Of a stretch of 64,000 nucleotides of DNA, positions 1 to 64,000 are shown in pieces; positions within the stretch are counted from its first letter, which is position 1, and each line of letters begins with the position of its first letter. The stretch is taken from positions 38,957 through 102,956 of the IMG/VR virus record IMGVR_UViG_3300028591_000014. One strand, given 5' to 3'. Below the pieces are notes generated by a model, which worked only from the letters and a program-made list of their open reading frames with translations, was not told where the DNA came from and made no database searches. Source of the DNA: a virus (lineage: Duplodnaviria; Caudoviricetes). Position numbers and translations under genes: made by a program.

Positions 1-3000
1 GAGGATATCTCTTGTTAAATCTGTTGCGGTATATAACTTATCGTCTAAGAATGAATCGTGAAAATACTTTCTAAGAGCATATGTATTCCCTTTTTCTTTA
101 AGAACCGAGTTTATTTCGGTCAACTGTTCTTTAGTGTAAGAATTGTTAGGAGAACTATTCTTATTAGTAATATCACTACTAATATACCAAGTTACTTTAC
201 GAGTTTTGTTTTTAAACTGCTCGTATCTATTTATAAAGTTTATGTGACTTGGAACGTCGTTTCCAAACTTCTTAGTATCTACCTATGATAATTGTACAAG
301 GTTTGACATCTCTTCTGCATAAGTATTTATTTTGTCAAACGCAAGCATTGTTACATACTGGAAATATAAAGACTACAACGAGTCTTTATATTTTAATGAT
401 TTCATACCCTCTTCTACATCCATAACATACTCCCAGGGAGTTTTAAACTTATCTGGATTCGGAGATACAGCCTCACTTGGTTTTGTCAGTATGGAATTTA
501 TTGCATTATTCCAATTGTTAAGATCCTCTTCGTTTTCAAAAATAGTAAGCTGTAAAGCAGCTTTCATTTTTTCAACAAGATTATTTTTTATTTTGCGCTT
601 TGCATTACTCTTAACATATACATTCTACGAGTCATCTATATCTCCCTTGATATTACTTCCGTAAATACCCCCTGCTGTAGTTACAATCTGTGCGTATTCC
701 TTCAAACACGGTTGAGCAATGAATGTGAATGTAGACATTCCCATACCAGCTCTAAGTAAGAAGTTTACATGGTTGTACGTAGCTTTATTTACGTTTATGG
801 CAAATATATATGGGTCTTTAGCAACGTCCACATGTGCATTCACCATAGCAGATAACCATGCAGATATACGCTCTCCATCTTTTCCTAGAACGCTATCCAA
901 ATCAAGGAATCCGAATTGGTTGTTGTTAGAATATCGCATAACTAGGTGCATGGCCTGTGTTAACGCCATATTTGTAACATTTAATGCAAACGGACCGATA
1001 CCTTGTTTTCCGATATAAAACTCCATTTTAGTTCTAGCCTAGAATGACGGTAACAAATCATACATTGCAGGCTGGTATCCCCTTTGTGTTTCTCTCACAT
1101 AAGGAAGAAGTTCTTTCTATATCTTTTTAGTGATAGTATCGATAGATGCGCGGGCATCTGCATACGTTTTCTAATCAGATATTATTTGCATATATCTAAG
1201 CAACAATCTGTTTGATATAGCTGCAGAAATATAGTCGTCATCAAGAATTTGTTTATCGTTCCACATTTCGATAAGCTTGATCGGGTCTACATCTTGATCA
1301 GCTATACCCTAATTAGCCATCGCTACTTCAGAATATTCTAAAGCTTCTTCAGGACGTCTCCTTACTGGAATTCCCTTGAGATATGCATCTATTTGAGAAC
1401 TAGATATTTTTGCAAGCTGTCCATCTATATATGCCATTGTAGACAAGAAGATCTTATCTACGTCAAAGTCCGAACCTGTTTGTGCAGTAAATTCACGCGG
1501 AACAACAACAACATCGCCAACCTGCTCTTGAAGGATGTCAGCAACAGTAAATGCAAATATGGATGACATTCCCTGTGTAGGAATACGATAACCTACACCA
1601 AACGGAGTTGTTTTAGCGGCCGTACCATCTGTTTTTGTTCCTTTTATTATATCGTGATCAATAAGCCATTGACGCCTAACAGTATACCCTTTATTCCATA
1701 CATTTGTTGGGATTACAGATCTAAAGAAGTTTTCTGATAACAAGACTTCCATAGAACCGTCTGGCAAGTTCCAATTAAGCTCCTCTCCGTTATTATATGC
1801 GTGGTATTTATTACCGCTTACGGTATTTCCTTCATCATCTACATCAAACTGAGAGTCAATATTCTCTTTGTCATACCCAGTAAAACCGAACAAACTCTAC
1901 TGAATAGCACTGCCACCTCTCGTATTTATATTAATCACTTCTTTATTAACAAGCGCTGACACACCGTGTTCAAACAATTTTCTAGAAGCAAGTGACGCAA
2001 CACTGCCGTATGTATGAAGAATTTCTTCAGCCTACAAACCAACATCATTGTTTTGGGCAATCCTAATCATCAGATTGCGAACTTTCTGTTTGTCAACTGT
2101 TCCATCTACGTCATTATATAATTCAGACATTACTCCGTTTGCACCAAGCTTAGTCAAAGCTTTTATACAACGCATGATGTCTGATTTTATATCAGCTCCG
2201 TTCATGGTTTTTACCCAAGGTTTGTTTTCTCCATACGACAATTTATCAAATACATTTGAGAAAGCAAGTTTGAACATCTACGTACCAATCGAACGCTCGA
2301 AATCCAAGTGTGCTTCAGTATTTAACTGCATTCTAAGACTCGTAAGCTCCTGCTGTATTACTCCAAGCTCTTCTGATGACGATTCTATTCCATCCTGCAG
2401 TTTCGATAAATCTACAGCATTTTTCTCGTACGGAGAGTACTTCTTTTTATTTGATCCCACTTTTACTGCGGATGAAAACAACACCATATCTATTTCCTCT
2501 CCACTCCTATTCATTCTTTCATACAACTGAGAACCAGAAGTAGCAGATGCTTGGAATTTAAACAGCGGGAATATTGCCATTTTGTTATAAATAGGCCTGT
2601 TTATGACATTGTCAGAGGATATTGAATATGGACTATTCTAAAAGTACGACATCTTCAATGGGAATAACTGCAGTCCGTGTACTTTTTTTGACAACTCGGG
2701 ATCGTTCATCCAGTCTGGAGAAGTCTCCAATATCCAATAAGCCGTTTCATCGTCATCTGTCCATTGTCCGAGAGAAATTCGTATTTTTCTATAAAGAGAC
2801 GGTCTTATTACAACCTGTGCGTCAGATACTGTAATACCATCATCTTTTTCAAGATCTTCTATGTTATATGGATTAATTTGGCTAGCAACGCGATTATTGA
2901 TTGCTTTTACAGCCGCAGGATCTATTTTTTTAAACTTATCCCACTCTTTACCAAAAAATTTATCTCGATAAAGATTGTTTATATAATCCATAGACACATC

Positions 3001-6000
3001 TGGCTTATGCGTCATTATATGGTCAATAAACGCTTGTCGCAAAAACATATGACGTATAAACGGAACGTGTTGTGAAGACGTATTAATATCGTTTACAGTA
3101 AGAGTTGTGTATTTAGTATTTCTAAGATCAGCGTCTTTATACTTCTCTGCAGCCTCTTTTGAATAATCGGTTCTAAGGTTCTGACCTGGGGATAATACTC
3201 CACCAAGACGCTTGATTTTGTCTGCGTGAGCGTCTCTTATATCATGAACTGCAATAGTATACGGCTTATCTTCAATATTAAACTGAACAAGTGTATTTTC
3301 TTTTTGGTTTTTCCATTTATAAAAAGCAGGATCTCCAGAAAATATCTTCTCGAACTCTATGATGGACGTCATCGTATTTATTGTATTATTTGCCATAGCA
3401 GATAATACAAAATTTTCAGCAGAATATCGATCTTGATATACATCAACCATAGTCGACATGACTCCTCCTTTTTGGAACATATCTTTGTACGAGTTGAGAA
3501 CGTCTGCAGGAATTGCTATAGATTCATAAAAGGTTTGCCCATTTACCTCGTATTTATCCAATATTTTCAACGCACCGTCTTTAGACATCTCTTCCATATC
3601 AGCGAATGTCATGCGTATCAAATTTTCGTTGATCGATTCGTATAACAGTTCTGGGTTTTCAATAGAGTATTCTATAGTCTTTAAATACTCTCGAACCGCT
3701 TCAAATCCATCACGATTGTCGCCGTACTTAGAAGCTTCGCCTGTAGCTTCTTCTATCTTCTGTTTTTCATATAGATATTCCAGATACTAATTTAGATTTA
3801 ATTTGTTTTTACCAACAGCTGTTTGTAAAACATCATACATGTATCTAAATTTTCCACCATTTCCAGAAAAATCCATACGCTTCTGTCCAGAATCCGTAGT
3901 ATAAATATTTCCGTGATAATTATCTATTGCGTTAGCTTCTCCGTTCACAATGGCCGCAATATTATCTTTATTGTAATACTACAGCAAAGAATTATATTCA
4001 TCGATGAAATAGTTAAAGAATCTCTTCAGAGTAGCATCAGAAAATCTTAGGCCTCTGTGTTTTACTTGACCCTCGCTGTCTAATACGTCACCATACGTAA
4101 TAAGATCATGACTTAACTTAAGACGCTTCATTCTAAGCGTATAGTATGTTTTCTTATCTGCCATAGTAGGAAGAACCAACATATCACGCATAGTCATATT
4201 CATCTTTATTATGAAGTCTTCTAACGGAGTTATGCCAAAATAATCCTTTCCTACACGCTTCTTGCTATCTTTAAGTCCGACAAGAGAAACAAGTTCAATA
4301 TTATCATCGTTGGTATATTCTCCGGTTTCGTGCAGTTCGCTAAGCAGGTTTAGCACTATACTGTTGGCAGCATAAGGAGACTCCATCATTCTATCGACGA
4401 GATTATCTTCGTTTATAGATAATCTAAGAGCAAGATCTGATACAGTATTGTTCTGACAAATAGGATATATTCTAGAACCATCAGGGGCCGTCATACTAAA
4501 TTCAGACGACGCTGGGTGTGTTTGATGATGCGCTACAGCCAAATCAGAAATCTGAGGAAGAGCCGCATTATTTTTTTCATACCCAGTATATATACTACTA
4601 AGGGGTTTTGTTTTACCACTATTTCCAATAGGCAATTCGGATTTACCAACATTTTGGTTTATATAGTTCACAAAACCACCAATAGAGCCCTCTCCTGCAA
4701 CTAAAACTGCATTCTTAAGGTTCTTGTATTTACTTTCATAATCTTGAGCATACTCAGACATATTTGATATATATTGCTCTATCACATCCATGTCTGCAGG
4801 TATTGCCATTTTGTTAAGCAGTCTTACCCACTCTCTAGAAAGTTTTATATATGCCTATTTGTATTCATTTGTAGATGGAGTTTGGTTGGCCAACAATTTA
4901 ATAGAATCATAATCGTTTTTTATAGACAGAGCAAAATTAGAATCTATTACACCATTTTTAACAAACCCAGAAGTAACTAACACCTAACCCCATGTCCTAG
5001 GAAGATTTCGTCTAGCTCTAATAGTTGTATCGTGTTGTAATATCCAATTTCGTACACGGTCAGCGACTATATCATTCTATTCGATACCAAGATCTTCAAG
5101 TTGGTCATTTATCATATCTTCCATTTCGTCGTCCATCCATGACTACACAACAGGATCTCTTAATTCAAAAAACGCTATCTTAGATTTTTGACTAGCAATT
5201 GTTCCGAATATCTACGTTTGCAATTCTACGTCATCTTCTTCGATAGACTGGAGTTTAGTTAAAAGTGAATAAAAGAATGGATCTGTTTCAGCTTCTTTTT
5301 GTACTCTGCCGAGAATAGAATCTTTATCATAACCACTCTCACCTGTTTTGTCGTATGAGCGAACGTCATGAAGTTTATCTACGATTTTATACCAGGCTTC
5401 ATCGAATGATACATATTTAGGACAGTTTAATATATCAAATCCATCCTACACAATAGTACGTTCACCGTTGTCGTCGTATTCGAATCTTGTCTTAACTAAC
5501 TAACTTAGGAATAGTTTCGCTTTGTATCCAACATTATCTTTTTTAGAAACCTTTAGATCTTCTATTTCATATGCGGCTATTTCGTCAATTCGTTCTTTTT
5601 GATCCGGATTATTCGCAATCTCTTCTTTAGTAAGTCTATATTTTTTATTCTTTCTAAATCCAAGTTCAATACCGTATCTTCCGAATACATCTTTTATTAT
5701 AGCATTGAATATACCGACATTATCAATAATATCCTACAAAACCAACGCCTGTTTCCCAGTAGCCTCGTCACGCATTTCTTTCAAGTTGTATAATAAAGCT
5801 TTATACTTTTCAGACGTAAGTTTCTTATTTATATTACCAGTTCGTAAGAATCCAAACTGATCCAACATCATATGTGCAAGAGCTTCTCCAACTTCATAAA
5901 ACTCTTGATACGAACTAATACCTTGTAACTTATCCAACTTATCTTGACGAACTCCATCAACATACCACTCGGCCTTGTTAATTCCTTTTGGGAATCTTTT

Positions 6001-9000
6001 TACAAATTCATAATAAGACTTCGTATCTATCTTCATTTTAGCATATTCTCCATTCATTATGGAGTCAAAGACCATTCTTAATAAGTCTTTTTTATTTCCA
6101 ATTCCAATAAATTGCAATATACTATTAAAGAATCTCTTTATCTTATTATGCAATCCCAAGCCTGCACGCATTTCTGCGTATTTTCGGAAATCCTCAGCCA
6201 TTTCTTCTTCTATTTCCTTAAATGAAGTAGTTGGCTTGTTTAATTTCGGATGTTTCTCTAAATACAGCTTGTACAAAGCCTCGCGTTCTTCTTCGGTATG
6301 AATTAAAAGGTTTATGAAGTGCCATGCCTCGTGAAAGTGTATACCTCTACCAGATCCTCTAGCAGACGACAATGTAAAGTTACCAGTAACTTTTCCAAGG
6401 GCGTCTATACTAGCATTCATTGCGCCATAAACAATCTCATCATTACATCCTCTAAGAATTCCATTTGTTACATATACGTTATTTGGATCTATGCCGAGAG
6501 TCTGATGAAGCCATTCTCTTGCTCGCTTAACATCAAGCTTACCTTTATTTTTAAAAGTTGAGAATACTCCAGTAATAGGTAAAAACTGACTAGGATTTGT
6601 AATAAATTCAGTTTTTATTGGTGTTACACTCCAATTTATATTACCATTATCGTCCCATACTCTCAATTGTATAACGGCTTCGCCGTCTATAACCTGACGC
6701 AATAAATCCAACGGGCTTTTTTCAACATAATTACGAAGCTTTGCATCCAATTCGGAATCGCTAGGTCGAATATTCACTCTAGACAATGCGTCTTTTACTC
6801 TAGCTCTAATGTTTTTTTCTGCAAGTTGTTTTTTATTTCCGGTAAAATCTTTAAACTCAGACGTATCTATTAGAAATATCTCTTTAAATGGCTTATCTTC
6901 TCGATTAAGTTTTTTGTTCAGATTATCAAGAGTTTCTTTCTTTTTGTCGACGCTGGCAAATATATTTCTAGCCTCTTCTATAATCTAGTTTATAGAATTT
7001 TTACGAGACGCTGCCGCAGTATTACCTGCTTTAAGTGATGCAGCCCTTTTTGACATCGCGTTCAACCTCTCGTTTATCTGAGATTTTAACGTGTCGTCTG
7101 CCGCAACAGCTTCTGCAAGATCAACAACACCATCTTTAACAGGTTTGTTTGTAACAATCTCCGCTGAATGTTCAACCTGTGCCATAGGTTTCTTCGCTTT
7201 GTTGTCCGCTTTAACTCCACTTGCAAATACATATGGAGCAACAAACATCTGCTTTGATAAATCAGTCTACAGCTTTCCGGTTTTCATCATCCATGCAGCT
7301 ACAGATACTGCTTTTCCTACAAGACGTTTACCTTTAGTCTTAAAGAAGTCGTCTTTAGAAAATGTAAGTTCATCGAGCCCTGCAATTTTTACTTCTGTCT
7401 CGTTAGGATGCAACGTAAAGTAATCCTTAAGGGCTTCTATAAACGTTCTAAACCTAAAATCTTCTTTATCATCAAGGAAAGTCATGCGCATGTATTTCTT
7501 GTCTGTATTCCAGTGGAAGTTTCTAGACAACAGATACACAACATGTCTTAATGCTACAGGATCGTTTCTAAGCTCTGTTTCCTTTCTATTGAAAAAGCCT
7601 CCTTGAACGCTGACATCTCCGATTCCAAAATCAATTCCATCAAAGTCTAATTGCTTTAAAATATAGTACGGTATGTTGCGAGCTTTGTTTTTATCAGACA
7701 ATAACGTATCTTGTCCGTTATTTACGATAAGATTTGCTATTGTTCTTTGTAACTAGTGAGTACCAAACGGCATATGTTTAGCGTTCAATCTACCAGTCAT
7801 AAGATAATATATAACCTCCGCGATACACGGAGTCATGCCCTCTCTAATCGTTCCAGTAGTAGGATCTATCGCAAGCTATACATCCTCTTCCTTTTCAATA
7901 GTTCTAATACTGCCGTCTGGAGCTTTATAGCGTTTAAAATTTAATTCGGACAACATTATAGGAATCCTACCACCAGACGGAGCTTCTACGTTTAGATATA
8001 ATTTACCAGCATAACCTTTTCCGGACAGTCGTTCGTTTTTATTTTGTTCCGTTTCAAATATAGGGGCTATTTTATATTTCTCATCTTCACTTGATGCAAA
8101 TTGTCCACGACCAACACCAAGTATTACCGGATTTTTAGACTTGCCATTAAGCTGTTTTGTAAGCTCTTCAACATCATCACTCAATCCGAAGCCGGCGTCC
8201 TGACCAATAACAGGTCTAAAGATTGGATTTCCGTTTTTGTTGCGAGCGTTTTCAATAGTTCCGTTACTTATTCTCGGATTTATTGGCATTACAGACTTAT
8301 TGACAACGCGGCTAGATGAATCAGGTATTATATAGGTTCCATCATTACCTTCTATACAATAAGCTTCTATTATTTGTTGCCTAAATGCATTTAAATCGTT
8401 TACCTGTCTGCGAATATCATCGTTTGTTATTATTGGCTTTGACGTATTATTTCTATAGTCAAAGCGTACTCGTTCTTCCATCTAATCAAACATGGACTAA
8501 CCAAACTTTGATATATACAACTCGCGCAAATAATTTATATCTTTGACTTTGGATTTATCAAACGGTATAGCAGCCGCTATTAATGCGTTTTCTAATGCAC
8601 CTCGAACCCTATTGCTATATTGCTGTTTACCTATAGCATTTATGTTCCAGAAACGCAATTCGCCACCCGCAGTCTTTCCCATATCCGAATTAGAATACGA
8701 TTCAGTATTTCGGAGTGTGGTAATATATATATCGTTGCCATCTTCAAGAATCAAACTTATTGTATACGCGTTTACATTAAATCCGCAATAAGCAGGTGCT
8801 GATTGATCAGTTTGATTTCCAGTAACAATATAATATTTTTTTACTTTGGCGAACCACCCACGCTGTGACAATTTGTCAGCAAGTTGTGCAGCCGTTTTTA
8901 TTGTTTTATTTCTGCCAAAGTTTACAGATTTTCCATTAACTTTTAATTCTAATGGTGTATTTTGTTCTTTCGTACCGTACGCATAAAAGAAGGTACTTTT

Positions 9001-12000
9001 TATATAGTCGCGTTTTACATTTCCGTGATTTGTACGCTGTTCTTTTTCCTCTGAAGTAGTAGTTCCGTAATCAAAATCAGTAACTTGAAGTGTACCTATT
9101 TGCTCATCTTCAAGTTGCATCATATCCTAACTATCCATCAGTGCCTACTATTCATCAAAGTCATCGTATAAATCTTCTACCGGATCCGGTTGATATTCTT
9201 CGTCATCTTGGTTATCTGGAGGTGTTTGCGGCATTTGTTCTCCGCCACCAGTATCTTCCCCATCTTGCGGTTCTGGCTTTTGTTCTCCAGTATCTCCATC
9301 TGTGTTATCATCTAATTCTTCTGGATCTATAGGATCTGGAGTGGTCTTAGGAGGCATAGTATTGCCGCTTGGTATTTGCTACCCCTGTGCAGGCTGCTGA
9401 ACCTCTTTTTGTTCGGTAGGAACATCTTTTCCATCAGGAGCTCCTAAAGTTACACCCAAACTAGATAACGGAACCGGCTGATTTTCTGGTTTAACTGGGG
9501 CAGGCGTTTCGTCTGATTTCGGCTTCTCCGATGTATCTTGCTTATTAGCATCGTCCTGACTCTTTTTATCGTCGTCATTCTGGATATCAGAACGTTTCTC
9601 GTCTTCTGTTTTAGCTCCTGACGGCGAAATTGTTATCACAGGCTTTCCATTTACCTCTAGTCCACCAAGTCCTGTAGCAGACTAACCTAATCCTGCGTTT
9701 TCATCCCACTCGTCATCGTCTGGCTCTACAGTAACACCAAGATCCTGGATTCGCTATGCTTGTATTTGTTCGTCTACCTTCTACTAAGCCTGTTTATCGC
9801 CATTTTGCGCCCTATTGATATCATCTTCGGTCAAAGGCCTATCGTGATTCCATTCGCGGTGAGCTACCTTTTTTCTATCTTCTACGTCTTCGAATTCCAA
9901 CATAGCGTATCTTTGGGCAGCTTCTTTTTGTATTTCATGAATAGCATCCATGTCTTCGAGTGTTTTTTCTTGACCTAAGGATTTTATTCTACGCGATTCT
10001 TTTCTTTGTTTCTTTACAAGATCATCAAATGGATTTTTGTTTTTACTAAGAGTATTCTCAGCATTATATATACCCTCTATTACGCTTTCTGGAATCTGTT
10101 CTGAATTAGTAAACTCACTGAGTTGACTGTTATATTTACGAACATATGTAGTACGCTCTTCTTTAGACAGATCTTTCCAGTCCTTACGTCGACCCTCATA
10201 ATGTATAGATTCTGGATCGACTCTACCGATAGTATAAACTTGATACGCAGGAAGCAAAGCATTCTGTATTGCATCGTTTAAAATCGTCTTGATAAACGCG
10301 TTACGTATATCTTGTTGATTTTTAAATTTAAACGATTGCATTTTTTTTACGTCTTTATCGTCTTTATATTTATCTAGACGTGCGCGTTCTTTTTTATACT
10401 CATCGTCAACAGAATCGATCATTCCAGAAAGCCTATCCAATCTGGCATCGTTTCCAGTAACTTCATCATTCAGCTTCTAAAGATCTTCTTTTCTTCCGTT
10501 TAACAATGTGCGTACATAATCCAGAGCGTTTATATATTCTGTGCTCAAAACAGCTTTTACATGATCTTCTATAAAATCAAGTTCCTAATCGCGTGTTGAA
10601 ATTCTTTGTTTGAGTTTTGAATCTTCCTAAGAAAGTTGTTTTTCAAACTCTTCGTCCACTCTTTTATCTATGGCAGAATTGACAGATTTTTCGTCTAATT
10701 CGTCCATATTTACACCTTCTGCTTCGAACTGTTGGCGCAATTCTTTTTCAATACGGATTCTGTTTATTTTTTTCCAGATTGATTCTTCTTTCTGTTGTTC
10801 AGATTTAGCCTTTTCTAATTCCGATAATATATAATCTTTTAGATTTTGTATATTCTATTTTCCAAATGTCTAATCTGCAAGTTTTGAATCTACATCTAAC
10901 TCTGACAACATATCAACCATTGCGTTGAGCTCACGTTTGGCGTCATTAGAATCGTTTTCTGCATTTTCATAATCCATTAGGTGATGCACTGCTGTCTATA
11001 TAAGCTGTTTATGTTTATCGCTGTTACGCTCTATATGAAGCGCATCCATCATCGCATCTAAATATGGATTATTATATTCGCTTGCCGTTTTGTGCATCAA
11101 ATCAATGTCACGGTCAACCCATTCTGGTTTAACATTTTCATCAAGAACAGATTTTAATTGATTTAAAGAATTTTCCATTCTAGAAGGAGTTATACCGTAT
11201 TTACTAAGGGCGTCAAAGTACATCGATATATGCTGGTCATCTTCAAATTTACCGTAATTGCGACCTACTATTTCATTTATAACACGATCGTTTTTAGCTT
11301 GTGCGATGAAGTCTCTTAAATTTCCACGACCCTCGGAAGGAAGTAGATTAGTCAGTGCACTAGTACCATGAAACATTGCTCCAGTAACAGCACCGATACG
11401 CATTGCTCGCTTAAGTTCTTCATCTCCGTTGTTTGGATCGCCAGGAAGTATACCAAGATAAGCAAAAGCAGCCTGCGCACTTATACCAAGGTCATCAAAC
11501 AATGATGGAATGTCGAACATACTTTCTTGCTGAGTGTAGTCATCATATTCTCCCCTAGAATATCTCTGTTGAGTTAAATACTGCACACCCTCTTCTTCAC
11601 CTTCCATAAAAGATACATATCCGGCTTTGGCAGCATTATTTTTCAAATATTTTGCACTCCTTGCAAAAGCCATTCTTTTTCCAAGATCCGAAGATATTTT
11701 TGTTGCTATTCTATCTATGTGATTATCAAGAATAGCTCTTCCGTTTCTTTCTGCAACAGTTCCTGCGGTTGTATTTCTTAGCCTATTCTGAAATTCCTTT
11801 TTCGCATTTTTAACAGCCCTTTCGTAAGACGGTCTTCCTATAGATAAACTAATATCTTTTAAGAAAGATCTGGTATAATTCATGTAAGGTATGGTCTCTA
11901 GATAATCTTTCGCAGCAAGAGCATTGTTGTGATTTATAAGTTGAGCAAGACCTTTTCTTGATTCTTTTACCTACTCATCAAATGTGTCGTCTCCTGTTTT

Positions 12001-13518
12001 TATGCCGTATGCCAGAGCCATCTAAACCTTTTCTATATCAGAAAACTTGCTAGGATCATACCCGCCAGCAGTCATTCTGCTAGAAATTTCAGATAGAACT
12101 TTTTCCATATCTGCCCCAGCGTCCATAGATTTTGACAAAACTCGTTGAGACTGTCCATCCATTGCCTCTGAAGATGTTTCATGGTCTCTCATAGCGGCAG
12201 TCCACCCTATCTAAGATGCTACAGTGCCTAAACCTAAAGCAAATCTTACATAAGGATTTGCGCCATATCCAGCTCTAACAAGACCTTTGGCAATCCACTT
12301 TGAAGCTTGATCTGTAGCCATAAGTCCCATAAACGATTGCCAATCACTCCAAGATGTACCCATTTCTGGGAAATTATATGCCCATCTAGTTGGATCTATA
12401 AACATTCCAATTAATCCGGAATTGGCGTTTTCTTCCTGAAGCTTCCTATACTCAGGACTTATTTTGTTAGGGTCAAAAAGCCAGTTTCCTTCCTTATACT
12501 GTCTCGCAACATCCTTTACACGGGCTTCCTTTTCCTTCTGTAATCTGCCGTAGTATTCGCGGTGTTTATCTATCTTAGACTTTAACGCATACGGGTTCTA
12601 TGAATAATCGTTTATGAGATCATCAAAAGAGTCATCGTCTGGAAGACTTTGTTTTATTGCCCTTCTTGTAAATGATCCTGATTTTTCAATCTGATCTGGC
12701 AATAGTTTACCAATAGCATTTGCACCAGATTGTAACACATTTCCAACCAAAGAAGCAAACTGTTCTAAACCTGTCAACGGAAAATTATACCACTGCCCAT
12801 TTATATTCGGATCTACCCAAAGATTTTGTCTAACGGCTCCCAACATCGCCTTCTCACTATTCCAAAGCTTATCGGTGTCGTAAAACATATCGACAAGTAT
12901 CTCAGACTTCTTTCCGTCTGTTTTTACTCTATGCAAGAAGTCGTCAATTTTGTATTGAAGGTCTTGCATCTTTTCAAGCATGGGAACTAGTTGTTCTTGC
13001 GGAGTTCCTAAGCTGAGTTCTTGATTATACCTATTTTGTAACTCTTTATACTGTTTTATGTTTGTTACATAATCATCGGCATCATCTAGATCCTGTAATA
13101 AGTTTGTAACTTCTTCTAACTTTGTTTGTGCAGATGACAAATCGGCTTGCAGTCTTTTTTCATGAAACATTCTCCACGCATCTGCAGGATTTGCATTCTT
13201 TAGTCTTTCTGAAAAACTGCCATCACCAAACAATGAATTCGATATGTTTGAAAAAGCATTACTTATCCATGATTTGTCGTCAGAACTACCTGTAGTGATA
13301 ATATTTCCCTCATCGTCTGCACGAGGAATTGCCCATTCTGGATTAACCGTACCGAATTCTGTATAATTATCTTCAACCGCATTAACAAGACCCTGTTGAT
13401 ACGGGGCAGAAATGGATTCTGCACTGCGTAGTGTACTACTACGCAATGCATCCAGCATCATTGCCCCGTCATTGTATCTGGGGTTGTAAATAAACTAGGT
13501 TTTATTCTTTTTATTCAT
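1..13518 (-). CDS. Giant virion RNA polymerase polyprotein (crAss-type) with zincin-like peptidase domain; 3' end beyond window; >=4,506 codons with TAG read-through
   Basis: All 18 main minus-strand ORF fragments from 373 to 13461 share one frame and are separated only by TAG; no in-frame TAA/TGA found in the gaps. ATG at 13518 (MNKKNKT*FIYNPRY). Catalytic-type motif TGSDFDVDK (DFDVD 1456-1470), RIPTQGMSS, and HEAWH (6319-6333) followed by EEEMAEDF. Confidence 0.9.
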
Positions 13519-13522
13519 GTTA

Positions 13523-15700
13523 TTATGGTATTAATGTCGACTACATTCCTGCGGCGTATGAATTTCTTTCTGCTGACGTCGCGTTTGCCTATCCATGTCT
13601 GGCTTTTCTGAATTCTACATTCCTATCTCCCTGAATAACACCACTATCGTATGTCTTGGTTATTGGAACAGAATAATACGTTGTCCATTTATAATCAACG
13701 TCGTCCTTTGATTCTGGAACAGTCGTTTGTTTTTCATATCTAATTATACCAAGAGCGTCTAATATTTTCTCTTGAGCCTACTTAGATTTGATATTCAACC
13801 CATTTTCTCCGAACATTCTATCTATATACTTCTTATCTACCAGTGCTTCACCAAATAAGTCATTACTCATTCTAGTACCGCTTGCGTTAGGAATAAATGC
13901 GTCGTTTACAGATTCGTCATCAACATAAGCTTCCACCTTGTTTGTTCTAAGCCATTGTTGTGCTCGTTTAACGTCAGAATCTTTATCATATACATTTGCA
14001 CCAGTAATATCTCCTCTTCTTATAGTAGAAATTGCATAATGATTTAAATTAACTTTACGCATTTCGTTCGGTAACCCTGGTACTTTTACCTTATTATTTC
14101 CTGCAAAGTCAGCAACAAGTCTTTCGTGAGCTTCTGTACCCGGAGATGGGGTATCTCCTGCATATAGCATATATGTTTCATCAGCACGCTTTCTTCTCTG
14201 ATCTTCTGGCAACAAAGATGCAGCTTTGTTGAGTTTATTCAGTTCTCTCATGAAGTATACAGTAGGAGATCCATCAGAATTTAAATATCCTGCACGAACA
14301 AGTTTGTCGTAATCCACAGACCCATCGGAATTAAAGTATTTTCTATAGATTCCAATTTTCTGCTTAGCTTCTCTTGCAGCAGTTCTTAATCTGCCCATTT
14401 CTTCTTCAGAGTGTTTTGATACTTTTGTAGTAGGTGTGTATGTATATGTAGCGTACTTATTGAATCCAGGAGTTATACCAATTGGACGTATAGCTGTTGC
14501 AGGCTGCCCTTCTCTAACACCCGTTCTATTTTCTTTCAAGTACTTATTATATAGATCTACGTGTGCCTGCTCTGCCTATATCATTTGACGTATGTAATCG
14601 CCAGCGTTCTCCATTATTCTACGATTCCTATTAAGCGTAGAAGTCATCTGGCGATAATCAGTAAATTCTATAGATTGTCCATTCGGAGACACCATAGTTC
14701 CGGTAGACGGATCGTATGTATATCCACCAGCGTTTGCATTTTTAGTAGCTGCGTAATAACTTAATTCTTGTTTAGAAATATCACCATCCCCATCCAAGTC
14801 TGCGCCGTTTTCACGGAGTTTATAATAAAAATCCAAAGCTTTGCCTTGTCTCTATGTAGTGAGACTATTTTGTAACTGCTGCTTAAGAACTTCAAATTCA
14901 TCAGCACTTCCTCTTACAGGACCAACCAACCATTCTTGCTGTGCATCTGCTATATTTCTCTATAACTAAGCTTCTATCTTATCTTGAGTTGCCTTCTCAC
15001 CTCTAGCCTCTATTTGTCTTTTAGCTAAATCTCTGTAATATGCCGCTACTGGAGTTCCTTGCCAACCTGGAGTATTGTTCTTTGCGATGTTCATTAAATC
15101 GTTATCAAAAAATACAGTATATTTATACCTTGGATCAAGACCTAACCGTTTTTTCTCATCGGGAGTAGCATCCCTTGGAGTTCTGTTGTTATACCAATCT
15201 GCAGTAGCGTCTTTGAGGGTTTGAAATGCAGTTGGAGACCCATACCCCATAGAATCGGCAGCCCACTAATCAGGAGTTTCTTTTAAAAATCTAGAAAAGT
15301 CTTCGTTATACAACCCCTTCTATCTTAACTATCCCATCGCTTTATACCAATCAATAGCATTGTTTGCTCTAGTCTTAAGTCTTGCTACATCTGCATTGTT
15401 TATTCTATTTCTAAGCTATGATAATATCATTGCCCCTTCTTGACTTCTAAGCGGATCTATACCCTACTTATACATATCGTTAATTACATTTGTAGTAGGG
15501 CCGACTATATTATTAGCCCAATACTCTTGATCTGCAGCAATAGGAGTCACAAAATCGCCATACTTACTGTAGAAATCCTTAAGATCGTCTCTTCTGTCCT
15601 TATACAAGTCTCTTGCTGCTTGTATAGACGCTAGCATTATCTAACTGTCATACAAATCCTTTACTGGGAGTTGTATCCACTAATCATTTGCGTATATCAT
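13523..15700 (-). CDS. Virion cargo/ejection protein (~725 aa, TAG read-through)
   Basis: Fragments 13778, 14576 and 14966 are co-frame. Starts MIYAND*WIQLPVKDLYDS*IMLAS, ends TAA at 13523. Lies between muzzle and RNAP, the cargo-gene position in crAss-like phages. Confidence 0.7.
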
Positions 15701-15710
15701 ATCTACAACA

Positions 15711-17429
15711 TTATCTTATTTTTATTGGTGCGTTCGGAATAACGGGCGCTTGTGGTCCTGGTACAAGCGATGTCATAGCTGGTATTGTAGGCATGTAAAA
15801 CAACGTATTTTTACCTACACCACTACTCTTCTCCCAGTTTAATCTTTCTCTATCTAACGCACCTCTCTGTCGATACAGGTCAAGCATATAATTACCTTGC
15901 TGTCTCTTGAACTCATTAGCAGCATACTGATTAAACACATCAAGCATATTACGTATACCCATTTGCATACCCTGTTGTCTAGCTGCATGAGATCTTGTAT
16001 AATACTCAAGATCATACTGATTTGCTTGCTGTCTACGCTGAGCTTCACTCTATCCATACTGTAATGCGGCATTGGCATAAGCAGCTTTATATTGGTTATT
16101 TTGAGCCTGTATTTGCTGTAGAGCGTTTGCAATGTTCTGCTGGGTAGTAGATAAGCCAGACTGTCTAAACAGCTGTTTCTGAGCCGTATTAAGGCCTCCA
16201 GAAGCATTTACAGCATAGTTTGTTCTGGCTTCTGCGTTCCTAAGTTGCTGTATAGTATTATATGGGTTGATACGCAGGCCTGCCAACGTATTAAGACCTC
16301 TGTTCTGATACGGGTTTGCTACATAAGTATCTGGTTTATATGGAGTGTCATTTAATGCTTGTAGATATTGACTCAATCCAGCAGCTCCACCCAGTATACC
16401 GCTCGCCATATTATAATACGGATCGATATAACCATCTTTAAATCCTGGAAGTCCGTTTGCACCACGTTTAACATTTTTAGCAATATAATCGCGCTCAAAC
16501 GCATCTCCAACCTTATCGACTTCGGCCTACGTTCTCTTTCTTAGCTCTGAATATACTTTATCATTTGCTTTAGATTTGCCCATGTGCTGATCAATCTCCG
16601 CTTGAAGTCTTGCCCACGGCATAGCAAGTTTTGCGTATTCTTCTGGAATAACTCTCGTACTGTCTTTTACATACGACTTCGCATTATCGTTTGGGCCTCT
16701 ATCTACAGGAGCAGAAGAAACACCTGGTTCATTAATAATCTCTCCTTTCTGCGTGTTAGCATTTGGAATACCAAACTCAAGACCTCTAGAAGTGTTTATC
16801 AATTGAGTACCAAAACTCGGTTTTCCTTTCTTATAAGAGAACAACGTTTGCCCTTCTTGGTTACCATACTTCAACGCTTGATCTTGCTGCAAAGATGCTG
16901 TCATTGCATAGCTTCTGTTCATATCAGATAGTCTGTTTACCTTATCCTGTGCAGCAGCTAACTCTCTTTCGGCAGCATGCTTTCTACTATTACCGCCTAT
17001 CAGACCCGCAGCAAGTCCTCCAAGAAGTCCTACACCAGCACCAATGGCGGCTCCTATAGGACCAGCACTTTCACCAATTATCATACCTGTAGTAGCTCCA
17101 GCACTAAGACCAGTACCAATTCCAGTAAGCGTAGTGTTTATAGTGTTGCGAGTATTCTCAGCTTTGACAAGATCCATCTCTCTTGAAACGTTAATGTCAT
17201 TATACTTCGTATAACCGATATCATTAACATTCATCTGAGTTGTGCCATATTTCTATATATAATCGTCTGTAGTAGTATTAAACGATTTTGCATTAGATAT
17301 TCCTGCCGCAAGATTACCAGCAGCCTATAATGTGGCTGCTGATCCTGCCATAATATCTCCTAGTTTTCCTTCTTCATATGAAGGAAGACCGTTGTTTATC
17401 TATTTTCTTTCTTTTAAACTTAAGCCCAT
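15711..17429 (-). CDS. Virion cargo/ejection protein with Gly/Ala-rich hydrophobic segment (~572 aa)
   Basis: Fragments 15711, 16050 and 16527 are co-frame. ATG 17429 overlaps the muzzle stop. Contains GPIGAAIGAGVGLLGGLAAGLIGG (glycine-zipper-like) and Q/A/N-rich coiled coil. Confidence 0.7.
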
Positions 17430-20400
17430 GATATTCTATATTTGGTCGTAATGTATTGTATAGAGAAATCAGTATTGTTACTAGTAGACCACAATATAGA
17501 TTGCATGGTCTTACCTTTAAGTCTTCCACCATATTGGTTAGAAGATCTGGTATCTCTTGGTATATTTAATCTGAAGTCATACTCTCTGTTAGTAATTCCC
17601 TCGCCGTTCTTTAATTCTCCTTTTTGTTTAAGCGGAGTCTTATATTCTGCATGTATTGGTTTCAGATCCTTTTCGTCTCCTCCATAGAATCTTCCACCTA
17701 TCATTTGTATATCGAACGTCTTATTTATCGAATTTCTACTGTTAACCACGTATTCTAACTTTGGGAATACGTTCGTATCAAACAGCGTAGAAGTATTGCT
17801 ACTTACATTATTCTTATACACGCTGGTAGAACTTAATATGTACTGTTCATTATCAAACAACATTGTCCACATCGGCATAAACTTGTATACTGATGTAAAC
17901 TTCTGTATATCTTCATTGAATACCAACGTTTCATTGTTTACACACTGACACAAAACCTCATTGTACTTCTAATCAAACAGTAGCTTTGGATTATCATTTA
18001 CAGCAGACTTGTTCATGTAGTTCTTACACAAGTGAGTGGTATTCAATGGCGTAGCTGAATATTTATCTGTATACTGTAATATTTCTTTATTATATTCATC
18101 CCACCAGTATAATGATCTGTTTGACTGTGTATCAGCAAACTGGTTTGCCTTCATTCCGTATGTTGTAGAGAAGTAATCAGACCTTTCAAGTACTCCACCA
18201 GTACCGAGTGTTACTTGTGTATCAGAAGAATCTTGTAATACAATACGCTCGTTTACTGCCAGCAATCCTGTAGCATGCTCTTGCCAGAATATAAGCTTAT
18301 CTTTAAACAGCCTCATGTCTGTTATAGCACCGTGTCTAGAATCAACGTCTAAGAAATTAGCCGCTTTAAATTGTAGCCAGTTATCAAACTTCTCTCCGTT
18401 TGTCTTCTGTTCTGAGAAATGCACACGAACATCATACTCTTCCGTCTGCTTTTCATATACACCAGAAGTAGTAAAACCTAATACATCTGGGTTAGCATTA
18501 TACGATGTATCATATAGATAAGCCCCTTTATCTTGAGTATATCCTCTAAATGATACAGGTTCGTCTTGCACATTCCAACTTATACCTCCTGGAACAAATC
18601 TATGTCCATATTGTGCCTTTATATCTATATCTGAGAACAAAGGTACTGCATATACAGTACACTGTTGATTTACATGCGTATACGTTGTATCATACCATGT
18701 ATGTGCCGAATTAAATACAAACAAGCTAATGTAGCAGTCTCCACACTGCATGTCATGTTCTGCGCTATCATTAGCATCAAATACCTATCCAAAGGAGTAA
18801 TATACACTATTCTCTCTGGCTTCTTGACTATCTCCTCCGTATGGGTTTGCTACTTTTCGTATATCCGCAACGTCAATGGATGGAAACCCATATCCCTCTG
18901 ATCCAGTTTCGTTGTCTATATCAAAATATGTGCCCTGTTCTGTTTTAAACAATACAGATTTTCCAGATGTACCTGTAAAGTATGTCGCCAAAACAGCTTC
19001 TCCAGCACCTCTTACATTTGCCGGCAATAAGTCAAAATCATCTATATTTCCCAGATTTGTTTTTATAGTGTCTTTTCTACCCTATGAAACTGCTATGGCC
19101 AATCCACATGCAGTCCACCCTATATAAGTTTTATTGGCGATTCTTGTTACATCGTCTATAATTCTAATGTTATCGTTTATAGAAAATGTATTATATTCAG
19201 GCACTTTTGGAAACGCACATTCTTCTATAGTCGCTTCTCTAATCCGATTCTATATATCCTTTTGTATACTAGGAAACATATAATTTAAAACGACCCTTCC
19301 AGAGTTTCTTCCTCCGAGAGCAGATAATCTTGGACCCATTCCGCTATAATCAGAGACGTCTTCAAGATCTACCGTGTTCTCAGTATATTCATTAGTACCA
19401 AGTAGTGTAGCCCATTCTCCATCACTCAATATGAACTATCCAAAATCAAATCTATATGTATACTAATCGGCCTCTTTTTGCAGTATAACAGATTTTGTAT
19501 TAACGTTGCTCTAATCTCGTAATATATATCCTGCCGGATACTTCTCTGCATCAAATATTTGCGTGTTGCATTTGTATTTAGCAACAGGGTATATTTTCAT
19601 TGAACCTGAATATTGTTCATACAAATCCTACATGTCATCTGACTGATATACATACTCTGGAGATGCAAACATCATTATATCGCTACTCGACTCACATCTA
19701 ACACGCCCTTCAGGGGTGATATAATTTATTTGTAAATTTTCTAATGATATAAAACCAGTAGAACATAAGTAATCTCCGTATTCAGGATATCCACTGAGGG
19801 GATAATGATTGCTGATTTTGGTAGCACGGCCAATAAGACCCTGGCTTATTGTCTTTTTATCATTTAATCCGCGTAAACATCTGACGACCTCGTATTTAGA
19901 ACAACCGGCAATATTTGCTTTTTGTCTAACTTTTACAACAATTGGATACGCTGTATAATCTGGAACATTATCGGTTATTGTTCTTTGATTAATCGATAGC
20001 CAATTATACTAACTATAGTCATCCAATATAAGATCTTGTACCCATATTACAGATGAAGCATTACCTTTAGTGTCATATAATATTACACCAAATCTATACG
20101 TCTCTCCTGGCCTAAATGATGTCACTTGAATTTTATACGCATCTCCACCCTGATTTCCGTCCATATTTAACTCGTATCCAGTATCACTTGTATGAGCAGT
20201 GAGCTCAAAGTAATCTTCTGGATGTGCTTTTACAGCTTCAAACTTCTTGTCTACATCAGACTAAGCATAACGTATATTACCAGCAAATAAGTAGTCATTC
20301 TTTGATTCGATAACCTTAGGTATAATACCTAACGATAAGTATGATACAAACTCTGGTACAGCTATATCGGCAATATCATTTGTACCAGTATCTACATAAG

Positions 20401-21229
20401 TACTATTTGGTGTATACTTCTGATCATATATGAGTTTTACTTCGGGTACTTGTCCATTTACTCTATATGTAATTCTGAACAATTGTATATGATCAAGATA
20501 TTGTTTTACTTCCGGTAGTATTATATCAACAGCTCTACCGGTTTTGTTTACTTGAGGGTATCCTTCGTTCTTATTTTTATACAAACTCAATACGTTTGTA
20601 AGAGGAGATAACTTTGTAGCACTACCGTTATTAGAATACAACCTGTATGCATATTGTACTTTAGCGGGATTCAACTATCCTACGTTGTTAGATATTTCTA
20701 CATGCAAAGGAAGCAGCATCACATCTGTATACGATGTGAGATATTGTATCTCAGTAGGAATATCTGCTTCATTGGTGTAGGAAGTCTTTATGTTCAACGC
20801 CATTATCTGATGTTCTCCGTCTGCTATATACAATCTAAAGACATCTGGAGATTCCCAACGAGTTAGTAAGCATGGGTTTTCTATCATATCTGAACATGGA
20901 CCAAATATTCTTTCGGAGCTATTGTTTTCTTTTGTAAACTTATATATGCTCCACCCGCCAGATACTTGCGCTACAATTATACCATACTGGCGTATACTAG
21001 TAGCTGCCAAGATTTTTACTATCTCGTTCTTATGTTCATCTTTTATACAATTCGTACTACCTGTACCCTCTATCAAATGAAGTTCCCCTGTATTGCTGTC
21101 TGTATTTGTTATAAGCCTTAAATTCTCAGCAAATCTATATTGCTCAGGCTTTATCATAGAATCCGAGGTGTCTGTATTCATACCACCTAAGAAACTATTT
21201 ATCTACATAAGGTTTTCATTAATATCCAT
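17420..21229 (-). CDS. Tail muzzle / stabilisation protein (~1,269 aa)
   Basis: Fragments 17420, 17969, 18785, 20261 and 20675 are co-frame, joined by TAG. N-terminus M*INSFLGGMNTD...YRFAENLR, internal SFRPGETYRFGVILYD, FASPE and NFLDVDSRHGAIT motifs, C-terminal GRLKGK, all typical of crAss-like muzzle proteins. Confidence 0.85.
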
Positions 21230-22097
21230 GATAGTAGTCGTTGTATGTTATTTCTTCTTTTCCTATATGTTCAAAGAACGTATCGTCACCATCCCACTCT
21301 GGAATAAGTTTGTTCCAATCGTTCTTTATATTCTGCATATCGTCTGCTGTAGGCATTATAGCTTCTGCGTATGCTTGGTTCCTATAGAAGTTCCATTGTT
21401 GCTGTGTATAGAAGTAGCTATTAGCTGCGTACTTCTGTGCATACTTAGAATCACCTCCAAGCTTTCCTGAAATCCATTTGGGGAACGTAAGCTTCATTAC
21501 AACATACCAATATACAGCTTCTTGGTATGAAGACAGGTCTGGGATTAGCGGGTAGCCACGTTCATCTGTAGCGATTGCCTTGTATGCAATCTTTATAAAT
21601 CCATTCTTTTTGTTTGTTACAATCCAGCCTGGCTTTATAAAGTATTCAGCTTTCTTATCAACCTGATCAGCGTACATCTTATCTACATACTTGGTTGTAT
21701 TTATAGTATAGAACTAAGACTGTGATGTTATCTTCTTAAACCCAGGAGGTTGATGGAACATATCTCCGTGTTGGAGTGGATTCTTCTTTGGTCCTTTAAA
21801 CACTGATGTAGATGTGCTCATAGGAGTCCAAGGACCGGTTGGCTTATGCGAGTAAGCAACTCCATCTAATACCGCAAGATCTGCAGGTATCGGCACTTGA
21901 TAATCGCATATTTCATACACAGGTACACCATCTACGCCCGATTCTTTATGTATATATTGCGTCGGGGCGCCTATCTTGTCGATGGCTTCAAATATCCATT
22001 CGCGTATGTCGGTAATGCGCTACCGTACTTCAGAAGCATCTAAATCTGCCATAATCTTTGCTATGACAGATTCACACTTTATATAATTGTATATCAT
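21219..22097 (-). CDS. Tail ring (tubular/adaptor) protein (~292 aa)
   Basis: ATG 22097 (MIYNYIKCESVIAKIMADLD...WIFEAIDKIGA), co-frame with fragments 21714 and 21219. Has YKAIATDERGYPLIPD motif. Directly upstream of the muzzle gene. Confidence 0.8.
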
Positions 22098-22518
22098 TTA
22101 TATCTATATAATCTTGTTTATTAAATATGAGCTGCGCTAGCTTGCGCTTATTCTATCTAACTAAACTTAGCTAGTATTTATATCTGTCTGGGAATGTGCG
22201 AGGTATCTTTGACCAAAAAAGTCTATATTTATATCCGTCAGAATGTTCATTCAGGTGATATATCCGTTTATCGTATAGTTTACTTGCTTTGTAATCTACA
22301 GATAAAGAGTCTGCTGATAAAGTCTTAGGTAGGTATTTGCCCACCTAAATAAAACCTAGCCCATATGGCATTTTAAAGCCTTCTGAGCCGTTTAATACGT
22401 GTTCTAGTATAACTTTACACATCTCGTCCAAAACGCGCTTGTAGAGGCTGTAATTGGCCTCTATTGGCAACTCTTTATACATATCCCTGAATGTAATAGA
22501 CTACTTACTCTTCCTCAT
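22072..22518 (-). CDS. IHF/HU-like DNA-binding protein of the crAss tail module (148 aa, 4 TAG); absent from supplied ORF track
   Basis: MRKSK*SITFRDMYK...GFKMPYGLGFI*VGK...SVDYKASK...YHLNEHSDGYKYRLFWSK...R*NKRKLAQLI; ends TGA 22072. Confidence 0.75.
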
Positions 22519-23236
22519 CCTGTGGACCATGTGGTTTTACGCTAGCAAGAGTAGCATTGTTGCTATCATCGCTAGGACGGTTGAGCATAAACGCCAATTC
22601 ATTTTTTATGATTCTTTCTTTTATACCCGGGACCATCCATGCCGGAATCTCTACGGAATCCTCATCGTCTGGTGTATCTTCGCTGCCATCAGCTGTGTCA
22701 TCTTTAACTTCTTGTAAGAACAACACGTATATATACTTAAGCTCTCCTTTATCATTCAAGCCTTGTATATACACGTGTCTATCGTCGCTATAATATCCTG
22801 TTAGCTCTCCAAATGTATATCTGCGCCAATAGTTATAGTGTCTACGTATATGGTCCATATACTGTATATTCTCACCTTCCTGATCATGTATAGCAAGTAT
22901 ACTCTGCGGACTATTATCCAGTACGTTCTGCAGTTCTGCTACTGTACGCTTGGTGTAGATAGGTTTATCAGATTTAGATTTAACCTCCTCTAATGCTAAC
23001 GGACCAACTTCGACTCGCTTAATAAACTCATCATCGTCTGTAAGCTCAGAATCAAAACCATACTGCTTTGCAATAAGCTTACGTCTTTCACGCTCCTCTT
23101 TCCATATCTGGTTTTTATAAGCCTTTATCCAGGAGTGTATCTGAGCTCTAGACAAGTCTTCGCTCTCGCTTATGTTGTTGTTTCTTACAAGTAGAAGTAT
23201 ATCGTCTGTTAGTGTTTTTAAAGAAATCTTAGCCAT
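22505..23236 (-). CDS. Tail ring protein (243 aa, no TAG)
   Basis: Intact ORF. N-terminal helix LTDDILLLVRNNNISESEDLS..QIHSWI and C-terminal EIPAWMVPGIKERIIKNEL...PSDDSNN. Confidence 0.7.
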   Translation of the reverse strand: MAKISLKTLTDDILLLVRNNNISESEDLSRAQIHSWIKAYKNQIWKEERERRKLIAKQYGFDSELTDDDEFIKRVEVGPLALEEVKSKSDKPIYTKRTVAELQNVLDNSPQSILAIHDQEGENIQYMDHIRRHYNYWRRYTFGELTGYYSDDRHVYIQGLNDKGELKYIYVLFLQEVKDDTADGSEDTPDDEDSVEIPAWMVPGIKERIIKNELAFMLNRPSDDSNNATLASVKPHGPQDEEE

Positions 23237-23237
23237 G

Positions 23238-23894
23238 TTATTTTTTTACTTCTACTATTTTTACATCTTCTAACTTAACAAGGTCGTTGGTATTTACTAT
23301 TTCATACTTATACTTATTAACCTTCTTAAAGTCAAAAGTAAAGAGCCTCTTTATAAAACTCTTTTTATTCCTATACTCTCTATTAGTATAGATATATAAA
23401 TATTCAGTATTACGTATATCTAAGTTTATATTTACAGTATCTTTACCAATAGTATATTTCACTAATGTGAGGTCATTACATCTTACACTATCAGAGTATA
23501 TACTATCCTTCAATATAGTGATTAAATCTTCTTTGACCTCGTTACTAATATTAACGTTTATCAACTATGTTTGAGTTGCAGCGGTTGTAACCTGTTTGGG
23601 TTTAATCTTAAGCTACTCACGAACACTATCTATCTCTTGTACAAGTTTATCATTGTACGTCTGTAATTCATCTACTGTTAGCTTTAAAACATTATTGGCC
23701 TACTAGGACCCCTATAAGGAGCCCTAATAGGCCTCAATGTTATTCTAAGCCATTTCTAGGCTTTCTGACAGCTTTTTATTTTGTCTGCTTAGAGTTATCC
23801 CCCAAGCCACTAAAAACGCAACAGAGAGGCCTACAATGGCCTTTATGACGTTATTTCGATGAACTACTAACCACGTTAGTATTTCCCCTATCAT
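23238..23894 (-). CDS. Putative inner-membrane spanin-like lysis protein (218 aa, 7 TAG)
   Basis: ATG 23894; N-terminal TM segment (AIVGLSVAFLVAWGITL) then coiled coil and KKSFIKRLF; immediately downstream of the holin-like gene. Confidence 0.55.
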
Positions 23895-24144
23895 TTACCA
23901 TCTATTTTAATTCGTCGTATTTCCTGTTCCATATGTTTGTACTTTCCTGGTACTTACCATTCCAGTACATAGTAACTCCAAAGATACTTGCAGCGTAAAC
24001 AAGCGTCTGAGCGACGTATCCTAATATTCCGTTTGTAAGGTCTCCTGAATCAAAATACTGGAAATAGGCAAGTACAATACCGCTGGTCAATGATGCGACA
24101 GCAGTTGTGTACTGTACAATGTCTTTCCATCCTTTCATATTCAA
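23851..24144 (-). CDS. Putative holin (2 TM, 97 aa with read-through of TAG at 23902)
   Basis: Two hydrophobic segments and a charged C-terminus; first TAA at 23851. Confidence 0.65.
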
Positions 24145-25061
24145 TCCCTTTCATCGTTATACCACCCGCTCTGTTCACTAAGATCCAGAGGTATTGTAGT
24201 ATAACCGTCATTAAGTCCAAATGTGATGACGTTATCATCCCCCAACACAGCACTATCAAGATGCTTGTCCTCATACTCATATGCATCGGAATCCTCCCCA
24301 GAAGGAAGACCGTCGATGATTTGAGATACATTCATAAGAACTCCGGTATCGACACCTTCTTGTGTAGAACCTACGAGTTCGAATACGTTAGGAACATCTA
24401 CTGTGATAGTCTTAAGGTTCTAAAGATTGTAGCCAGGTGCGTATACCTGAGCAATAATAACAATTTTATATACACCTGTATATCTCTATGCTGATGCAGG
24501 GAAGCTCAACTCAACAACATTCTGCTTGTTTGTAGCATAAACCTGCGCTCTATAACGCAGATCGTTGTTCTTTGGAAACTTCTTATAAATACCCTCCCAA
24601 CAAGGATGTACTCCGAATCCAGCATAGGGAACAATTCTATGAGGATACGGATGACAATGATACGTTGGGTGGCCACAGCATATATCGTAAGCAGTAGAAT
24701 CAAACGCATTCACGTAGGGTTCTATCGGGTATCTACTAACGAACTGCGGCTTCTTACAGCGCTGCATACGCTCTTCAATCTTGGACGTGTTGATAACGTA
24801 TGCCTTTACTGAACGAATACATATAGGATTTCCAGTAGGCTGAAAATCTATAGACTTATCCGATGAGCTTGTGGATCCGTAGCCGTTGTTTGGATAATAA
24901 ACTTCGTACTGCTTATTCACAAACTCATTGGAGTCTATATTTTCAAAATCCTGCTGAGGTCCTGTATATACTTCGCGTTCTGCAAGGTATTGTCCAGGAT
25001 TAATATACTGACGAAGATCGATGGCGAAACGCAAATCATTGCCTATACGAATCTTCTTCAT
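24141..25061 (-). CDS. Structural protein, tail hub/fibre-attachment-like (306 aa, 2 TAG)
   Basis: MKKIRIGNDLR start; FPASA*RYTGVYKIVI continues in frame into fragment 24141..24335. Confidence 0.55.
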
Positions 25062-25072
25062 AATATATTATA

Positions 25073-26170
25073 TCAAGCGGAGGGGTTTACGTCCTTACCT
25101 TCTTTCTCGCCAGAAACGAAAGCGTCAAGAATACCCTTGAGACCGCTCATTGTAGACTCATTCGAGTTGTTCTGAGCAGAATAAATCTCAAGAACCTGCT
25201 TCGTCTTGCGCTGGATATCGTCAGCAGCACGGTACATATTCTCAAACTCGAGAGTAATAGCATCGTAGTGCTTGTCGAGCTGAGTTTCCATATCGGGCTT
25301 GATGATAGGCCATGTGCCCTCACCACGGTTCAGGATACCCTGATAACCCATACCCCAAGACTCGCGATCACGAACCAGCTTAGCGCTTGCGGGATACTGC
25401 TTACCAGGAGTCTTAACAATTGTAGCACCAGTGATGAAGTGCTTGTTCAGAGACTCCCAACCATCGCCAGCGGGATCAGTGTAATACATGTTAGCGTTGA
25501 AACGAACCTTGTTGGCCCAGTTCAGCGAATCTACACTGTCGTCATCGTCGTAAGGCAGAGCGGTAATGGTGAGAACACCACTAGCAGCACTAGCCTGAAC
25601 GCGAGCACGCTTCCAGTCATGGTTGATAATGTTAGCAATACCGGCAGCAATCGTAGTAGCCGTGTCGCCGTCCTTAGTTACATACTCGTAACTCTCAGTC
25701 CACTTGCGATAGCGGTGAGGCATATCCTTGTATGTCAGACGAACGATGATGCGCTTGCCTGCGGTAGAAAGCAGCTTGTTAGAACCGATCAGATCTGTAG
25801 CACCGGTGAAGGTGATAACAACAGAATCCTCGGTATCGGCAGCATACGACTGAGCGCTGTAGCTCTTGATATCACCGGCCTTAATCTCGTTAGACCACTT
25901 AATGATGGGGCGATACTCGGTCGTACCGTCTGACTTGCGCAGAGCGCAGTTCTTCTTCGTGATCAGACCAACCTTAATTGTATAAGCGTTAGCAACATCA
26001 GTTGAGTTGGCAATGTACAGCTTGTTTGAAGCTACATCAGGATCACAGTTCATAACAATGAACTTACCAGCGTCAGACGACGGAGTGTTCATAGCGCCCG
26101 TATTCGTAGGAGCTGCTGTTGCGAGACCACCGACATTACTGACGAGCACAGTATTTACATAATTTACCAT
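25073..26170 (-). CDS. Auxiliary capsid / abundant structural protein (365 aa, no TAG)
   Basis: Intact ORF with GC3-rich codon usage like the MCP; position after the ring genes matches the auxiliary capsid gene of crAss-like phages. Confidence 0.6.
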   Translation of the reverse strand: MVNYVNTVLVSNVGGLATAAPTNTGAMNTPSSDAGKFIVMNCDPDVASNKLYIANSTDVANAYTIKVGLITKKNCALRKSDGTTEYRPIIKWSNEIKAGDIKSYSAQSYAADTEDSVVITFTGATDLIGSNKLLSTAGKRIIVRLTYKDMPHRYRKWTESYEYVTKDGDTATTIAAGIANIINHDWKRARVQASAASGVLTITALPYDDDDSVDSLNWANKVRFNANMYYTDPAGDGWESLNKHFITGATIVKTPGKQYPASAKLVRDRESWGMGYQGILNRGEGTWPIIKPDMETQLDKHYDAITLEFENMYRAADDIQRKTKQVLEIYSAQNNSNESTMSGLKGILDAFVSGEKEGKDVNPSA

Positions 26171-26204
26171 AATTAATTAATTTTCTTCTACTCCCCCTAC
26201 ATAT

Positions 26205-26379
26205 ATATGATGGATTTTTTTAACGAGCGAAGCGAGTTAAAACTCGCGAGCGAGTTAAAAAATATACATCATATAGCTAGACCTAACTAGCTGGGGTTTC
26301 CACGTTAAAAATTACAATAGCTAAGCGAGTATTTATATCGTCCGCTAGGACGATTAAATACGAGCGTAGCGAGTATTTA
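26205..26379 (+). repeat. Palindromic intergenic element with two CGAGCG(A/T)AGCGAG hairpins and duplicated arms
   Basis: TTTTAAC-GAGCGAAGCGA-GTTAAAA (26218-26242) and TAAATAC-GAGCGTAGCGA-GTATTTA (26355-26379). Direct repeats AGCGAGTTAAAA x2 and AGCGAGTATTTATATC x2. Outer IR TATGATG...CATCATA. Confidence 0.8.
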
Positions 26380-26381
26380 TA

Positions 26382-27068
26382 TCATTCTTGTGTTTGAACT
26401 TCGTTGGTGATAGTTTGATAACGCTGATCAGCCTGATTCTCTATATACATCTGAGCAGCTATTTTAAGTATCTCCAACCAAGTATTATCTTTGAAGTCCG
26501 TATATTCTCTAAACGGATCCTCATTTGTTATTTCATCGGGCACTCTTAAGTAACCCAACGTATATTTATTTATCTTATAGTTCTTGTCTGTTAACAGACG
26601 AAAGCCATCCTTAGTTCTTACACGTAAGGGACGAGCTCTATGAAAACGATAGTGAAAGTCTGTAAGTTTGTTATTCACACGGTACATAAAACTGTCAGCA
26701 GTACACTCAAATACACAAGTATCCATCAGATGTCCACCTTTCTTGTCTGATATAACAACATCTTCGTTGAGTACGAACATCATATCTTCTGGATATAGAC
26801 ATTCGTATTCATCGTAAGATTCGTGGTCTCTGCGTGTAAACTTGGTCATAGATACTTCTTTGAAAAGATCTATGAGGTCTCGTGTACGCTTTTCATTTTG
26901 CTCGTATGAAGTTCTCTTCGGGGTATTGCCATTGAAGCGATCCTTAGTAAACTTCACTACTGCCTAGTTAATCCAGTATAACGAATCGTCTGTAACAGGT
27001 TTCTAGATCTGGTCATTGAGCTTGTTTATCTCTAACTCAAAGCCAGCAATCAAATCAATTCCTCTCAT
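26382..27068 (-). CDS. Tail ring protein (228 aa, 2 TAG)
   Basis: MRGIDLIAGFELEINKLND...YWIN*AVVKFTK...YEQNEKRTRDL...YLRVP...EILKIAAQMYIEN...R. Confidence 0.8.
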
Positions 27069-27070
27069 AA

Positions 27071-27802
27071 TTACTCGTCTTCGTTATCTTTATTGCTCTT
27101 CTGTTGCTTCTGTTGAGCTTCTGCTAACTATCTCTTCCTTGCCTCAGCACCAGCTACGTATTGTACATATAAATCTACAGCACCTGTAACAAGATCATCA
27201 AACGCATCCATAGATAATTCACAAGGAGTGCTTGTCATCAAGTCCATATATCTAGGAATCCTGTAGTATGTTATATCAACATCTGTAGGATCAGTATATC
27301 TATCACAAGTAAGCTGAGCCTTATTATCCTTTATTTGGAATATAGGGTTTCGTATAATACGAAAGCTGTCATACGGACGATTGTTCAATTCCAACTGTAC
27401 AGACTGTGGAAGGTACACATTCGTAACAGATCCGCCATTCAGCTTATCTTCACTAGTCTTATATTGGTACATCTTATTAACGTTTGTTGCGCTAGATAAG
27501 TATAAACCAAAGTTTGATGGAAGGTTCATGAAATAACGGTTGTTTGTACCACCAGATAACTGCACATTTGCTGTTGTGATCAATCCACTTAATATAGCTT
27601 CTATGTATGCAGACGGTTTAGACTGTACAGGTATACCATCGAGAGCTTTATATGTCTCATGTACAAGCTTATCCTGATATTGATTTAAATATGAATAGAT
27701 AGTCTCTGTGTCAAGCTTAGCAACAATCTCTGTCTCTGGTATCATTGTCTGAACTCTGCGTTCAAACTCTATACCTAACTGTCGTGTTTGTTCTATTGTC
27801 AT
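27071..27802 (-). CDS. Tail ring protein (243 aa, 1 TAG)
   Basis: LGIEFERR...IYSYLNQYQ...YYRIP...CEL...DDLVTGAVDLY; TAA at 27071. Confidence 0.75.
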
Positions 27803-27945
27803 GCTTCAAGCCCTCTCATATTAACTTTTGAATTAAGTCTTGGAGATTCAACATTCTCAAGTGCGAATGCTATTGCAAGACTTATAAGCTCTTCGGCCAT
27901 AGAATCTGACAGCTCAAACTCTTCGGTTTCAGAAAATTTATACAT
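27799..27945 (-). CDS. C-terminal fragment of a split ring protein (48 aa)
   Basis: MYKFSETEEFELSDSMAEELISLAIAFALENVESPRLNSKVNMRGLEA* matches the C-terminal helix pattern of the two neighbouring ring paralogues. Its ATG overlaps the upstream stop and its TGA overlaps the next ATG. Confidence 0.65.
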   Translation of the reverse strand: MYKFSETEEFELSDSMAEELISLAIAFALENVESPRLNSKVNMRGLEA

Positions 27946-29071
27946 ACTGATTTATTGCTGATCTATTTGAAAGGCTCCACCAATCTCTTCCGTCACATAC
28001 CCACATATCAAATGCATTCTGGAAATACATCTAATCCGCTCCATATGAATCTACCTCATAGTTTCCAGAAAATGTTCTACTACTACCTCTGCTTGTAGCT
28101 GAATATGGAGCAGCAAGCATGTATTGACGATTGATCATCGGGAACAAACATGGTAGAGTGTCTAGAGCATCAGTATAATTCTCATCACGCTCAAATGCAA
28201 TACCTTCTGCATAATATGAATCCGTAGGATCATATGCATAGAACGTAGAAGCGATCGCACCTGTATGTATCACAATAAACAAAAGACCTGCCTAAGGATG
28301 TGGAAAATATATTCTCGAACCAACGTAATTGACTCTAGAGGCAATCGTATTTGGTGCTATCTGTACAATAACATTGTTTATGCTGATAGCAGGGAGTTTG
28401 TCTGCGCTTATTGTAGCTGATTCAGACGAAGCGTTTATAGCTGCTATAACTCCAGTTTTATCAACTTTACCTGACTGCAATGCTGTTATATTTGTTGCAT
28501 TAGTACCAATCGCAGTTACATCAGCTGGAGTAACTACAGGGTTGCTATTTGAATCAATAAGACCGAGCGTTTGAAGTTGTGCCGTAATATCAATAACAGA
28601 CTGACTGTTATTAGGATCAACGGTTATAGACAGCTTAGATGAATCTATAGTCAGATTCTCCTCTGAAGAATTAATAGCAGCTATTATACCAGTCTTATCT
28701 ACCTTACCTGATTGAAGCGATGCTACGTTAGAAGTATTTGTACGTATAGCATCTACATCAACAGATGTGACTATAGGATTGCCGTCATTATCAAGGAGAT
28801 AAAGAGTCTTTAACTGCTCTATTAAAGAAGGCTGTCCTTCTTCCTCGTCTTCTAAACCACTCTCTCTTCCTTCTGCAGGATATTGCAAAGCTTCAATATC
28901 TGTAAGAATGCTATCTATTTGGGTCCATACACTGTACAAACTAGCAGATTCGCTGTCTTGGTGATTACCAATAACCTCATTTAACTTAGTAACTACGCTA
29001 TTGAGATCTTCAGCAGTAAGAGTTGTGTTTGGAATAAATTGAATGTTTGATTGACTTATTTTTGTATCCAT
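27938..29071 (-). CDS. Fibre-like protein with ~80-aa tandem repeat, inserted within the ring gene (377 aa, 2 TAG)
   Basis: Fragments 28292 and 28031 are co-frame; TAA at 27938. N-terminal TLTAEDLNSVVTKLNE anchor-like motif. Two copies of LQSGKVDKTG(I/V)IAAIN.S.E...I...KL. Confidence 0.7.
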
Positions 29072-29072
29072 A

Positions 29073-29942
29073 TTATCTTATTTTGTCATTACTATTTAAA
29101 TGAGACTTATTCAGAACAAAATCCTCAGATTGTGGTGTTGGATTGTCATCATGTTGTTCTGGTTGATCGTCCGTAGGAGTATCCTGACTATCGGAAACCC
29201 ACACCAAACTTTCTACAAAGCTCTTAGGCTTCTTTATATATACGAGATGTGCCGAATTGCCCTACTGTACTTCTGGTTTGTTTATCGGGTCATATACTAC
29301 AAAACAAGAGTCGCTTTCTATATAACATACTGGATTTTTTACCCACGGCATGTTGTACGGAGTGACAAAAAACTTTTCAGCAACTGTATGCGACACTAGC
29401 TTGACAGGTACAAGACGTATCTGCTTATTGTCGTACGGTTGATTAGTAGCTTGTGTAGATGGTTCCGAAGATGTTGTAGATCCAATATAGTCATTATATA
29501 CATCTTGGAATCTAACCCAATCGTCTTGATCCTCTTGTTCAAACTGTATATCTGTAGGACTATATACTGCCGGCTCTGGAACACGATTGTCTGTAGTAGA
29601 TTCGGTTTCTTTAGTCCTATAGTTCAAGTACGCCTGAACATAATAATTAAAGTCAAGAGGCAACTTAAACCTTGAAATGTTGGCTATAGGAAAATGACCA
29701 TCTCCTTCAAACACAACATCCCCGTGCTTAACCAGCTATTGTAAATCTGCTACAGCCTTTACGTCAGTTTCAAAAGGAGCTCTTCTAACATTATTCCCTG
29801 TTAATTTCTGAGATATTAGCGCATTATACGCTTTATCTAGAATAGTTGCAACTTCGTATGGTGTTAACGATGGATATGACGAAGTAACGTTTGCTTTGTC
29901 ATATTCTATCATGAACTTAGTATATAATTGGTTATGCGTCAT
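29073..29942 (-). CDS. Ring protein, N-terminal part (289 aa, 2 TAG), lacking the conserved C-terminal helix
   Basis: MTHNQLYTKFMIEYDK...SYPSLTPYEVATILDKA...PFETDVKAVADL...HLVYIKKP, then an acidic low-complexity tail and TAA at 29073. Confidence 0.75.
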
Positions 29943-29965
29943 ATCTCATGTTAATGATCGTTAGA

Positions 29966-30718
29966 TCACTTATTCTTTGTTTCGTTTATAATTGCGAGCT
30001 TCAGGTCCTGGTTCTTCTTACTATCAAGATAAGCAATAGCATCCTGCAGACTATCTGCGAACATGTCTGTTCCGTAGAAGTAATGTGTCTTATCCTTGCG
30101 GATAACACCTTTGGCAATAGCCTCCTCAAGAATAAACTCTGTATCCTTAGATGCATTATTTACCCACTTATCAAAGAACTTCTTAGGCTGCTTGTCTACA
30201 AGATTAAACAGTGTAGATTCAACAAGCTCGTTTGACATACGATCTGCTGACATTCCAAACAAACGCAGGCACTTGCGCATCTGCTCAAGAGACATACCAT
30301 CAAATGCTTTAATAGCATCACGACGAAGTTTATTCTGCTTATTCTGCTCTATAGCTTCTGCTTCACGATTGATCAACAGATAATCCTTACCTGCATCAAG
30401 CTTATCAAGCGATGTAGCAACACGCTTATGATTACTAAGGAACTTAATAATCATTGCCTGGCGAGGAATAGAATCATCCAAGAGCAGAGTACGCGAACCA
30501 ATTTTTACACAAAACGTAGTCCAGAAGTCTGACGTCTTAGCAAGATGTCCTTCTTCATAACCTAAAGCTTTTTCAAAATATCTCTCATCTTCTGGGGTGA
30601 GACCCGTATATATCGACCCGGAACGCGTGAAGTACGGTGCAATATAATCAAAGCAACTCTTATACTTTACAAGACCGATCCAGGGATTCTTCTTTTTAAT
30701 TTTTAATTCAACTACCAT
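29966..30718 (-). CDS. Conserved crAss-like protein downstream of MCP (250 aa, no TAG)
   Basis: Intact ORF with YTGLTPEDERYFEKALG and EEAIAKGVIRK...YYG...AIAYL..KKNQ pattern; conserved position after MCP. Confidence 0.7.
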   Translation of the reverse strand: MVVELKIKKKNPWIGLVKYKSCFDYIAPYFTRSGSIYTGLTPEDERYFEKALGYEEGHLAKTSDFWTTFCVKIGSRTLLLDDSIPRQAMIIKFLSNHKRVATSLDKLDAGKDYLLINREAEAIEQNKQNKLRRDAIKAFDGMSLEQMRKCLRLFGMSADRMSNELVESTLFNLVDKQPKKFFDKWVNNASKDTEFILEEAIAKGVIRKDKTHYFYGTDMFADSLQDAIAYLDSKKNQDLKLAIINETKNK

Positions 30719-30737
30719 AATTTACATTAGTATGTTG

Positions 30738-30785
30738 AGTATCGAACAGGGGGTTGTACAGTTTACACAACCCCCGTCGAATACT
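30738..30785 (-). terminator. Strong stem-loop after the MCP stop (terminator, or processing/stability hairpin)
   Basis: GGGGGTTGT (30749-57) / ACAACCCCC (30767-75) with extended arms; no clear U-tract on the minus strand. Confidence 0.45.
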
Positions 30786-30800
30786 TATGTTTATTTAATA

Positions 30801-31954
30801 TCACGCACCAACTGAGGGGATACCGTTATTGGTCAGCTCGCTATCCTCTGCATCGCAGTACAGGATACCGCAAGACAGCGGGTTACGAACCATGATACCA
30901 ACCTCACCAAGGAAGTGAACCTGGTAACCATCGCGGCTGTTAGAACGCAGTGTATTGATGCTGTTAGCATATCCGTTAGGAGCAACAGAACCACCAGTAT
31001 ACCACTGTACGAACTCACGACCCTTGCGGCAAACCTTAACGATATTTGCCTGACCATCAGCGTTGCTAATGTCAAGGAACAGGAACGTGTACGACATCAG
31101 TGGCTTACCAGTCAGCGGGTGCAGCTGACGGAACAGCTCCATGTTGTCGAACATCGGGCAACGCTTCATCGACAGCTCGATACCGTTCGTCATCTTATAC
31201 GTGGTGAACTGACCACCGAGAGTCAGGTTCTGACCAGAACCAGTGACAAATACGTTGTCACACAGGTGGAAGCTAGCAACCTTCTCCTTCAGGATGCGAT
31301 CGAACTCGCGAATACCCATCTCACCAGTCAGAGCAACGAACTTACGCTCGTTGGTACCCAGGATGTTGTAGCACAGATCGAACAGGTAATCCTCGAACAG
31401 CTCAGCCGTCAGCGTTGTGTAGTAACGGATGTTAGCAGGAGAAATCTGCTCAAGCAGACCACTCATCGTGGGAACGGGGCGACCGTTTGTACCCTTGTTA
31501 ATGTATGTACCATCACTCAGACGGTTGCTCTTAGAGAACAGGAGAGCGGTCTCCTCTCTCTTCTTCCACTCACGGAGAGCCTTCCAGTACTGATAATCAG
31601 CCCACAGATAAGATGACTTACCGGTCTCAGGATCCTTCAGAGCGATAGCCAGAACGGTGCTATAAGCATCACCGGTGATATCGTAGCTCAAACGCAGATT
31701 CTGCAGATGGTTACGCATCTTAAACGGAGTCTGATAGTTGATGATATCAGCCTCATCGCTGTACTCCTCGTAAGCAGAGCCGATACGGCTTACCTGACGA
31801 CCAGGCATCAGCAGCTCTCCAGGAATATAAGCAGCCTGAGAACCATCAATAACGTAACACTCGTAAACCCAAGCGCTACCATCCTGATAGGGCAGACCAG
31901 TCGTACGAACCTGGAAATGGAAGTCATCAAAGCTGAGCACAGCTCCGGGACCGA
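30801..31954 (-). CDS. Major capsid protein, exon 2
   Basis: Splicing gives ...EERW-F-GPGAVLSFDD..., total ~508 aa. Contains MRNHLQNLRLSYDITGDA, PVPTMSGLLEQI, LTGEMGIREFD and HPLTGKPLMSY. Confidence 0.9.
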
Positions 31955-32791
31955 CAGTCCCATGTTCCATACAAGGCGTTAGCTTGTATGCGTTCGTGCG
32001 TGCTCAACACGAACTGCTTTATATCTCTATAAAGATCAGACTATATCTTCATCCACTTGGGATGTTCCGCATTTCCCCTCACTTGAGGGTACGTCATTAC
32101 AGACTAGTCGTTGAACCTTCAAATCTTCGGAGTCGATACGAAGTCCTTTGAATCTACCCGTTTTGATATATGCGCCCGTATTTACATACTTCTAAACAAG
32201 CGTCATAAAATTGCGTTTAGATCCTCCAAACTACTTCAACACATTTTTAAAACCTAGAATAGTAAATGACTTTCCGTTGAACACGTTTGTAAAAGTATAT
32301 GCTTTTTGTATATCATATCTTCCACGATGGCCGTGCAATTTACTCCACTCGTCATTCTATTCTTGTGTAACCCATTCTAGGTTTTCAAACCAATTGTTTT
32401 TGACGTTAAAGTCTTTGTGATTAACCTCTTCTTTATTGTAAGGATTGTCAATAAATGTCTCCGCTACTAAACGATGGACCCGATATGTCCTTCTGTAATT
32501 ATTTCTAGATAATGTTACTAAAGGATAACCATCTTTATCACAACCTTTGTTTAAATATCTATTGGATATGTACGAATACACCTTGCCGTCATTTGTGATA
32601 CTATATCTATCTTCCCATCCTTTAATTGGTTTGCTTACGATTTGCTTGGCTGCTGATTGTCCATTTTCATTATTCATAATTCTATGTTTTTAATTGTTAC
32701 TCTACGGTATAAAAACTTTTAGGATTTTCCAGCAATTAACGGAATTTATTATCCGCGCAGTTGCCTGCACGTGTGGCTCAGCCCAGAGCTA
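31955..32791 (-). mobile_element. Group I self-splicing intron (837 nt) in the MCP gene
   Basis: 5' splice site after U with P1 GTGGT/GCCAC (U.G wobble); IGS GGGCTGA pairs the 3' exon TCGGTCC (P10); P AATTGCTGGAAA, Q AATCAGCAG, R TTCAACGACTA, S AAGATATAGTC; terminal G; splicing restores the reading frame. Confidence 0.92.
32036..32677 (-). CDS. Intron-encoded NUMOD4/HNH homing endonuclease (213 aa, 3 TAG)
   Basis: KPIKGWEDRYSITNDGKVYS (NUMOD4-like), VHRLVAETFI.NP..KEEVNHKDFNVKNN..ENLEWVTQE*N; first non-TAG stop is TGA at 32036. Confidence 0.85.
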
Positions 32792-33164
32792 ACCACCTCT
32801 CCTCAAGAGCGAGGTAGATAGGCGTATTGTTCAGACCTGGAGTGATTCCATTCTCAATAGAGCTAGAAGTAACCTCCTGACCATTCCACTTAGCCCAGCG
32901 AATGTTTACAGCGTGATCTGCATCGATCTGCACAGCCCACTCAAACTCGCGGTTCTCAATAATCATCGTCTTGCCCAGACCACCAGTAATCAGGTCGATC
33001 GTAGTAGAAACACCGTCGTCCTTAGTACCGAACACCAGTGAAAGCAGACCAGAAACCTCATGAGGCTTGGTGAGCAGTGCGTTAGAAATCATATTCTCAT
33101 CTACCAGGTCACTGAAACGACGTCCGCGATACAGCTGGAGATTGTTAAGTAAAGTATTATTCAT
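32792..33164 (-). CDS. Major capsid protein, exon 1
   Basis: MNNTLLNNLQLYRGRRFSDLVDENMISNALL...IENREFEW...PIYLALEERW; same codon style as exon 2. Confidence 0.9.
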
Positions 33165-33187
33165 ATATGTTTAAATCTTTATTTATG

Positions 33188-34339
33188 TCAGTACATTCCA
33201 TTTATTAAATCTGTAACTGACTTCTGTTTTTCGTCGGCGTTATATGTGCTATGATTTTTTGCACTGTGCCGTAGTAAATTCCTAAGTTTTTCAGCAGCGG
33301 ATGACTCTCCATCTCTCTTGGCTGTAGAAATAAGACTATCAGCTTTCATTGTAAAATACGCAGACTCAATAAGGTTTTTGACCATATTCTTGTTGAAGTC
33401 TTTTGTATACTAAGACTGTCCATTTTGATCTACTTTGAATATATAATCAAACAGAGCTTTTCTATCTTCTTTGGGCACATTGATACCACGAATGTTAGTA
33501 AGGTTATTGATACTTGTGCTTACGTCATTAAAGAAAGCTCTGGACTGCTCTTCGTTACGTCTGGCCTGCTCTTCTTGCATACGAGTAGCCTCTTCAACTT
33601 CATGCTGTCTAATCTCTTTCAGTCTGCCAAGTGCATCCTCCGCTTCCTCATACAACACATCGTTATCCTCATATCTAGTCAGCTTCTTATTTATCTGCTC
33701 ATCAGAATAGCCGCTGCGATGCATAAAGTCGCGCAATACTGCTTTTTGATTATTCTCGTCTTCGAGATCAATATTATCAAGAGTCAAGGCCTCTTGCTGA
33801 CGCTGATAGAAATCCTCAAATCTACCACCATTCTTTACGTACTCGTCAAGCGCCTGTATGCGCTCATCTGCGTATTCAGGCTGTGAGTTCTGAGTTACAA
33901 CGTCTGCAAAATACTGAGCAAGTTCCTTAGTATTCAGAGGTCTATCTTTCTCGTCGATCTCGTCCAAGTTCCATCCGAGAGAGTTACCAATTGCATCAAA
34001 TAATAGTCCAACTTGCTGAGCTTCTATAACATCAGCATCATCGGGCTCATTGTTATCTTCTACAGGCGGTTCGTCTACAGGAGGTTCTTGATTTGTGTTT
34101 TGTACAGGAGGTTCCTCTGTGGTATCCTCATGTACATTTGGATCGTCTTGATCCGCTACATTGCCGTCCTCAGGATCTTTCACTGGCGGCTCATCATCTG
34201 TATTGTCATCAACAAGTGGAGTATTAGGTTCCATCAACTCGTCAATATTTGTAATACCACCGCCCTCTTCGGCGTTGGAATAAATATTACCAAGGATGTC
34301 ATCAAATCCACTTGGAATAGTATTCTTCTTTTTTGCCAT
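33188..34339 (-). CDS. Acidic scaffolding-like protein upstream of MCP (383 aa, 1 TAG)
   Basis: Fragments 33410 and 33188 are co-frame; D/E/P-rich N-terminus and coiled coil; position before MCP. Confidence 0.65.
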
Positions 34340-34362
34340 ATTGCAATATGAATTAAGTTATT

Positions 34363-34605
34363 TTATTCAGAGTCCTTATTCTCTGTATCTTCTTCATGAA
34401 AATCATGGTACCCCATAGATAACCATGTATATACCTTATATTCGTTCAGCACCTCTGCCAATTGTTCAATCAGCGGGCCTACTTTTTCTTTTATAACATT
34501 TTCAGGAATGTTTCCTAAATCTAAGGAAACTGGTTTCCCTAGTTTTCCTGGAGCTACATTCTGTTTATTGACACCATGTAACATTGCTCCGTCATATATT
34601 CTCAT
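34363..34605 (-). CDS. Hypothetical protein (80 aa)
   Basis: Intact ORF filling the gap, AT-rich leader. Confidence 0.55.
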   Translation of the reverse strand: MRIYDGAMLHGVNKQNVAPGKLGKPVSLDLGNIPENVIKEKVGPLIEQLAEVLNEYKVYTWLSMGYHDFHEEDTENKDSE

Positions 34606-34641
34606 AATTTATTACAGTTTATTCTGTTATTGTCTGTATGC

Positions 34642-36894
34642 TTATCTGTTTCTTATATACATGAAATGACCACCTTTTGCTGCTCTTGTATTTTGTCTGT
34701 CATAATCTACAAGATCCTGCGCAGATATATTTTCACCATTCCTTGTACGCAATCCGCGATTATACGAACCGTTATCGAGCTCATAATATCTTATAAGCTT
34801 TCCCTTGTGATTTCGTTTCATCATTTCGATTTCTTGAATCACGTGATTTATTGTACCCTCTACAATACGTTTTTCATTTCCGGCAACAAGTAACACTCGA
34901 CCTCCAGATACGTTTCCGTAATTTCCATTGAGCGATCTTTTTTGCGTCATAGTGGTTATAACACCCTATCCACGCTTGCCCTACTAAACGACTCCATTCT
35001 AATCATACACACCCTCATCGTATACATTTACAACTGGCTAAAATCTACCAGGATTGTTCGGAATATCTTCTTTATATATAATATTTCCGTTGCTATCTCT
35101 AGGAATGTCTATAATATCTTTATAATATACTTGCGTTAAAGTATCGCCAGGGCCAAATTCAGAAAGAGGTCCGATTTTAAACTTTCCATTACTATCAAAA
35201 CCCATGAAATGATTTTGATGGCCTTCTCCGTCTTTATCAAGAGCTGTATACTTCTTCCCATTATAATCAACACCTTTTACATAATCTTCATATTTATATA
35301 TGGGATTATACGTGGTAAGAGGTGCATTGTTAGAATCAAGATCCCTATATTCTCCGCGATTTCTAGCACCAAACCGCATATCGTCAGTTATTGGATAGGA
35401 ACTTTCTATGTAATATTTATTGCCGGTTTTGTCTATTGGAGCAACGTCCCATGTCAATGTATCTCCGTTTACTCTAGAAGCTTTTGCGAAAGATTCATCT
35501 AAAACATCTTTCTGTTTTTTAACTACCGGACTCAACGTTAGTTTTTTCGTTTTTACTTCCGGATCCTGTGTAAAATGTTTTGCAACACCGTTCCAAGCCG
35601 TTTGAAGCAACCCTTCTACATCACCTTTATTTTCTTCAAGAGTGTCTACAATATCTCCAAACTTGGACGCGACTTTATTGTACGCGGTCTAAAAAAGTCC
35701 AGGACTATTTAACTGTTCAATGGTGGATGTAGAGTTGTGTAATGGGGACACATATACACTATTCGTTAATTCTGGTATATCTGCTTTTTGTGGCGGAGCC
35801 AACCTTTTTAACTAATTCTTGTATTTTCTCCCAGTAACTACAATTTCTGGTAAATCTTTTTCTATAGTTTTGGTTAGCCAATTTTGTGGTATCAATAGGT
35901 TTGATCCTTCTTGTATTAGATCTGGGTTTGCAATTTCGTTCAATCTTGCAATCTCCATGTATCTCATCGGATCCCCAGTATATTGTTTGGCTATTTTTGA
36001 CAAAGAGTCTCCTCGTGTTACTGTATATGATGCGGGATTGTCTAGTTCTTTAGACAAATCAGGTTTACCTTTTTTAAAACTAGGCATCTTTAAATGCATA
36101 TTTGGCACACCCAACGCATCAGCTACATACGACTTGAACTAATCTTCAGGTCCACCTAAGTTAAACATGTCATCCAAACTAGGTAATTCTGCAGAGAACT
36201 GTGAAGACAATGGTTGTATTCTACGTCCTGTTATTACTGTCTCTGGCAATGTTCTCTGTACCTCTGCAACAGGCTGCGCTCTCTTAACAGGAGTTATTAC
36301 TGTAGGCTTTGAAACAGCTACAGCATCTGACTGTTGAACGTCTGCTTGACGCGGTTTAAATATCATTCTCTTCCCCCCATCGGGGAGATTATATTCTGTT
36401 ATCTCTGGAGAACCATATTTATCGTATAAGTATTTGTATGCAGCTTCCGCGTTAGCATATCTTTCATTAGCCTTTTGATATCCCACTACTTTGCCGTCCT
36501 TCATTATCACAGGACGTTCATAGTAGCGCATAAATGCATCTGCAGCATCTCTAGCTGTTTTATATCCACCTTTCTTGTATTTTCCTGCATTCGTAGAAGT
36601 ATACGCAGAATAATTACCCTTCATTACATTATCGGCTCTGTTATTCCAATCGTCTATAAACTTCATCTAGCTATTCATGGAATAATCACCATACATGCTT
36701 TCAATAGCCTTACGTATATTTTTATGATTCTACCAAGCTCCGTGATAAGTCTTTGACGCAGATACACTGTCAGGATTCAATCCAGATTCTACCAAACCGT
36801 TTCCGGCTATTCCGGCTATAGAGGCCATATCATAACCAAGAGGTGCATATGTACTGTATAGCAAATCTAACGCTGCTTGTTGTTCTTTTGTCAT
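34642..36894 (-). CDS. Multidomain virion muralytic protein: tail-lysozyme-like domain + LysM + C-terminal domain (~750 aa)
   Basis: Four fragments co-frame. AGIAGNGLVESGLNP...GAW* and AADAFMRYYERP (phage tail lysozyme type); LysM YTVTRGDSLSKIAKQY...IANPDLIQEG..LLIP. Confidence 0.8.
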
Positions 36895-37046
36895 ACTCTA
36901 TCTATTCTATTGCTAAGAAGATTAGCAATGACGTTGGTAACGAAATCGTTACCTTCGTCATGCTAAACATATCTTAGTATAAGTTTCAACAATTGATTAT
37001 TCTCTCTAGTAAGCTATAGAAGTTCTTGTTCTTCAGCGTACGTCAT
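36891..37046 (-). CDS. Small hypothetical protein (51 aa, 2 TAG)
   Basis: MTYAEEQELL*LTRENNQLLKLILRYV*HDEGNDFVTNVIANLL; ATGA overlaps on both sides. Confidence 0.6.
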
Positions 37047-39529
37047 TTTCCAGATACAGTTTTATTACGTAACGCATATTGACCTTTAACCTTTTCACGT
37101 TCAAGAGCCGCATCGTCCTTCTGTTTCTGAAGAGCCATCTCATGCTTCATCTTCTCACGTTCAAGCTGTATCTTCTTATCTTCGATTTCTTTTTTCTATC
37201 TCTACTCGTATCTCTTTGTATACTGTTCAGCTGACATCTTTTGTTGTTCAAGAGCTTGCTTACCTATTTCTATCGGATCAGGAATTTGATTATTGTTAGC
37301 ATCCTTTTCTTCAGTACCACGATATGCACTAATCTCAGCTACAGCTATCTTAGTCTGATTATCAGCATCAATCTTATAACGCTCAAGCTCCATCTTAGCC
37401 TCTTCAAGCATAAGCTCCTGCTGACGCTGTTCGTTCTGCATCTGTTGAAGCTGCATAGCCTGCTCTTGTTCAGCCTGCTGTTGCTGCTCTATCTGCTGCT
37501 GTTGACGATCTTGCATCTCCTTAAGCTTTTGCTTAATGATATTGAAGTTATCATTCGTAAGTACTTCAGCGGCTTCCAATAGGCTGGCTCCATTCTGCAT
37601 AGCCGGCTGGATAAGCTGCTGTAACTTCTGAATGTTCTCCATATCTTTAGAAGTATCGCTTACGAATACATCCATATCCTCATAATAGAACTTATCAGCA
37701 ATGTCTAAGTATGCACGCTCTCCATTATCGAAGACATAACTTAACTTCTTCTTACCAGTCTCCGCCCAAGCACCTTTGGCTGTATTTAACAGCATATTAA
37801 GAGCATGACGCTTACACTGATTATGAACCCAGAACAAAGGCTCTGTAATGTGTGAAGACTGTACAACAGACCGTTCCACATTACCTACAAGCTCACTAGA
37901 ACTAATAGCACCTTCACGCTGTTCTGTAATACCAGATATAGTACCGGCAAGCTGCTCAATCTTATCCATCAACTGAATATACTCAGCTATTACATTCGAC
38001 ATAGTAAGATCGAGTGCCGTAATCTAATTAAACGTAGCTGGTTTACCACCTTCACGTCCAGGAACGTTCCACCCCTCTTCGTATGGATTAATAAAGTTAA
38101 CACCCACAGAAGATAGGTAATGCATCCAACGCTCTGGAGTAATGTTCATAGACTTGGGTATCTGAGTAATATCCATATTTACTACCTTACCTTTATCTCT
38201 AGCAATAGCTAGTTCAAGGCGATACCACAGTACAATGTACATATACTGAAGAGGTTTAAGTATACTTACAAGAGATCTGGGTTTGCTATTTGTATTACTG
38301 TATATAGCACCTGTATACGGAAGTTTCTGTGAATTAGGATTGTCTATAGATACATGCTGATATTCTACAGGCTGTATACCAAAGTATAAATCAGAGCCAG
38401 CTCTATATCCTTCCCACACCTCTACAATCCAGTCTGGTGTAACATCTAACTCTAGACCAGTCTTTTTGTATGTCTCATCCACAATGTCTATCTGTGGGGT
38501 TCCTGTCTCGTCCATATAAGTGACATAGAATATCTTCTTAAAGGACTTCCAGCAACAATGCCATACATTTATATTATGCCTTGTTTTCTAATCAAATAGA
38601 GGATTATCGTAGATATGCATCTGTATTCCGCTAAAGTTATCTACTTTATCCTTGTCTCCCATATCGTTAGAAGGTCTACCAGTAAGCATCTCTTGTAGCT
38701 TATTTAAGTCTTTTTCTGTAAGCTTATCAAAGTATCTATCATATACTGTAGTCCAAGGCATTCTCATACGTCTACAACACCAAGAAGCGTCTTCTATAAA
38801 CTCTAAGTCCGGTGATTGATCGTATGCAAAGTATAAAGGATTAACACGTTCCAAATAAGGTTCTTCATTCAACACCCCCACGTAGTAAATCTCTGTACCA
38901 CTTATGAGGGCATCTTTCCAACCTTTTATAAATTCATTGTCCAAACTTAGCTTTTCGCGTAAGTAGGTCAATGTATGATACGCCGTGTTTTCTACAACAT
39001 CTTTGTAATCCTTATCCATATATTTAGCTATAGCTGCAGGTGGCATTATCTCTCCATTCTGGAGCTACTGCTAAAACTATGCTGCTTCCTCTTCTCCCAT
39101 CTGAGCCGTAATAGATGCCATAAGATACTGCATAAGCATCTCTTTCTCTTTGTCCATAAGCTCTGAAGCAGCTTCTTGTGATGTTCTTACTACCCTGAAA
39201 TTCATTGGCCTCTTTGTCTCTTCACCTATAAGGAGGTCTACCTTAGGCCTTATTATATTAAAATCCTGCGGAGTAGCTGGGAATCCATCTTCAACTTTAA
39301 ACGGGTTTGTTATACGCTTAAAGTCTTTCTCATCGAATATAGAATTATAAAGATTATAGTAGGTTTGTAATTCTCCAAACCGCGTTTTACTCATGCCGCC
39401 GGAGACAACGTTACCTTCCCCAATAATGTAGTCAACACAATCATGCTACCACTGCTCTGTCTTTTTGCTTAATGGGAGCTTCTGTTGAGGGAAGTTTGAA
39501 TTATATAAATTATCTTCTACTCTAACCAT
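37043..39529 (-). CDS. Portal protein (~828 aa)
   Basis: Four fragments co-frame. FPQQKLP..KK, FNIIRPKVDLLIGEETKRP, PRSLVSILKPLQYMY, ISGITEQREGAIS; follows terminase. Confidence 0.9.
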
Positions 39530-39531
39530 TG

Positions 39532-41595
39532 TTAAAAACTGAATAAAGGTACGTCGTCTTGTACCGTATCGTCATTAGTATTAAACCATTTATCTCCGAA
39601 CAATGGAAGATCAAATAGTTCTACTTGTTTGTTTTCTTCTTTTGCAGCTGACACTTTTATCTAGAATAACTCTTCTCTGTATATCATTACCATACACAGT
39701 GCTATCAATCTATCTACGTTTTTAACACCATCGTTTTCAATAAGCTCTTCTATAAGTGGTTCGCTGTATACTCTTTCCACATTAGGGTGTCCAGGCTCAT
39801 ATTCTTCTGTAAGCCATTCAAGGATAAGTCCTTCTCCATACGCCCTAATCTGTTTTGTCATATGGCAGCCTTTTCGGCGCTGCACTTTACTGTCTTTAAA
39901 GACTTCCGTAATAATCTTATCTGGTTGATCAGCCAGAAGGTAGTCACAATGTTTGTTTGTGAAGTAAGGGTAAATACCCTTACGTTCATTCTCAAACAAA
40001 AGTCGTGCATTATAAAATGTCAGTAGTTTTCGCACGTTTTCATAGTACTCTTCAGCTGTATTTGGTCGTCCTGTATATTCTGCTACAATCACGTCGTTCC
40101 ATGCTTCTCCTGCTCTAACGCGTTTAAAAATGAACGTTGATCCTAAGGAGTTAGTGAATGACTCGTCGTGATCATACGGGTCACAGCCGCCAATGTATAA
40201 TCCGAAGGGTGGGTCTGGGATTGGGTATTCCCAGATAACTACTGATCCTTCTGGTTTGTCATCGTTTTTAAGTGGATATTTTGTTATATCTCCTGTTTTC
40301 TTTTCGGTAGCTTTGACCATACCGTTACCATCCCAACTAAGATCTACTATATGCTTCATATTCTTAATCTTAGTGTTCGTACGTATTCTGGTAAGCTAAT
40401 CCATTAATAATTTTCTTGGGAATATATTCTTTCCAAGCTCTAAGCAAGCTTCTGCTGGTTTAATAGGTCTTTCTGATATAAACCTATCTATAGACTGCTA
40501 TGTAGCCCCTCCGTCTTTTACTTTATTGCGTTGGGCTATAAGTTCTTCAATAGCTTTATCTTTTATGCTATTTCCGTCAGCATCCATATATGCAGGGTTA
40601 CCATTCTCATCATCACCCTCCATGTTCCAATATGCAGGAGCAAAGAAACCGCATTTAGTATTCTCTGCACCGTCATCCCATATGTTAGGAAAGCCTAGTA
40701 TATTGAATGCGTCTGGGTTGTAGAACATATTCTTTAGACCATCAAAAGCACCTCCTTCAGTACCACCTGTACCAAATGCTATAAGTAGTCCAAATGCTTT
40801 ACCATCGTCTGTTTCTACGGCAGGTTGTTCTACTCGCCACGCTGTTTCTAGATTAGGGAATTTACCGCCCTCCTCAAATAGTACTAGTTTACCACGAGTA
40901 CCACGAAGACGTTCTGGGTCATTCTTTAGAGTAATGCCAGTTATAGCCGATAGATATCCCTATTCAGTTTCTTTACCAAACTCATCTTTTACTTTGAATC
41001 CAGAGACACGCTCCATCCTAGTTGAAGTAAGTCGCTACTTTGACCAGTCTGTATTCTTGTCTATGAAGTCCATTATCTACCAGGCTTTGGTGAGTATCCC
41101 ATCGCCTACCAGAAACTTTTGCTCAGACGCTACAGCGAAATTCTTTGATCCTGGGATGAGTTCATAGTTTCTAACTAACATGCTAGCCCCTTTAAAGGAA
41201 TAACCTCTTTGTCTGCACTTAAGGACCGCCATGTGTTTTCCTTCATCTTCTGCTTGTTCTATAGCATGGAAATAATAATAGTCTGAATCCCAGAACCTCG
41301 GGAAGCCAAATATACGCTCTCTTCTAGTACGCTTGTTTCCGTATCTATCTGTATATTCAACTTCGTCGAGTTTCATTATGGGACAATAGTTTAAATAGAA
41401 ATAATGGTAGCCTGTAATAGCATCTCCGTCATCGGCTACATATCCATTAAGACATCTATCTGTCTCTCTGTCCCAATAAGCATTGTAGTCTGTAGTTCCC
41501 TTCGGAGCTAACGTATAACATCCATGCTCCTTGAAGAATATAGCAGCCTAACAGAATTTTTTAGAATTGTATATCTTTTTATTAAAGTCTACCAT
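39532..41595 (-). CDS. terL: Terminase large subunit (~687 aa)
   Basis: ITGYHYFYLNY, LKCRQRGYSFK (Walker A region), LVLFEEGGKF (Walker B), FGTGG, YIGGCDPYDHD and NVDR nuclease motifs, all in one frame with TAG read-through. Confidence 0.92.
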
Positions 41596-41682
41596 ATATT
41601 ATAATAATTATTCACGGGCGTAACAGTCAATTATAGACTGCAATATACCATCTGTCTTTAAGTGTTTTTGTTGTTATACAAG

Positions 41683-42615
41683 TTACTGAACAGGACGAAT
41701 GGCATAACCAAAGTAGCGACCGCAATCGGAGCCGTCACTAGACATATAGATGCCGGAAGGCGTGAAGTACAAGTTAAAAGCATAATCACCATAGTCAAGG
41801 GACGACGACCAGTAGTTTCCAATTTCAAGATCATACTAAATCGACGAACCATAACCTTGGCCGGTGAGAGGTAAGAACAGTGTATTTCCGTTACGCACAG
41901 AAGTGAATAAGTATCCGTTGCTACCATTAACTGTAGTCCATTCCTTTGTACAGTTGGACGAATCAAGTAGTTCTTCAAAGTCGGCTTTGGTTGGCATTCT
42001 CCAAGGAGAACCGAGTGCAGCAACGGCAGCATCATAAGTAGCATTAGCCGGAATGTCACCAGTAAGAGCGGCACCCGTTGTCTGTTTGTACTAATCTGTG
42101 GTGCCATTCGGTATACCTTCACCCCACTCGTAACCTTCAGAATAAACATGTCCTCGCACATTACCCCAAGAATAATACAATCCGCTAAGTTCTGGGAAAT
42201 TTGAACCAAGGTTCATAGAACGCCATTTACGACCAGATGGAAGAGCGAGGTCGATAACAGTCGGGTCAGTTGCCTCCTTAAATTTGGCAACCAGCGTCCT
42301 TGCACCACTAACGGTAAACGTATACGAAGCGTTTTCAGAAACCTTAGTCTCACCCTCGTACCAGCCGTCAAACTCAGGATATTCGCTCTCAGAATCAGGA
42401 GTAGCAACAACAGTTACACTAGAACCTTTAAAGAATATACCATCTCCAGATACAGCACCAATAGATTCTGGGAATGTGGTAAGTGTGATGGTAGCAGGCT
42501 CTTCATGTCCACCGTTTACAACATTTCCACCAAATGTGTGTGTTACTCCATAACCATTATTTGTATCTAATTTATTATAAGGACTAGATACGAGTCCTCC
42601 ATATACCTTACTCAT
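41683..42615 (-). CDS. Ig-like (InlB B-repeat type) + CLec-fold (DUF1566/Fib_succ-like) adhesin, possible DGR target (310 aa, 2 TAG)
   Basis: EFDGWYEG...SYTFTV...TLVAKF; IDLALPSGRKWRSMNLG...GLYYSWG; PWRMPTKADFEEL; GNYWSSS...RYFGYAIRPVQ*. Confidence 0.75.
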
Positions 42616-44773
42616 TGTTATTTCCCTTTAGTTCTGCAATCTGTTGTTTAAGCTGAGCTATCTCCTCTTTAAGAGATACAACTTCTTTAGCTATAGTAAT
42701 AGCTGATACAAGAGCAGCAGAAGAATAATCCATAAACATAGTATCATTCTTCTCTGTGATTACCTCAGGCATTACGGTCTGCCAGTATTGTGCAGATGTA
42801 CCTACATGAGGAGTCTTATTAGCATCTTTCTTCCATGTAAACTGTATAGATGGAGCATCAGCAATCTGATCTACTGTAAGAGTAGTATCTGCTATAACAT
42901 CTTTCTTTGTTATATCAGAACCTTGACTTGTTCCGTTACCGCTGATTACCTATCCCTCAAATGTAGCATCGCCGTTTTGGAAATTTATATTTACAGTATC
43001 AGAATGAGAGTCTCCTGCTGCAAGTTCGTCAAACGTCATTTCCGATCCAAGTCCTGCAGATCTACTTCCAAAAGAAATAGACGTGGACGCGCTGTCGATA
43101 ATAAGATTATTATTAGAATCTACAATCTTAGCTCCACTATTGAGAGTAATGTCTCCGGTTATAGAACCTCCATTCCACGAAGAAGAACCTCCTCCAAGCG
43201 AAGAAAGGGCTGCTGTACCTCCTCCAGCAAGGAGTACATATGAATCGCTGCTGCCTGGAACTTCAAATCCACTAGCAGATATAGACCCACTAGCAGATAT
43301 AGATCCGTCAAAAGTGTCTAATACTATCTCTTCTTCTGTGCTCCAAGTAGACATAGACACCTTGTCAAGAATCAGCTTTGGACTAAAATAACCAACATTG
43401 GATATATCTGTATTAAGCCTCCATATCTCTGTAGTAGCATTACCATGCGTTGCTTCGCGACAGATATCATTAGAACTATTACCTAGTACCACATTGCTGG
43501 TCATGTCGTTATTATAGATTTCTCCATTCACAATAGTAGCGCGAAGAAGCCCACCATCACCTCTTAAATATGATGTTTTTCCATTGCCTATCAATTCCAT
43601 GTACGGACCATGATATGCGTTTGTATCATCAAATCTGAGTTCAAATTTTATATCATTTGAATTTAGATCTCCGTTGGAATCAAATTGTCCACCAAACAGT
43701 GCTGTACCAGTACCTCCGCCAAGGTTTCCTGGGGCAAATGTAAAGCCAAAATGATTTGCAGCACCAAACTTAATAGCACTTGCACGAAGACTGTTTATCA
43801 ATCCATTAATGTCTATATTATCAGCAGAAATGACAACGTTAGATTCTATATGGTTGCTAGCATCTTTTCTTACAATAGTATCTATCAATGCAATTTCGTC
43901 GTCGATCATACTACTAAGGGAATTCTTGGCGACCCAATTTCCATTTCCGTCTTGTTCTACAAGAGCGTTTAATCCAGCATATGCTTGTGACAATTTTGTC
44001 TGTCCATCTTCTGCATATTCCTATGCCGCAGCAAACAGATCTACAACACCCTATTCGTCAGATGCTTCGTTAGATATACCAGTAGAAACCCATTTGAGTC
44101 TTGCTAAATCCCCATTACTAAGTTGCAAGAACTTACCCCAAGTAGAAGAAAGTCCAGATGATGCAGCATTATCGTTTATATACGCGTACACATTGGATGC
44201 AAGAAGTTCATAATCAACCTGTCCGCCTATCTGCTGATTTGATTTAATCTAATTTACTTCAAGCTCAATAGAATCCACATCCTGTGCGATAGAGCTCCAT
44301 GCCCAAGTTCTTTTATTACCGCTCACAGTATAAAGACCAATGCGCTGCAGATAAGCATCTACATCTTCATCCCCAAAGTTACTGTCAGACTGTATCTTAT
44401 CTATTACGTTTGTATCAAGCCAATTCTTATCGTTGAAGAGCTGATTCATCTTGTTTATAATGGACTGATCCATATTAGCAAGAAGCTGATTGATTCTATC
44501 ACGCTCAGCATCAATAAGAGCTCTAATAGCAGAATCATCATAGTCTGAACCGTTGTTTATGATAGTAGGATCCTGCTGAAGAATCTGTGTAATATACTCC
44601 TTCATGTCTTCAATAGACATAGATCCGTACCGAACACCTCCCTTATAGATTGCTTTCTGCGAAGGAGAGAAAACAATAGTACGACTAGATACTCCATTCT
44701 CACTGTCGAGACCGTTTCTATAAGCCTGCTCATCAAATGAATCAGGAGCAAAATAAAATATAGTATTTATCAT
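42608..44773 (-). CDS. Tail fibre with C-terminal peptidase S74 intramolecular chaperone (~721 aa)
   Basis: Fragments 44249 and 42950 are co-frame. C-terminus GSDITKK...FTWK...HVGTSAQYWQTVMPEVI...MDYS followed by coiled coil. Confidence 0.8.
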
Positions 44774-44785
44774 AATTTAATATTT

Positions 44786-45304
44786 TTACCTAGGTATTTC
44801 ATATCTTCCAATTATACCACCACCTTTAACTCTACCAGCGTCTACCTGTTCAGCTCTAGCTTGTTTCATGGCTATATCCAAAGACTTGACAATATTGCCT
44901 ACATCTTTTAATATACGCGTAACCTTTATTGCTGTATCAATATCCATCAAGCCGCTAGAATAATCATTTAAGGCCGATATAAGACCTTCTGCCGCTGTCT
45001 ATGATGCTGAAAGAAGTCTAGTGCCAGGTGTCTCCTAAAACTCGACGAACCGCTTTTCTAGCTCTTTTACATCGTCTGTGGGTATATATTTTTCATCTCC
45101 AAATACATCTTTGGCTACAGTAGAAGCCCTTGTTTCTAAAGGATATGCTTCATATGGAGTATTCCATTTGTGTAACCATATAACATATTCTATCTCCTTC
45201 AATGCTGAGGACTTATCCTTAGCACGATTATAGTGCTCCCTAAACGGGGGTATAGCTAAATCCTCAGTATTGAGAGATATATTACCGCCTTTTATGTCAA
45301 ACAT
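44786..45304 (-). CDS. Conserved crAss-like protein (172 aa, 2 TAG), possible terminase small subunit
   Basis: MFDIKGG...LAIPPF...ETPGTRLL...RVKGGGIIGRYE; small-terminase role is inferred only from size and position upstream of terL. Confidence 0.5.
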
Positions 45305-45310
45305 ATTATG

Positions 45311-45709
45311 TCATTTAACATACATTCTCAGTATCTTTTCAAGCATCTAATACATTCTATGTACTAAATGCCCTATAAGGTACGCAGCTTCTTCAGAATC
45401 TTCTTGTATATTGTAATACTAACATATATGAGATTGCACATGCTTAGCTTCATGGATTGTTGTATTTACAAACTGTCCTATGCTTGTAGCCTCACTTATG
45501 CATACAACGCTCATTTTGTACTCAGTATTGCTAAATGTAAATCCTGTATTCTTCTTACGCAGAACCCTTAAGGCTTTCTTCAAATCTTTTTCAGTACAAT
45601 CTAACTACCTTAAAGAGTCTGCTATTTCTACAAAGTCGTACTTATCTACATTATAGTATACAAGAACATTCCAATCTCTATCCCCTAGTTGTATATACTA
45701 TGCTGTCAT
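45311..45709 (-). CDS. Small HExxH metallopeptidase-like protein (132 aa, 4 TAG); absent from ORF track
   Basis: NTGFTFSN...NTTIHEAKHVQSHIC*YY...SEEAAYLIG. Confidence 0.7.
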
Positions 45710-46086
45710 ACGAATTCAGACCAGTCAACAGGAATGTGCATACCTTCGACATCAGATAACCATCTATTGAATGGCTACCCATCATATCCATCAGGATCGT
45801 CAATTGTTTTCTTGACGTACATACAGAGATTGTAATCGTTATTAGGAACAGCATCTCCAAGATAGTCTGCTTTGCACATATTGGCAACATAGACCGCATC
45901 ATAGAGTTTATTATACTTTAGTACAATATTTTGCTGTTTTAATTTGTCTTCTAACTCTTTCTTGGTTATGGGTGTTACAGCACCTTTGTCGCTGTGCATA
46001 AGGCCTACTGCAAAATCACATAACTCTTTCGTGAAGTGAGGACCGTACAGTCTCTGGTATTTAATATAATGTTTAGTTGTTCTCAT
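45706..46086 (-). CDS. Uncharacterised cassette protein (126 aa, 1 TAG)
   Basis: Probable start MRTTKHY at 46086; YGPHFTKELCDFAV...YDAVYVANMCKADY...DDPDGYDG*PFNRW. Confidence 0.65.
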
Positions 46087-46582
46087 TTGTACCATTCCTA
46101 AGTAATAATGATTCCAACCTTCTAAGAGTGGTTTGCATACTGCCCATCTACTAAGTAAGACTATCGAGTCTAGAATCCCTTTCTTGCTCTTTAGCATATA
46201 CAGGATTAAGGTCCCCAAGAATCTTTTCATATGATGCTATATTAGACTTGTGTTTATCTACACTGTCTAATATATCTTTACTCTGCTGCAATAAAGAATC
46301 TACTTCAGAAATCATAGCTTCTTTATTTTCGCTTAATGTATAATCCCCATAAGTATGAATAGAGAGTGAACTCGGTACGCAAAACTGTTTACTTTCATTA
46401 CCTATACGCACATCCAAATCTACTACAGTCTGCATGTTAGTACCAATACTAGCTGCAGGATTATAAGTAGGATACATGGGACGTGGCATTGTTACATTTT
46501 CAATATACCCAGTTTTAACTTCTGGGTCGCTAGTCCTATCTAGTATATAGATAGTAGCTCCTTTTCTTAATGTTGAAAACAT
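46073..46582 (-). CDS. Uncharacterised cassette protein (169 aa, tandem TAG TAG)
   Basis: MFSTLRKGATIYILD...; coiled-coil C-terminus continues through two TAGs to TAA 46073. Confidence 0.7.
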
Positions 46583-46635
46583 AGTTAATTAAATTAAAGT
46601 GCAGTAGGGGAGAACTAGCTCCCCTAATACACATA

Positions 46636-46953
46636 TCATACAAAACGTCCCATGCGATTACGACGTGTACGCATACCAGAACGACGATTCATGGTTCTAT
46701 ACTCCATATCGTCATCATCTTCACGTACGCCATAATGTTCGTCATGGCGATAACCTCTGCGACCGCGAAACTCCATATCAGAGTCCTCGTACTCAGAGTC
46801 TTCATGTTCATCTTTAGATGCTTCATAGCAATCGTAGATTGCATCTTCTAATTCGCACAGCGTCAGCTTTGTTTTCTTAGCGCTGTGCTTTGCTTCTTCA
46901 AGAAGCTCGAATGCTGTATCATAAGCAGCATCACGCATTTCAATAACTACCAT
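46636..46953 (-). CDS. Uncharacterised acidic/Arg-rich cassette protein (105 aa)
   Basis: Intact ORF ending RRNRMGRFV. Confidence 0.7.
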   Translation of the reverse strand: MVVIEMRDAAYDTAFELLEEAKHSAKKTKLTLCELEDAIYDCYEASKDEHEDSEYEDSDMEFRGRRGYRHDEHYGVREDDDDMEYRTMNRRSGMRTRRNRMGRFV

Positions 46954-46977
46954 AATTCAATAAGTCTAATGTTAATA

Positions 46978-47334
46978 TTATGCTGGAATCTGAGTAGTGA
47001 GCAATTGCATCAGGTTAGCATCCTTATCGTAGTATATCATGTATACTCCTGTACCAAGAATCTAAGCTGCTGTAATAGCTGCACCACCAACATTCGTAAG
47101 CGGTTGTGTAAAATCGTTTGATGAGAACAGTACAGGTAATGTGCCCGTAGTTCCATCGGGAATAGCCTGGCTGAGTCTAAGCAGTATAACACCCTTATCA
47201 TTAAGCCATCTAAATGCTCTATTGGGTATTGTTATTACTACATTAGTATCAGTAACATTTACAGAGTTTGTTTCGATTAGAGGTATTCCCCTTCTGTTAG
47301 AGAAGTTGAATGGGTAATTTGTAGAACCAAACAT
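46978..47334 (-). CDS. Uncharacterised cassette protein (118 aa, 1 TAG)
   Basis: MFGSTNYPFNFSNRRGIP...ITAA*ILGTGVYMIYYDKDANLMQLL. Confidence 0.7.
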
Positions 47335-47352
47335 ATCTACCTCCTTTCTTAA

Positions 47353-48228
47353 TCAATTCCAAAAGCTATTCTGTCCATAGATATTACCCCAATACGGAGT
47401 AGTATTCACAGCTGTAATATTAGGCCATTGAACAGGAACGGTATTAGGCTGAGCAGCCTTAATAGCGTCTATCTTGTTATCAAGTGCATTAAATGCGGCA
47501 TTGAACTGCAGTGTCTGATGGTCATTACTGATCTGATTTCTCATCTGAGTAATAATATCACCCTGCGTATTAATCTTGTTTTGCAGTTCGCGCTCCTTGA
47601 GATCACAGAACTCTTTGGTAATAAGTGTATTCTGATTACCAATAGCCGTAAGAATGGCGTTTGTATCACGCTCTGCCTGATTCTGCAGCGTATTAGTCTG
47701 CTGACATAATGCAAGCTGATCAGCTGCCTGATTAGCAGCCATCTGACTCTGCAGTGCGTTCGTCTGGTTTGCAATAGCCAAACGATTCTCGCAACAACAC
47801 TGACAGATCTGGCTAGCGATAGATGCATTACCACTCTGTATGGCGTTCTGAATCTGCAATCCGCTCATGCCCACCTGAGTACCTACAGAAGTAATAGCGT
47901 TGTTGAGTGTAAAGATACCATTCTGAACAGTGTTAACCTCAGTGTTTAAGAGATTAGCAAGATTCTGTATTGCGGTGCCGTTACCCTGTATGGCATTCAT
48001 CAGCAACTCACGACCAGAATCGTTAGCAATCTGGTTAGACAGGAAACCGCTGTTTCCATTTCCTCCCCAGTTACCATTGCCTCCCCAGCCCCAAATGAGC
48101 CAAAGGAACAGAATCCATATCCAGTTATTACCACCAAATCCACCGTTGTTGTTAAGAGCCATCAGCAGATTTGGATCAATGCTATTGCTCCCCATCTCAG
48201 GGAACATCATAATCTTAGAACTTTCCAT
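47353..48228 (-). CDS. Membrane-anchored Q/N-rich coiled-coil protein with QCCC motif (291 aa, no TAG)
   Basis: WIWILFLWLIWGWGG TM segment flanked by Gly/Asn tracts; ICQCCCENR; 29 Gln codons, none TAG. Confidence 0.8.
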   Translation of the reverse strand: MESSKIMMFPEMGSNSIDPNLLMALNNNGGFGGNNWIWILFLWLIWGWGGNGNWGGNGNSGFLSNQIANDSGRELLMNAIQGNGTAIQNLANLLNTEVNTVQNGIFTLNNAITSVGTQVGMSGLQIQNAIQSGNASIASQICQCCCENRLAIANQTNALQSQMAANQAADQLALCQQTNTLQNQAERDTNAILTAIGNQNTLITKEFCDLKERELQNKINTQGDIITQMRNQISNDHQTLQFNAAFNALDNKIDAIKAAQPNTVPVQWPNITAVNTTPYWGNIYGQNSFWN

Positions 48229-48313
48229 AATAATAAAAATGTTAATGTTAATAAAGTTAATTGTTAATAAAAAGACTCATTTACAGTTCTTAAGGGATGT
48301 AAATAAGTTCGTT

Positions 48314-48358
48314 GTTGTGCGAAGGGATTCGAACCCTTACATACCAACTATCGCACAA
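48314..48358 (-). ncRNA. Anticodon-less tRNA-like element A
   Basis: TTGTGCG-ATAGTTGGTATGT-AAGGG-TTCGAAT-CCCTT-CGCACAA-C: perfect 7-bp acceptor stem, D-loop consensus, canonical T arm. Confidence 0.7.
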
Positions 48359-48388
48359 TCCTCATTTTAGACAGTCGAGGTTCTGTTA

Positions 48389-49792
48389 TTACATGTATGC
48401 AGATATAAGTGTATCGGCTTTATTAGAAGAAGCCTCCCATGCTTCTTCGTCAGCTACTGTATATGGGAAATCTTCAAGAGCATGTGTGACACTGGAAAGC
48501 TCTCCCCAATATGTATCTGCTTGATATGTACTTATAGCAGATCTTGGAACCCATAAATTTAGAACTCTACTCTAATTAGCACGAGTTCCACTAACATCGA
48601 TGAGTTTGTCTTGTTTTTGCGAACTGTATGCAGTTACTGATGGAGGAGTTACATTGTTTATAATAAGATGTTTAATTCCACCTTCATTAGTACCACAAAA
48701 ACAACCAGTCTGTACTGTAGTTACATCTCTTAGATATACAATATCTTTATCCTATCTTGAATTTCCATAACCATTGGCACAAAAAGTACCATGACAGTTA
48801 TTACCTCCCTGATCAAATCCACCAACAAGACTTGTGAGTTTAGGAGCATATATATACTTAGAACCTCCACAAAAAGCACCCGTTGAATTTACAGAAGTAA
48901 GATTTGCGTAATTAAATACATTGGATACATTCTCACTATACGCAAATGGAATTCCGCCGTCGATCGTAGTTATATCATCCACGTTTATCTTACTCAGGGC
49001 TGTACAACCATAAAATGCACTTTTTTCTAATGTAGTCAAAGTACTTGGAAGCACAACTTCTGTAAGATGAGTACAGCCTTTAAATGCACTATCATATAAT
49101 GCAGTAATAGACCCCAAGTTACTAATCTTGGTTATACCAGAACCACTAAATATAGCCCATGATGTACTAGTTAATAATGGACAATTTATATCTATAGCCA
49201 AACTAGAACAGCCTCTGAAAGCGTTGTTTCCAATACTAGTCACGTTAGATAAACCATTTGGCCCAAGTGTTGTTAAATTTGTACAACTAACAAATGCTTG
49301 TTGACCTATCGTTGTAATACTGCTAGGAAGATATATAGACGTCAGATTAGTACATCCTTCGTATGACTTATTATCGACATTGGTTATTGTAGTAAGAGAT
49401 GTAAAATACTGAAGTTCATTGAAACTAGTGATTGTGGTATTGTTTTTAAATGCAGGAGCAGTCGCAAATGTAACTGCAGCAGCATCTGTTTCTTTAACAC
49501 CTATTCCATCGCTAGAACATGCAGCAATACATACTCTTTCTACTTCAGGATCTGCAAAATGTATATAATATGCACCAACGCTTATATCCAAATCAGAGAA
49601 CGCATTTGTTAGATATTCTACTTGATATCTATACGATGTAGGTACAGATAGGTAACCGGACAGATTACTACTCGAATCTAATGTACCAGAGTAAGCCAAT
49701 TCATACAACTTCTGTATGACACTGGAACTTACTGTCTCTCTAGTCTAATATTGCCTATAGGACTGAGCCTATTCTATTTTTAAGTGTGTCAT
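48389..49792 (-). CDS. BspA-type leucine-rich repeat (LRR_5) protein (~467 aa)
   Basis: HFADPEVERVC...SFNELQYFTSLT, repeated LP..TTIG..AF..C..L; ATG 49792, TAA 48389. Confidence 0.85.
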
Positions 49793-52700
49793 ACGTTATA
49801 TAAGTTATAGAATGTATTAAACGATTTGTTATTAGGAATACCAACTATATCTACAGATGCTACATTGGTCATACTATCGACCTTAACTCCAGATGGAGTA
49901 AGTGCTGTAGGATTAACAATACTTATCTGCGTAGGAGTACCAAGTTCGTATTTAGTAATTCCAGATCCTTGTGGTATAGAAACATTTATTGTCGTACCGC
50001 TAGCATCAACCTGAGTAAGCTTGGTATTTGCCGTAAGATCAATACTTGATGTAAGACCAGTACAGTTCTGTATAGACAGTGTCCTAAGTTCTGGCATCTC
50101 TGAGAAGTTCATTTGATTTACAGACTGCCCATCTATGGTGATATTGTTAGTAAGTGCTGTACATTCATCTAAGATTAAACCTTGACAGTTAGGCAGATAT
50201 TTAAACAAATAACTACCGTTATATGTCTGTAGACTCTACAAGTTTGCTCCAGATGTACTAAAGTCTATGGTACCAGTAAGAGCAAATAGATCAACTTTAA
50301 ACAAACTATTCTTACCTATTGCGGAACCAAATTGTGTTTGCCATGCCGTATTTATAGGATCAAACATATGCGTATTTATAGACTGTACTACTGCAGTAAT
50401 ATCATCTTGCACGAGGATATTCTTTGTACACTGCATTGTATAACCAGATGCGAATAACACAGATGCTGTAAGTAAATACTGTTTTACAGACTGCGGAAAT
50501 GCACCATCTGCTATTATCTTTATTCCATTCTTAGATGTGCTCTTACTAATTCTTATATATGGATCCTGAAAACTCTCCAATTGATCTCCGCTTTCTCCAG
50601 TAGTAAAACTAACTTCAGCATTGTCATCAAGTCTCTTTAGCGTATATGTAACACTTCTTACAGTAGCAGAGTATGTCTGATTTGAATCTACAAAGAAGCT
50701 TGCAGCAGTACCGCTAGCAGGAAACTCTATGTATCCAGGAGATTCTTTTAATAATGTAGTACTTTCTGGAGTGTGATTTATAAACAAATCTGTTGGATAT
50801 GATGCTGCCAATACGTGCAATGTAGTATTGTATGGAACACCAGATGCAGATGTGTATATTTTTACATCATACCCAGTATCATTCGGGTTATTTATACCGA
50901 AGTTACTTTGAGTAGATTGTATATACGCTATGTTATCTATAGTGTCTTCTGCCTGTATTACCGTCAATCCCATATATCTTCCAGAAGGAGTACTACCATC
51001 TACGGGACCTATTGCCCATATATAGTTAGTAGAACTATCTTCTGCAAGTGAGAATCTTGTAGCATTTAATGACGCAGAGTTTCCTTCAACAAGCGTTACA
51101 TTGCCCTGTCCATCTACAGTTACATTACCACCGATATTGATCTGTATGTACTGACGTTTATGGTCTACAACCAGTCCCGATGAGTTCTTTGTAAATACAG
51201 CATCTCCGAACCAACCTTTAATGTTGTTCAACTGTTGTGCGGTAAGATCTGTTCCAGTATCCTTCAATACAATATAACCCTTAAGACTTGTCTAGTTACC
51301 AAGTTGTGCGATATAGCTAAGCTCTGTATATGTGAGTAAGTTACTAGCACCGACCGTTGTATCAGACCAATTAACCTTATCCATAATAAGATTGTACTGA
51401 CTAAGATCTGCACCAGAAGTAACAAGACTGTTTAACCAGCTCTTAACCATCTTAATAGACTCTACAGTAGAACCAGTACTGCCAAGTAACGATATATTGT
51501 GTACTTCTGTTGGGAATGTACCAATTTCAATTCCTGAGTCTCTACTTATTCCGTATACTTGACTGAACTCTGCGGAAGCACCGCTAATCACGTTTGTGTG
51601 CCAGAACGAAAGGTTATTCCATGTTGAGTTGTTCATCCATATTGTATATATGGTATCTGGCAATTCAAGATTATCAAAGTTGTTACCAGACTGCGAACTA
51701 TACATGGTTGTAAGACCAGAACCCATTGCCTAAAGTTCGGTAAGAGAACTTATGTCGTAGCTGTATATAAGCGGGTTTGTATCTGTTTGATTCAACTGTC
51801 CACGGATATTCAAGAATTGTAATGCCTGGAATACATCAACGCTACCCTGTATTTGGCAACCTAAAGATGCGAGTGTACCAGTATACCCAGGACCGCCGGC
51901 TGTAACAGGTATTCCAACAGAAAGTCTTTTCAACGGAGAGCCAAGTACTTCAGAATATATACCATCCAAAGTAACACCATCTAATCCATGTGATATTTCA
52001 CTAAGATCTATATCCTCCATAAAGTTCGCTCCATAGAACAATATTGGGTTCTTTGTAGCAGAACCGATAGCCATATTGAATTCGAACGGATGCAGTTTAT
52101 CCACTGATCTAGTAGCTTGAAGAACTCCGTCCTTTGTGACTGACATGTACGTTTGCTTATTCGGAGTTATTCTTACATATTGATTAGATCCTTCTGTCAC
52201 ATAAGCACGAACGTATATATAATGGTTTTTGTAGTCTCCACAGAACCACTTTGCATCATAGTAGTCCATCGAATTACTCAACCACCAGTGTCTATGTGTC
52301 ATACGGGATCCTTGTAACCAACTAAGCCATGTAGTATCTCCATTTCCAGATTCTACGTATTTGAAGAATCCGCTTTCATTGTACATGATTTCGCACCACT
52401 TTGCAGCGTAGTTATTATCAAACATATCTGAAATAATATTATACTTCAGACCAGCTGCAAACAAAGCATCTGCTACCTTTGGTACTACACCATTTATCCA
52501 CTCGTCCCATGCCTCAAGAGCGTCAAATAACCAGTTAGATGTCACTACGTTTCCATTATCGTCAGCGCTTCTACCAGATATTGCATACGTTGTTATAGAA
52601 AGTTTAGTATTACGATCTATAGGTGGATTAAATGCTATACCACCATCGTTCTTATTACCAAGAGCAATATCCATATCCCAAGGCTCATAGTGCCAATGCT

Positions 52701-55700
52701 GACCATCATATGTCTTCAGCTGTGCATTACGCTCGAGCGAGTCAACAAGACCGAATCTGAGAACGAAGATATAATAAGCAGCCATCTTATACAAATCAAG
52801 ATGCTGCGCTGCCTCAGCTTCGAATTTAGCCTGATTGTGATATGTGCTTGTAACCCACTCATGGAAGTCTATAAATGGTTGTGCTTTTCTTACATACTTT
52901 GAGTTTGGATTAAACTTGTCTATTCCGTTCTTTGTATCATCCTTTATAAGATCATCTTCATCTGGATAGATCATTTCAAACATCTATTCCCAGTTATACA
53001 TTCTTGTGACGTTTCCAGTAGATTCGTCTATAATAGACACAACGTCTGTAAAACCGGCGTGTGTCATATATGACGTAAACGGTACGTTAGAACCCACAAC
53101 TTCAATACGCAACACATTCTTATTATCCCATACTAGGTTAGAAGACGTATCATCGTCCTTGTGAGTATTTGTAAGACAGAACGGATCTGACGGAACTGCA
53201 TATATACTACGCTCTCCAAAGCAGAAATCAGACTTCTTGTCGTCCATCCATACATATTGTCCTAAGAACGTACGAGTTCTATCTCCTGCCTCATTGTAGT
53301 AGAATACTGCGCACGGGAATGAATCTGGAGATACTCTAATGTCGTATGGGAATGGTTGATTAGTAACATCTCTCCACAACGTATTCTGCTTATTTGGTAC
53401 ATTGCTATATCCTTCTACCCATGTACCATCCTCTCCGATAGTGGTGTCGTTGTGGTGTACAACTTGGCTAGTAGAGAACAACTGAGGTTCTGTTCTCAGT
53501 TTAAACTCTCCGTCTATCTGAGCATTAAACCAAGTCTCTTGGATAAGTCTTTGAAGTCCTCCATTGTGTACGCCAGAAGAGTCTGCATAGTTGGCTTGTA
53601 ATACAAACTTGTTCGCAGGAATAGAAGGTTTACCTCCATCTGTAGCAGCTTTCATTACGTACCTATTCTTATTAAGAAGTAGATCTGCTTGCGCAGTAGT
53701 TTCATACAAAGGAACCGTGCCCTCTTTGGATTTGTTTAGCCAGAACTTCATAGATGTTATAGGATAGTGAAGCGTAGACTGTCCGTGCTTTCTAATCTAT
53801 ACATTGTTTATTTTGAAGTTCTTACTGGCATCAGAAGGACAGAATCTTTCGATTGTGACATTTGTAGTAGATCCGTCTTTATCAGAATCTCCTCTAAGTA
53901 TATCAGAAAGATCTCCAGAAATAAGAATAGTATCAAGCTTGTTTTTGCAGAGATCAAAACTTATCTTTCCAGACAAATCAAGGATATTATTGTGTTCTGC
54001 TATCTGCGTCTTGTTTTGGCTGTCATACAGATAGTTATTATAAGCATCTGTATAAGTTATAGCGTAGTCGTAAACCCTTATATTATATACACGAACACCA
54101 GAAGCAGATCCTCCGATCTTCATTGTACCACTGTTTGCAAACGACTTTCCTGCTGCAGAAGCAGCTCTTTCAAGTATACCATTGTTTACGATATACGCAA
54201 GGCCTGATTCAACAGTACGCTGCTCTGAATCTTCTGGAATCGAATTTATAATGAACGCAAGCTTCAGACTCTCATTTGCCTTATAATTCGTATGTACAAC
54301 TTCGTTGTTACTATTATCGAACAATGTAGCAGTATCTGGAGTAATCTCTACTCTGGCTCCAACAGGGTCACCTATTACAATAAGCTTATCTTCATTGTCT
54401 ACAATCTTCTCAGACTCAAACTCAACCTCAATGGTCTTACCTTTTGTAAATTCAAAGCTGCTAAACGGTTGAAAGTTAATAGTGGCGTACTCTGTTTGAC
54501 CAGATGTACGGAAACTATTCTTGTACCAGCCAGAATTAGTATTCCAAGAAATGTTTGTAAATGAGGTGTTTACTACCTCATTAACATCTTGCCATTGTGC
54601 AGGGTTAGAACTGTTGTTTGTCTTACCGTATGCAGACATCTTTAACTGGTAATATCCAGTTTCATTAACAACAATCTTATTGTTCTTTGCTATATATATT
54701 GGAAAACTAGCTATCAGAGTTTCTCCAAAATATGCACAAAGGAATGTCTCATGTTCATCCTATGTATATATAATAGGTACGTAAGACAGGGCTGTTGCTC
54801 TTTCCTGATTATTTGCTGTTATAGAAGACAGTATTGTTGGATTTTCATCATCCATACCATCTAACAGTTTCCACACAACAGGAATAGATGTATTAGTTTG
54901 TAAGCTATCCGTATAGTATCCCCACTGTAATGTTTGCTCTTCGTACTGAGTAGCATTCAATAACAGCGAACTAAGAGGGAAGTCTCCACTACTAAACGAC
55001 GTAGATATATTTATAAACTTATTTGTGCTTCCGATAACACTAGATGCTACTGTAAATGTATAATACAACAAATTACTATTTACTATTGTATTACCATCAT
55101 TATACTTTGCTTCTGCCCATATCTGGAGGCTGTGCGTCCCCTCAGATAAATTGGATTGCAGCATTTGTGTCTGTGTTACCTTGGTAGGACCATTTTCTAC
55201 AACATCATACGAAGCTTCTTTACCAGTACCGCCATCGTCGATTTTAAAATGAATCTTAGCTGTACCAGACGTATTGTTACGCTCAAATATGTAAGGAATC
55301 TGAATAGGATCCGTAGCATTATATTTGTCGTAGAATCTAAACGTACTAGTAAGACTTATCTGCAGAAGATTTACTGTAAACGTTTTTGTGTTTCTAGCTC
55401 CAGTAGAATTACCACGACCTTGTATGGTTACTACATTCTCTCCAGGCTGTAAGTAATCGTATATACTAAAATCAGGGTATGCATCTGATTTATTATACCA
55501 CCTAGTAAATGTATTAGACGTTCCTAATGCAGTATTAGCTATTGTATACGTTACAGACAAACTGTCCGATGAATCACCTTCGTCGTTGAATATATTCCAT
55601 TGAAATGCGATTCTAGCACCTATGTTATTAGTGTCTCCGTATCTTACAAACTTGCTGTCAAATCCGCCGCTATTTGTTGCGGTAAGCTCAAGTTTATAGT

Positions 55701-55965
55701 CGCTAGGCCTTACAAAATTGAATAGTTCCAGATCTTGATTATCAGCTGGGTTTTCCTTCCATATTGCGTACGCATCTTCACTGGAGAACATTCTGTATTT
55801 GTTATTTGCAGCATCTTCGTGCATATAGAACGGCTCCTTTAACTTCTTCTATAAAAGTTCTCTAATGGATCCGCCAGACACCTAACCTACAGATGTGCCT
55901 GTTACAGAGTTTGTTCCTGATACCCAGTCAACAAACTCGTTTATTTTACCTGTGTATAAATCCAT
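49789..55965 (-). CDS. Giant multidomain protein with CotH-kinase-like domain and LRR-like C-terminus (~2,058 aa)
   Basis: Seven fragments co-frame, joined by TAG. VLQANYADSSGVHN, FLGQYVWMDDK, GLVDSLERN...WHYEPWDMDIALG. Confidence 0.75.
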
Positions 55966-55967
55966 AA

Positions 55968-56147
55968 TCAATCAGTCCAAGATGCGTCGTCTAACCACGG
56001 ATACTCGTCTATCCAATACCCGTTAGAAAAACAACTAATTAATTCATTTATTTTACTCCAAACAAGATGTACACCAGAATAGACAGCCAAGATAGTTTTA
56101 GAGTTACTGTATACACCCTGAATATCGTGGTTGTTTATTTGTATCAT
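55968..56147 (-). CDS. Small fibre-associated protein (59 aa)
   Basis: MIQINNHDI...AVYSGVHLVW...SCFSNGYWIDEYPWLDDASW; fills the gap exactly. Confidence 0.65.
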   Translation of the reverse strand: MIQINNHDIQGVYSNSKTILAVYSGVHLVWSKINELISCFSNGYWIDEYPWLDDASWTD

Positions 56148-56152
56148 ATCTA

Positions 56153-57166
56153 TTAGAGATTACTTGGGGTTTGTGTCCAGTGAAGTGATGGATTTTGAGA
56201 CTTGATGTAATTTACAGCTACGATAATATCTCTCCAGCTGCAAGAAAGAATCTCTTCTGCGGTATGCCCAGATGGAGCTACCCATTCATTTGTAGAATCA
56301 TCCCATTTACATTCTGTACCATCGTCTACTACAGGAATGTCTTTAAAGTCGTCATTCTGTGTAATATAATCAACCTTTTTGATTTCCGAATTGAGGTCAT
56401 TAGGATCCTCGCGAATTGGCTCCGGACCTACACGTTTCACAGCATAGATTCTACCATCTTCTTTAAACCTGTATTCATCGGTAAAGATGGATGTCTTCTC
56501 GGTGTTAAATGTGCCAAACTCAGCACCATCACCACCGTCATGCTCAAACTTGATCTTGTTTTCGTTTCCCTTGTTGTCAGCACCTTTAGGCTGAAGAGCA
56601 ATGCCTCCATCAGCTTCACAACGAAGATCAATGGCCTGAGCACGTACTTTTAAATATCCGCGTGTATTTTTAGCAGAGTTTACAGTAATATTCATGACAG
56701 TCGGATCGTCATATAATGCGGTAGATGTATCATCTCCATTTTCATCTTTTTCCTTTGTCTTATTCTTATCTTTAGTAGTAAGAACAATATTTGCTGTATT
56801 TACTTGAAGCTTTACAGGATTGTCATTTCCGTCATGAATTTTTACACTAACTTCTGTAGGATCTTCTCTGTGATGGGAGCAAATTACCACATCATCACCA
56901 GGCTTGATTTGCAAATCGCTAATAGGTTCGATGTTGATCTTACCACCCTTCATCTGTCCATTTTTCTCATACTGATCTGAAAGGGTGGTTTCTATAGTAA
57001 GGTTGTGTTTATCCGCAGAATCAAATACGATATGAGGATCTGACCCACCTATTCCGTTATTAATAGCATCTACGGCAGCATCCACATCTTGTGCAAGACT
57101 ATTCCACTCTGAGGCGTTAAGCTGATCGCCATTGTGTTTCTCAGAATATGTAAAATTCTTTGTCAT
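56153..57166 (-). CDS. Fibre-like structural protein (337 aa, no TAG)
   Basis: N-terminal KHNGDQLNASEWNSL...VDAIN anchor-like motif followed by beta-rich body. Confidence 0.6.
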   Translation of the reverse strand: MTKNFTYSEKHNGDQLNASEWNSLAQDVDAAVDAINNGIGGSDPHIVFDSADKHNLTIETTLSDQYEKNGQMKGGKINIEPISDLQIKPGDDVVICSHHREDPTEVSVKIHDGNDNPVKLQVNTANIVLTTKDKNKTKEKDENGDDTSTALYDDPTVMNITVNSAKNTRGYLKVRAQAIDLRCEADGGIALQPKGADNKGNENKIKFEHDGGDGAEFGTFNTEKTSIFTDEYRFKEDGRIYAVKRVGPEPIREDPNDLNSEIKKVDYITQNDDFKDIPVVDDGTECKWDDSTNEWVAPSGHTAEEILSCSWRDIIVAVNYIKSQNPSLHWTQTPSNL

Positions 57167-57167
57167 A

Positions 57168-57737
57168 TTAATTTAATGTTATTGGGAACGTCCCTCCGAA
57201 CGTCCACGTGTTTGTAAATGTTACAGGGAACTTATCCCCAAATACCCAATTACTTGGTTCCTCTTCACCTTCGTATGTAAAGTAATATGTATCGGCATCT
57301 ATCTCGTCAGCGTCTACCAATGCTTGATATTGACTCGTTGTAAGTGTTACAAGTTTAGGAATATTAGCAGTGATATTCAGATTTCGTATAGCAGTATTTA
57401 ATTCTTCTACAATAGACGTTATGTTTTCTATACTTCTTTCTGCTACTCCCAATCTAGATAGTATATCAGATATAGTAGATTCTGTTACAATATATTCAAG
57501 TTTGCGCTGATATGTGTTCTCAGCGTCAGACGTCTTTAAATAGTCATGTAGATCTACAAGAGTATCGTCACGCATGTATACGTTACATATATACTCTTCT
57601 CCACGTGCCCATATAATATGGCGATCTTGTATGAATACGATGGCGTCCAAAGGAATCAGGTTGTCGTTTAAATCCTACTCGAAATACTGGTACTTCTTGT
57701 AGTTTAAGAACCTAAATTTATGTTTATTATTATCCAT
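57168..57737 (-). CDS. Tail-fibre-associated protein (189 aa, 1 TAG)
   Basis: ATG 57737; AIVFIQDRHIIWARGEEY; LTTSQYQALVDADEIDADTYYF; two WxFGxxFPxT repeats. Confidence 0.65.
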
Positions 57738-57858
57738 TTGAACCCTTATTTCATGTAGTTATATATACGGTTTAAGGGGGCCTTTATCAGGTCCCCTCTC
57801 CGTTGTAGCCATTGCCATCGTATGTACGCAGGCTACCCAAGCTTTTACAACGTTACTA

Positions 57859-58368
57859 TTATGCTTGCTCAAGGCCGCTTTGTGCCTCGCCGCTATCCTC
57901 TGTTGCGGTCTCAGAGTTAGTAGGCTCGCCTTCTGTTTCCGGAAGACTCTGAGATCCCGTCGACGCGCTCTGTTCGTCTTTTGTAGTATCGATATACTCG
58001 ATAAGTTCTACATCCTCAATCTTGTTGATAACAAGTTGAGCAAAGATTTCACCTTCTTTGTACACAGCAGGAATAACATCAGTAGTGGTCATGAAACGGG
58101 CGCTAAGCTCTGTATCGAAATCCTTGACTACAGGAGTATCGCACATACGCAGCGTTTTACCGCATATCGTGCTTGCCGGACGCAGATATCCCTCATATCC
58201 TTCAGGAATATCAACACAAATGCCACTATGACAAACGATGAACAACTGTCCGCGCTCGTTTATCTCAGTAGTAAACTGAGCGACAGTAAGATTGTATCCT
58301 GCACCACTATCTGTGGTACGTGTAGGCGTAACTGCCTTATCTAAAAGTTTCTTAAATTTAATACTCAT
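57859..58368 (-). CDS. Degenerate dUTPase-like protein (probably inactive)
   Basis: IKFKKL..AVTP.R....AGYNL, HSGICVDIPEGYEG and GEIFAQLVI match trimeric dUTPase; motifs II, III and V are altered. ATG 58368, alternative GTG 58383. Confidence 0.65.
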   Translation of the reverse strand: MSIKFKKLLDKAVTPTRTTDSGAGYNLTVAQFTTEINERGQLFIVCHSGICVDIPEGYEGYLRPASTICGKTLRMCDTPVVKDFDTELSARFMTTTDVIPAVYKEGEIFAQLVINKIEDVELIEYIDTTKDEQSASTGSQSLPETEGEPTNSETATEDSGEAQSGLEQA

Positions 58369-58391
58369 CTGCTTTATACTCACTAAATTAT

Positions 58392-58466
58392 TGGTTACCC
58401 CGGCCGGTTCACGCCAGCTTCTCGAGGGTTAGAGCCTCGTGTGTTAGCATCATACACCACAGAGCA
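58392..58466 (-). tRNA. Amber-suppressor tRNA, anticodon CUA (atypical D and T loops)
   Basis: TGCTCTG-TG-GTGT-ATGATGCTA-ACAC-A-CGAGG-CT[CTA]AC-CCTCG-AGAA-GCTGG-CGTGAA-CCGGC-CGGGGTA-A-CCA; complete cloverleaf with encoded CCA; anticodon at 58430-58432. Confidence 0.85.
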
Positions 58467-58521
58467 GTGGCTGGTAGGGGAATCGAACCCCTCGGCCGAA
58501 GCCGTTCCAAAACCACCAAAC
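58467..58521 (-). ncRNA. Anticodon-less tRNA-like element B abutting the suppressor tRNA 5' end
   Basis: GTGGTTTTGG-AA-CGGC-TTCG-GCCG-AGGGG-TTCGATT-CCCCT-ACCAGCCAC: closing stem, UUCG hairpin, canonical T arm. Confidence 0.6.
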
Positions 58522-58588
58522 TTTAATTTCTATTATTTTAAATCAGGTAAGATTTTATTTTAATTACTGTTATGAAAACAATAGTATG

Positions 58589-58638
58589 TTCTCTACCAGG
58601 GGAACGATCCCTGCATTTGACTGTGCCAACAGTAGAGA
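58589..58638 (-). ncRNA. Anticodon-less tRNA-like element C
   Basis: TCTCTAC-TG-TTGGC-ACA-GTCAA-ATG-CAGGG-ATCGTTC-CCCTG-GTAGAGA-A: perfect 7-bp stem stacked on a 5-bp/7-nt T-like arm. Confidence 0.55.
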
Positions 58639-58724
58639 TACCAATTAACATTTTAACTTTTATTTATGGCGCGAGGTTCCAGATGGCCATCTGAATCTCA
58701 GCCTCCCCCGCATTGGCTGTGTCA

Positions 58725-59090
58725 TTAACCTTTCTTGAAAGGCTTTGTGAGCCAATTCCACACTCGCTTGAAAATATTAGGCTTCTTAGGCTCGCACTCA
58801 CATATAGCATTCTCATCTATCTCGTATACATGCATATCGAGTTTCAGATACTCATTGCCGTTAAGCTTTATAACAGCGTTGTTCCAGCTGAACAGATCTG
58901 CCTCATAAGCATAGATAGAATCAATACAAACGTTAGCAAGCTCATCCATTGTGATGGGAACTCCTGCACGAACCTTTGCTACTGCAAATGCGCGGAGTAC
59001 TTCAGAAATATCCTTATCTCCAACGAGGTTTACTATTATCGTAGGCTGTTTAGCCTTTCTTACTGTTTTCTTTGTAGCTATCTTCTTCAT
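58725..59090 (-). CDS. Hypothetical protein (121 aa)
   Basis: Probable start MKKIATKK at 59090; ends KKPNIFKRVWNWLTK. Confidence 0.65.
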   Translation of the reverse strand: MKKIATKKTVRKAKQPTIIVNLVGDKDISEVLRAFAVAKVRAGVPITMDELANVCIDSIYAYEADLFSWNNAVIKLNGNEYLKLDMHVYEIDENAICECEPKKPNIFKRVWNWLTKPFKKG

Positions 59091-59101
59091 GTTATTTATT
59101 T

Positions 59102-59479
59102 TTAGCATCCAGGTGTTACACTGCAGTCTTCGCATTTATCACAGGTTTCTCCTGCGCATTGCTTAGCTGCCCACTCTTCCTTCTCTTTCTGCTCGATCTT
59201 ACGACGGTTCTTTATATTACTAACCCACTGTTTCGAACGAATTGTATCAAGTACGTACTTATTGAATCTGTTATTATAGAATACAATAAGAATCTCGCCC
59301 TTCTTTACATCGATCTCTTCTTTGTCTTCTCCGCTCTGATACACAATGTGCATAGGCTCTTCGATGTAGTAAATATTGCGAATCCCATATCGATCTTCAC
59401 AACTAAGTCTTCCAGTCTCGTTAGTCTCTGTATCTACGTAAATATTTGTAGAACTATCTGTTAAATATAAAGTCTTCAT
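59102..59479 (-). CDS. Hypothetical protein with Cys-rich C-terminus (125 aa)
   Basis: Intact ORF; C-terminal CDKCEDC; overlaps the upstream stop. Confidence 0.65.
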   Translation of the reverse strand: MKTLYLTDSSTNIYVDTETNETGRLSCEDRYGIRNIYYIEEPMHIVYQSGEDKEEIDVKKGEILIVFYNNRFNKYVLDTIRSKQWVSNIKNRRKIEQKEKEEWAAKQCAGETCDKCEDCSVTPGC

Positions 59480-59685
59480 TTACTATACTCTCTTTGTTTG
59501 TTTTCTTTATATCGTTTCTTGAGTTTGAATTTGAATAACCCATTGAACAGTATGTCTCTTGTATCGTCTGACTTCATTGTATTCACGACGCAAACGAACG
59601 GATGTTTGCATATTGTAGCAACAAGATCTTTATCCAAATTCAAATTCTTCGAAACTTCTTTAATCACATCATCAATCGTTATCAT
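59476..59685 (-). CDS. IHF/HU-like protein (69 aa)
   Basis: IDDVIKEVSKNLNLDKDLVATIC..PF...DILFNGLFKFKLK resembles the HU/IHF helices and beta-arm. Confidence 0.65.
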   Translation of the reverse strand: MITIDDVIKEVSKNLNLDKDLVATICKHPFVCVVNTMKSDDTRDILFNGLFKFKLKKRYKENKQREYSK

Positions 59686-60092
59686 CGCTCGATACCAAGA
59701 ATGTCGTACTGCCTAAGCAGTCTGCTATCTTTAAGCAGATCGAATCTCATTCCTGTAGTGTCTTTAAAGATCACTATATCGCCGATCTTAATGCGCTCGT
59801 AGCTTTTCACGTTCTCAGAATTAGTATAGTAAGCAGGAATTTTAAGGACAACTCCTCTGCGGTAATCCGAATCTACTTCTTTAACCTCTACCTCAACGTC
59901 CTCGAAGTCTTGTGCTTCGATTCCATTTGCATCTTTTACGGGTGTACCAGTTGAGATAGGTTTACTAAACTCTTTCTTCACTTTAATCGGGTCAAGCGGT
60001 TTTATCAAAAAGAAATCAAGGAATTCATACTTGATTTGCGATGATACATCTTCTGCAAGAGCCGCCTGATCAATAATCTTTTCCTCGTCCAT
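59682..60092 (-). CDS. GroES-like co-chaperonin (136 aa)
   Basis: FLIKPL...RRGVVLKI...IKIGDIVIF...LLRQYDILGI follows the Cpn10 pattern. Confidence 0.6.
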   Translation of the reverse strand: MDEEKIIDQAALAEDVSSQIKYEFLDFFLIKPLDPIKVKKEFSKPISTGTPVKDANGIEAQDFEDVEVEVKEVDSDYRRGVVLKIPAYYTNSENVKSYERIKIGDIVIFKDTTGMRFDLLKDSRLLRQYDILGIER

Positions 60093-60505
60093 TACTTCTT
60101 AAGGTCTTTAAGGTAATTTAACACACTCAGAATATTTGTAAGAACAGTTGTCTTCTCTACTTTTACGCACTGAGGAGCCTCTTTAAGATCCTCGTCGAGA
60201 TTATCAAGATCATGTGAATACTTGCAGATGAGGTTGTTTATCTCATCGAATACATTCACAAAACCACGCGTTTTCTCATTTTCACTAACTTCCTCCAGAT
60301 ATCCCTGCTCAATGAGCTCTTTAGCATAGTCTGAAGAAAGACTGAATGTTGAGTTAAAAGTAGAGTCCAGATTATTCTCATCTCCAGCGCGATGGAATTC
60401 TTCGCTGTGATTTGAAGTGTACATCTTACTGTCCTCGTCTAAAACAAATGTGTCCCCTACCTCTGCAGTAAAGAACGGATCAATTACACGTAACGTCTTC
60501 TTCAT
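60092..60505 (-). CDS. Hypothetical protein (137 aa), first gene of the leftward operon
   Basis: ATG 60505 (MKKTLRVIDPFF); stop overlaps the next ATG. Confidence 0.7.
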   Translation of the reverse strand: MKKTLRVIDPFFTAEVGDTFVLDEDSKMYTSNHSEEFHRAGDENNLDSTFNSTFSLSSDYAKELIEQGYLEEVSENEKTRGFVNVFDEINNLICKYSHDLDNLDEDLKEAPQCVKVEKTTVLTNILSVLNYLKDLKK

Positions 60506-60528
60506 AGTTTTCAAAAATTACACTCGCT

Positions 60529-60606
60529 TAACGCAGGTGTTGCGTATTCGGTTGCAAACGGTGTAAAATTTTTTAAAAATGCAACTTTTTGCGATATTAT
60601 GCGTTA
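60529..60606. promoter_or_regulatory. Back-to-back bipartite motifs TGCAAC-N14/15-TGCGTTA; putative divergent promoters
   Basis: Minus copy 60556-60529 and plus copy 60580-60606, located exactly at the strand switch. Confidence 0.6.
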
Positions 60607-60659
60607 GGGGTTCGTAAATCCCCCTAAGAACCCCCTAATATAATATATATTATATATAC

Positions 60660-61070
60660 ATGAAGAAAACTAATAGAAGTATTATAGACACTTATACTAC
60701 TATATATTTTGTAGATATAGTAGTAGCTAACGAGTATACAACACTAGAAGAACTAAAGAAATTGTATACTTACATGGACAAAGAAGAGTTAGATGATTGT
60801 ATACTAAATGGACAATGTACTGTATCTACTGTTAAAAGAAAGTCAGATAAAGTAGACTGTATATTAGTAAAATATAATCATGACATTACTAATCCTAACA
60901 TAGATATAGAAGCAGATAGAATAAATACTATATCTCATGAAGCTACTCATGTGGCTTTAGATATATACGAGGCTATAAACCAGAATGTATGTTTTTGTAG
61001 TCCTGAACCATTCTGCTATTTAGTAGGATATGCAGGTGAATGTATATATAAAACGCTAAATAAGCAATAA
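60660..61070 (+). CDS. Small HExxH metallopeptidase-like protein (136 aa)
   Basis: NTISHEATHVALDI...EPFCYLVGY. Confidence 0.7.
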   Translation: MKKTNRSIIDTYTTIYFVDIVVANEYTTLEELKKLYTYMDKEELDDCILNGQCTVSTVKRKSDKVDCILVKYNHDITNPNIDIEADRINTISHEATHVALDIYEAINQNVCFCSPEPFCYLVGYAGECIYKTLNKQ

Positions 61071-61071
61071 T

Positions 61072-61605
61072 ATGACACAAATTGAACTGAATGCTGTCTT
61101 GTATTACGCTGATTATCTAAGTTTAAGAGATACATCACACCCTGTTACAGACATGTGTAAGTACTTTTTTGTACATAATCACCCCATAAATGCTTCGTAT
61201 ATTGCTGGTTGTGAACCAGAATTTGATGCGTAGAATGAGTATATCATAAAATCATACGATACGTATAGTAAGATATAGAATTCTTTCGGTGATGAGGCTG
61301 TAAATAGCTTTATTGAAGACATTTGTTTCTTACGTGCTTGCGGAATGGTTGACGCTACTAGAATGCTATAGCATATCCATCTTTATAGTTCAAAATACGA
61401 GCGTAATCAAGCGTTTATTCAGTATAAAAAGTGGCAAAAAGAACAACTTTATACTCACACAATATTGAACGAAGATGGAACACCAATAGAACGACAATGC
61501 ACGAAGTATGTCAAACACGCTGAAGAGGCACTTACAAGACAAAAATTACATAACAGCTCTACACAAGATGTAGGAAGCGTAGAAGAAACTGTTGAAATTG
61601 CTTAA
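61072..61605 (+). CDS. Hypothetical protein (177 aa, 3 TAG); absent from ORF track
   Basis: MTQIELNAVLYYADYLSL...; open to TAA 61605 if TAG is read through, filling the gap exactly. Confidence 0.7.
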
Positions 61606-61608
61606 TTT

Positions 61609-62058
61609 ATGAAAAATAACACGAATATATACGATATTGATGGTAATCTTATACGCAAAGCCGGGGATAACCACAAGTTTACAATAGAGGAAGTTGAGGA
61701 AATGGTCGACGAAATGACTGAAAAAGTCGAGCAAAACCCCGATAATGAAGTATACAAAGTATACTTAAACAACCTCCACAGGTATCTCGGAGAAATGTAC
61801 AAGAAGATGTCCGAAAAGGAAATTGCCGAAAAGCTTGCATCAATACAAACATCCCTCCAAAGAGCACATAATGAGGCTGTAGAAGTTGAAGAAGAAAGTC
61901 TTAAAGACGTAAATGACAAACTTGACCAGCTTAAAGACGAATACACAGAGTTTGAAGAGATAAATGAGACAGATAAAGAGGATATTCATCCATTGCACAG
62001 CGGGTCCACAGACTCAGACGGTGGAGTAGATAAAGAAATATTGGAAGACCCACAATAA
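61609..62058 (+). CDS. Acidic hypothetical protein (149 aa)
   Basis: Intact ORF; last 95 nt overlap the amidase gene. Confidence 0.65.
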   Translation: MKNNTNIYDIDGNLIRKAGDNHKFTIEEVEEMVDEMTEKVEQNPDNEVYKVYLNNLHRYLGEMYKKMSEKEIAEKLASIQTSLQRAHNEAVEVEEESLKDVNDKLDQLKDEYTEFEEINETDKEDIHPLHSGSTDSDGGVDKEILEDPQ

Positions 62059-62584
62059 GTGGGTCAACCCAGGCTACCATTACCTCATAAAACCCAATGG
62101 GGAAATAGTACGTTTATAGCCTGAAGACAAGCCTTCTAACGGCGTAGCTGGTTACAATAGTACATCAATAAACGTATGTTACATAGGAGGTGTAGATAAG
62201 AATGGAAAGCCAGTAGATAACCGCACATGGGAGCAAAAAGAGTCTTTAGAATACATAATAAAAGACCTCCATAGTAGATACCCGGATGCAGAAATATTAG
62301 GCCATAGAGATATATGGGGATCTGACAGCCGTAAATGGAAGAAAATGTGCCCTTGTTTTGATGTAAAATCATGGTGGAATGAAGTACTAGAGAAAGAAAA
62401 ACCAGTGGTAGAAGAGCATAATGAGCCAACTGTAGAAGTACCTTGGGTTGGATCCGGAGAAGTTGTTTCTCCTGGGGAAAGCAAGCCATCACAAGCACCT
62501 AGTACTTACACAAGGCCTAATCCAATAGATTTCATAATACAACTTGTTATATTAATATTTAAGTTCATATTTAAAAGACGATGA
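61964..62584 (+). CDS. Endolysin: N-acetylmuramoyl-L-alanine amidase (T7-lysozyme/Amidase_2 type), 206 aa, 2 TAG
   Basis: IFIHCTA, GYHYLI, SINVCYIGG, RT..QK, ILGHRD, KMCPCFDV; TAGs at 62027 and 62117; hydrophobic/basic C-terminal tail. Confidence 0.9.
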
Positions 62585-62805
62585 TAGATCCTAATAAAGA
62601 CGCATTACAACAACTTAGAAGTTATGTATTTGCATCTGTTATAAGTGCAGATAATGATGAGTTTGAGTTAACTGAAAAGCAAAAACAAGATATTATCAGT
62701 CGATATGGTAAATTCAAAGGAGAACCAAACCCAAACTGGGAGTATATATTCGAACCAATCCCAGACGAAGGAACAAGAATTGCGTTAGTAGACTTATTCA
62801 ATTGA
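62581..62805 (+). CDS. Hypothetical protein (74 aa)
   Basis: ATGA overlap with the amidase stop. Confidence 0.6.
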   Translation: MIDPNKDALQQLRSYVFASVISADNDEFELTEKQKQDIISRYGKFKGEPNPNWEYIFEPIPDEGTRIALVDLFN

Positions 62806-62831
62806 ACCTTTAGACATGAAAGACCTATAAT

Positions 62832-63737
62832 ATGAAGTTAATAGACAGTAAAGTAGAGTTATTAGAGCAAGGACCTGGGTTAGTTGGAGCCTTTAAACAG
62901 ATAGAATTAACCGGAAGAACATGTTATAAATCCGAGGATAATATAACTGAAGATAGCTATGAACGCTTCGTAAAAGCGATGGTTAAGAATGATCATACAG
63001 CCATGTTAGAACACGGTACCATATACTTAACTATGCAATATGGGGGAGATAGAGATGAATCTGACAGGATTGAAAAATATACCAAAAATCCATATACAAA
63101 GTGTGTACAAGACAACGGTGTCTACTATATCACTACTAACTATAGAGTAATAGTACAGAATCATTGGGAAGATGATCTAAAATACATCACAGAACCTACA
63201 GAACACCATGTAAAGCGTTACACATTCCGTATAACATGTAACCGTATACAATCCCAAAGTATATGTAGACATAGGCATTTCTCCTTTGCTCAAGAGTCTA
63301 CTAGATATTGTAATTATAGTAAAGATAAGTTTAATCACCAGATAGTATACGTAAAACCAAGCTGGTTAGATATACCAACCGGAGATGTATACTGGTACGA
63401 TGGTATAAATTGGAGAATACAGTACGGAGAAAATCCAAGTGATACACTATCTATAAATAATAATAATATGCCGGAAGATAAAGCAGCGGCTGTATCTGCA
63501 TATTTTGATACTTTAGATAAAGCAGAGAAAACCTATTCTAGGCTGATAAGGTTAGGATGGAAAGCTGAATCAGCAAGAGATGTACTTCCAAATGCCCTAA
63601 AAACAGAGATATGTGTAACAGGATTTGAAGATGATTGGAAACACTTCTTAGACCTAAGATATAGAGGTACAACAGGAAAACCCCACCCAGATATTTATAA
63701 GATTGCAAAAGAGATACATGAAATCCTCGAGGCGTAA
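62832..63737 (+). CDS. thyX: Flavin-dependent thymidylate synthase
   Basis: GRTCYKS, HTAMLEH, RHRHFSFAQESTRY, ARDVLP, WKHFLDLR...PHP. Confidence 0.92.
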   Translation: MKLIDSKVELLEQGPGLVGAFKQIELTGRTCYKSEDNITEDSYERFVKAMVKNDHTAMLEHGTIYLTMQYGGDRDESDRIEKYTKNPYTKCVQDNGVYYITTNYRVIVQNHWEDDLKYITEPTEHHVKRYTFRITCNRIQSQSICRHRHFSFAQESTRYCNYSKDKFNHQIVYVKPSWLDIPTGDVYWYDGINWRIQYGENPSDTLSINNNNMPEDKAAAVSAYFDTLDKAEKTYSRLIRLGWKAESARDVLPNALKTEICVTGFEDDWKHFLDLRYRGTTGKPHPDIYKIAKEIHEILEA

Positions 63738-63777
63738 GCTTCGGGGATTTTTTTTATTTTTTTTTATTTTTTTTTGT
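63723..63777 (+). terminator. Rho-independent terminator after thyX
   Basis: ATCCTCGAGGC-GTAA-GCTTCGGGGAT stem followed by long T-runs. Confidence 0.85.
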
Positions 63778-64000
63778 TGTGTGAGTGTAAAAACGCGAAA
63801 ATTTTTTATATATGTGCAGAAACGAGAAGGAGCAACATATCACTCCCCTATATACGTTATTGCAGTGAAACGTCCCCCCCGTTCACTGTCGCGCTTTTGC
63901 GTTTTTTGGGGGGTGTCTTACTTAATACTTTTTGCTTTATGGATAAGTCACAGATGATTCAGTTAGTCACAGCTAAAACAGGCAAAGCTCGCGTGCTTCG

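Follow-up and report, generated by a model that had tools for sequence, protein, structure and literature searches.

The locus described here raises the question of why the gene for a phage structural protein should stop short of the last helix of its product, and why that helix should be encoded separately, behind a gene of a different kind. The window, by which we mean the whole 64,000-nucleotide stretch analysed (positions 38,957 to 102,956 of IMG/VR record IMGVR_UViG_3300028591_000014), comes from a crAss-like, Suoliviridae-like phage of the ruminant gut in which TAG is read as glutamine. The reassignment follows from TAG to CAA or CAG substitutions between relatives, and in-frame TAG codons are found in the ring protein A body (at 69 and 227) and in the fibre-like gene (at 260 and 347); a suppressor tRNA was not detected by ARAGORN, either in the window or across the full 102,956-bp genome. 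Read with this code, the minus strand presents three adjacent reading frames encoding 289, 377 and 48 residues (Table 1), and the ORF coordinates given in a preliminary description of the window were all reproduced, including the overlap of the 48-residue ORF's ATG with the stop of the 377-residue ORF. In the first frame, LVYIKKPKSFVESL is followed by an acidic, proline-rich tail and a TAA stop (29073-29075).

Table 1. Features of the split ring gene and its neighbours, in positions of the window
Feature	Position	Strand	Remarks
Ring protein A body fragment (P0001)	29073..29942	-	N-terminal helices, beta-sandwich and YIKKP; without the family C-terminal helix
Variable acidic/Pro-rich linker of the body, about residues 245-273	29124..29210	-	Length and sequence vary even among close relatives
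Conserved C-terminal peptide DFVLNKSHLNSNDKIR, residues 274-289, putative docking peptide	29076..29123	-	Predicted contact with fibre residues 12-23 in all three fibre copies
Junction 1: body TAA, one base, fibre ATG (TAATATG)	29069..29075	-	Fibre ATG 29071-29069
Inserted fibre-like gene, 377 aa	27938..29071	-	Stop TAA 27940-27938
Fibre residues 12-23 FIPNTTLTAEDL, predicted socket for the docking peptide	29003..29038	-	Model interface; invariant F12, L18, L23
Junction 2: mini-ORF ATG overlapping the fibre's last codons and stop (ATGTATAA)	27938..27945	-	8-nt overlap; ATG 27945-27943
48-aa mini-ORF (P0003), ring C-terminal segment FELSDSMAEELISLAIAFALENVESPRLNSKVNMRGLEA	27799..27945	-	Stop overlaps ring B ATG (ATGA)
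Ring protein B, 243 aa, next paralogue, intact with its own C-terminal helix	27071..27802	-	Weak profile match over YYRIP...CELSMDAFDDLVTGAVD
Ring protein C, 228 aa	26382..27068	-	Pfam PF25710 CrAss_Ring_3_4, E 6.9e-9

Identity of the split gene

The split gene is one of three R3/R4/R5-type tail-barrel ring genes. On the minus strand, the gene order runs from the capsid gene through a 250-aa gene to rings A, B and C, and the same module, at 17.4-23.2 kb, carries R1 (PF24228, E 8e-98), R2 (PF25702, E 1e-47) and the muzzle (PF25731, E 8e-153). The ring A body has 1037 homologues, many of them assigned to Pfam PF25710 (CrAss_Ring_3_4). P0001 itself gives no Pfam match at E<=0.1; dozens of homologues 44-62% identical to it carry precomputed PF25710 assignments, and the neighbouring paralogue P0005 passes that family with 35.7 bits against a cut-off of 27. 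Scans of the body, the fibre and the mini-ORF yielded no usable Pfam or PHROG family for any of the three. Searches of PDB sequences with P0001, P0005 and profile A3 did not reach the ring proteins of phicrAss001, which were reached by fold comparison alone.

That comparison was made on a contiguous orthologue, P0123, which is 53% identical to P0001 (alignment A2), and not on the split protein itself. The P0123 model (pLDDT 82.8) has a confident C-terminal helix at 202-220 and the two-domain fold, alpha-helices plus beta-sandwich, of PDB 7QOJ. Its best Foldseek matches were the phicrAss001 barrel chains 7qoj_D/E/F (E ~1e-10, TM 0.66-0.70), and residues 1-235 of the model superimpose on 7qoj_E with Z 16.1 and an rmsd of 3.1 A over 217 aligned residues, the C-terminal helix included. 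The contiguous orthologue thus shares the fold of phicrAss001 R3 (gp35) and R4/R5 (gp34), whose genes lie in the same neighbourhood after the capsid gene and also form several tandem paralogues (PMC10172136). When the contiguous ring A profile was aligned by hhalign to P0004 and to P0005 as single sequences, the matches were weak (E 0.04 and 4e-4), and the paralogy of the ring proteins therefore rests on fold, Pfam and context.

A probable gene in pieces

Short reading frames beside frame changes are a common signature of sequencing error, and an arrangement like this one might stem from sequencing or assembly indels, or from a recently broken gene that left a non-functional 48-aa remnant. The split architecture was nevertheless confirmed as real, and not as an error of assembly. 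Three other independent assemblies (fibre identity 81-95%) display the same junction logic as the window, making four in agreement at both junctions, and contigs of further samples concur. An RNA-library contig (X3, 29052-29213), which may derive from phage DNA, runs across junction 1 without differences, as does a DNA contig from another study (X4, 29003-29388, no gaps); junction 2 is bridged without differences by a DNA contig (X2, 27821-27971) and by the RNA library (X3, 27855-28077), again possibly phage DNA. The recurrence of the same arrangement in many independent assemblies also places the three-ORF layout far beyond chance.

Decay is hard to reconcile with the mini-ORF itself, on which purifying selection acts in its own frame. 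In the clade closest to the window it has accumulated just two substitutions, both synonymous and none non-synonymous, a sample that would be compatible with a dead remnant and is too small for a selection test; the estimate was taken instead from 13 mini-ORFs of diverged phages. These give a mean pS of 0.535, a mean pN of 0.124 and a dN/dS of ~0.14, as expected from the preliminary description if the fragment matters, and their alignment retains 25 invariant columns, while the other two frames carry no comparable signal. In every lineage, across all 13 distinct loci, the pieces are each bounded by an ATG and a stop of their own. Taken together, artefact and decay are exceedingly improbable as explanations of the locus.

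The 48-residue product also has the identity that had been proposed for it, namely the helix missing from the first paralogue. It can be aligned to the C-terminal end of contiguous orthologues, for example cr272_1 (...AYKFECNETMAEELISLAVMFALENVESQRLGTKLNMRGLEA) and cr124_1 (...TKFELSDSMAEELINLAII...), and all 148 of its 148 matches in a library of 1.8 billion proteins lie at the extreme C-terminus of the matched protein. In relatives, therefore, the fragments correspond by homology to adjoining parts of a single protein, as anticipated. Of the earlier suggestion of a naturally split protein that reassembles from two chains, the split is borne out by conservation, selection and fold, and the reassembly, as judged from homology and the model of the contiguous orthologue, would be its natural counterpart.

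Many related phages share the arrangement. At least 13 distinct split loci were found, in which the bodies range from 224 to 927 aa, the inserts from 2 to 5470 nt and the mini-ORFs from 48 to 54 aa; among the top 120 homologues of the body, 41 are helix-less bodies ending in the conserved motif described below and 68 are contiguous. Deposited phage genomes contain the helix in contiguous form only (8 records), and our literature searches found no published description of a crAss ring protein divided in this way. At least two clades carry the split, and a quick tree based on ring protein B as marker has well-supported branches that force at least three label changes, a provisional count of independent origins that recombination can blur.

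Two further alternatives accept the layout as real and would restore a single product from it. The preliminary description had allowed for recoding, noting that each junction is one +1 shift away from fusion. The arithmetic is right: both junctions in the window are exactly +1, and frameshifts (or bypass) at the two would fuse everything into one 714-residue chain, a ring protein with an in-frame fibre insertion. Such insertions do exist in the family, where 16 long forms end in the helix. The clearest case is cr273_1 (YP_010113570, 790 aa), which, like homologues with PF18998, uses the same ring gene for the same apparent purpose of mounting surface-exposed modules on the barrel ring. In cr273_1, however, the insertion of ~496 aa of Ig-like repeats occupies another, earlier loop (after ...VVTASL) and leads back to the fold in frame with no need of a split. 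The two ends of a fibre lie far apart and are poorly suited to insertion in a loop. Fusion of the fibre into the ring is opposed, moreover, by a TAA that precedes each ATG by two codons, closes the incoming frame and leaves windows of 2-4 codons, and by the absence from AGA TAA T and TAT GTA TAA of any slippery heptamer, re-pairing or shift-prone stop context; junction 1 of one split relative (L006) even reads differently (ATA TAA T). Across relatives the pieces occur in relative frames 0, +1 and +2, joined by ATGA or ATGTATAA overlaps or by short gaps (2-33 nt), with intervals of up to 5470 nt that hold two large genes, so that neither a conserved slippery site nor a fixed frame relation is found among them. 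Recoding is not supported by these data and we regard it as highly improbable.

Splicing, either of a self-splicing intron harboring the fibre gene or of pieces joined by a split intein, has some appeal in a genome with a group I intron and HNH endonuclease in its capsid gene, and in a phage group in which introns and inteins are reported to be dense (PMC10136315). A permissive Rfam scan (E<=1) recovers that capsid intron (E 2.3e-8) and nothing between 27.8 and 29.9 kb. The insert has neither a nuclease nor a Pfam family and is not flanked by sequence of intein size, in agreement with the initial observation that it lacks an intron core or nuclease, and its boundaries are ordinary start and stop codons that vary between relatives. 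The RNA-library contigs, which may be phage DNA, are colinear with DNA at both junctions. One contig (X5) joins 27894 to 29214 with 1319 nt skipped; considered as a splicing product, this low-likeness joint was rejected, since it most likely reflects a co-occurring relative with a contiguous gene. There is thus next to no likelihood that splicing accounts for the locus.

We therefore consider it likely that this is a gene in pieces whose three products remain separate chains, the helix joining the body in trans and the fibre plugging onto the ring. The ring body, the fibre and the 48-residue last helix would be produced separately from three adjacent, translationally coupled ORFs, and the 48-residue chain would bind the body in trans and complete its helical domain, in such a way that the dodecameric ring could still assemble. 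Removal of the helix would free the C-terminus of the body, which now appears as a flexible Pro/acidic linker followed by a conserved peptide of ~16 residues. This peptide may plug into the N-terminal trimer of the fibre encoded directly downstream, and extra fibres could by this means hang on the barrel, as the complex model suggests.

Putative docking peptide and fibre

The gene between the two ring fragments is termed a fibre on account of its sequence character, its repeats and its trimer-like N-terminus. Its conserved N-terminus, in which F12, L18 and L23 are invariant across 14 fibres that are otherwise ~20% identical, is followed by a helical stretch, two ~50-aa repeats (consensus NP.VT..DV.AI.TN..N...LQSGKVDKTG.IAAIN) and, at the C-terminus, a domain that varies. 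No relatives were returned when IMG/VR was scanned with the fibre alignment or when deposited phages were searched by tblastn, and the AF2 monomer model has a pLDDT of 35.8.

The split bodies, for their part, end in a variable Pro/acidic linker and a conserved peptide of ~16 residues, F-x-L-D/N-x-S-x-L-D/N-x-x-D-K/R-I-Q. Across 42 split-type homologues its residues F275, L277, S280 and L282 do not vary, and they stand behind a linker that is hypervariable (identity among close relatives of 0.64-0.84, against at least 0.96 in its flanks). We postulate that this new C-terminal tail probably anchors the fibre, a proposal that rests in part on modelling. The main alternative grants that the split is real and that the helix acts in trans, yet denies the tail peptide any role as fibre anchor: the peptide would be a relic left by duplication of F-E-L-S-D-S, the segment ahead of the helix, or would bind a neighbouring ring, the hub or a chaperone, and the fibre would attach elsewhere, for instance to a hub of the THA/THB type, as in phicrAss001. 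The tail motif (F-x-L-D/N-x-S) does resemble the start of the mini-protein (F-E-L-S-D-S), and the fibres of phicrAss001 attach via the THA/THB collar, docking on the hub through their N-terminal 26 residues, and not via the ring protein's own tail (PMC10172136).

The genomic association of peptide and fibre argues against this alternative. A body that ends in the motif is followed by a fibre gene with the conserved N-terminus in 11 of 13 distinct split loci, and also in a fourteenth (L027), the contig of which ends early; the two remaining loci have bodies without the standard motif, one of them lacking a fibre and the other retaining it. The motif appears, furthermore, to travel with the fibre gene, a non-coding relic of it (...QLNSTDKIQ*) being preserved immediately 5' of the fibre ATG in L010. 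Divergence among close relatives peaks in the linker, in the tail together with the N-terminus of the fibre, and in the fibre's C-terminal domain, and near-identical genomes show the tail and the fibre N-terminus diverging together.

A complex model of three fibre N-termini and three tails scored 0.63 (runs 0.68, 0.12 and 0.63), against 0.00 for the best control. This mark is reached by 58 of 80 solved complexes and by 2 of 110 mismatched pairs, a calibration that is rough here, given our own alignments and the 3+3 design. Runs agreed on at least 38% of contacts. Confidence in the model is modest, which favors the alternative: the pLDDT of the partners is low (37-43), and one run of the three stayed at 0.12. 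The predicted interface nonetheless consists of exactly the residues conserved in the tail peptide and the fibre N-terminus, so that a controlled model brings the invariant residues of both partners into contact. All things considered, a tail peptide unrelated to fibre anchoring seems unlikely. The preliminary description had envisaged a fibre tethered into the ring by +1 fusion; the tether itself is probably right and the covalent route not supported, the modelled route being a conserved C-terminal docking peptide and non-covalent contact.

The stretch that separates body and mini-ORF behaves in relatives as a slot for exchange, holding different fibres, a fibre together with tailspike-size genes, or lectin-like arms fused to the body. 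It is tempting to go further and to see in the ring A gene a dedicated plug-and-socket slot that has arisen more than once, in which a portable cassette is swapped by recombination and which provides a second means of fibre attachment, independent of the hub, although this wider view is put forward tentatively and may well prove wrong. The cassette would comprise the docking peptide and the fibre gene, with or without spike or lectin genes, between the ring body and the 48-aa helix gene; up to twelve fibre trimers might sit directly on one barrel ring, and the loss of one helix from an essential fold would be the evolutionary price of the slot.

Known systems and implications

Genes in pieces are not new to phages. 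The nrdA gene of Aeromonas phage Aeh1 is split by the homing-endonuclease gene mobE, and the T4 topoisomerase genes 39/60 are likewise split; the fragments are translated separately and are thought to reassemble non-covalently, the inserts being selfish endonuclease genes and the proteins enzymes. The present locus resembles them in encoding a conserved protein as two separately translated fragments around an inserted gene. It differs in that a virion fibre is inserted, one that apparently works together with the split protein, and in that one helix is split off, in at least two clades, with the gap serving for the swapping of host-binding modules. Each ring protein of phicrAss001, and of all the deposited relatives found, is by contrast a single chain, whereas here the last helix is a separate 48-aa product and the ring body has gained a linker and a putative docking peptide. 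The adaptor or gateway proteins of podoviruses (T7 gp11, SU10, N4 and GP4 tail adaptors) belong to the same fold class at a greater distance (Z 5-10). As dodecamers they make up a ring beneath the portal, with a part in fibre docking in T7-like phages, but each is a single chain, with no trans-supplied helix and no docking peptide on a tether.

Crassviruses rank among the most abundant gut viruses; few have been cultured, and to our knowledge little has been established about how they attach fibres or change hosts. If the proposed reading is correct, the C-terminus of a ring protein as fibre anchor would be a new mode of docking for the order, and the locus would be a rare instance in which a fold essential to the virion is maintained as a gene in pieces with no selfish element involved, and a natural example of split-protein complementation by a single helix, in the form of a 48-residue micro-protein. 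Gene callers are liable to miss or mislabel a 48-aa gene and to annotate the body as truncated. The peptide and its socket would make a compact and testable interaction, and the slot would mark an exchange point of host-range modules, which may help to read host specificity from metagenomes.

Architecture of the split ring-protein locus

The crAss-like phage genome containing the window (G000) comprises 102,956 bp, and the late genes of the window lie on the minus strand and abound in in-frame TAG codons. Evidence that TAG is read as glutamine comes from several codons at which TAG and CAA/CAG replace one another when the window is compared with close relatives, among them codon 227 of the ring A body (P0001) and codon 260 of the inserted fibre-like product (P0002). 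No TAG suppressor tRNA was found in the window or in the whole genome, the only two tRNA genes of which are Met-CAT and Arg-TCT despite the density of in-frame TAG in late genes.

Features of the split locus and its surroundings (window coordinates unless a locus is named)
Feature	Position	Strand	Remarks
P0001, ring A body	29942..29073	minus	289 aa, TAG read as Gln
P0002, inserted fibre-like gene	29071..27938	minus	377 aa, TAG read as Gln
P0003, mini-ORF	27945..27799	minus	48 aa, TAG read as Gln
P0004, ring B		minus	243 aa
P0005, ring C		minus	228 aa
Major capsid gene	30801-33164	minus	exons 33164..32778 and 31970..30801
Group I intron, Rfam RF00028	32017-32247		between capsid exons, E 2.3e-8
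Second, weaker RF00028-scan match	32559-32817		capsid region
HNH/NUMOD4-type endonuclease ORF	32677..32036		in capsid intron, TAG-recoded
250-aa gene	29966-30718		between capsid gene and ring A
337-aa ORF	56153-57166		fibre-type N-terminus
Low-identity segment	28881-29312		ring-body linker/tail and fibre N-terminus
Low-identity segment	27981-28340		fibre C-terminal domain
Relic of peptide coding sequence	L010:5059-5094		non-coding
cr273_1, in-frame insertion form	L001:1498-3870		

Paralogous ring proteins R3, R4 and R5 are known from phicrAss001 (PMC10172136). Since P0005 belongs to the Pfam family CrAss_Ring_3_4 and the genes for R1, R2 and the muzzle protein lie further along the window, P0001, P0004 and P0005 can be regarded as paralogues of this type. 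The nearest deposited relatives, Buhlduvirus cr272_1, Buhlduvirus cr273_1 and Burzaovirus cr124_1 (all Suoliviridae), encode the first paralogue in a single gene (294, 790 and 242 aa, respectively), as the preliminary description had anticipated, with a C-terminus of the form ...YIKxP..FV.., a short variable stretch and FE(L/C)..(T/S)MAEELISLA..FALENVES.RL..K.N.RGLEA. P0001 retains LVYIKKPKSFVESL, continues into an acidic, proline-rich tail and stops; the end it lacks is P0003 (FELSDSMAEELISLAIAFALENVESPRLNSKVNMRGLEA), which bears out the proposal of a ring gene split by a fibre gene with its helix kept as a mini-ORF. When 1.8 billion representatives were searched in full by HMMER, with P0003 as the query, 148 proteins were returned, in all of which the match lies at the extreme C-terminus, and about 25 of these are short stand-alone proteins (at most 100 aa).

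The model of a contiguous orthologue (P0123, 236 aa), built from a 46-sequence alignment, is confident (pLDDT 82.8) and comprises helices 3-18, 28-48 and 61-70, a beta-sandwich (71-183) and a C-terminal helix (202-220). Its top Foldseek matches, 7qoj_D/E/F, are three chains from the tail barrel of phicrAss001 (E ~1e-10, TM 0.66-0.70), VIA-align against 7qoj_E gives Z 16.1 and an rmsd of 3.1 A for 217 residues aligned over model positions 1-235, and podovirus adaptor proteins are more distant structural matches. As the match includes the C-terminal helix, the segment encoded by the mini-ORF is a helix integral to the ring fold. That the 48-residue chain complements the body in trans is the natural inference from this model; of the earlier suggestion of a reassembling split protein, the split, its conservation and the place of the helix in the fold thus stand, and reassembly itself is inferred.

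The 250-aa gene is annotated as 'RecA protein' in cr272_1, cr273_1 and cr124_1; its product has no Pfam match and it lies in the virion module, so this label looks doubtful.

Integrity and coding logic of the split

Sequencing or assembly error as the cause of the split is ruled out by independent assemblies and by contigs of other samples; the source metagenomes are from sheep, goat and bovine gut. Three independently assembled loci from other runs (L004, L005 and L006) share the three ORFs and their junction logic, and in these the fibre is 81-95% identical to that of the window and the flanking ring genes 96-100%. The junction between body and fibre is bridged without indels by contigs X3 and X4, and that between fibre and mini-ORF by X2 (DNA) and X3 (RNA library). 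A 3.8-kb contig (X5) crosses the whole stretch with indels that are mostly codon-multiple or paired and compensating, together with a 1-nt deletion at 29022, in the fibre N-terminal coding region, that has no partner among the indels listed.

Recoding, the alternative raised by the +1 step at both junctions of the window, is not borne out. The frame of the mini-ORF relative to the body is 0, +1 or +2 among relatives, and their junctions vary from ATGA overlaps to overlaps of 8 or 17 nt and gaps of 2-33 nt. At both junctions of the window, moreover, the incoming frame is closed by a TAA two codons upstream of the ATG, and the 2-4 codons left contain no slippery sequence. Splicing is likewise rejected: in agreement with the initial reading of the insert, an Rfam search that detects the capsid-gene group I intron finds no match inside it, and the split locus has neither a nuclease nor an intein domain. 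Finally, decay of a non-functional fragment is rejected by purifying selection across 13 distinct mini-ORFs (pS 0.535, pN 0.124, ratio ~0.14), a pattern missing from the other frames, and by 25 invariant columns out of 48.

The capsid gene itself consists of two exons separated by the endonuclease-bearing intron; the same kind of interruption occurs in L007 and L012, and the gene is intact in L008, L009 and L011.

Recurrence of the split and a putative docking peptide

The best 120 homologues of P0001 include 68 contiguous proteins and 41 helix-less bodies. The split layout recurs in many diverged phages. In L007-L009, L020 and L025 the body measures 224-289 aa, the fibre gene 262-635 aa and the mini-ORF, which comes last, 48-54 aa. 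In L010 and L011 a fusion of body and lectin-like arms (685 or 927 aa) is followed by fibre gene and mini-ORF; in L012 and L092 the mini-ORF directly follows a body-arm fusion (723/734 aa), and in L029 it is preceded by 5.5 kb with genes of 635 and 1163 aa. In a ring-B protein tree, split forms make up two or more clearly separate clades, and branches with good support require the state to have changed at least three times, with the caveats of a quick tree and of recombination. Deposited phage genomes yielded contiguous forms only, and our literature search found no paper describing a split ring protein.

Large in-frame insertions occur in an earlier loop of the same protein in cr273_1 (~496 aa of repeats) and in P0139-P0151 (Pfam PF18998 in P0146-P0151; up to 1133 aa in P0141), and here the C-terminal helix stays in the same chain. 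Loop insertion and splitting hence represent two distinct ways of decorating the same ring.

Where a fibre gene follows a helix-less body, the body terminates with a hypervariable linker rich in Pro/Asp/Glu and then a conserved peptide, F-x-L-(D/N)-x-S-x-L-(D/N)-x-x-D-(K/R)-I-(Q/R), four positions of which (F275, L277, S280 and L282) do not vary among 42 sequences. Similarity among the inserted genes is largely confined to a conserved N-terminus (...F..G..LTA..LN.I..KI.., with F12, L18 and L23 invariant) and a fibre-type middle motif. One link between peptide and fibre is their joint occurrence in 11 of 13 split loci, to which a further locus (L027, the 14th) can be added whose contig ends first; in the other two the body lacks the standard motif, L012/L092 being without a fibre and L079/L080 (tail end ...LGEATLGEIILQ) having one. 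Immediately upstream of the fibre ATG of L010, and downstream of its 685-aa body-arm ORF, which carries its own internal motif copy, lies a non-coding remnant of the peptide coding sequence (...QLNSTDKIQ stop); it looks like the footprint of a cassette insertion, as if peptide and fibre move together.

A predicted complex of three copies of the fibre N-terminus (residues 1-100) with three of the tail (its last 35 residues) received a score of 0.63 (runs 0.68, 0.12 and 0.63), and the best of the three controls received 0.00. Of 80 solved complexes, 58 attain this mark, as do 2 of 110 mismatched pairs; these counts are a rough guide only, given our own alignments and the 3+3 design. At least 38% of contacts agree between runs, with a partner pLDDT of only 37-43. 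The best run brings one tail, through its residues 20-35 (P0001 274-289), into contact with residues 12-23 in each of the three fibre copies, so that the predicted interface consists of the invariant residues of both partners. No solved structure of such a complex is known to us, which makes it unlikely that the prediction reproduces a known one; the score expresses the confidence of the model and is not a measurement. The 337-aa ORF, the fibre-type N-terminus of which (..NGDQLNASEWNSLAQDVDAAVDAIN..) resembles the conserved one of the inserted fibres, may use a similar socket.

A model for fibre exchange on the tail barrel

Divergence between near-identical genomes, a further link between peptide and fibre, peaks exactly in the linker, the peptide, the fibre N-terminus and the fibre C-terminal domain. 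Across four such genomes, the two low-identity segments are the only ones in which nucleotide identity falls to 0.58-0.84; it is 0.96-1.00 in the flanks, mini-ORF included. This is a typical signature of a host-range module.

Separate translation of the three ORFs, coupled via abutting stops and starts, is the step of the mechanism that we regard as established. The 48-residue protein would then complete the helical domain of the ring body in trans, and the freed body C-terminus would act as a flexible tether, the terminal peptide of which, as the complex model suggests, plugs into the fibre trimer and thereby places extra fibres on one barrel ring. One tail per trimer, as in that model, would allow up to twelve fibres. 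We propose that the interval between conserved body and conserved mini-ORF serves these phages as a slot in which host-binding modules are exchanged.

Follow-up and report, generated by a model that had tools for sequence, protein, structure and literature searches.

In the MALAT1 and MEN-beta transcripts, cleavage by RNase P after a triple helix leaves a 3' end that resists exonucleases, and RNase Z then releases a tRNA-like RNA. TMV and TYMV carry an upstream pseudoknot domain, followed by a tRNA-like structure, at the 3' end. What RNase P, RNase Z and the CCA-adding enzyme recognise is the 12-bp stack of the acceptor on the T stem, together with the elbow made between the T loop and the D loop.

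The closest functional analogue of the phage element described here, with MALAT1/mascRNA also near, is provided by the t-elements of plant mitochondria. These are non-canonical, tRNA-like sequences bearing the motif GGTTCRANYCC and found within longer transcripts beside protein genes (PMC1920247), and their ends coincide with 5' and 3' ends of mRNAs whose formation is ascribed to RNase P and RNase Z (Forner et al. 2007, PMC1920247). The phage element shares with them this motif, a tRNA-like fold and a position beside a coding gene. However, the t-elements are organellar and are degenerate cloverleaves, whereas the phage element is viral and is a 45-nt acceptor/T-arm minihelix; no fused pseudoknot has been described for t-elements, while the phage element is preceded by one (PK1, below); and the ends of some t-elements have been mapped experimentally, whereas those of the phage element are predicted.

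The minimal tRNA-like element and its surroundings

The element belongs to a module of three parts, a pseudoknot, a minimal tRNA-like element and a hairpin, carried on a late minus-strand transcript of a phage whose genome, complete and flanked by direct terminal repeats, is an IMG/VR virus record of 102,956 bp. We refer to the stretch analysed, 64,000 nt corresponding to positions 38,957 to 102,956 of that record, as the window; unless stated otherwise, coordinates are those of the window and features lie on the minus strand, as do nearly all of its genes. Long frames open when TAG is read as sense, one of them exceeding 4,500 codons, indicating that the phage is amber-recoded. Among deposited phages, just two are related to it at the level of DNA, namely cr273_1 and cr272_1, crAss-like phages of the pig gut (Suoliviridae), with an identity of about 70% that is confined to the gene downstream of the element.

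With TAG read as sense, the element sits in a 160-nt spacer between two ORFs on the same strand. The upstream gene (48389-49792, 467 aa) encodes a BspA-type leucine-rich repeat, fibre-like protein (Pfam LRR_5, 1.4e-41) and, as judged from the ORF and its translation with TAG as Gln, ends at a TAA at 48389..48391; a second in-frame TAA at 48388-48386 overlaps into the pseudoknot. The downstream ORF (47353-48228, 291 aa, phrog_16490) heads a six-gene cassette to whose members PHROGs and Pfam assign no function, and its ATG (48226..48228) is preceded by an A/U-rich leader of around 40 nt. The spacer ends at this ATG, and the element lies directly upstream of the cassette, as first described.

Within the element (48314..48358), the acceptor 5' strand UUGUGCG (48358-48352) pairs with CGCACAA (48321-48315) to give a perfect stem of 7 bp. 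A 13-nt, GG-containing linker, AUAGUUGGUAUGU (48351-48339), includes the D-loop-like AGUUGGUA and leads to the T arm (48338-48322), in which AAGGG (48338-48334) and CCCUU (48326-48322) form a canonical 5-bp stem closed by the loop UUCGAAU (48333-48327). With no more than 13 nt between acceptor and T stem, neither a D stem nor an anticodon arm can be accommodated. The position of the discriminator is occupied by C (48314), after which comes AAC, so that no CCA is encoded by the 45 nt. In all these particulars the initial annotation, which had described the stem, the D-loop-like linker, the T arm and the lack of both anticodon arm and CCA, proved exact when compared with the sequence and its RNAfold structure. 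The acceptor/T-arm fold has a predicted energy of -13.6 kcal/mol (z = -2.3) that was equalled by three of 200 shuffles. The assignment rests on sequence and fold together with the covariation and the independent model match reported below.

The element thus has the top half of a tRNA, with a 7-bp acceptor stacked on a 5-bp T stem, a UUCRANY loop and the GG of the elbow, and it matches the GGTTCRANYCC motif exactly at 48325-48335. It is no cloverleaf in the sense of RF00005, having neither a D stem nor a 5-bp anticodon stem with a 7-nt loop. At its position ARAGORN called nothing, nor did Rfam at gathering scores; when the Rfam scan was made permissive, only chance-level matches appeared, with no RF00005 even at E values up to 10. 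These failures are consistent with the absence of an anticodon arm. Elements of this kind escape both ARAGORN and Rfam when gathering scores are applied, which is of relevance to genome annotation.

The likeness to MALAT1/mascRNA lies in a tRNA-like element placed directly behind a compact structure, and is a positional analogy only. MALAT1 is a eukaryotic nuclear long non-coding RNA whose cap is a U-A.U major-groove triple helix formed with an A-rich tract, whereas the phage structure is an H-type pseudoknot, in which a 4-bp and a 5-bp stem combine with an A-rich loop 3, and contains no U.A-U triple helix. Furthermore, mascRNA retains D-like and anticodon-like stems, both of which the phage mini-tRNA lacks. 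The corresponding Rfam family, mascRNA-menRNA (RF01684, gathering score 42.5 bits), did not match at the element; the sole matches, weak and sub-threshold, were to a second tRNA-like element of the window (element B, 17.9 bits) and to one of the long forms discussed below (15.5 bits).

Relatives of the element

For comparison, 80 IMG/VR loci encoding relatives of the downstream protein were assembled. About 25 of the closer relatives, contigs of crAss-like phages, carry the T-arm motif in the same spacer and at the same distance from the ATG, and metagenome contigs, from samples whose names we read as rumen-type, supplied 19 further mini units. The minis of the family measure 41-45 nt and consist of a 7-bp acceptor, a linker of 10-13 nt, the T arm and the acceptor 3' strand; UGG is present in the linker of every one.

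Covariation was assessed in two alignments, A1 with ten units, that of the window among them, and A6 with 17 other distinct units, the window being excluded. In A1, 95.2% of stem cells pair, compared to 32-49% in controls with a slid 3' partner, and double changes are present in 14 of the 21 pairs; none of 500 shuffles reached the observed values. In A6 the paired fraction is 99.2%, against 27-48% in the slid controls, and 11 of the 21 pairs are doubly changed. Acceptor, T stem and one stem of the pseudoknot (stem 2) were each predicted independently by RNAalifold, while the GG of the linker and the sequence GGUUCGAnUCC are invariant across the aligned relatives. A covariance model, R1, was derived from eight relatives, excluding the window. 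Its top match in the whole 103-kb genome falls at 48317-48355 (19.7 bits, E = 0.004), and no second family member was found there, the other matches being to T arms only. Since the paired positions covary, the very property whose absence from homologues had been named at the outset as telling against the element, and since R1 recovers the element with no knowledge of the window, we regard it as a real, structure-constrained member of an RNA family, and not as a hairpin formed by chance or a relic evolving neutrally.

The same alignments bear on a comparison with those tmRNAs that are reduced to their tRNA-like domain, which likewise join acceptor and T arm by a stemless D-loop analogue and lack an anticodon. 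Those molecules, however, carry G3.U70, the identity pair for alanine, together with a stub of helix 2 that serves SmpB. The phage element has no helix 2, and its 3:70 pair reads G-C in the window, with C-G in 7 of the 10 minis of A1 and in all 17 of A6.

In several relatives the spacer contains a longer structure. The long forms, of 86-108 nt (L005, 2788-2895; L016, 2783-2869; L026, 2832-2934; L007, 2845-2931; and others), show nothing unusual in acceptor, D arm or T arm and score 37-47 bits as tRNA in Rfam, but the 17-nt anticodon arm is replaced by a centre of 29-53 nt in which conserved GGGAGAC and GRAGCAC sequences surround a variable hairpin. No CUA, UUA or UCA anticodon was seen in those centres that were read, nor was a consistent structure or a known family found for the central domain. 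Intermediate forms of 75 nt (L018, 2758-2832; L097, 1380-1455; L117, minus strand, 8457-8532) have instead a bulged stem of 6 bp whose 9-nt loop reads ACUUAGNGN. As minis, 75-nt forms and long forms share the one spacer and all keep the top half, the middle of the molecule must be considered variable and dispensable within the family. Variation extends to the register of the stems, a subgroup of relatives (L003, 2890-2931; L534; L541; L542) having a 6-bp acceptor and a 6-bp T stem in place of 7 and 5 bp, and yet the 12-bp coaxial stack is retained. These 6 + 6 minis recall the 8/4 and 9/3 tRNAs referred to in PMC5389517.

This range of forms invites the explanation that the element is a decaying, functionless tRNA gene from which the D stem and anticodon arm have been deleted. 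Relatives do hold tRNA-like genes of 75-108 nt, and some of them further tRNAs, in the same slot, and the linker of the window is still D-loop-like (AGUUGGUA). Against such decay, the minis persist across much divergence with 99% pairing and many compensatory changes, and they are not recent copies of a single sequence. The 12-bp stack survives changes of register between 7 + 5 and 6 + 6, and GG and T loop do not vary, which would not be expected of a neutral remnant. We therefore consider decay very improbable. The features that relatives keep, namely the 12-bp stack, the T loop and a linker GG able to make the elbow, are those which RNase P, RNase Z and the CCA-adding enzyme read.

The gene upstream differs between relatives, while the module and the downstream gene are constant. 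The boundary could on this account be a recombination point, and the element a DNA-level site, either a junction at which fibre modules recombine or an attP core derived from the 3' end of a host tRNA. Identity to a host tRNA at an att site had from the outset been recognised as a result that would tell against an RNA role, and the search for it was negative. A 20-nt string from the T arm and acceptor occurs in 67 bacterial contigs (from Patescibacteria, gammaproteobacterial MAGs and Psychroflexus), of which none covers the full acceptor 3' strand and none comes from gut or rumen Bacteroidales. No tyrosine integrase (PF00589) was found in the complete genome. Moreover both strands of the acceptor are present and covary, unlike a block of DNA identity, and a DNA-level site seems to us barely credible.

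Flanking structures

Immediately 5' of the element lies an H-type pseudoknot of 27 nt, PK1 (48360..48386), that went unmentioned in the initial annotation and is supported by covariation and, for stem 2, by RNAalifold. Stem 1 pairs ACAG (48386-48383) with CUGU (48374-48371), stem 2 pairs CCUCG (48380-48376) with UGAGG (48364-48360), and the A-rich loop 3 reads CUAAAA (48370-48365). A motif of the PK1 type is found directly 5' of each element of the family. In A1 and A6, three to four of the five stem 2 pairs show double changes with 96-98% of cells paired, variants including CCUC/GAGG, CCCU/AGGG, CCUUA/UAAGG, GCUUA/UAAGC and CCCCG/CGGGG; stem 1 alternates in relatives among ACAG/CUGU, ACAC/GUGU and CAAG/CUUG.

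The position of PK1 is fixed with respect to both of its neighbours. In relatives it starts 0-15 nt past the stop codon of whichever gene is upstream, and 0-3 nt separate it from the acceptor stem. This coupling was also apparent in a pattern scan of IMG/VR, in which a tRNA-like element nearly always lay within 0-3 nt of the motif when the 3' complement was retained, and matches without that complement proved to be unrelated coding sequence. A generic pseudoknot scan of the whole genome found PK1 as a single copy, and the idea that it might be a repeated promoter or terminator motif of the phage was for this reason dropped.

On the 3' side, an AU-rich hairpin of 11-13 bp (48275..48308) begins 6 nt past the element. 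Its predicted energy of -9.5 kcal/mol (z = -3.9) was reached by none of 200 shuffles, and a run of five U residues follows at 48273-48269. A consensus terminator scan did not call the hairpin, which contains too few G-C pairs. It may be a cap for the 5' end of the downstream RNA or a weak intrinsic terminator. At least 10 of 32 distinct relatives, compared with 1.75% of shuffles, have a second pseudoknot, built much like PK1, 3' of the element, situated between it and the A/U-rich leader (L004, L027, L102, L107, L538, L542, L548 and others); this pseudoknot covaries, an example being composed of ACAG, UCCA, CUGU, AUAAC and UGGA. Other relatives carry a hairpin at the 3' position. Where the module is missing altogether (L009, L013, L014 and L017), terminator-like hairpins occupy the same spacer, which marks it as a region where transcripts end.

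Given this arrangement, PK1 and the tRNA-like element might together remain as the 3' end of the upstream mRNA, produced by termination or trimming at the hairpin, and stabilise that mRNA or aid its translation much as in plant RNA viruses. There is indeed a resemblance to the 3' UTR of TMV and TYMV, for there too one or more pseudoknots lie directly 5' of a tRNA-like element and past the last stop codon, and the hairpin with its U5 run is suitably placed downstream. The viral structures, however, form the terminus of a genome, can be aminoacylated, and possess a pseudoknotted acceptor arm and an anticodon-like domain, whereas the phage element is internal to an operon of a DNA phage; its acceptor is a plain stem, not a pseudoknotted one, and it encodes no CCA. 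Acceptor/T-arm minihelices, and the TYMV tRNA-like structure as well, are cut in vitro by RNase P of bacteria, so that a junction left uncut in a bacterial cell is improbable. Retention of the whole as an mRNA 3' end consequently appears to us distinctly unlikely.

Predicted processing and other tRNA-like elements of the genome

The apparent selection of features read by the enzymes of tRNA end formation, and the presence of structures flanking both predicted cut sites, lead us to propose that the element is a site of RNase P/RNase Z punctuation with capped ends on the late transcript, a reading to which, from the analysis as a whole, we give about an even chance. We infer each of the cleavage steps, and the protective role of the flanking structures, as follows. 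The elbow would be made by docking of the linker GG on the T loop. Host RNase P would then cut at the junction of pseudoknot and acceptor, between 48359 and 48358, upon which the mRNA of the upstream fibre gene would end in the compact PK1, with its A-rich loop, and resist 3' exonucleases. RNase Z, or exonucleolytic trimming, at about 48314 would free a mini-tRNA of some 45 nt, and the RNA of the downstream cassette would begin a few nt before the stable hairpin. Searches of the phage genome revealed neither a CCA-adding enzyme nor RtcB nor an RNA ligase, so that any processing would fall to host enzymes.

Rather more tentatively, and with somewhat less than even confidence, we suggest that this rumen and gut crAss-like lineage possesses a counterpart of the MALAT1 triple-helix/mascRNA device, in which a pseudoknot caps the upstream 3' end and a pseudoknot or hairpin caps the downstream 5' end, the released mini-tRNA perhaps having a further role. 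Some considerations weigh on the other side. An element without D arm and anticodon arm may be a poor substrate for RNase P in Bacteroidota, which counts against punctuation, and it is conceivable that the hairpin and its U5 run serve just as a terminator, which would leave no place for capping of a downstream 5' end.

The possibility of a further role can be taken to its limit by supposing that the released mini-tRNA is itself the functional product, which binds or titrates a factor recognising the acceptor, T arm or elbow, the flanking structures merely tidying up an unavoidable RNase P cut. Candidate partners would be a defence toxin acting on the acceptor end, an enzyme of tRNA modification or of CCA addition, or a protein of the phage. 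The strict retention of the GG/T-loop elbow would suit such a role, as would the conserved, non-anticodon centre of the long forms, which looks like a binding site and hints at a possible function for the released RNA that punctuation would not cover. In addition, tRNA-like elements that lack an anticodon occur at least three times in the genome and are unrelated. Conversely, the minis are well conserved despite lacking the central domain, and the coupling of PK1 to the stop codon points to a role at the mRNA end. Most known tRNA-targeting defence nucleases cut anticodon loops, and these, the usual target, are absent from the elements. The same absence, along with a coupled PK1 for which a decoy would have no use, leaves unsupported the earlier suggestion that the elements are decoys for tRNA-targeting defences. 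We think it unlikely that the mini-tRNA is the principal product.

If punctuation with capped ends does operate and the element is cut as predicted, it would constitute a compact and portable RNA device by which the phage borrows the host's enzymes of tRNA end formation. An operon transcript would be split and the stability of each piece set separately, a logic known from mitochondria and from human long non-coding RNA; no phage precedent for a mini-tRNA or a capped-end module was found in Rfam or in the literature searched. The unit of pseudoknot and mini-tRNA, at about 75 nt, is small enough for direct tests and could serve as an mRNA-end-forming part for Bacteroidota. Because the module is present as a single copy in the genome, it cannot represent a general punctuation system of the phage.

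The initial annotation had grouped the element, as A, with two others, B and C, in a possible set of mini-tRNAs that would punctuate the late transcript. Its view of A as a tRNA top-half mimic, in the sense of the late genes and at a gene boundary, is borne out, and the mimic is indeed real and selected. The notion of one repeated set is not, for A and PK1 are single-copy in the genome and R1 matches B by its T arm only (58477-58491). Element B (58467-58521) has no anticodon and is composed of a closing stem, a canonical T arm and a hairpin whose loop reads UUCG, and a descriptor scan of the window for further mini-tRNAs returned mostly noise, only A and B standing out. A third tRNA-like element, at genome positions 9270-9330 on the plus strand (L231), has an 8-bp acceptor, a T arm and an encoded CCACCA. 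It is located beside a putative tmRNA piece and about 100 nt upstream of a tRNA-Arg, with a group I intron nearby (genome 8153-8408; Rfam, 83.6 bits), and here too the R1 match is to the T arm alone. Since this element and B have only the T arm in common with A, and PK1 is absent from both, they are better viewed as separate inventions or acquisitions than as copies.

Element B abuts the 5' end of a further tRNA, ending one base before its position 1. This is an amber-suppressor tRNA with anticodon CUA (58395-58466), detected in a local permissive scan (RF00005, 33.6 bits) and missed by ARAGORN and by a scan of the whole window at Rfam gathering scores; its T loop has 6 nt and its D loop has no GG. 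The oversight bears on reports of recoded Crassvirales 'lacking' suppressor tRNAs. A tRNA-like stretch on the plus strand at about 25150-25250 of the genome (L232, 5250-5350), with a canonical T arm, a hairpin loop containing CUA and a long extra arm, was likewise called neither by ARAGORN nor at Rfam gathering scores and may be a second unusual suppressor candidate. The loop of one 75-nt relative, L018, includes UUAGAG, which is exactly complementary to CUCUAA, a stretch of the anticodon loop in the window's suppressor tRNA; this match could be a coincidence or reflect a loop-loop contact.

Minis of about 41-48 nt with the same order of acceptor, linker and T arm were also seen in other IMG/VR contigs, among the matches listed by loose pattern scans that also picked up ordinary tRNAs (L152, 2009-2050; L138, from 2364; L302, minus strand, from 444; L134, from 9078; L202; L220; and L219, from 5780). 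PK1 accompanies none of these seven. That of L152, located after a terminator hairpin, has a linker of the AAUGGUUACU type, as in the window.

Follow-up and report, generated by a model that had tools for sequence, protein, structure and literature searches.

A CUA tRNA Gene Upstream of a TAG-Recoded Late Block

The window analyzed here, a stretch of 64,000 nucleotides, belongs to a complete virus record of 102,956 bp (~103 kb) with direct terminal repeats. Matches to PHROG families for terminase, portal and major head protein place the virus among the crAss-like phages. The relatives nearest to it in GenBank belong to the Crassvirales subfamily Oafivirinae; their terminase large subunit (TerL) is ~83% identical. 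The phage is present in sheep and bovine gut samples. On the minus strand, a 75-nt gene at 58392..58466 encodes a tRNA with the anticodon CUA (58430..58432, minus strand), appropriate for UAG, which we assign as an amber-suppressor tRNA-Gln(CUA). Directly downstream is a dUTPase gene (57859..58368, minus strand; PHROG dUTPase, with PF00692 in its homologues) that served as the synteny anchor in this work. The tRNA gene lies within a TAG-free stretch; the first late gene to be heavily recoded with TAG (49789..55971, minus strand; 2060 codons, 8 in-frame TAGs) is on the same strand, ~2.4 kb further downstream, and the recoded block extends from that gene to the start of the window and beyond. 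When TAG is read through, this fragmented minus-strand block resolves into open reading frames of 5313, 2129, 1275 and 842 amino acids, among others, and 194 in-frame TAGs are found across 27 late ORFs (20,227 codons). The plus-strand early block has none.

Folded by hand, the tRNA forms a full cloverleaf. The acceptor stem UGCUCUG/CGGGGUA pairs as U1-A72, G2.U71, C3-G70, U4.G69, C5-G68, U6.G67 and G7-C66, three of the seven being G.U pairs. The linker U8 G9 leads into the D stem GUGU/ACAC, which closes the D loop AUGAUGCUA, a loop without GG, and A26 follows the D arm. The anticodon stem CGAGG/CCUCG has 5 bp and carries the 7-nt loop CUCUAAC, with U33; after a 4-nt variable region (AGAA), the T stem GCUGG/CCGGC bears a T loop of only 6 nt, CGUGAA, lacking UUC. 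The 3' end consists of the discriminator A73 and an encoded CCA. The consensus elbow, G18G19 together with T54-Psi55-C56 in a 7-nt T loop, is therefore absent. An earlier note on this DNA had correctly described the cloverleaf, the CUA anticodon, the CCA, the D loop without GG, the 6-nt T loop, the three G.U pairs and A73. The minimum free energy (MFE) fold of the single sequence is not a cloverleaf, and its energy is no better than that of shuffled sequences (z = -0.26); we do not count this result against the tRNA because the covariation described below is decisive.

Codon-Level Assignment of TAG

To assign the meaning of TAG we used the TerL gene (39535..41598, minus strand), which has 7 in-frame TAGs. 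Scoring glutamine at these sites in 120 database TerL homologues was rejected as circular, since these proteins had themselves been translated with TAG as Gln and all the relatives are recoded too; codon-level comparisons were used instead. At the seven TerL sites, three GenBank relatives together have 16 codons other than TAG, and 15 of these are CAA or CAG. In the 2060-codon gene, CAA or CAG accounts for 120 of the 409 codons aligned to TAG, versus a Gln background of 3.5%. Judged by these codons of relatives, TAG is glutamine in the late genes.

Conservation and Covariation of the tRNA

The corresponding loci of relatives were fetched via their dUTPase homologues. In nearly every relative a CUA tRNA occupies the same site upstream of the dUTPase gene. 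A pattern search in which the anticodon was left unspecified added ~55 further loci, taken from IMG/VR and from rumen or gut metagenomes. Searches of GenBank phages with the tRNA locus by megablast and blastn gave no match, and an exact 17-mer from the anticodon arm, tried as an IMG/VR query, returned one true relative and two chance matches in high-GC coding DNA (L004, L006).

The tRNAs fall into three groups. Distant relatives, whose dUTPases are 42-52% identical, have a canonical tRNA whose D loop contains GG and whose T loop is GGUUYGA, and they do not encode the CCA; the homologue in NC_055903.1 (CrAssphage cr272_1, 12606-12679) is canonical and annotated as tRNA-Gln. In a middle group, which encodes CCA, both GG and UUCGAUU are retained and the T stem contains a bulge or mismatch. 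The derived group, which includes the window, has neither elbow motif, and its T loops of 6-8 nt end in YGAA.

Derived-type tRNAs comprise 40 distinct sequences, and all 40 have the anticodon CUA even though the search pattern left it free. U1 and the G10-C25 pair are likewise invariant in all 40. The first pair is weak in every case, since A, G or a mismatch is found at position 72. Covariation supports the four-helix cloverleaf. In the 40 derived sequences 99.2% of stem cells are paired, with changes on both sides at 18 of 21 pairs; the figures are 98.9% and 13 of 21 for nine derived sequences aligned with MAFFT rather than fitted to a model, and 94.8% and 18 of 21 for a mixed set of 22 sequences. 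None of 500 shuffles matched the observed pairing in any of the three sets, and controls with a slid register paired only 32-48% of cells. On this comparative evidence the window locus is under strong selection and is not pseudogene-like.

A Candidate Substitute for the Canonical Elbow

Across the derived group the D- and T-loop sequences change together. Nucleotides 6-7 of the D loop are able to pair, antiparallel, with nucleotides 3-2 of the T loop (nucleotides 4 and 3 in 8-nt loops). The combinations observed are UC/GA, UG/CA, GC/GC or GC/GU, and CU/AG, that is, four dinucleotide pair types. Both pairs, D6-T3 and D7-T2, form in 36 of the 40 tRNAs and in 13 of the 16 distinct loop combinations; the remaining three combinations do not fit. 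When T loops were permuted among D loops the mean was 4.9 and a value of 13 was reached in none of 10,000 runs, a figure that overstates the support since the register was picked after viewing the data and the sequences are related. All other loop-loop registers give at most 8 of 16. A single-pair version evaluated on the MAFFT alignment showed C-G three times and G-C twice, with one exception. This pattern suggests that the elbow has been rebuilt rather than lost, with a two-base-pair Watson-Crick contact between the D and T loops taking the place of the G18G19/TPsiC interaction.

Detection by Standard Scanners

Standard scanners, the earlier note had surmised, may miss this tRNA, and they largely do. 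ARAGORN reported no tRNA in the window, nor did Rfam in its default mode, and a sensitive Rfam scan of the whole 64 kb filtered the tRNA out. Only when the sensitive mode was run on a 1.4-kb slice did the Rfam tRNA model (RF00005) give 33.6 bits (E = 7e-5), against a gathering score of 29. ARAGORN recovers 3 of the 40 distinct derived-type copies, versus all 12 canonical or semi-canonical relatives. The silence of ARAGORN and of the filtered Rfam scans is explained by the rewritten elbow. A covariance model of the tRNA family (R1), by comparison, has a single match in the entire genome, the window tRNA, at 91.5 bits, and one match at the syntenic site in nearly every relative. The signal of the window tRNA is thus far above chance.

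Glutamine Identity and the Search for Other UAG-Decoding Factors

ARAGORN finds only two canonical tRNAs in the whole genome, for Met and Arg; relaxing its threshold still brought up no CTA anticodon. ARAGORN and R1 combined reveal no CUA tRNA in the genome besides the window tRNA, and no canonical one elsewhere in it that might do the decoding in its stead. The earlier note had proposed a search of the rest of the genome for synthetase and release factor genes; our domain search of the genome, which covered synthetases of classes Ic, Ib, II and IId, detected none of these, nor any GatA, GatB, YqeY or release-factor domain.

The origin of the tRNA was approached through the D-arm motif of its canonical relatives, TGGTGTARTGG(N)TAGCAC. 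In a scan covering one genome per prokaryotic species this motif matched 82 tRNA genes, 66 of which ARAGORN calls tRNA-Gln. The Bacteroidales tRNA-Gln among the matches have U1-A72, A73 and a GUGU..GCAC D stem. Of the features of this tRNA-Gln type, the window tRNA has U1-A72, A73, G10 within a GUGU/RCAC D stem, and U35. Its anticodon is CUA, not the YUG of tRNA-Gln, and a single G36A change makes the suppressor. These resemblances, together with the tRNA-Gln annotation of the NC_055903.1 homologue, bear out the fit to tRNA-Gln seen in the earlier note, and on sequence grounds the suppressor is a derivative of tRNA-Gln(CUG) with one anticodon change.

It had also been pointed out that G2.U71, C3-G70 and A73 differ from the identity elements of E. 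coli tRNA-Gln, and that the tRNA may need a dedicated synthetase. The differences are real. However, A73 and the GUGU D stem are shared with Bacteroidales tRNA-Gln, which also carries U1-A72, so these are deviations from E. coli and not from the likely host lineage. Given such Bacteroidales-type features in the acceptor and D arm, and a phage genome in which neither a synthetase domain of these classes nor a release factor was found, a dedicated enzyme is not needed, and that part of the proposal is not supported.

GlnRS reads the acceptor end, G10 and U35, opens the 1-72 pair, and makes no contact with the elbow; CUA suppressors are readily glutaminylated. As a control, GatA and GatB domains were searched for in the genome of B. 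thetaiotaomicron and were not found, which puts Bacteroides on the direct GlnRS route. The simplest reading is that a host GlnRS charges the suppressor, an inference drawn from Bacteroidales in general. Mischarging of CUA suppressors by GlnRS is known (10.1101/2021.08.26.457843).

A contig binned as a Prevotella metagenome-assembled genome (L047, 6639-7593, minus strand) has 11 tRNA genes within ~1 kb, including a canonical tRNA-Gln(CUG) whose acceptor, UGCUCCA/UGGGGUA-A, is nearly the suppressor's own. We dropped this contig as a host reference since the tRNA array may itself be phage DNA; it probably is, and it possibly represents the source lineage of the suppressor.

Structured Leader Elements

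Upstream of the tRNA, on the same strand, are found in order element A, an A/T-rich block, element B and element C. Element C (58467..58518, minus strand) is a 52-nt mini-tRNA-like three-way junction made up of a closing stem, a GGC-UUCG-GCC hairpin and a canonical T arm, AGGGG-UUCGAUU-CCCCU; its end is one base ahead of the U1 with which the tRNA starts. At least nine relatives keep element C, and both its T stem and its middle hairpin show compensatory changes among them; the hairpin loop in relatives has variable inserts of 20-40 nt. Element B (58590..58638, minus strand), 49 nt and also mini-tRNA-like in its MFE fold, has a 7-bp closing stem, UCUCUAC/GUAGAGA, stacked on the hairpin CAGGG-AUCGUUC-CCCUG. 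Eight different closing stems of 7-8 bp, each perfectly complementary, occur in relatives; in many of these, element B adjoins the tRNA with a 1-nt spacer, and in L027 and L193 its loop is the canonical UUCGAAU/UUCGAUU.

Element A (58671..58719, minus strand) immediately follows the stop codon of the preceding gene and is a conserved, pseudoknot-like structure, as recognized by eye in the relatives' loci. It consists of CAGCC..GGCUG, GCGGGG..CCUCGC and a palindromic hairpin around GAUGGCCAUC that is spanned by the second stem; stems 2 and 3 co-vary. The conserved A/T-rich block that follows reaches to ~58645. The nearly invariant motif CCAUAAAUAAAAGUUAAAAUGUUAAUUG also comes after element A. 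Element A matches no Rfam family, and a scan for sigma-70 promoters and terminators did no better than on shuffled sequences. Element A and the A/T-rich block may act as a promoter or have a regulatory role.

Leaders and an encoded CCA are both missing from the canonical distant relatives, which fits the idea that both compensate for enzymes that read the canonical elbow, such as the CCA-adding enzyme and RNase P, an idea that we hold with low confidence. The notion of a tRNA-like leader as an obligatory component was weakened by about a dozen relatives with an unrelated pseudoknot-like hairpin instead. In these derived-type loci (L185, L191, L215, L181, L188, L216, L171, L170, L175, L176, L219 and L218) the 40 nt upstream of the tRNA contain a different conserved leader, CGACAUCUUCUGGCUCAGUCGUUAAAAGAGCCACCCC, possibly an H-type pseudoknot (CGAC/GUCG plus UGGCUC/GAGCCA) that ends 2-4 nt before U1.

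Proposed Function and Alternative Explanations

The observations presented here allow us to propose that this gene is the phage's own suppressor tRNA, derived from tRNA-Gln(CUG) by a G36-to-A change, charged by the host GlnRS, and inserting glutamine at UAG; we give this reading a probability of about 0.87. The tRNA would be co-transcribed with a TAG-free group of dUTPase/GroES-like genes that is located upstream of the late block of recoded genes. The host glutaminyl-tRNA synthetase would then charge it with glutamine, reading the acceptor end, G10 and U35 but not the elbow, and the charged tRNA would place glutamine at the ~200 UAG codons that lie in frame in the genes for structure, packaging and lysis. 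In the sub-lineage to which the window belongs, the elbow formed by G18G19 with T54-Psi55-C56 would have been replaced by the Watson-Crick contact between D6-7 and T3-2, while the encoded 3' CCA and a structured leader at the 5' end, here a mini-tRNA with a canonical T arm, might compensate for enzymes that read the canonical elbow. Parts of the stretch are present as assembled contigs in 14 RNA-labelled runs from sheep and bovine gut, with patchy coverage over the tRNA and possible DNA carry-over, and such contigs cannot give ends, strand or level.

Several other explanations could account for a tRNA of this shape. A functional suppressor might be charged by a dedicated or unusual enzyme, or insert a residue other than glutamine, with a Pyl-, Lys- or Trp-like identity. 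G2.U71, C3-G70 and A73, unlike their counterparts in E. coli tRNA-Gln, would agree with this, as would the label 'Pyl' that ARAGORN gives to CUA tRNAs and the fact that tRNA-Pyl also does without G18G19/TPsiC. However, the codons of relatives at TAG sites are overwhelmingly CAA or CAG, none of the synthetase domains searched for in the genome (classes Ic, Ib, II and IId) was found, the acceptor, D arm and A73 match Bacteroidales tRNA-Gln, and the hallmarks of tRNA-Pyl are absent from the window tRNA, all of which makes such charging very unlikely. More improbable still is that the gene is a decaying relic of a canonical suppressor and that UAG is read by something else, be it a host suppressor tRNA, near-cognate read-through by tRNA-Gln after inhibition of RF1, or an undetected phage factor. 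While a relic would account for the missing elbow consensus, the low scanner scores, the MFE fold that is not a cloverleaf and the C33 found in some relatives, it is hard to reconcile with 99% stem pairing, compensatory changes at 18 of 21 pairs and an invariant CUA over 40 distinct copies, in a genome that depends on ~194 in-frame TAGs and encodes no other CUA tRNA or release factor.

The least probable explanation is that of a tRNA-shaped RNA with no role in decoding, serving as a processing signal, decoy or regulatory mimic. The row of tRNA-like structures alongside (elements B and C) and the non-canonical elbow could be taken in its favor, but the window tRNA differs from B and C in having a complete anticodon stem of 5 bp, U33 in a loop of 7 nt, a CUA that never varies, and both a discriminator and an encoded CCA, and it is homologous to canonical suppressor tRNAs.

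Within the preferred reading of a host-charged suppressor tRNA-Gln, the rebuilding of the elbow could be adaptive, allowing the suppressor to escape host factors that read the canonical elbow and to mature in cis via the CCA and leader; this is doubtful on present evidence. The factors evaded would include tRNA-targeting defence nucleases, RNase P, the CCA-adding enzyme and T-loop modification enzymes, and 3' processing of the mini-tRNA or pseudoknot leader itself would make the 5' end of the suppressor without RNase P. If true, the locus would amount to a 'code-switch cassette' complete in itself, maturation route included.

Comparison with Known Suppressor Systems

The tRNA-Gln(CUA) of the NC_055903.1 type in Crassvirales has the same synteny, R1 homology, anticodon, U1 start and role in a code-15 late block as the window tRNA. 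It has, however, a GG D loop and a GGUUYGA T loop, does not encode CCA and is detected by ARAGORN, whereas the window form has neither motif, a 6-nt T loop, an encoded CCA and structured leaders, and is missed by ARAGORN. The E. coli amber suppressor supE (glnV) is likewise a tRNA-Gln with the third anticodon base changed for UAG, and in both supE and the window tRNA, U35 and a weak 1-72 pair favor GlnRS. The window tRNA differs in being phage-encoded, in having A73 and a Bacteroidales-type acceptor and D arm rather than G73, G2-C71 and G3-C70, and in its remodelled elbow.

Absence of the G18G19/T54-Psi55-C56 consensus is also a property of tRNA-Pyl, which reads UAG, and of many metazoan mitochondrial tRNAs; like the window tRNA, these form a full cloverleaf without the canonical D-loop and T-loop signature. 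tRNA-Pyl has a 6-bp anticodon stem, a 3-nt variable loop, a single nucleotide separating the acceptor stem from the D stem, and PylRS with pylBCD, in contrast to the 5-bp anticodon stem, the 4-nt variable loop and the 2-nt linker (UG) of the window tRNA, in whose genome no PylRS-class (IId) domain was found. The window tRNA is distinguished further in that it would serve in a bacterial cytoplasm and has an apparent co-varying Watson-Crick loop-loop substitute.

Suppressor tRNAs and the reading of TAG as glutamine are known in crAss-like phages and have been validated by metaproteomics. Surveys of recoded phages found a TAG suppressor in only ~40% of TAG-recoded genomes (Yutin 2021, PMC7886860; Borges 2021, 10.1101/2021.08.26.457843), and their authors suspected that divergent or non-canonical suppressors escape detection, although none was shown (PMC7886860; 10.1101/2021.08.26.457843). 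A 101-kb amber-recoded Crassvirales phage was described as having no CUA tRNA and two low-scoring 'pseudogene' hits (2026 preprint, 10.64898/2026.08.21.746148). Our literature search, which was not exhaustive, did not turn up any account of this aberrant form. What is new is therefore the structural variant, phage suppressor tRNAs for TAG as Gln being known already.

A hidden suppressor of this kind helps to explain why many recoded phages seem to be without a suppressor tRNA: for one lineage the suppressor is there, conserved and selected, and has gone unseen due to its rewritten elbow. The family covariance model could be used to re-annotate many rumen and gut phage genomes. The derived tRNAs also lend themselves to asking which factors of translation and processing really need the canonical elbow, and they offer a possible scaffold for the design of orthogonal suppressors.

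Variants and Insertions at the Locus

In some otherwise well conserved copies the near-universal U33 is replaced by C33, giving the loop CCCUAAC (L016/L017, 7900-7977; L192, 477-554), and these copies may be impaired. In three more distant relatives, L043 (~1326-1590), L039 and L042 (both ~1200-1590), the CUA tRNA is interrupted between U35 and A36. The insert is ~270 nt or longer and, in L039 and L042, contains an ORF; joining of the exons restores CUCUAAC. This insert looks like a group I intron in the anticodon loop of the suppressor. In the window itself, a group I intron model matches at 32017-32247 (minus strand, 42.4 bits) and 32559-32817 (minus strand, 25.3 bits), against a gathering score of 50. 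Both matches lie just upstream of the major head protein gene and could represent self-splicing introns of a late gene.

Between the suppressor tRNA and the dUTPase gene, an HNH-endonuclease-like ORF is found in L012 (7414-8000), L013 (7413-8000) and L015 (7488-8000), and in the same interval L012 and L013 have an odd tRNA-like gene of ~100 nt with the acceptor AAUGGCG/CGCCAUU and an oversized anticodon region; the interval looks like a mobile insertion. Another odd tRNA-like gene may be present in L009 (4690-4790), where a sequence of ~100 nt directly after the suppressor tRNA has a 9-bp acceptor-like stem, GUCAAAACG/CGUUUUGAC, and ends in ACCA. The same sequence also follows the tRNA in L167, L180 and L204.
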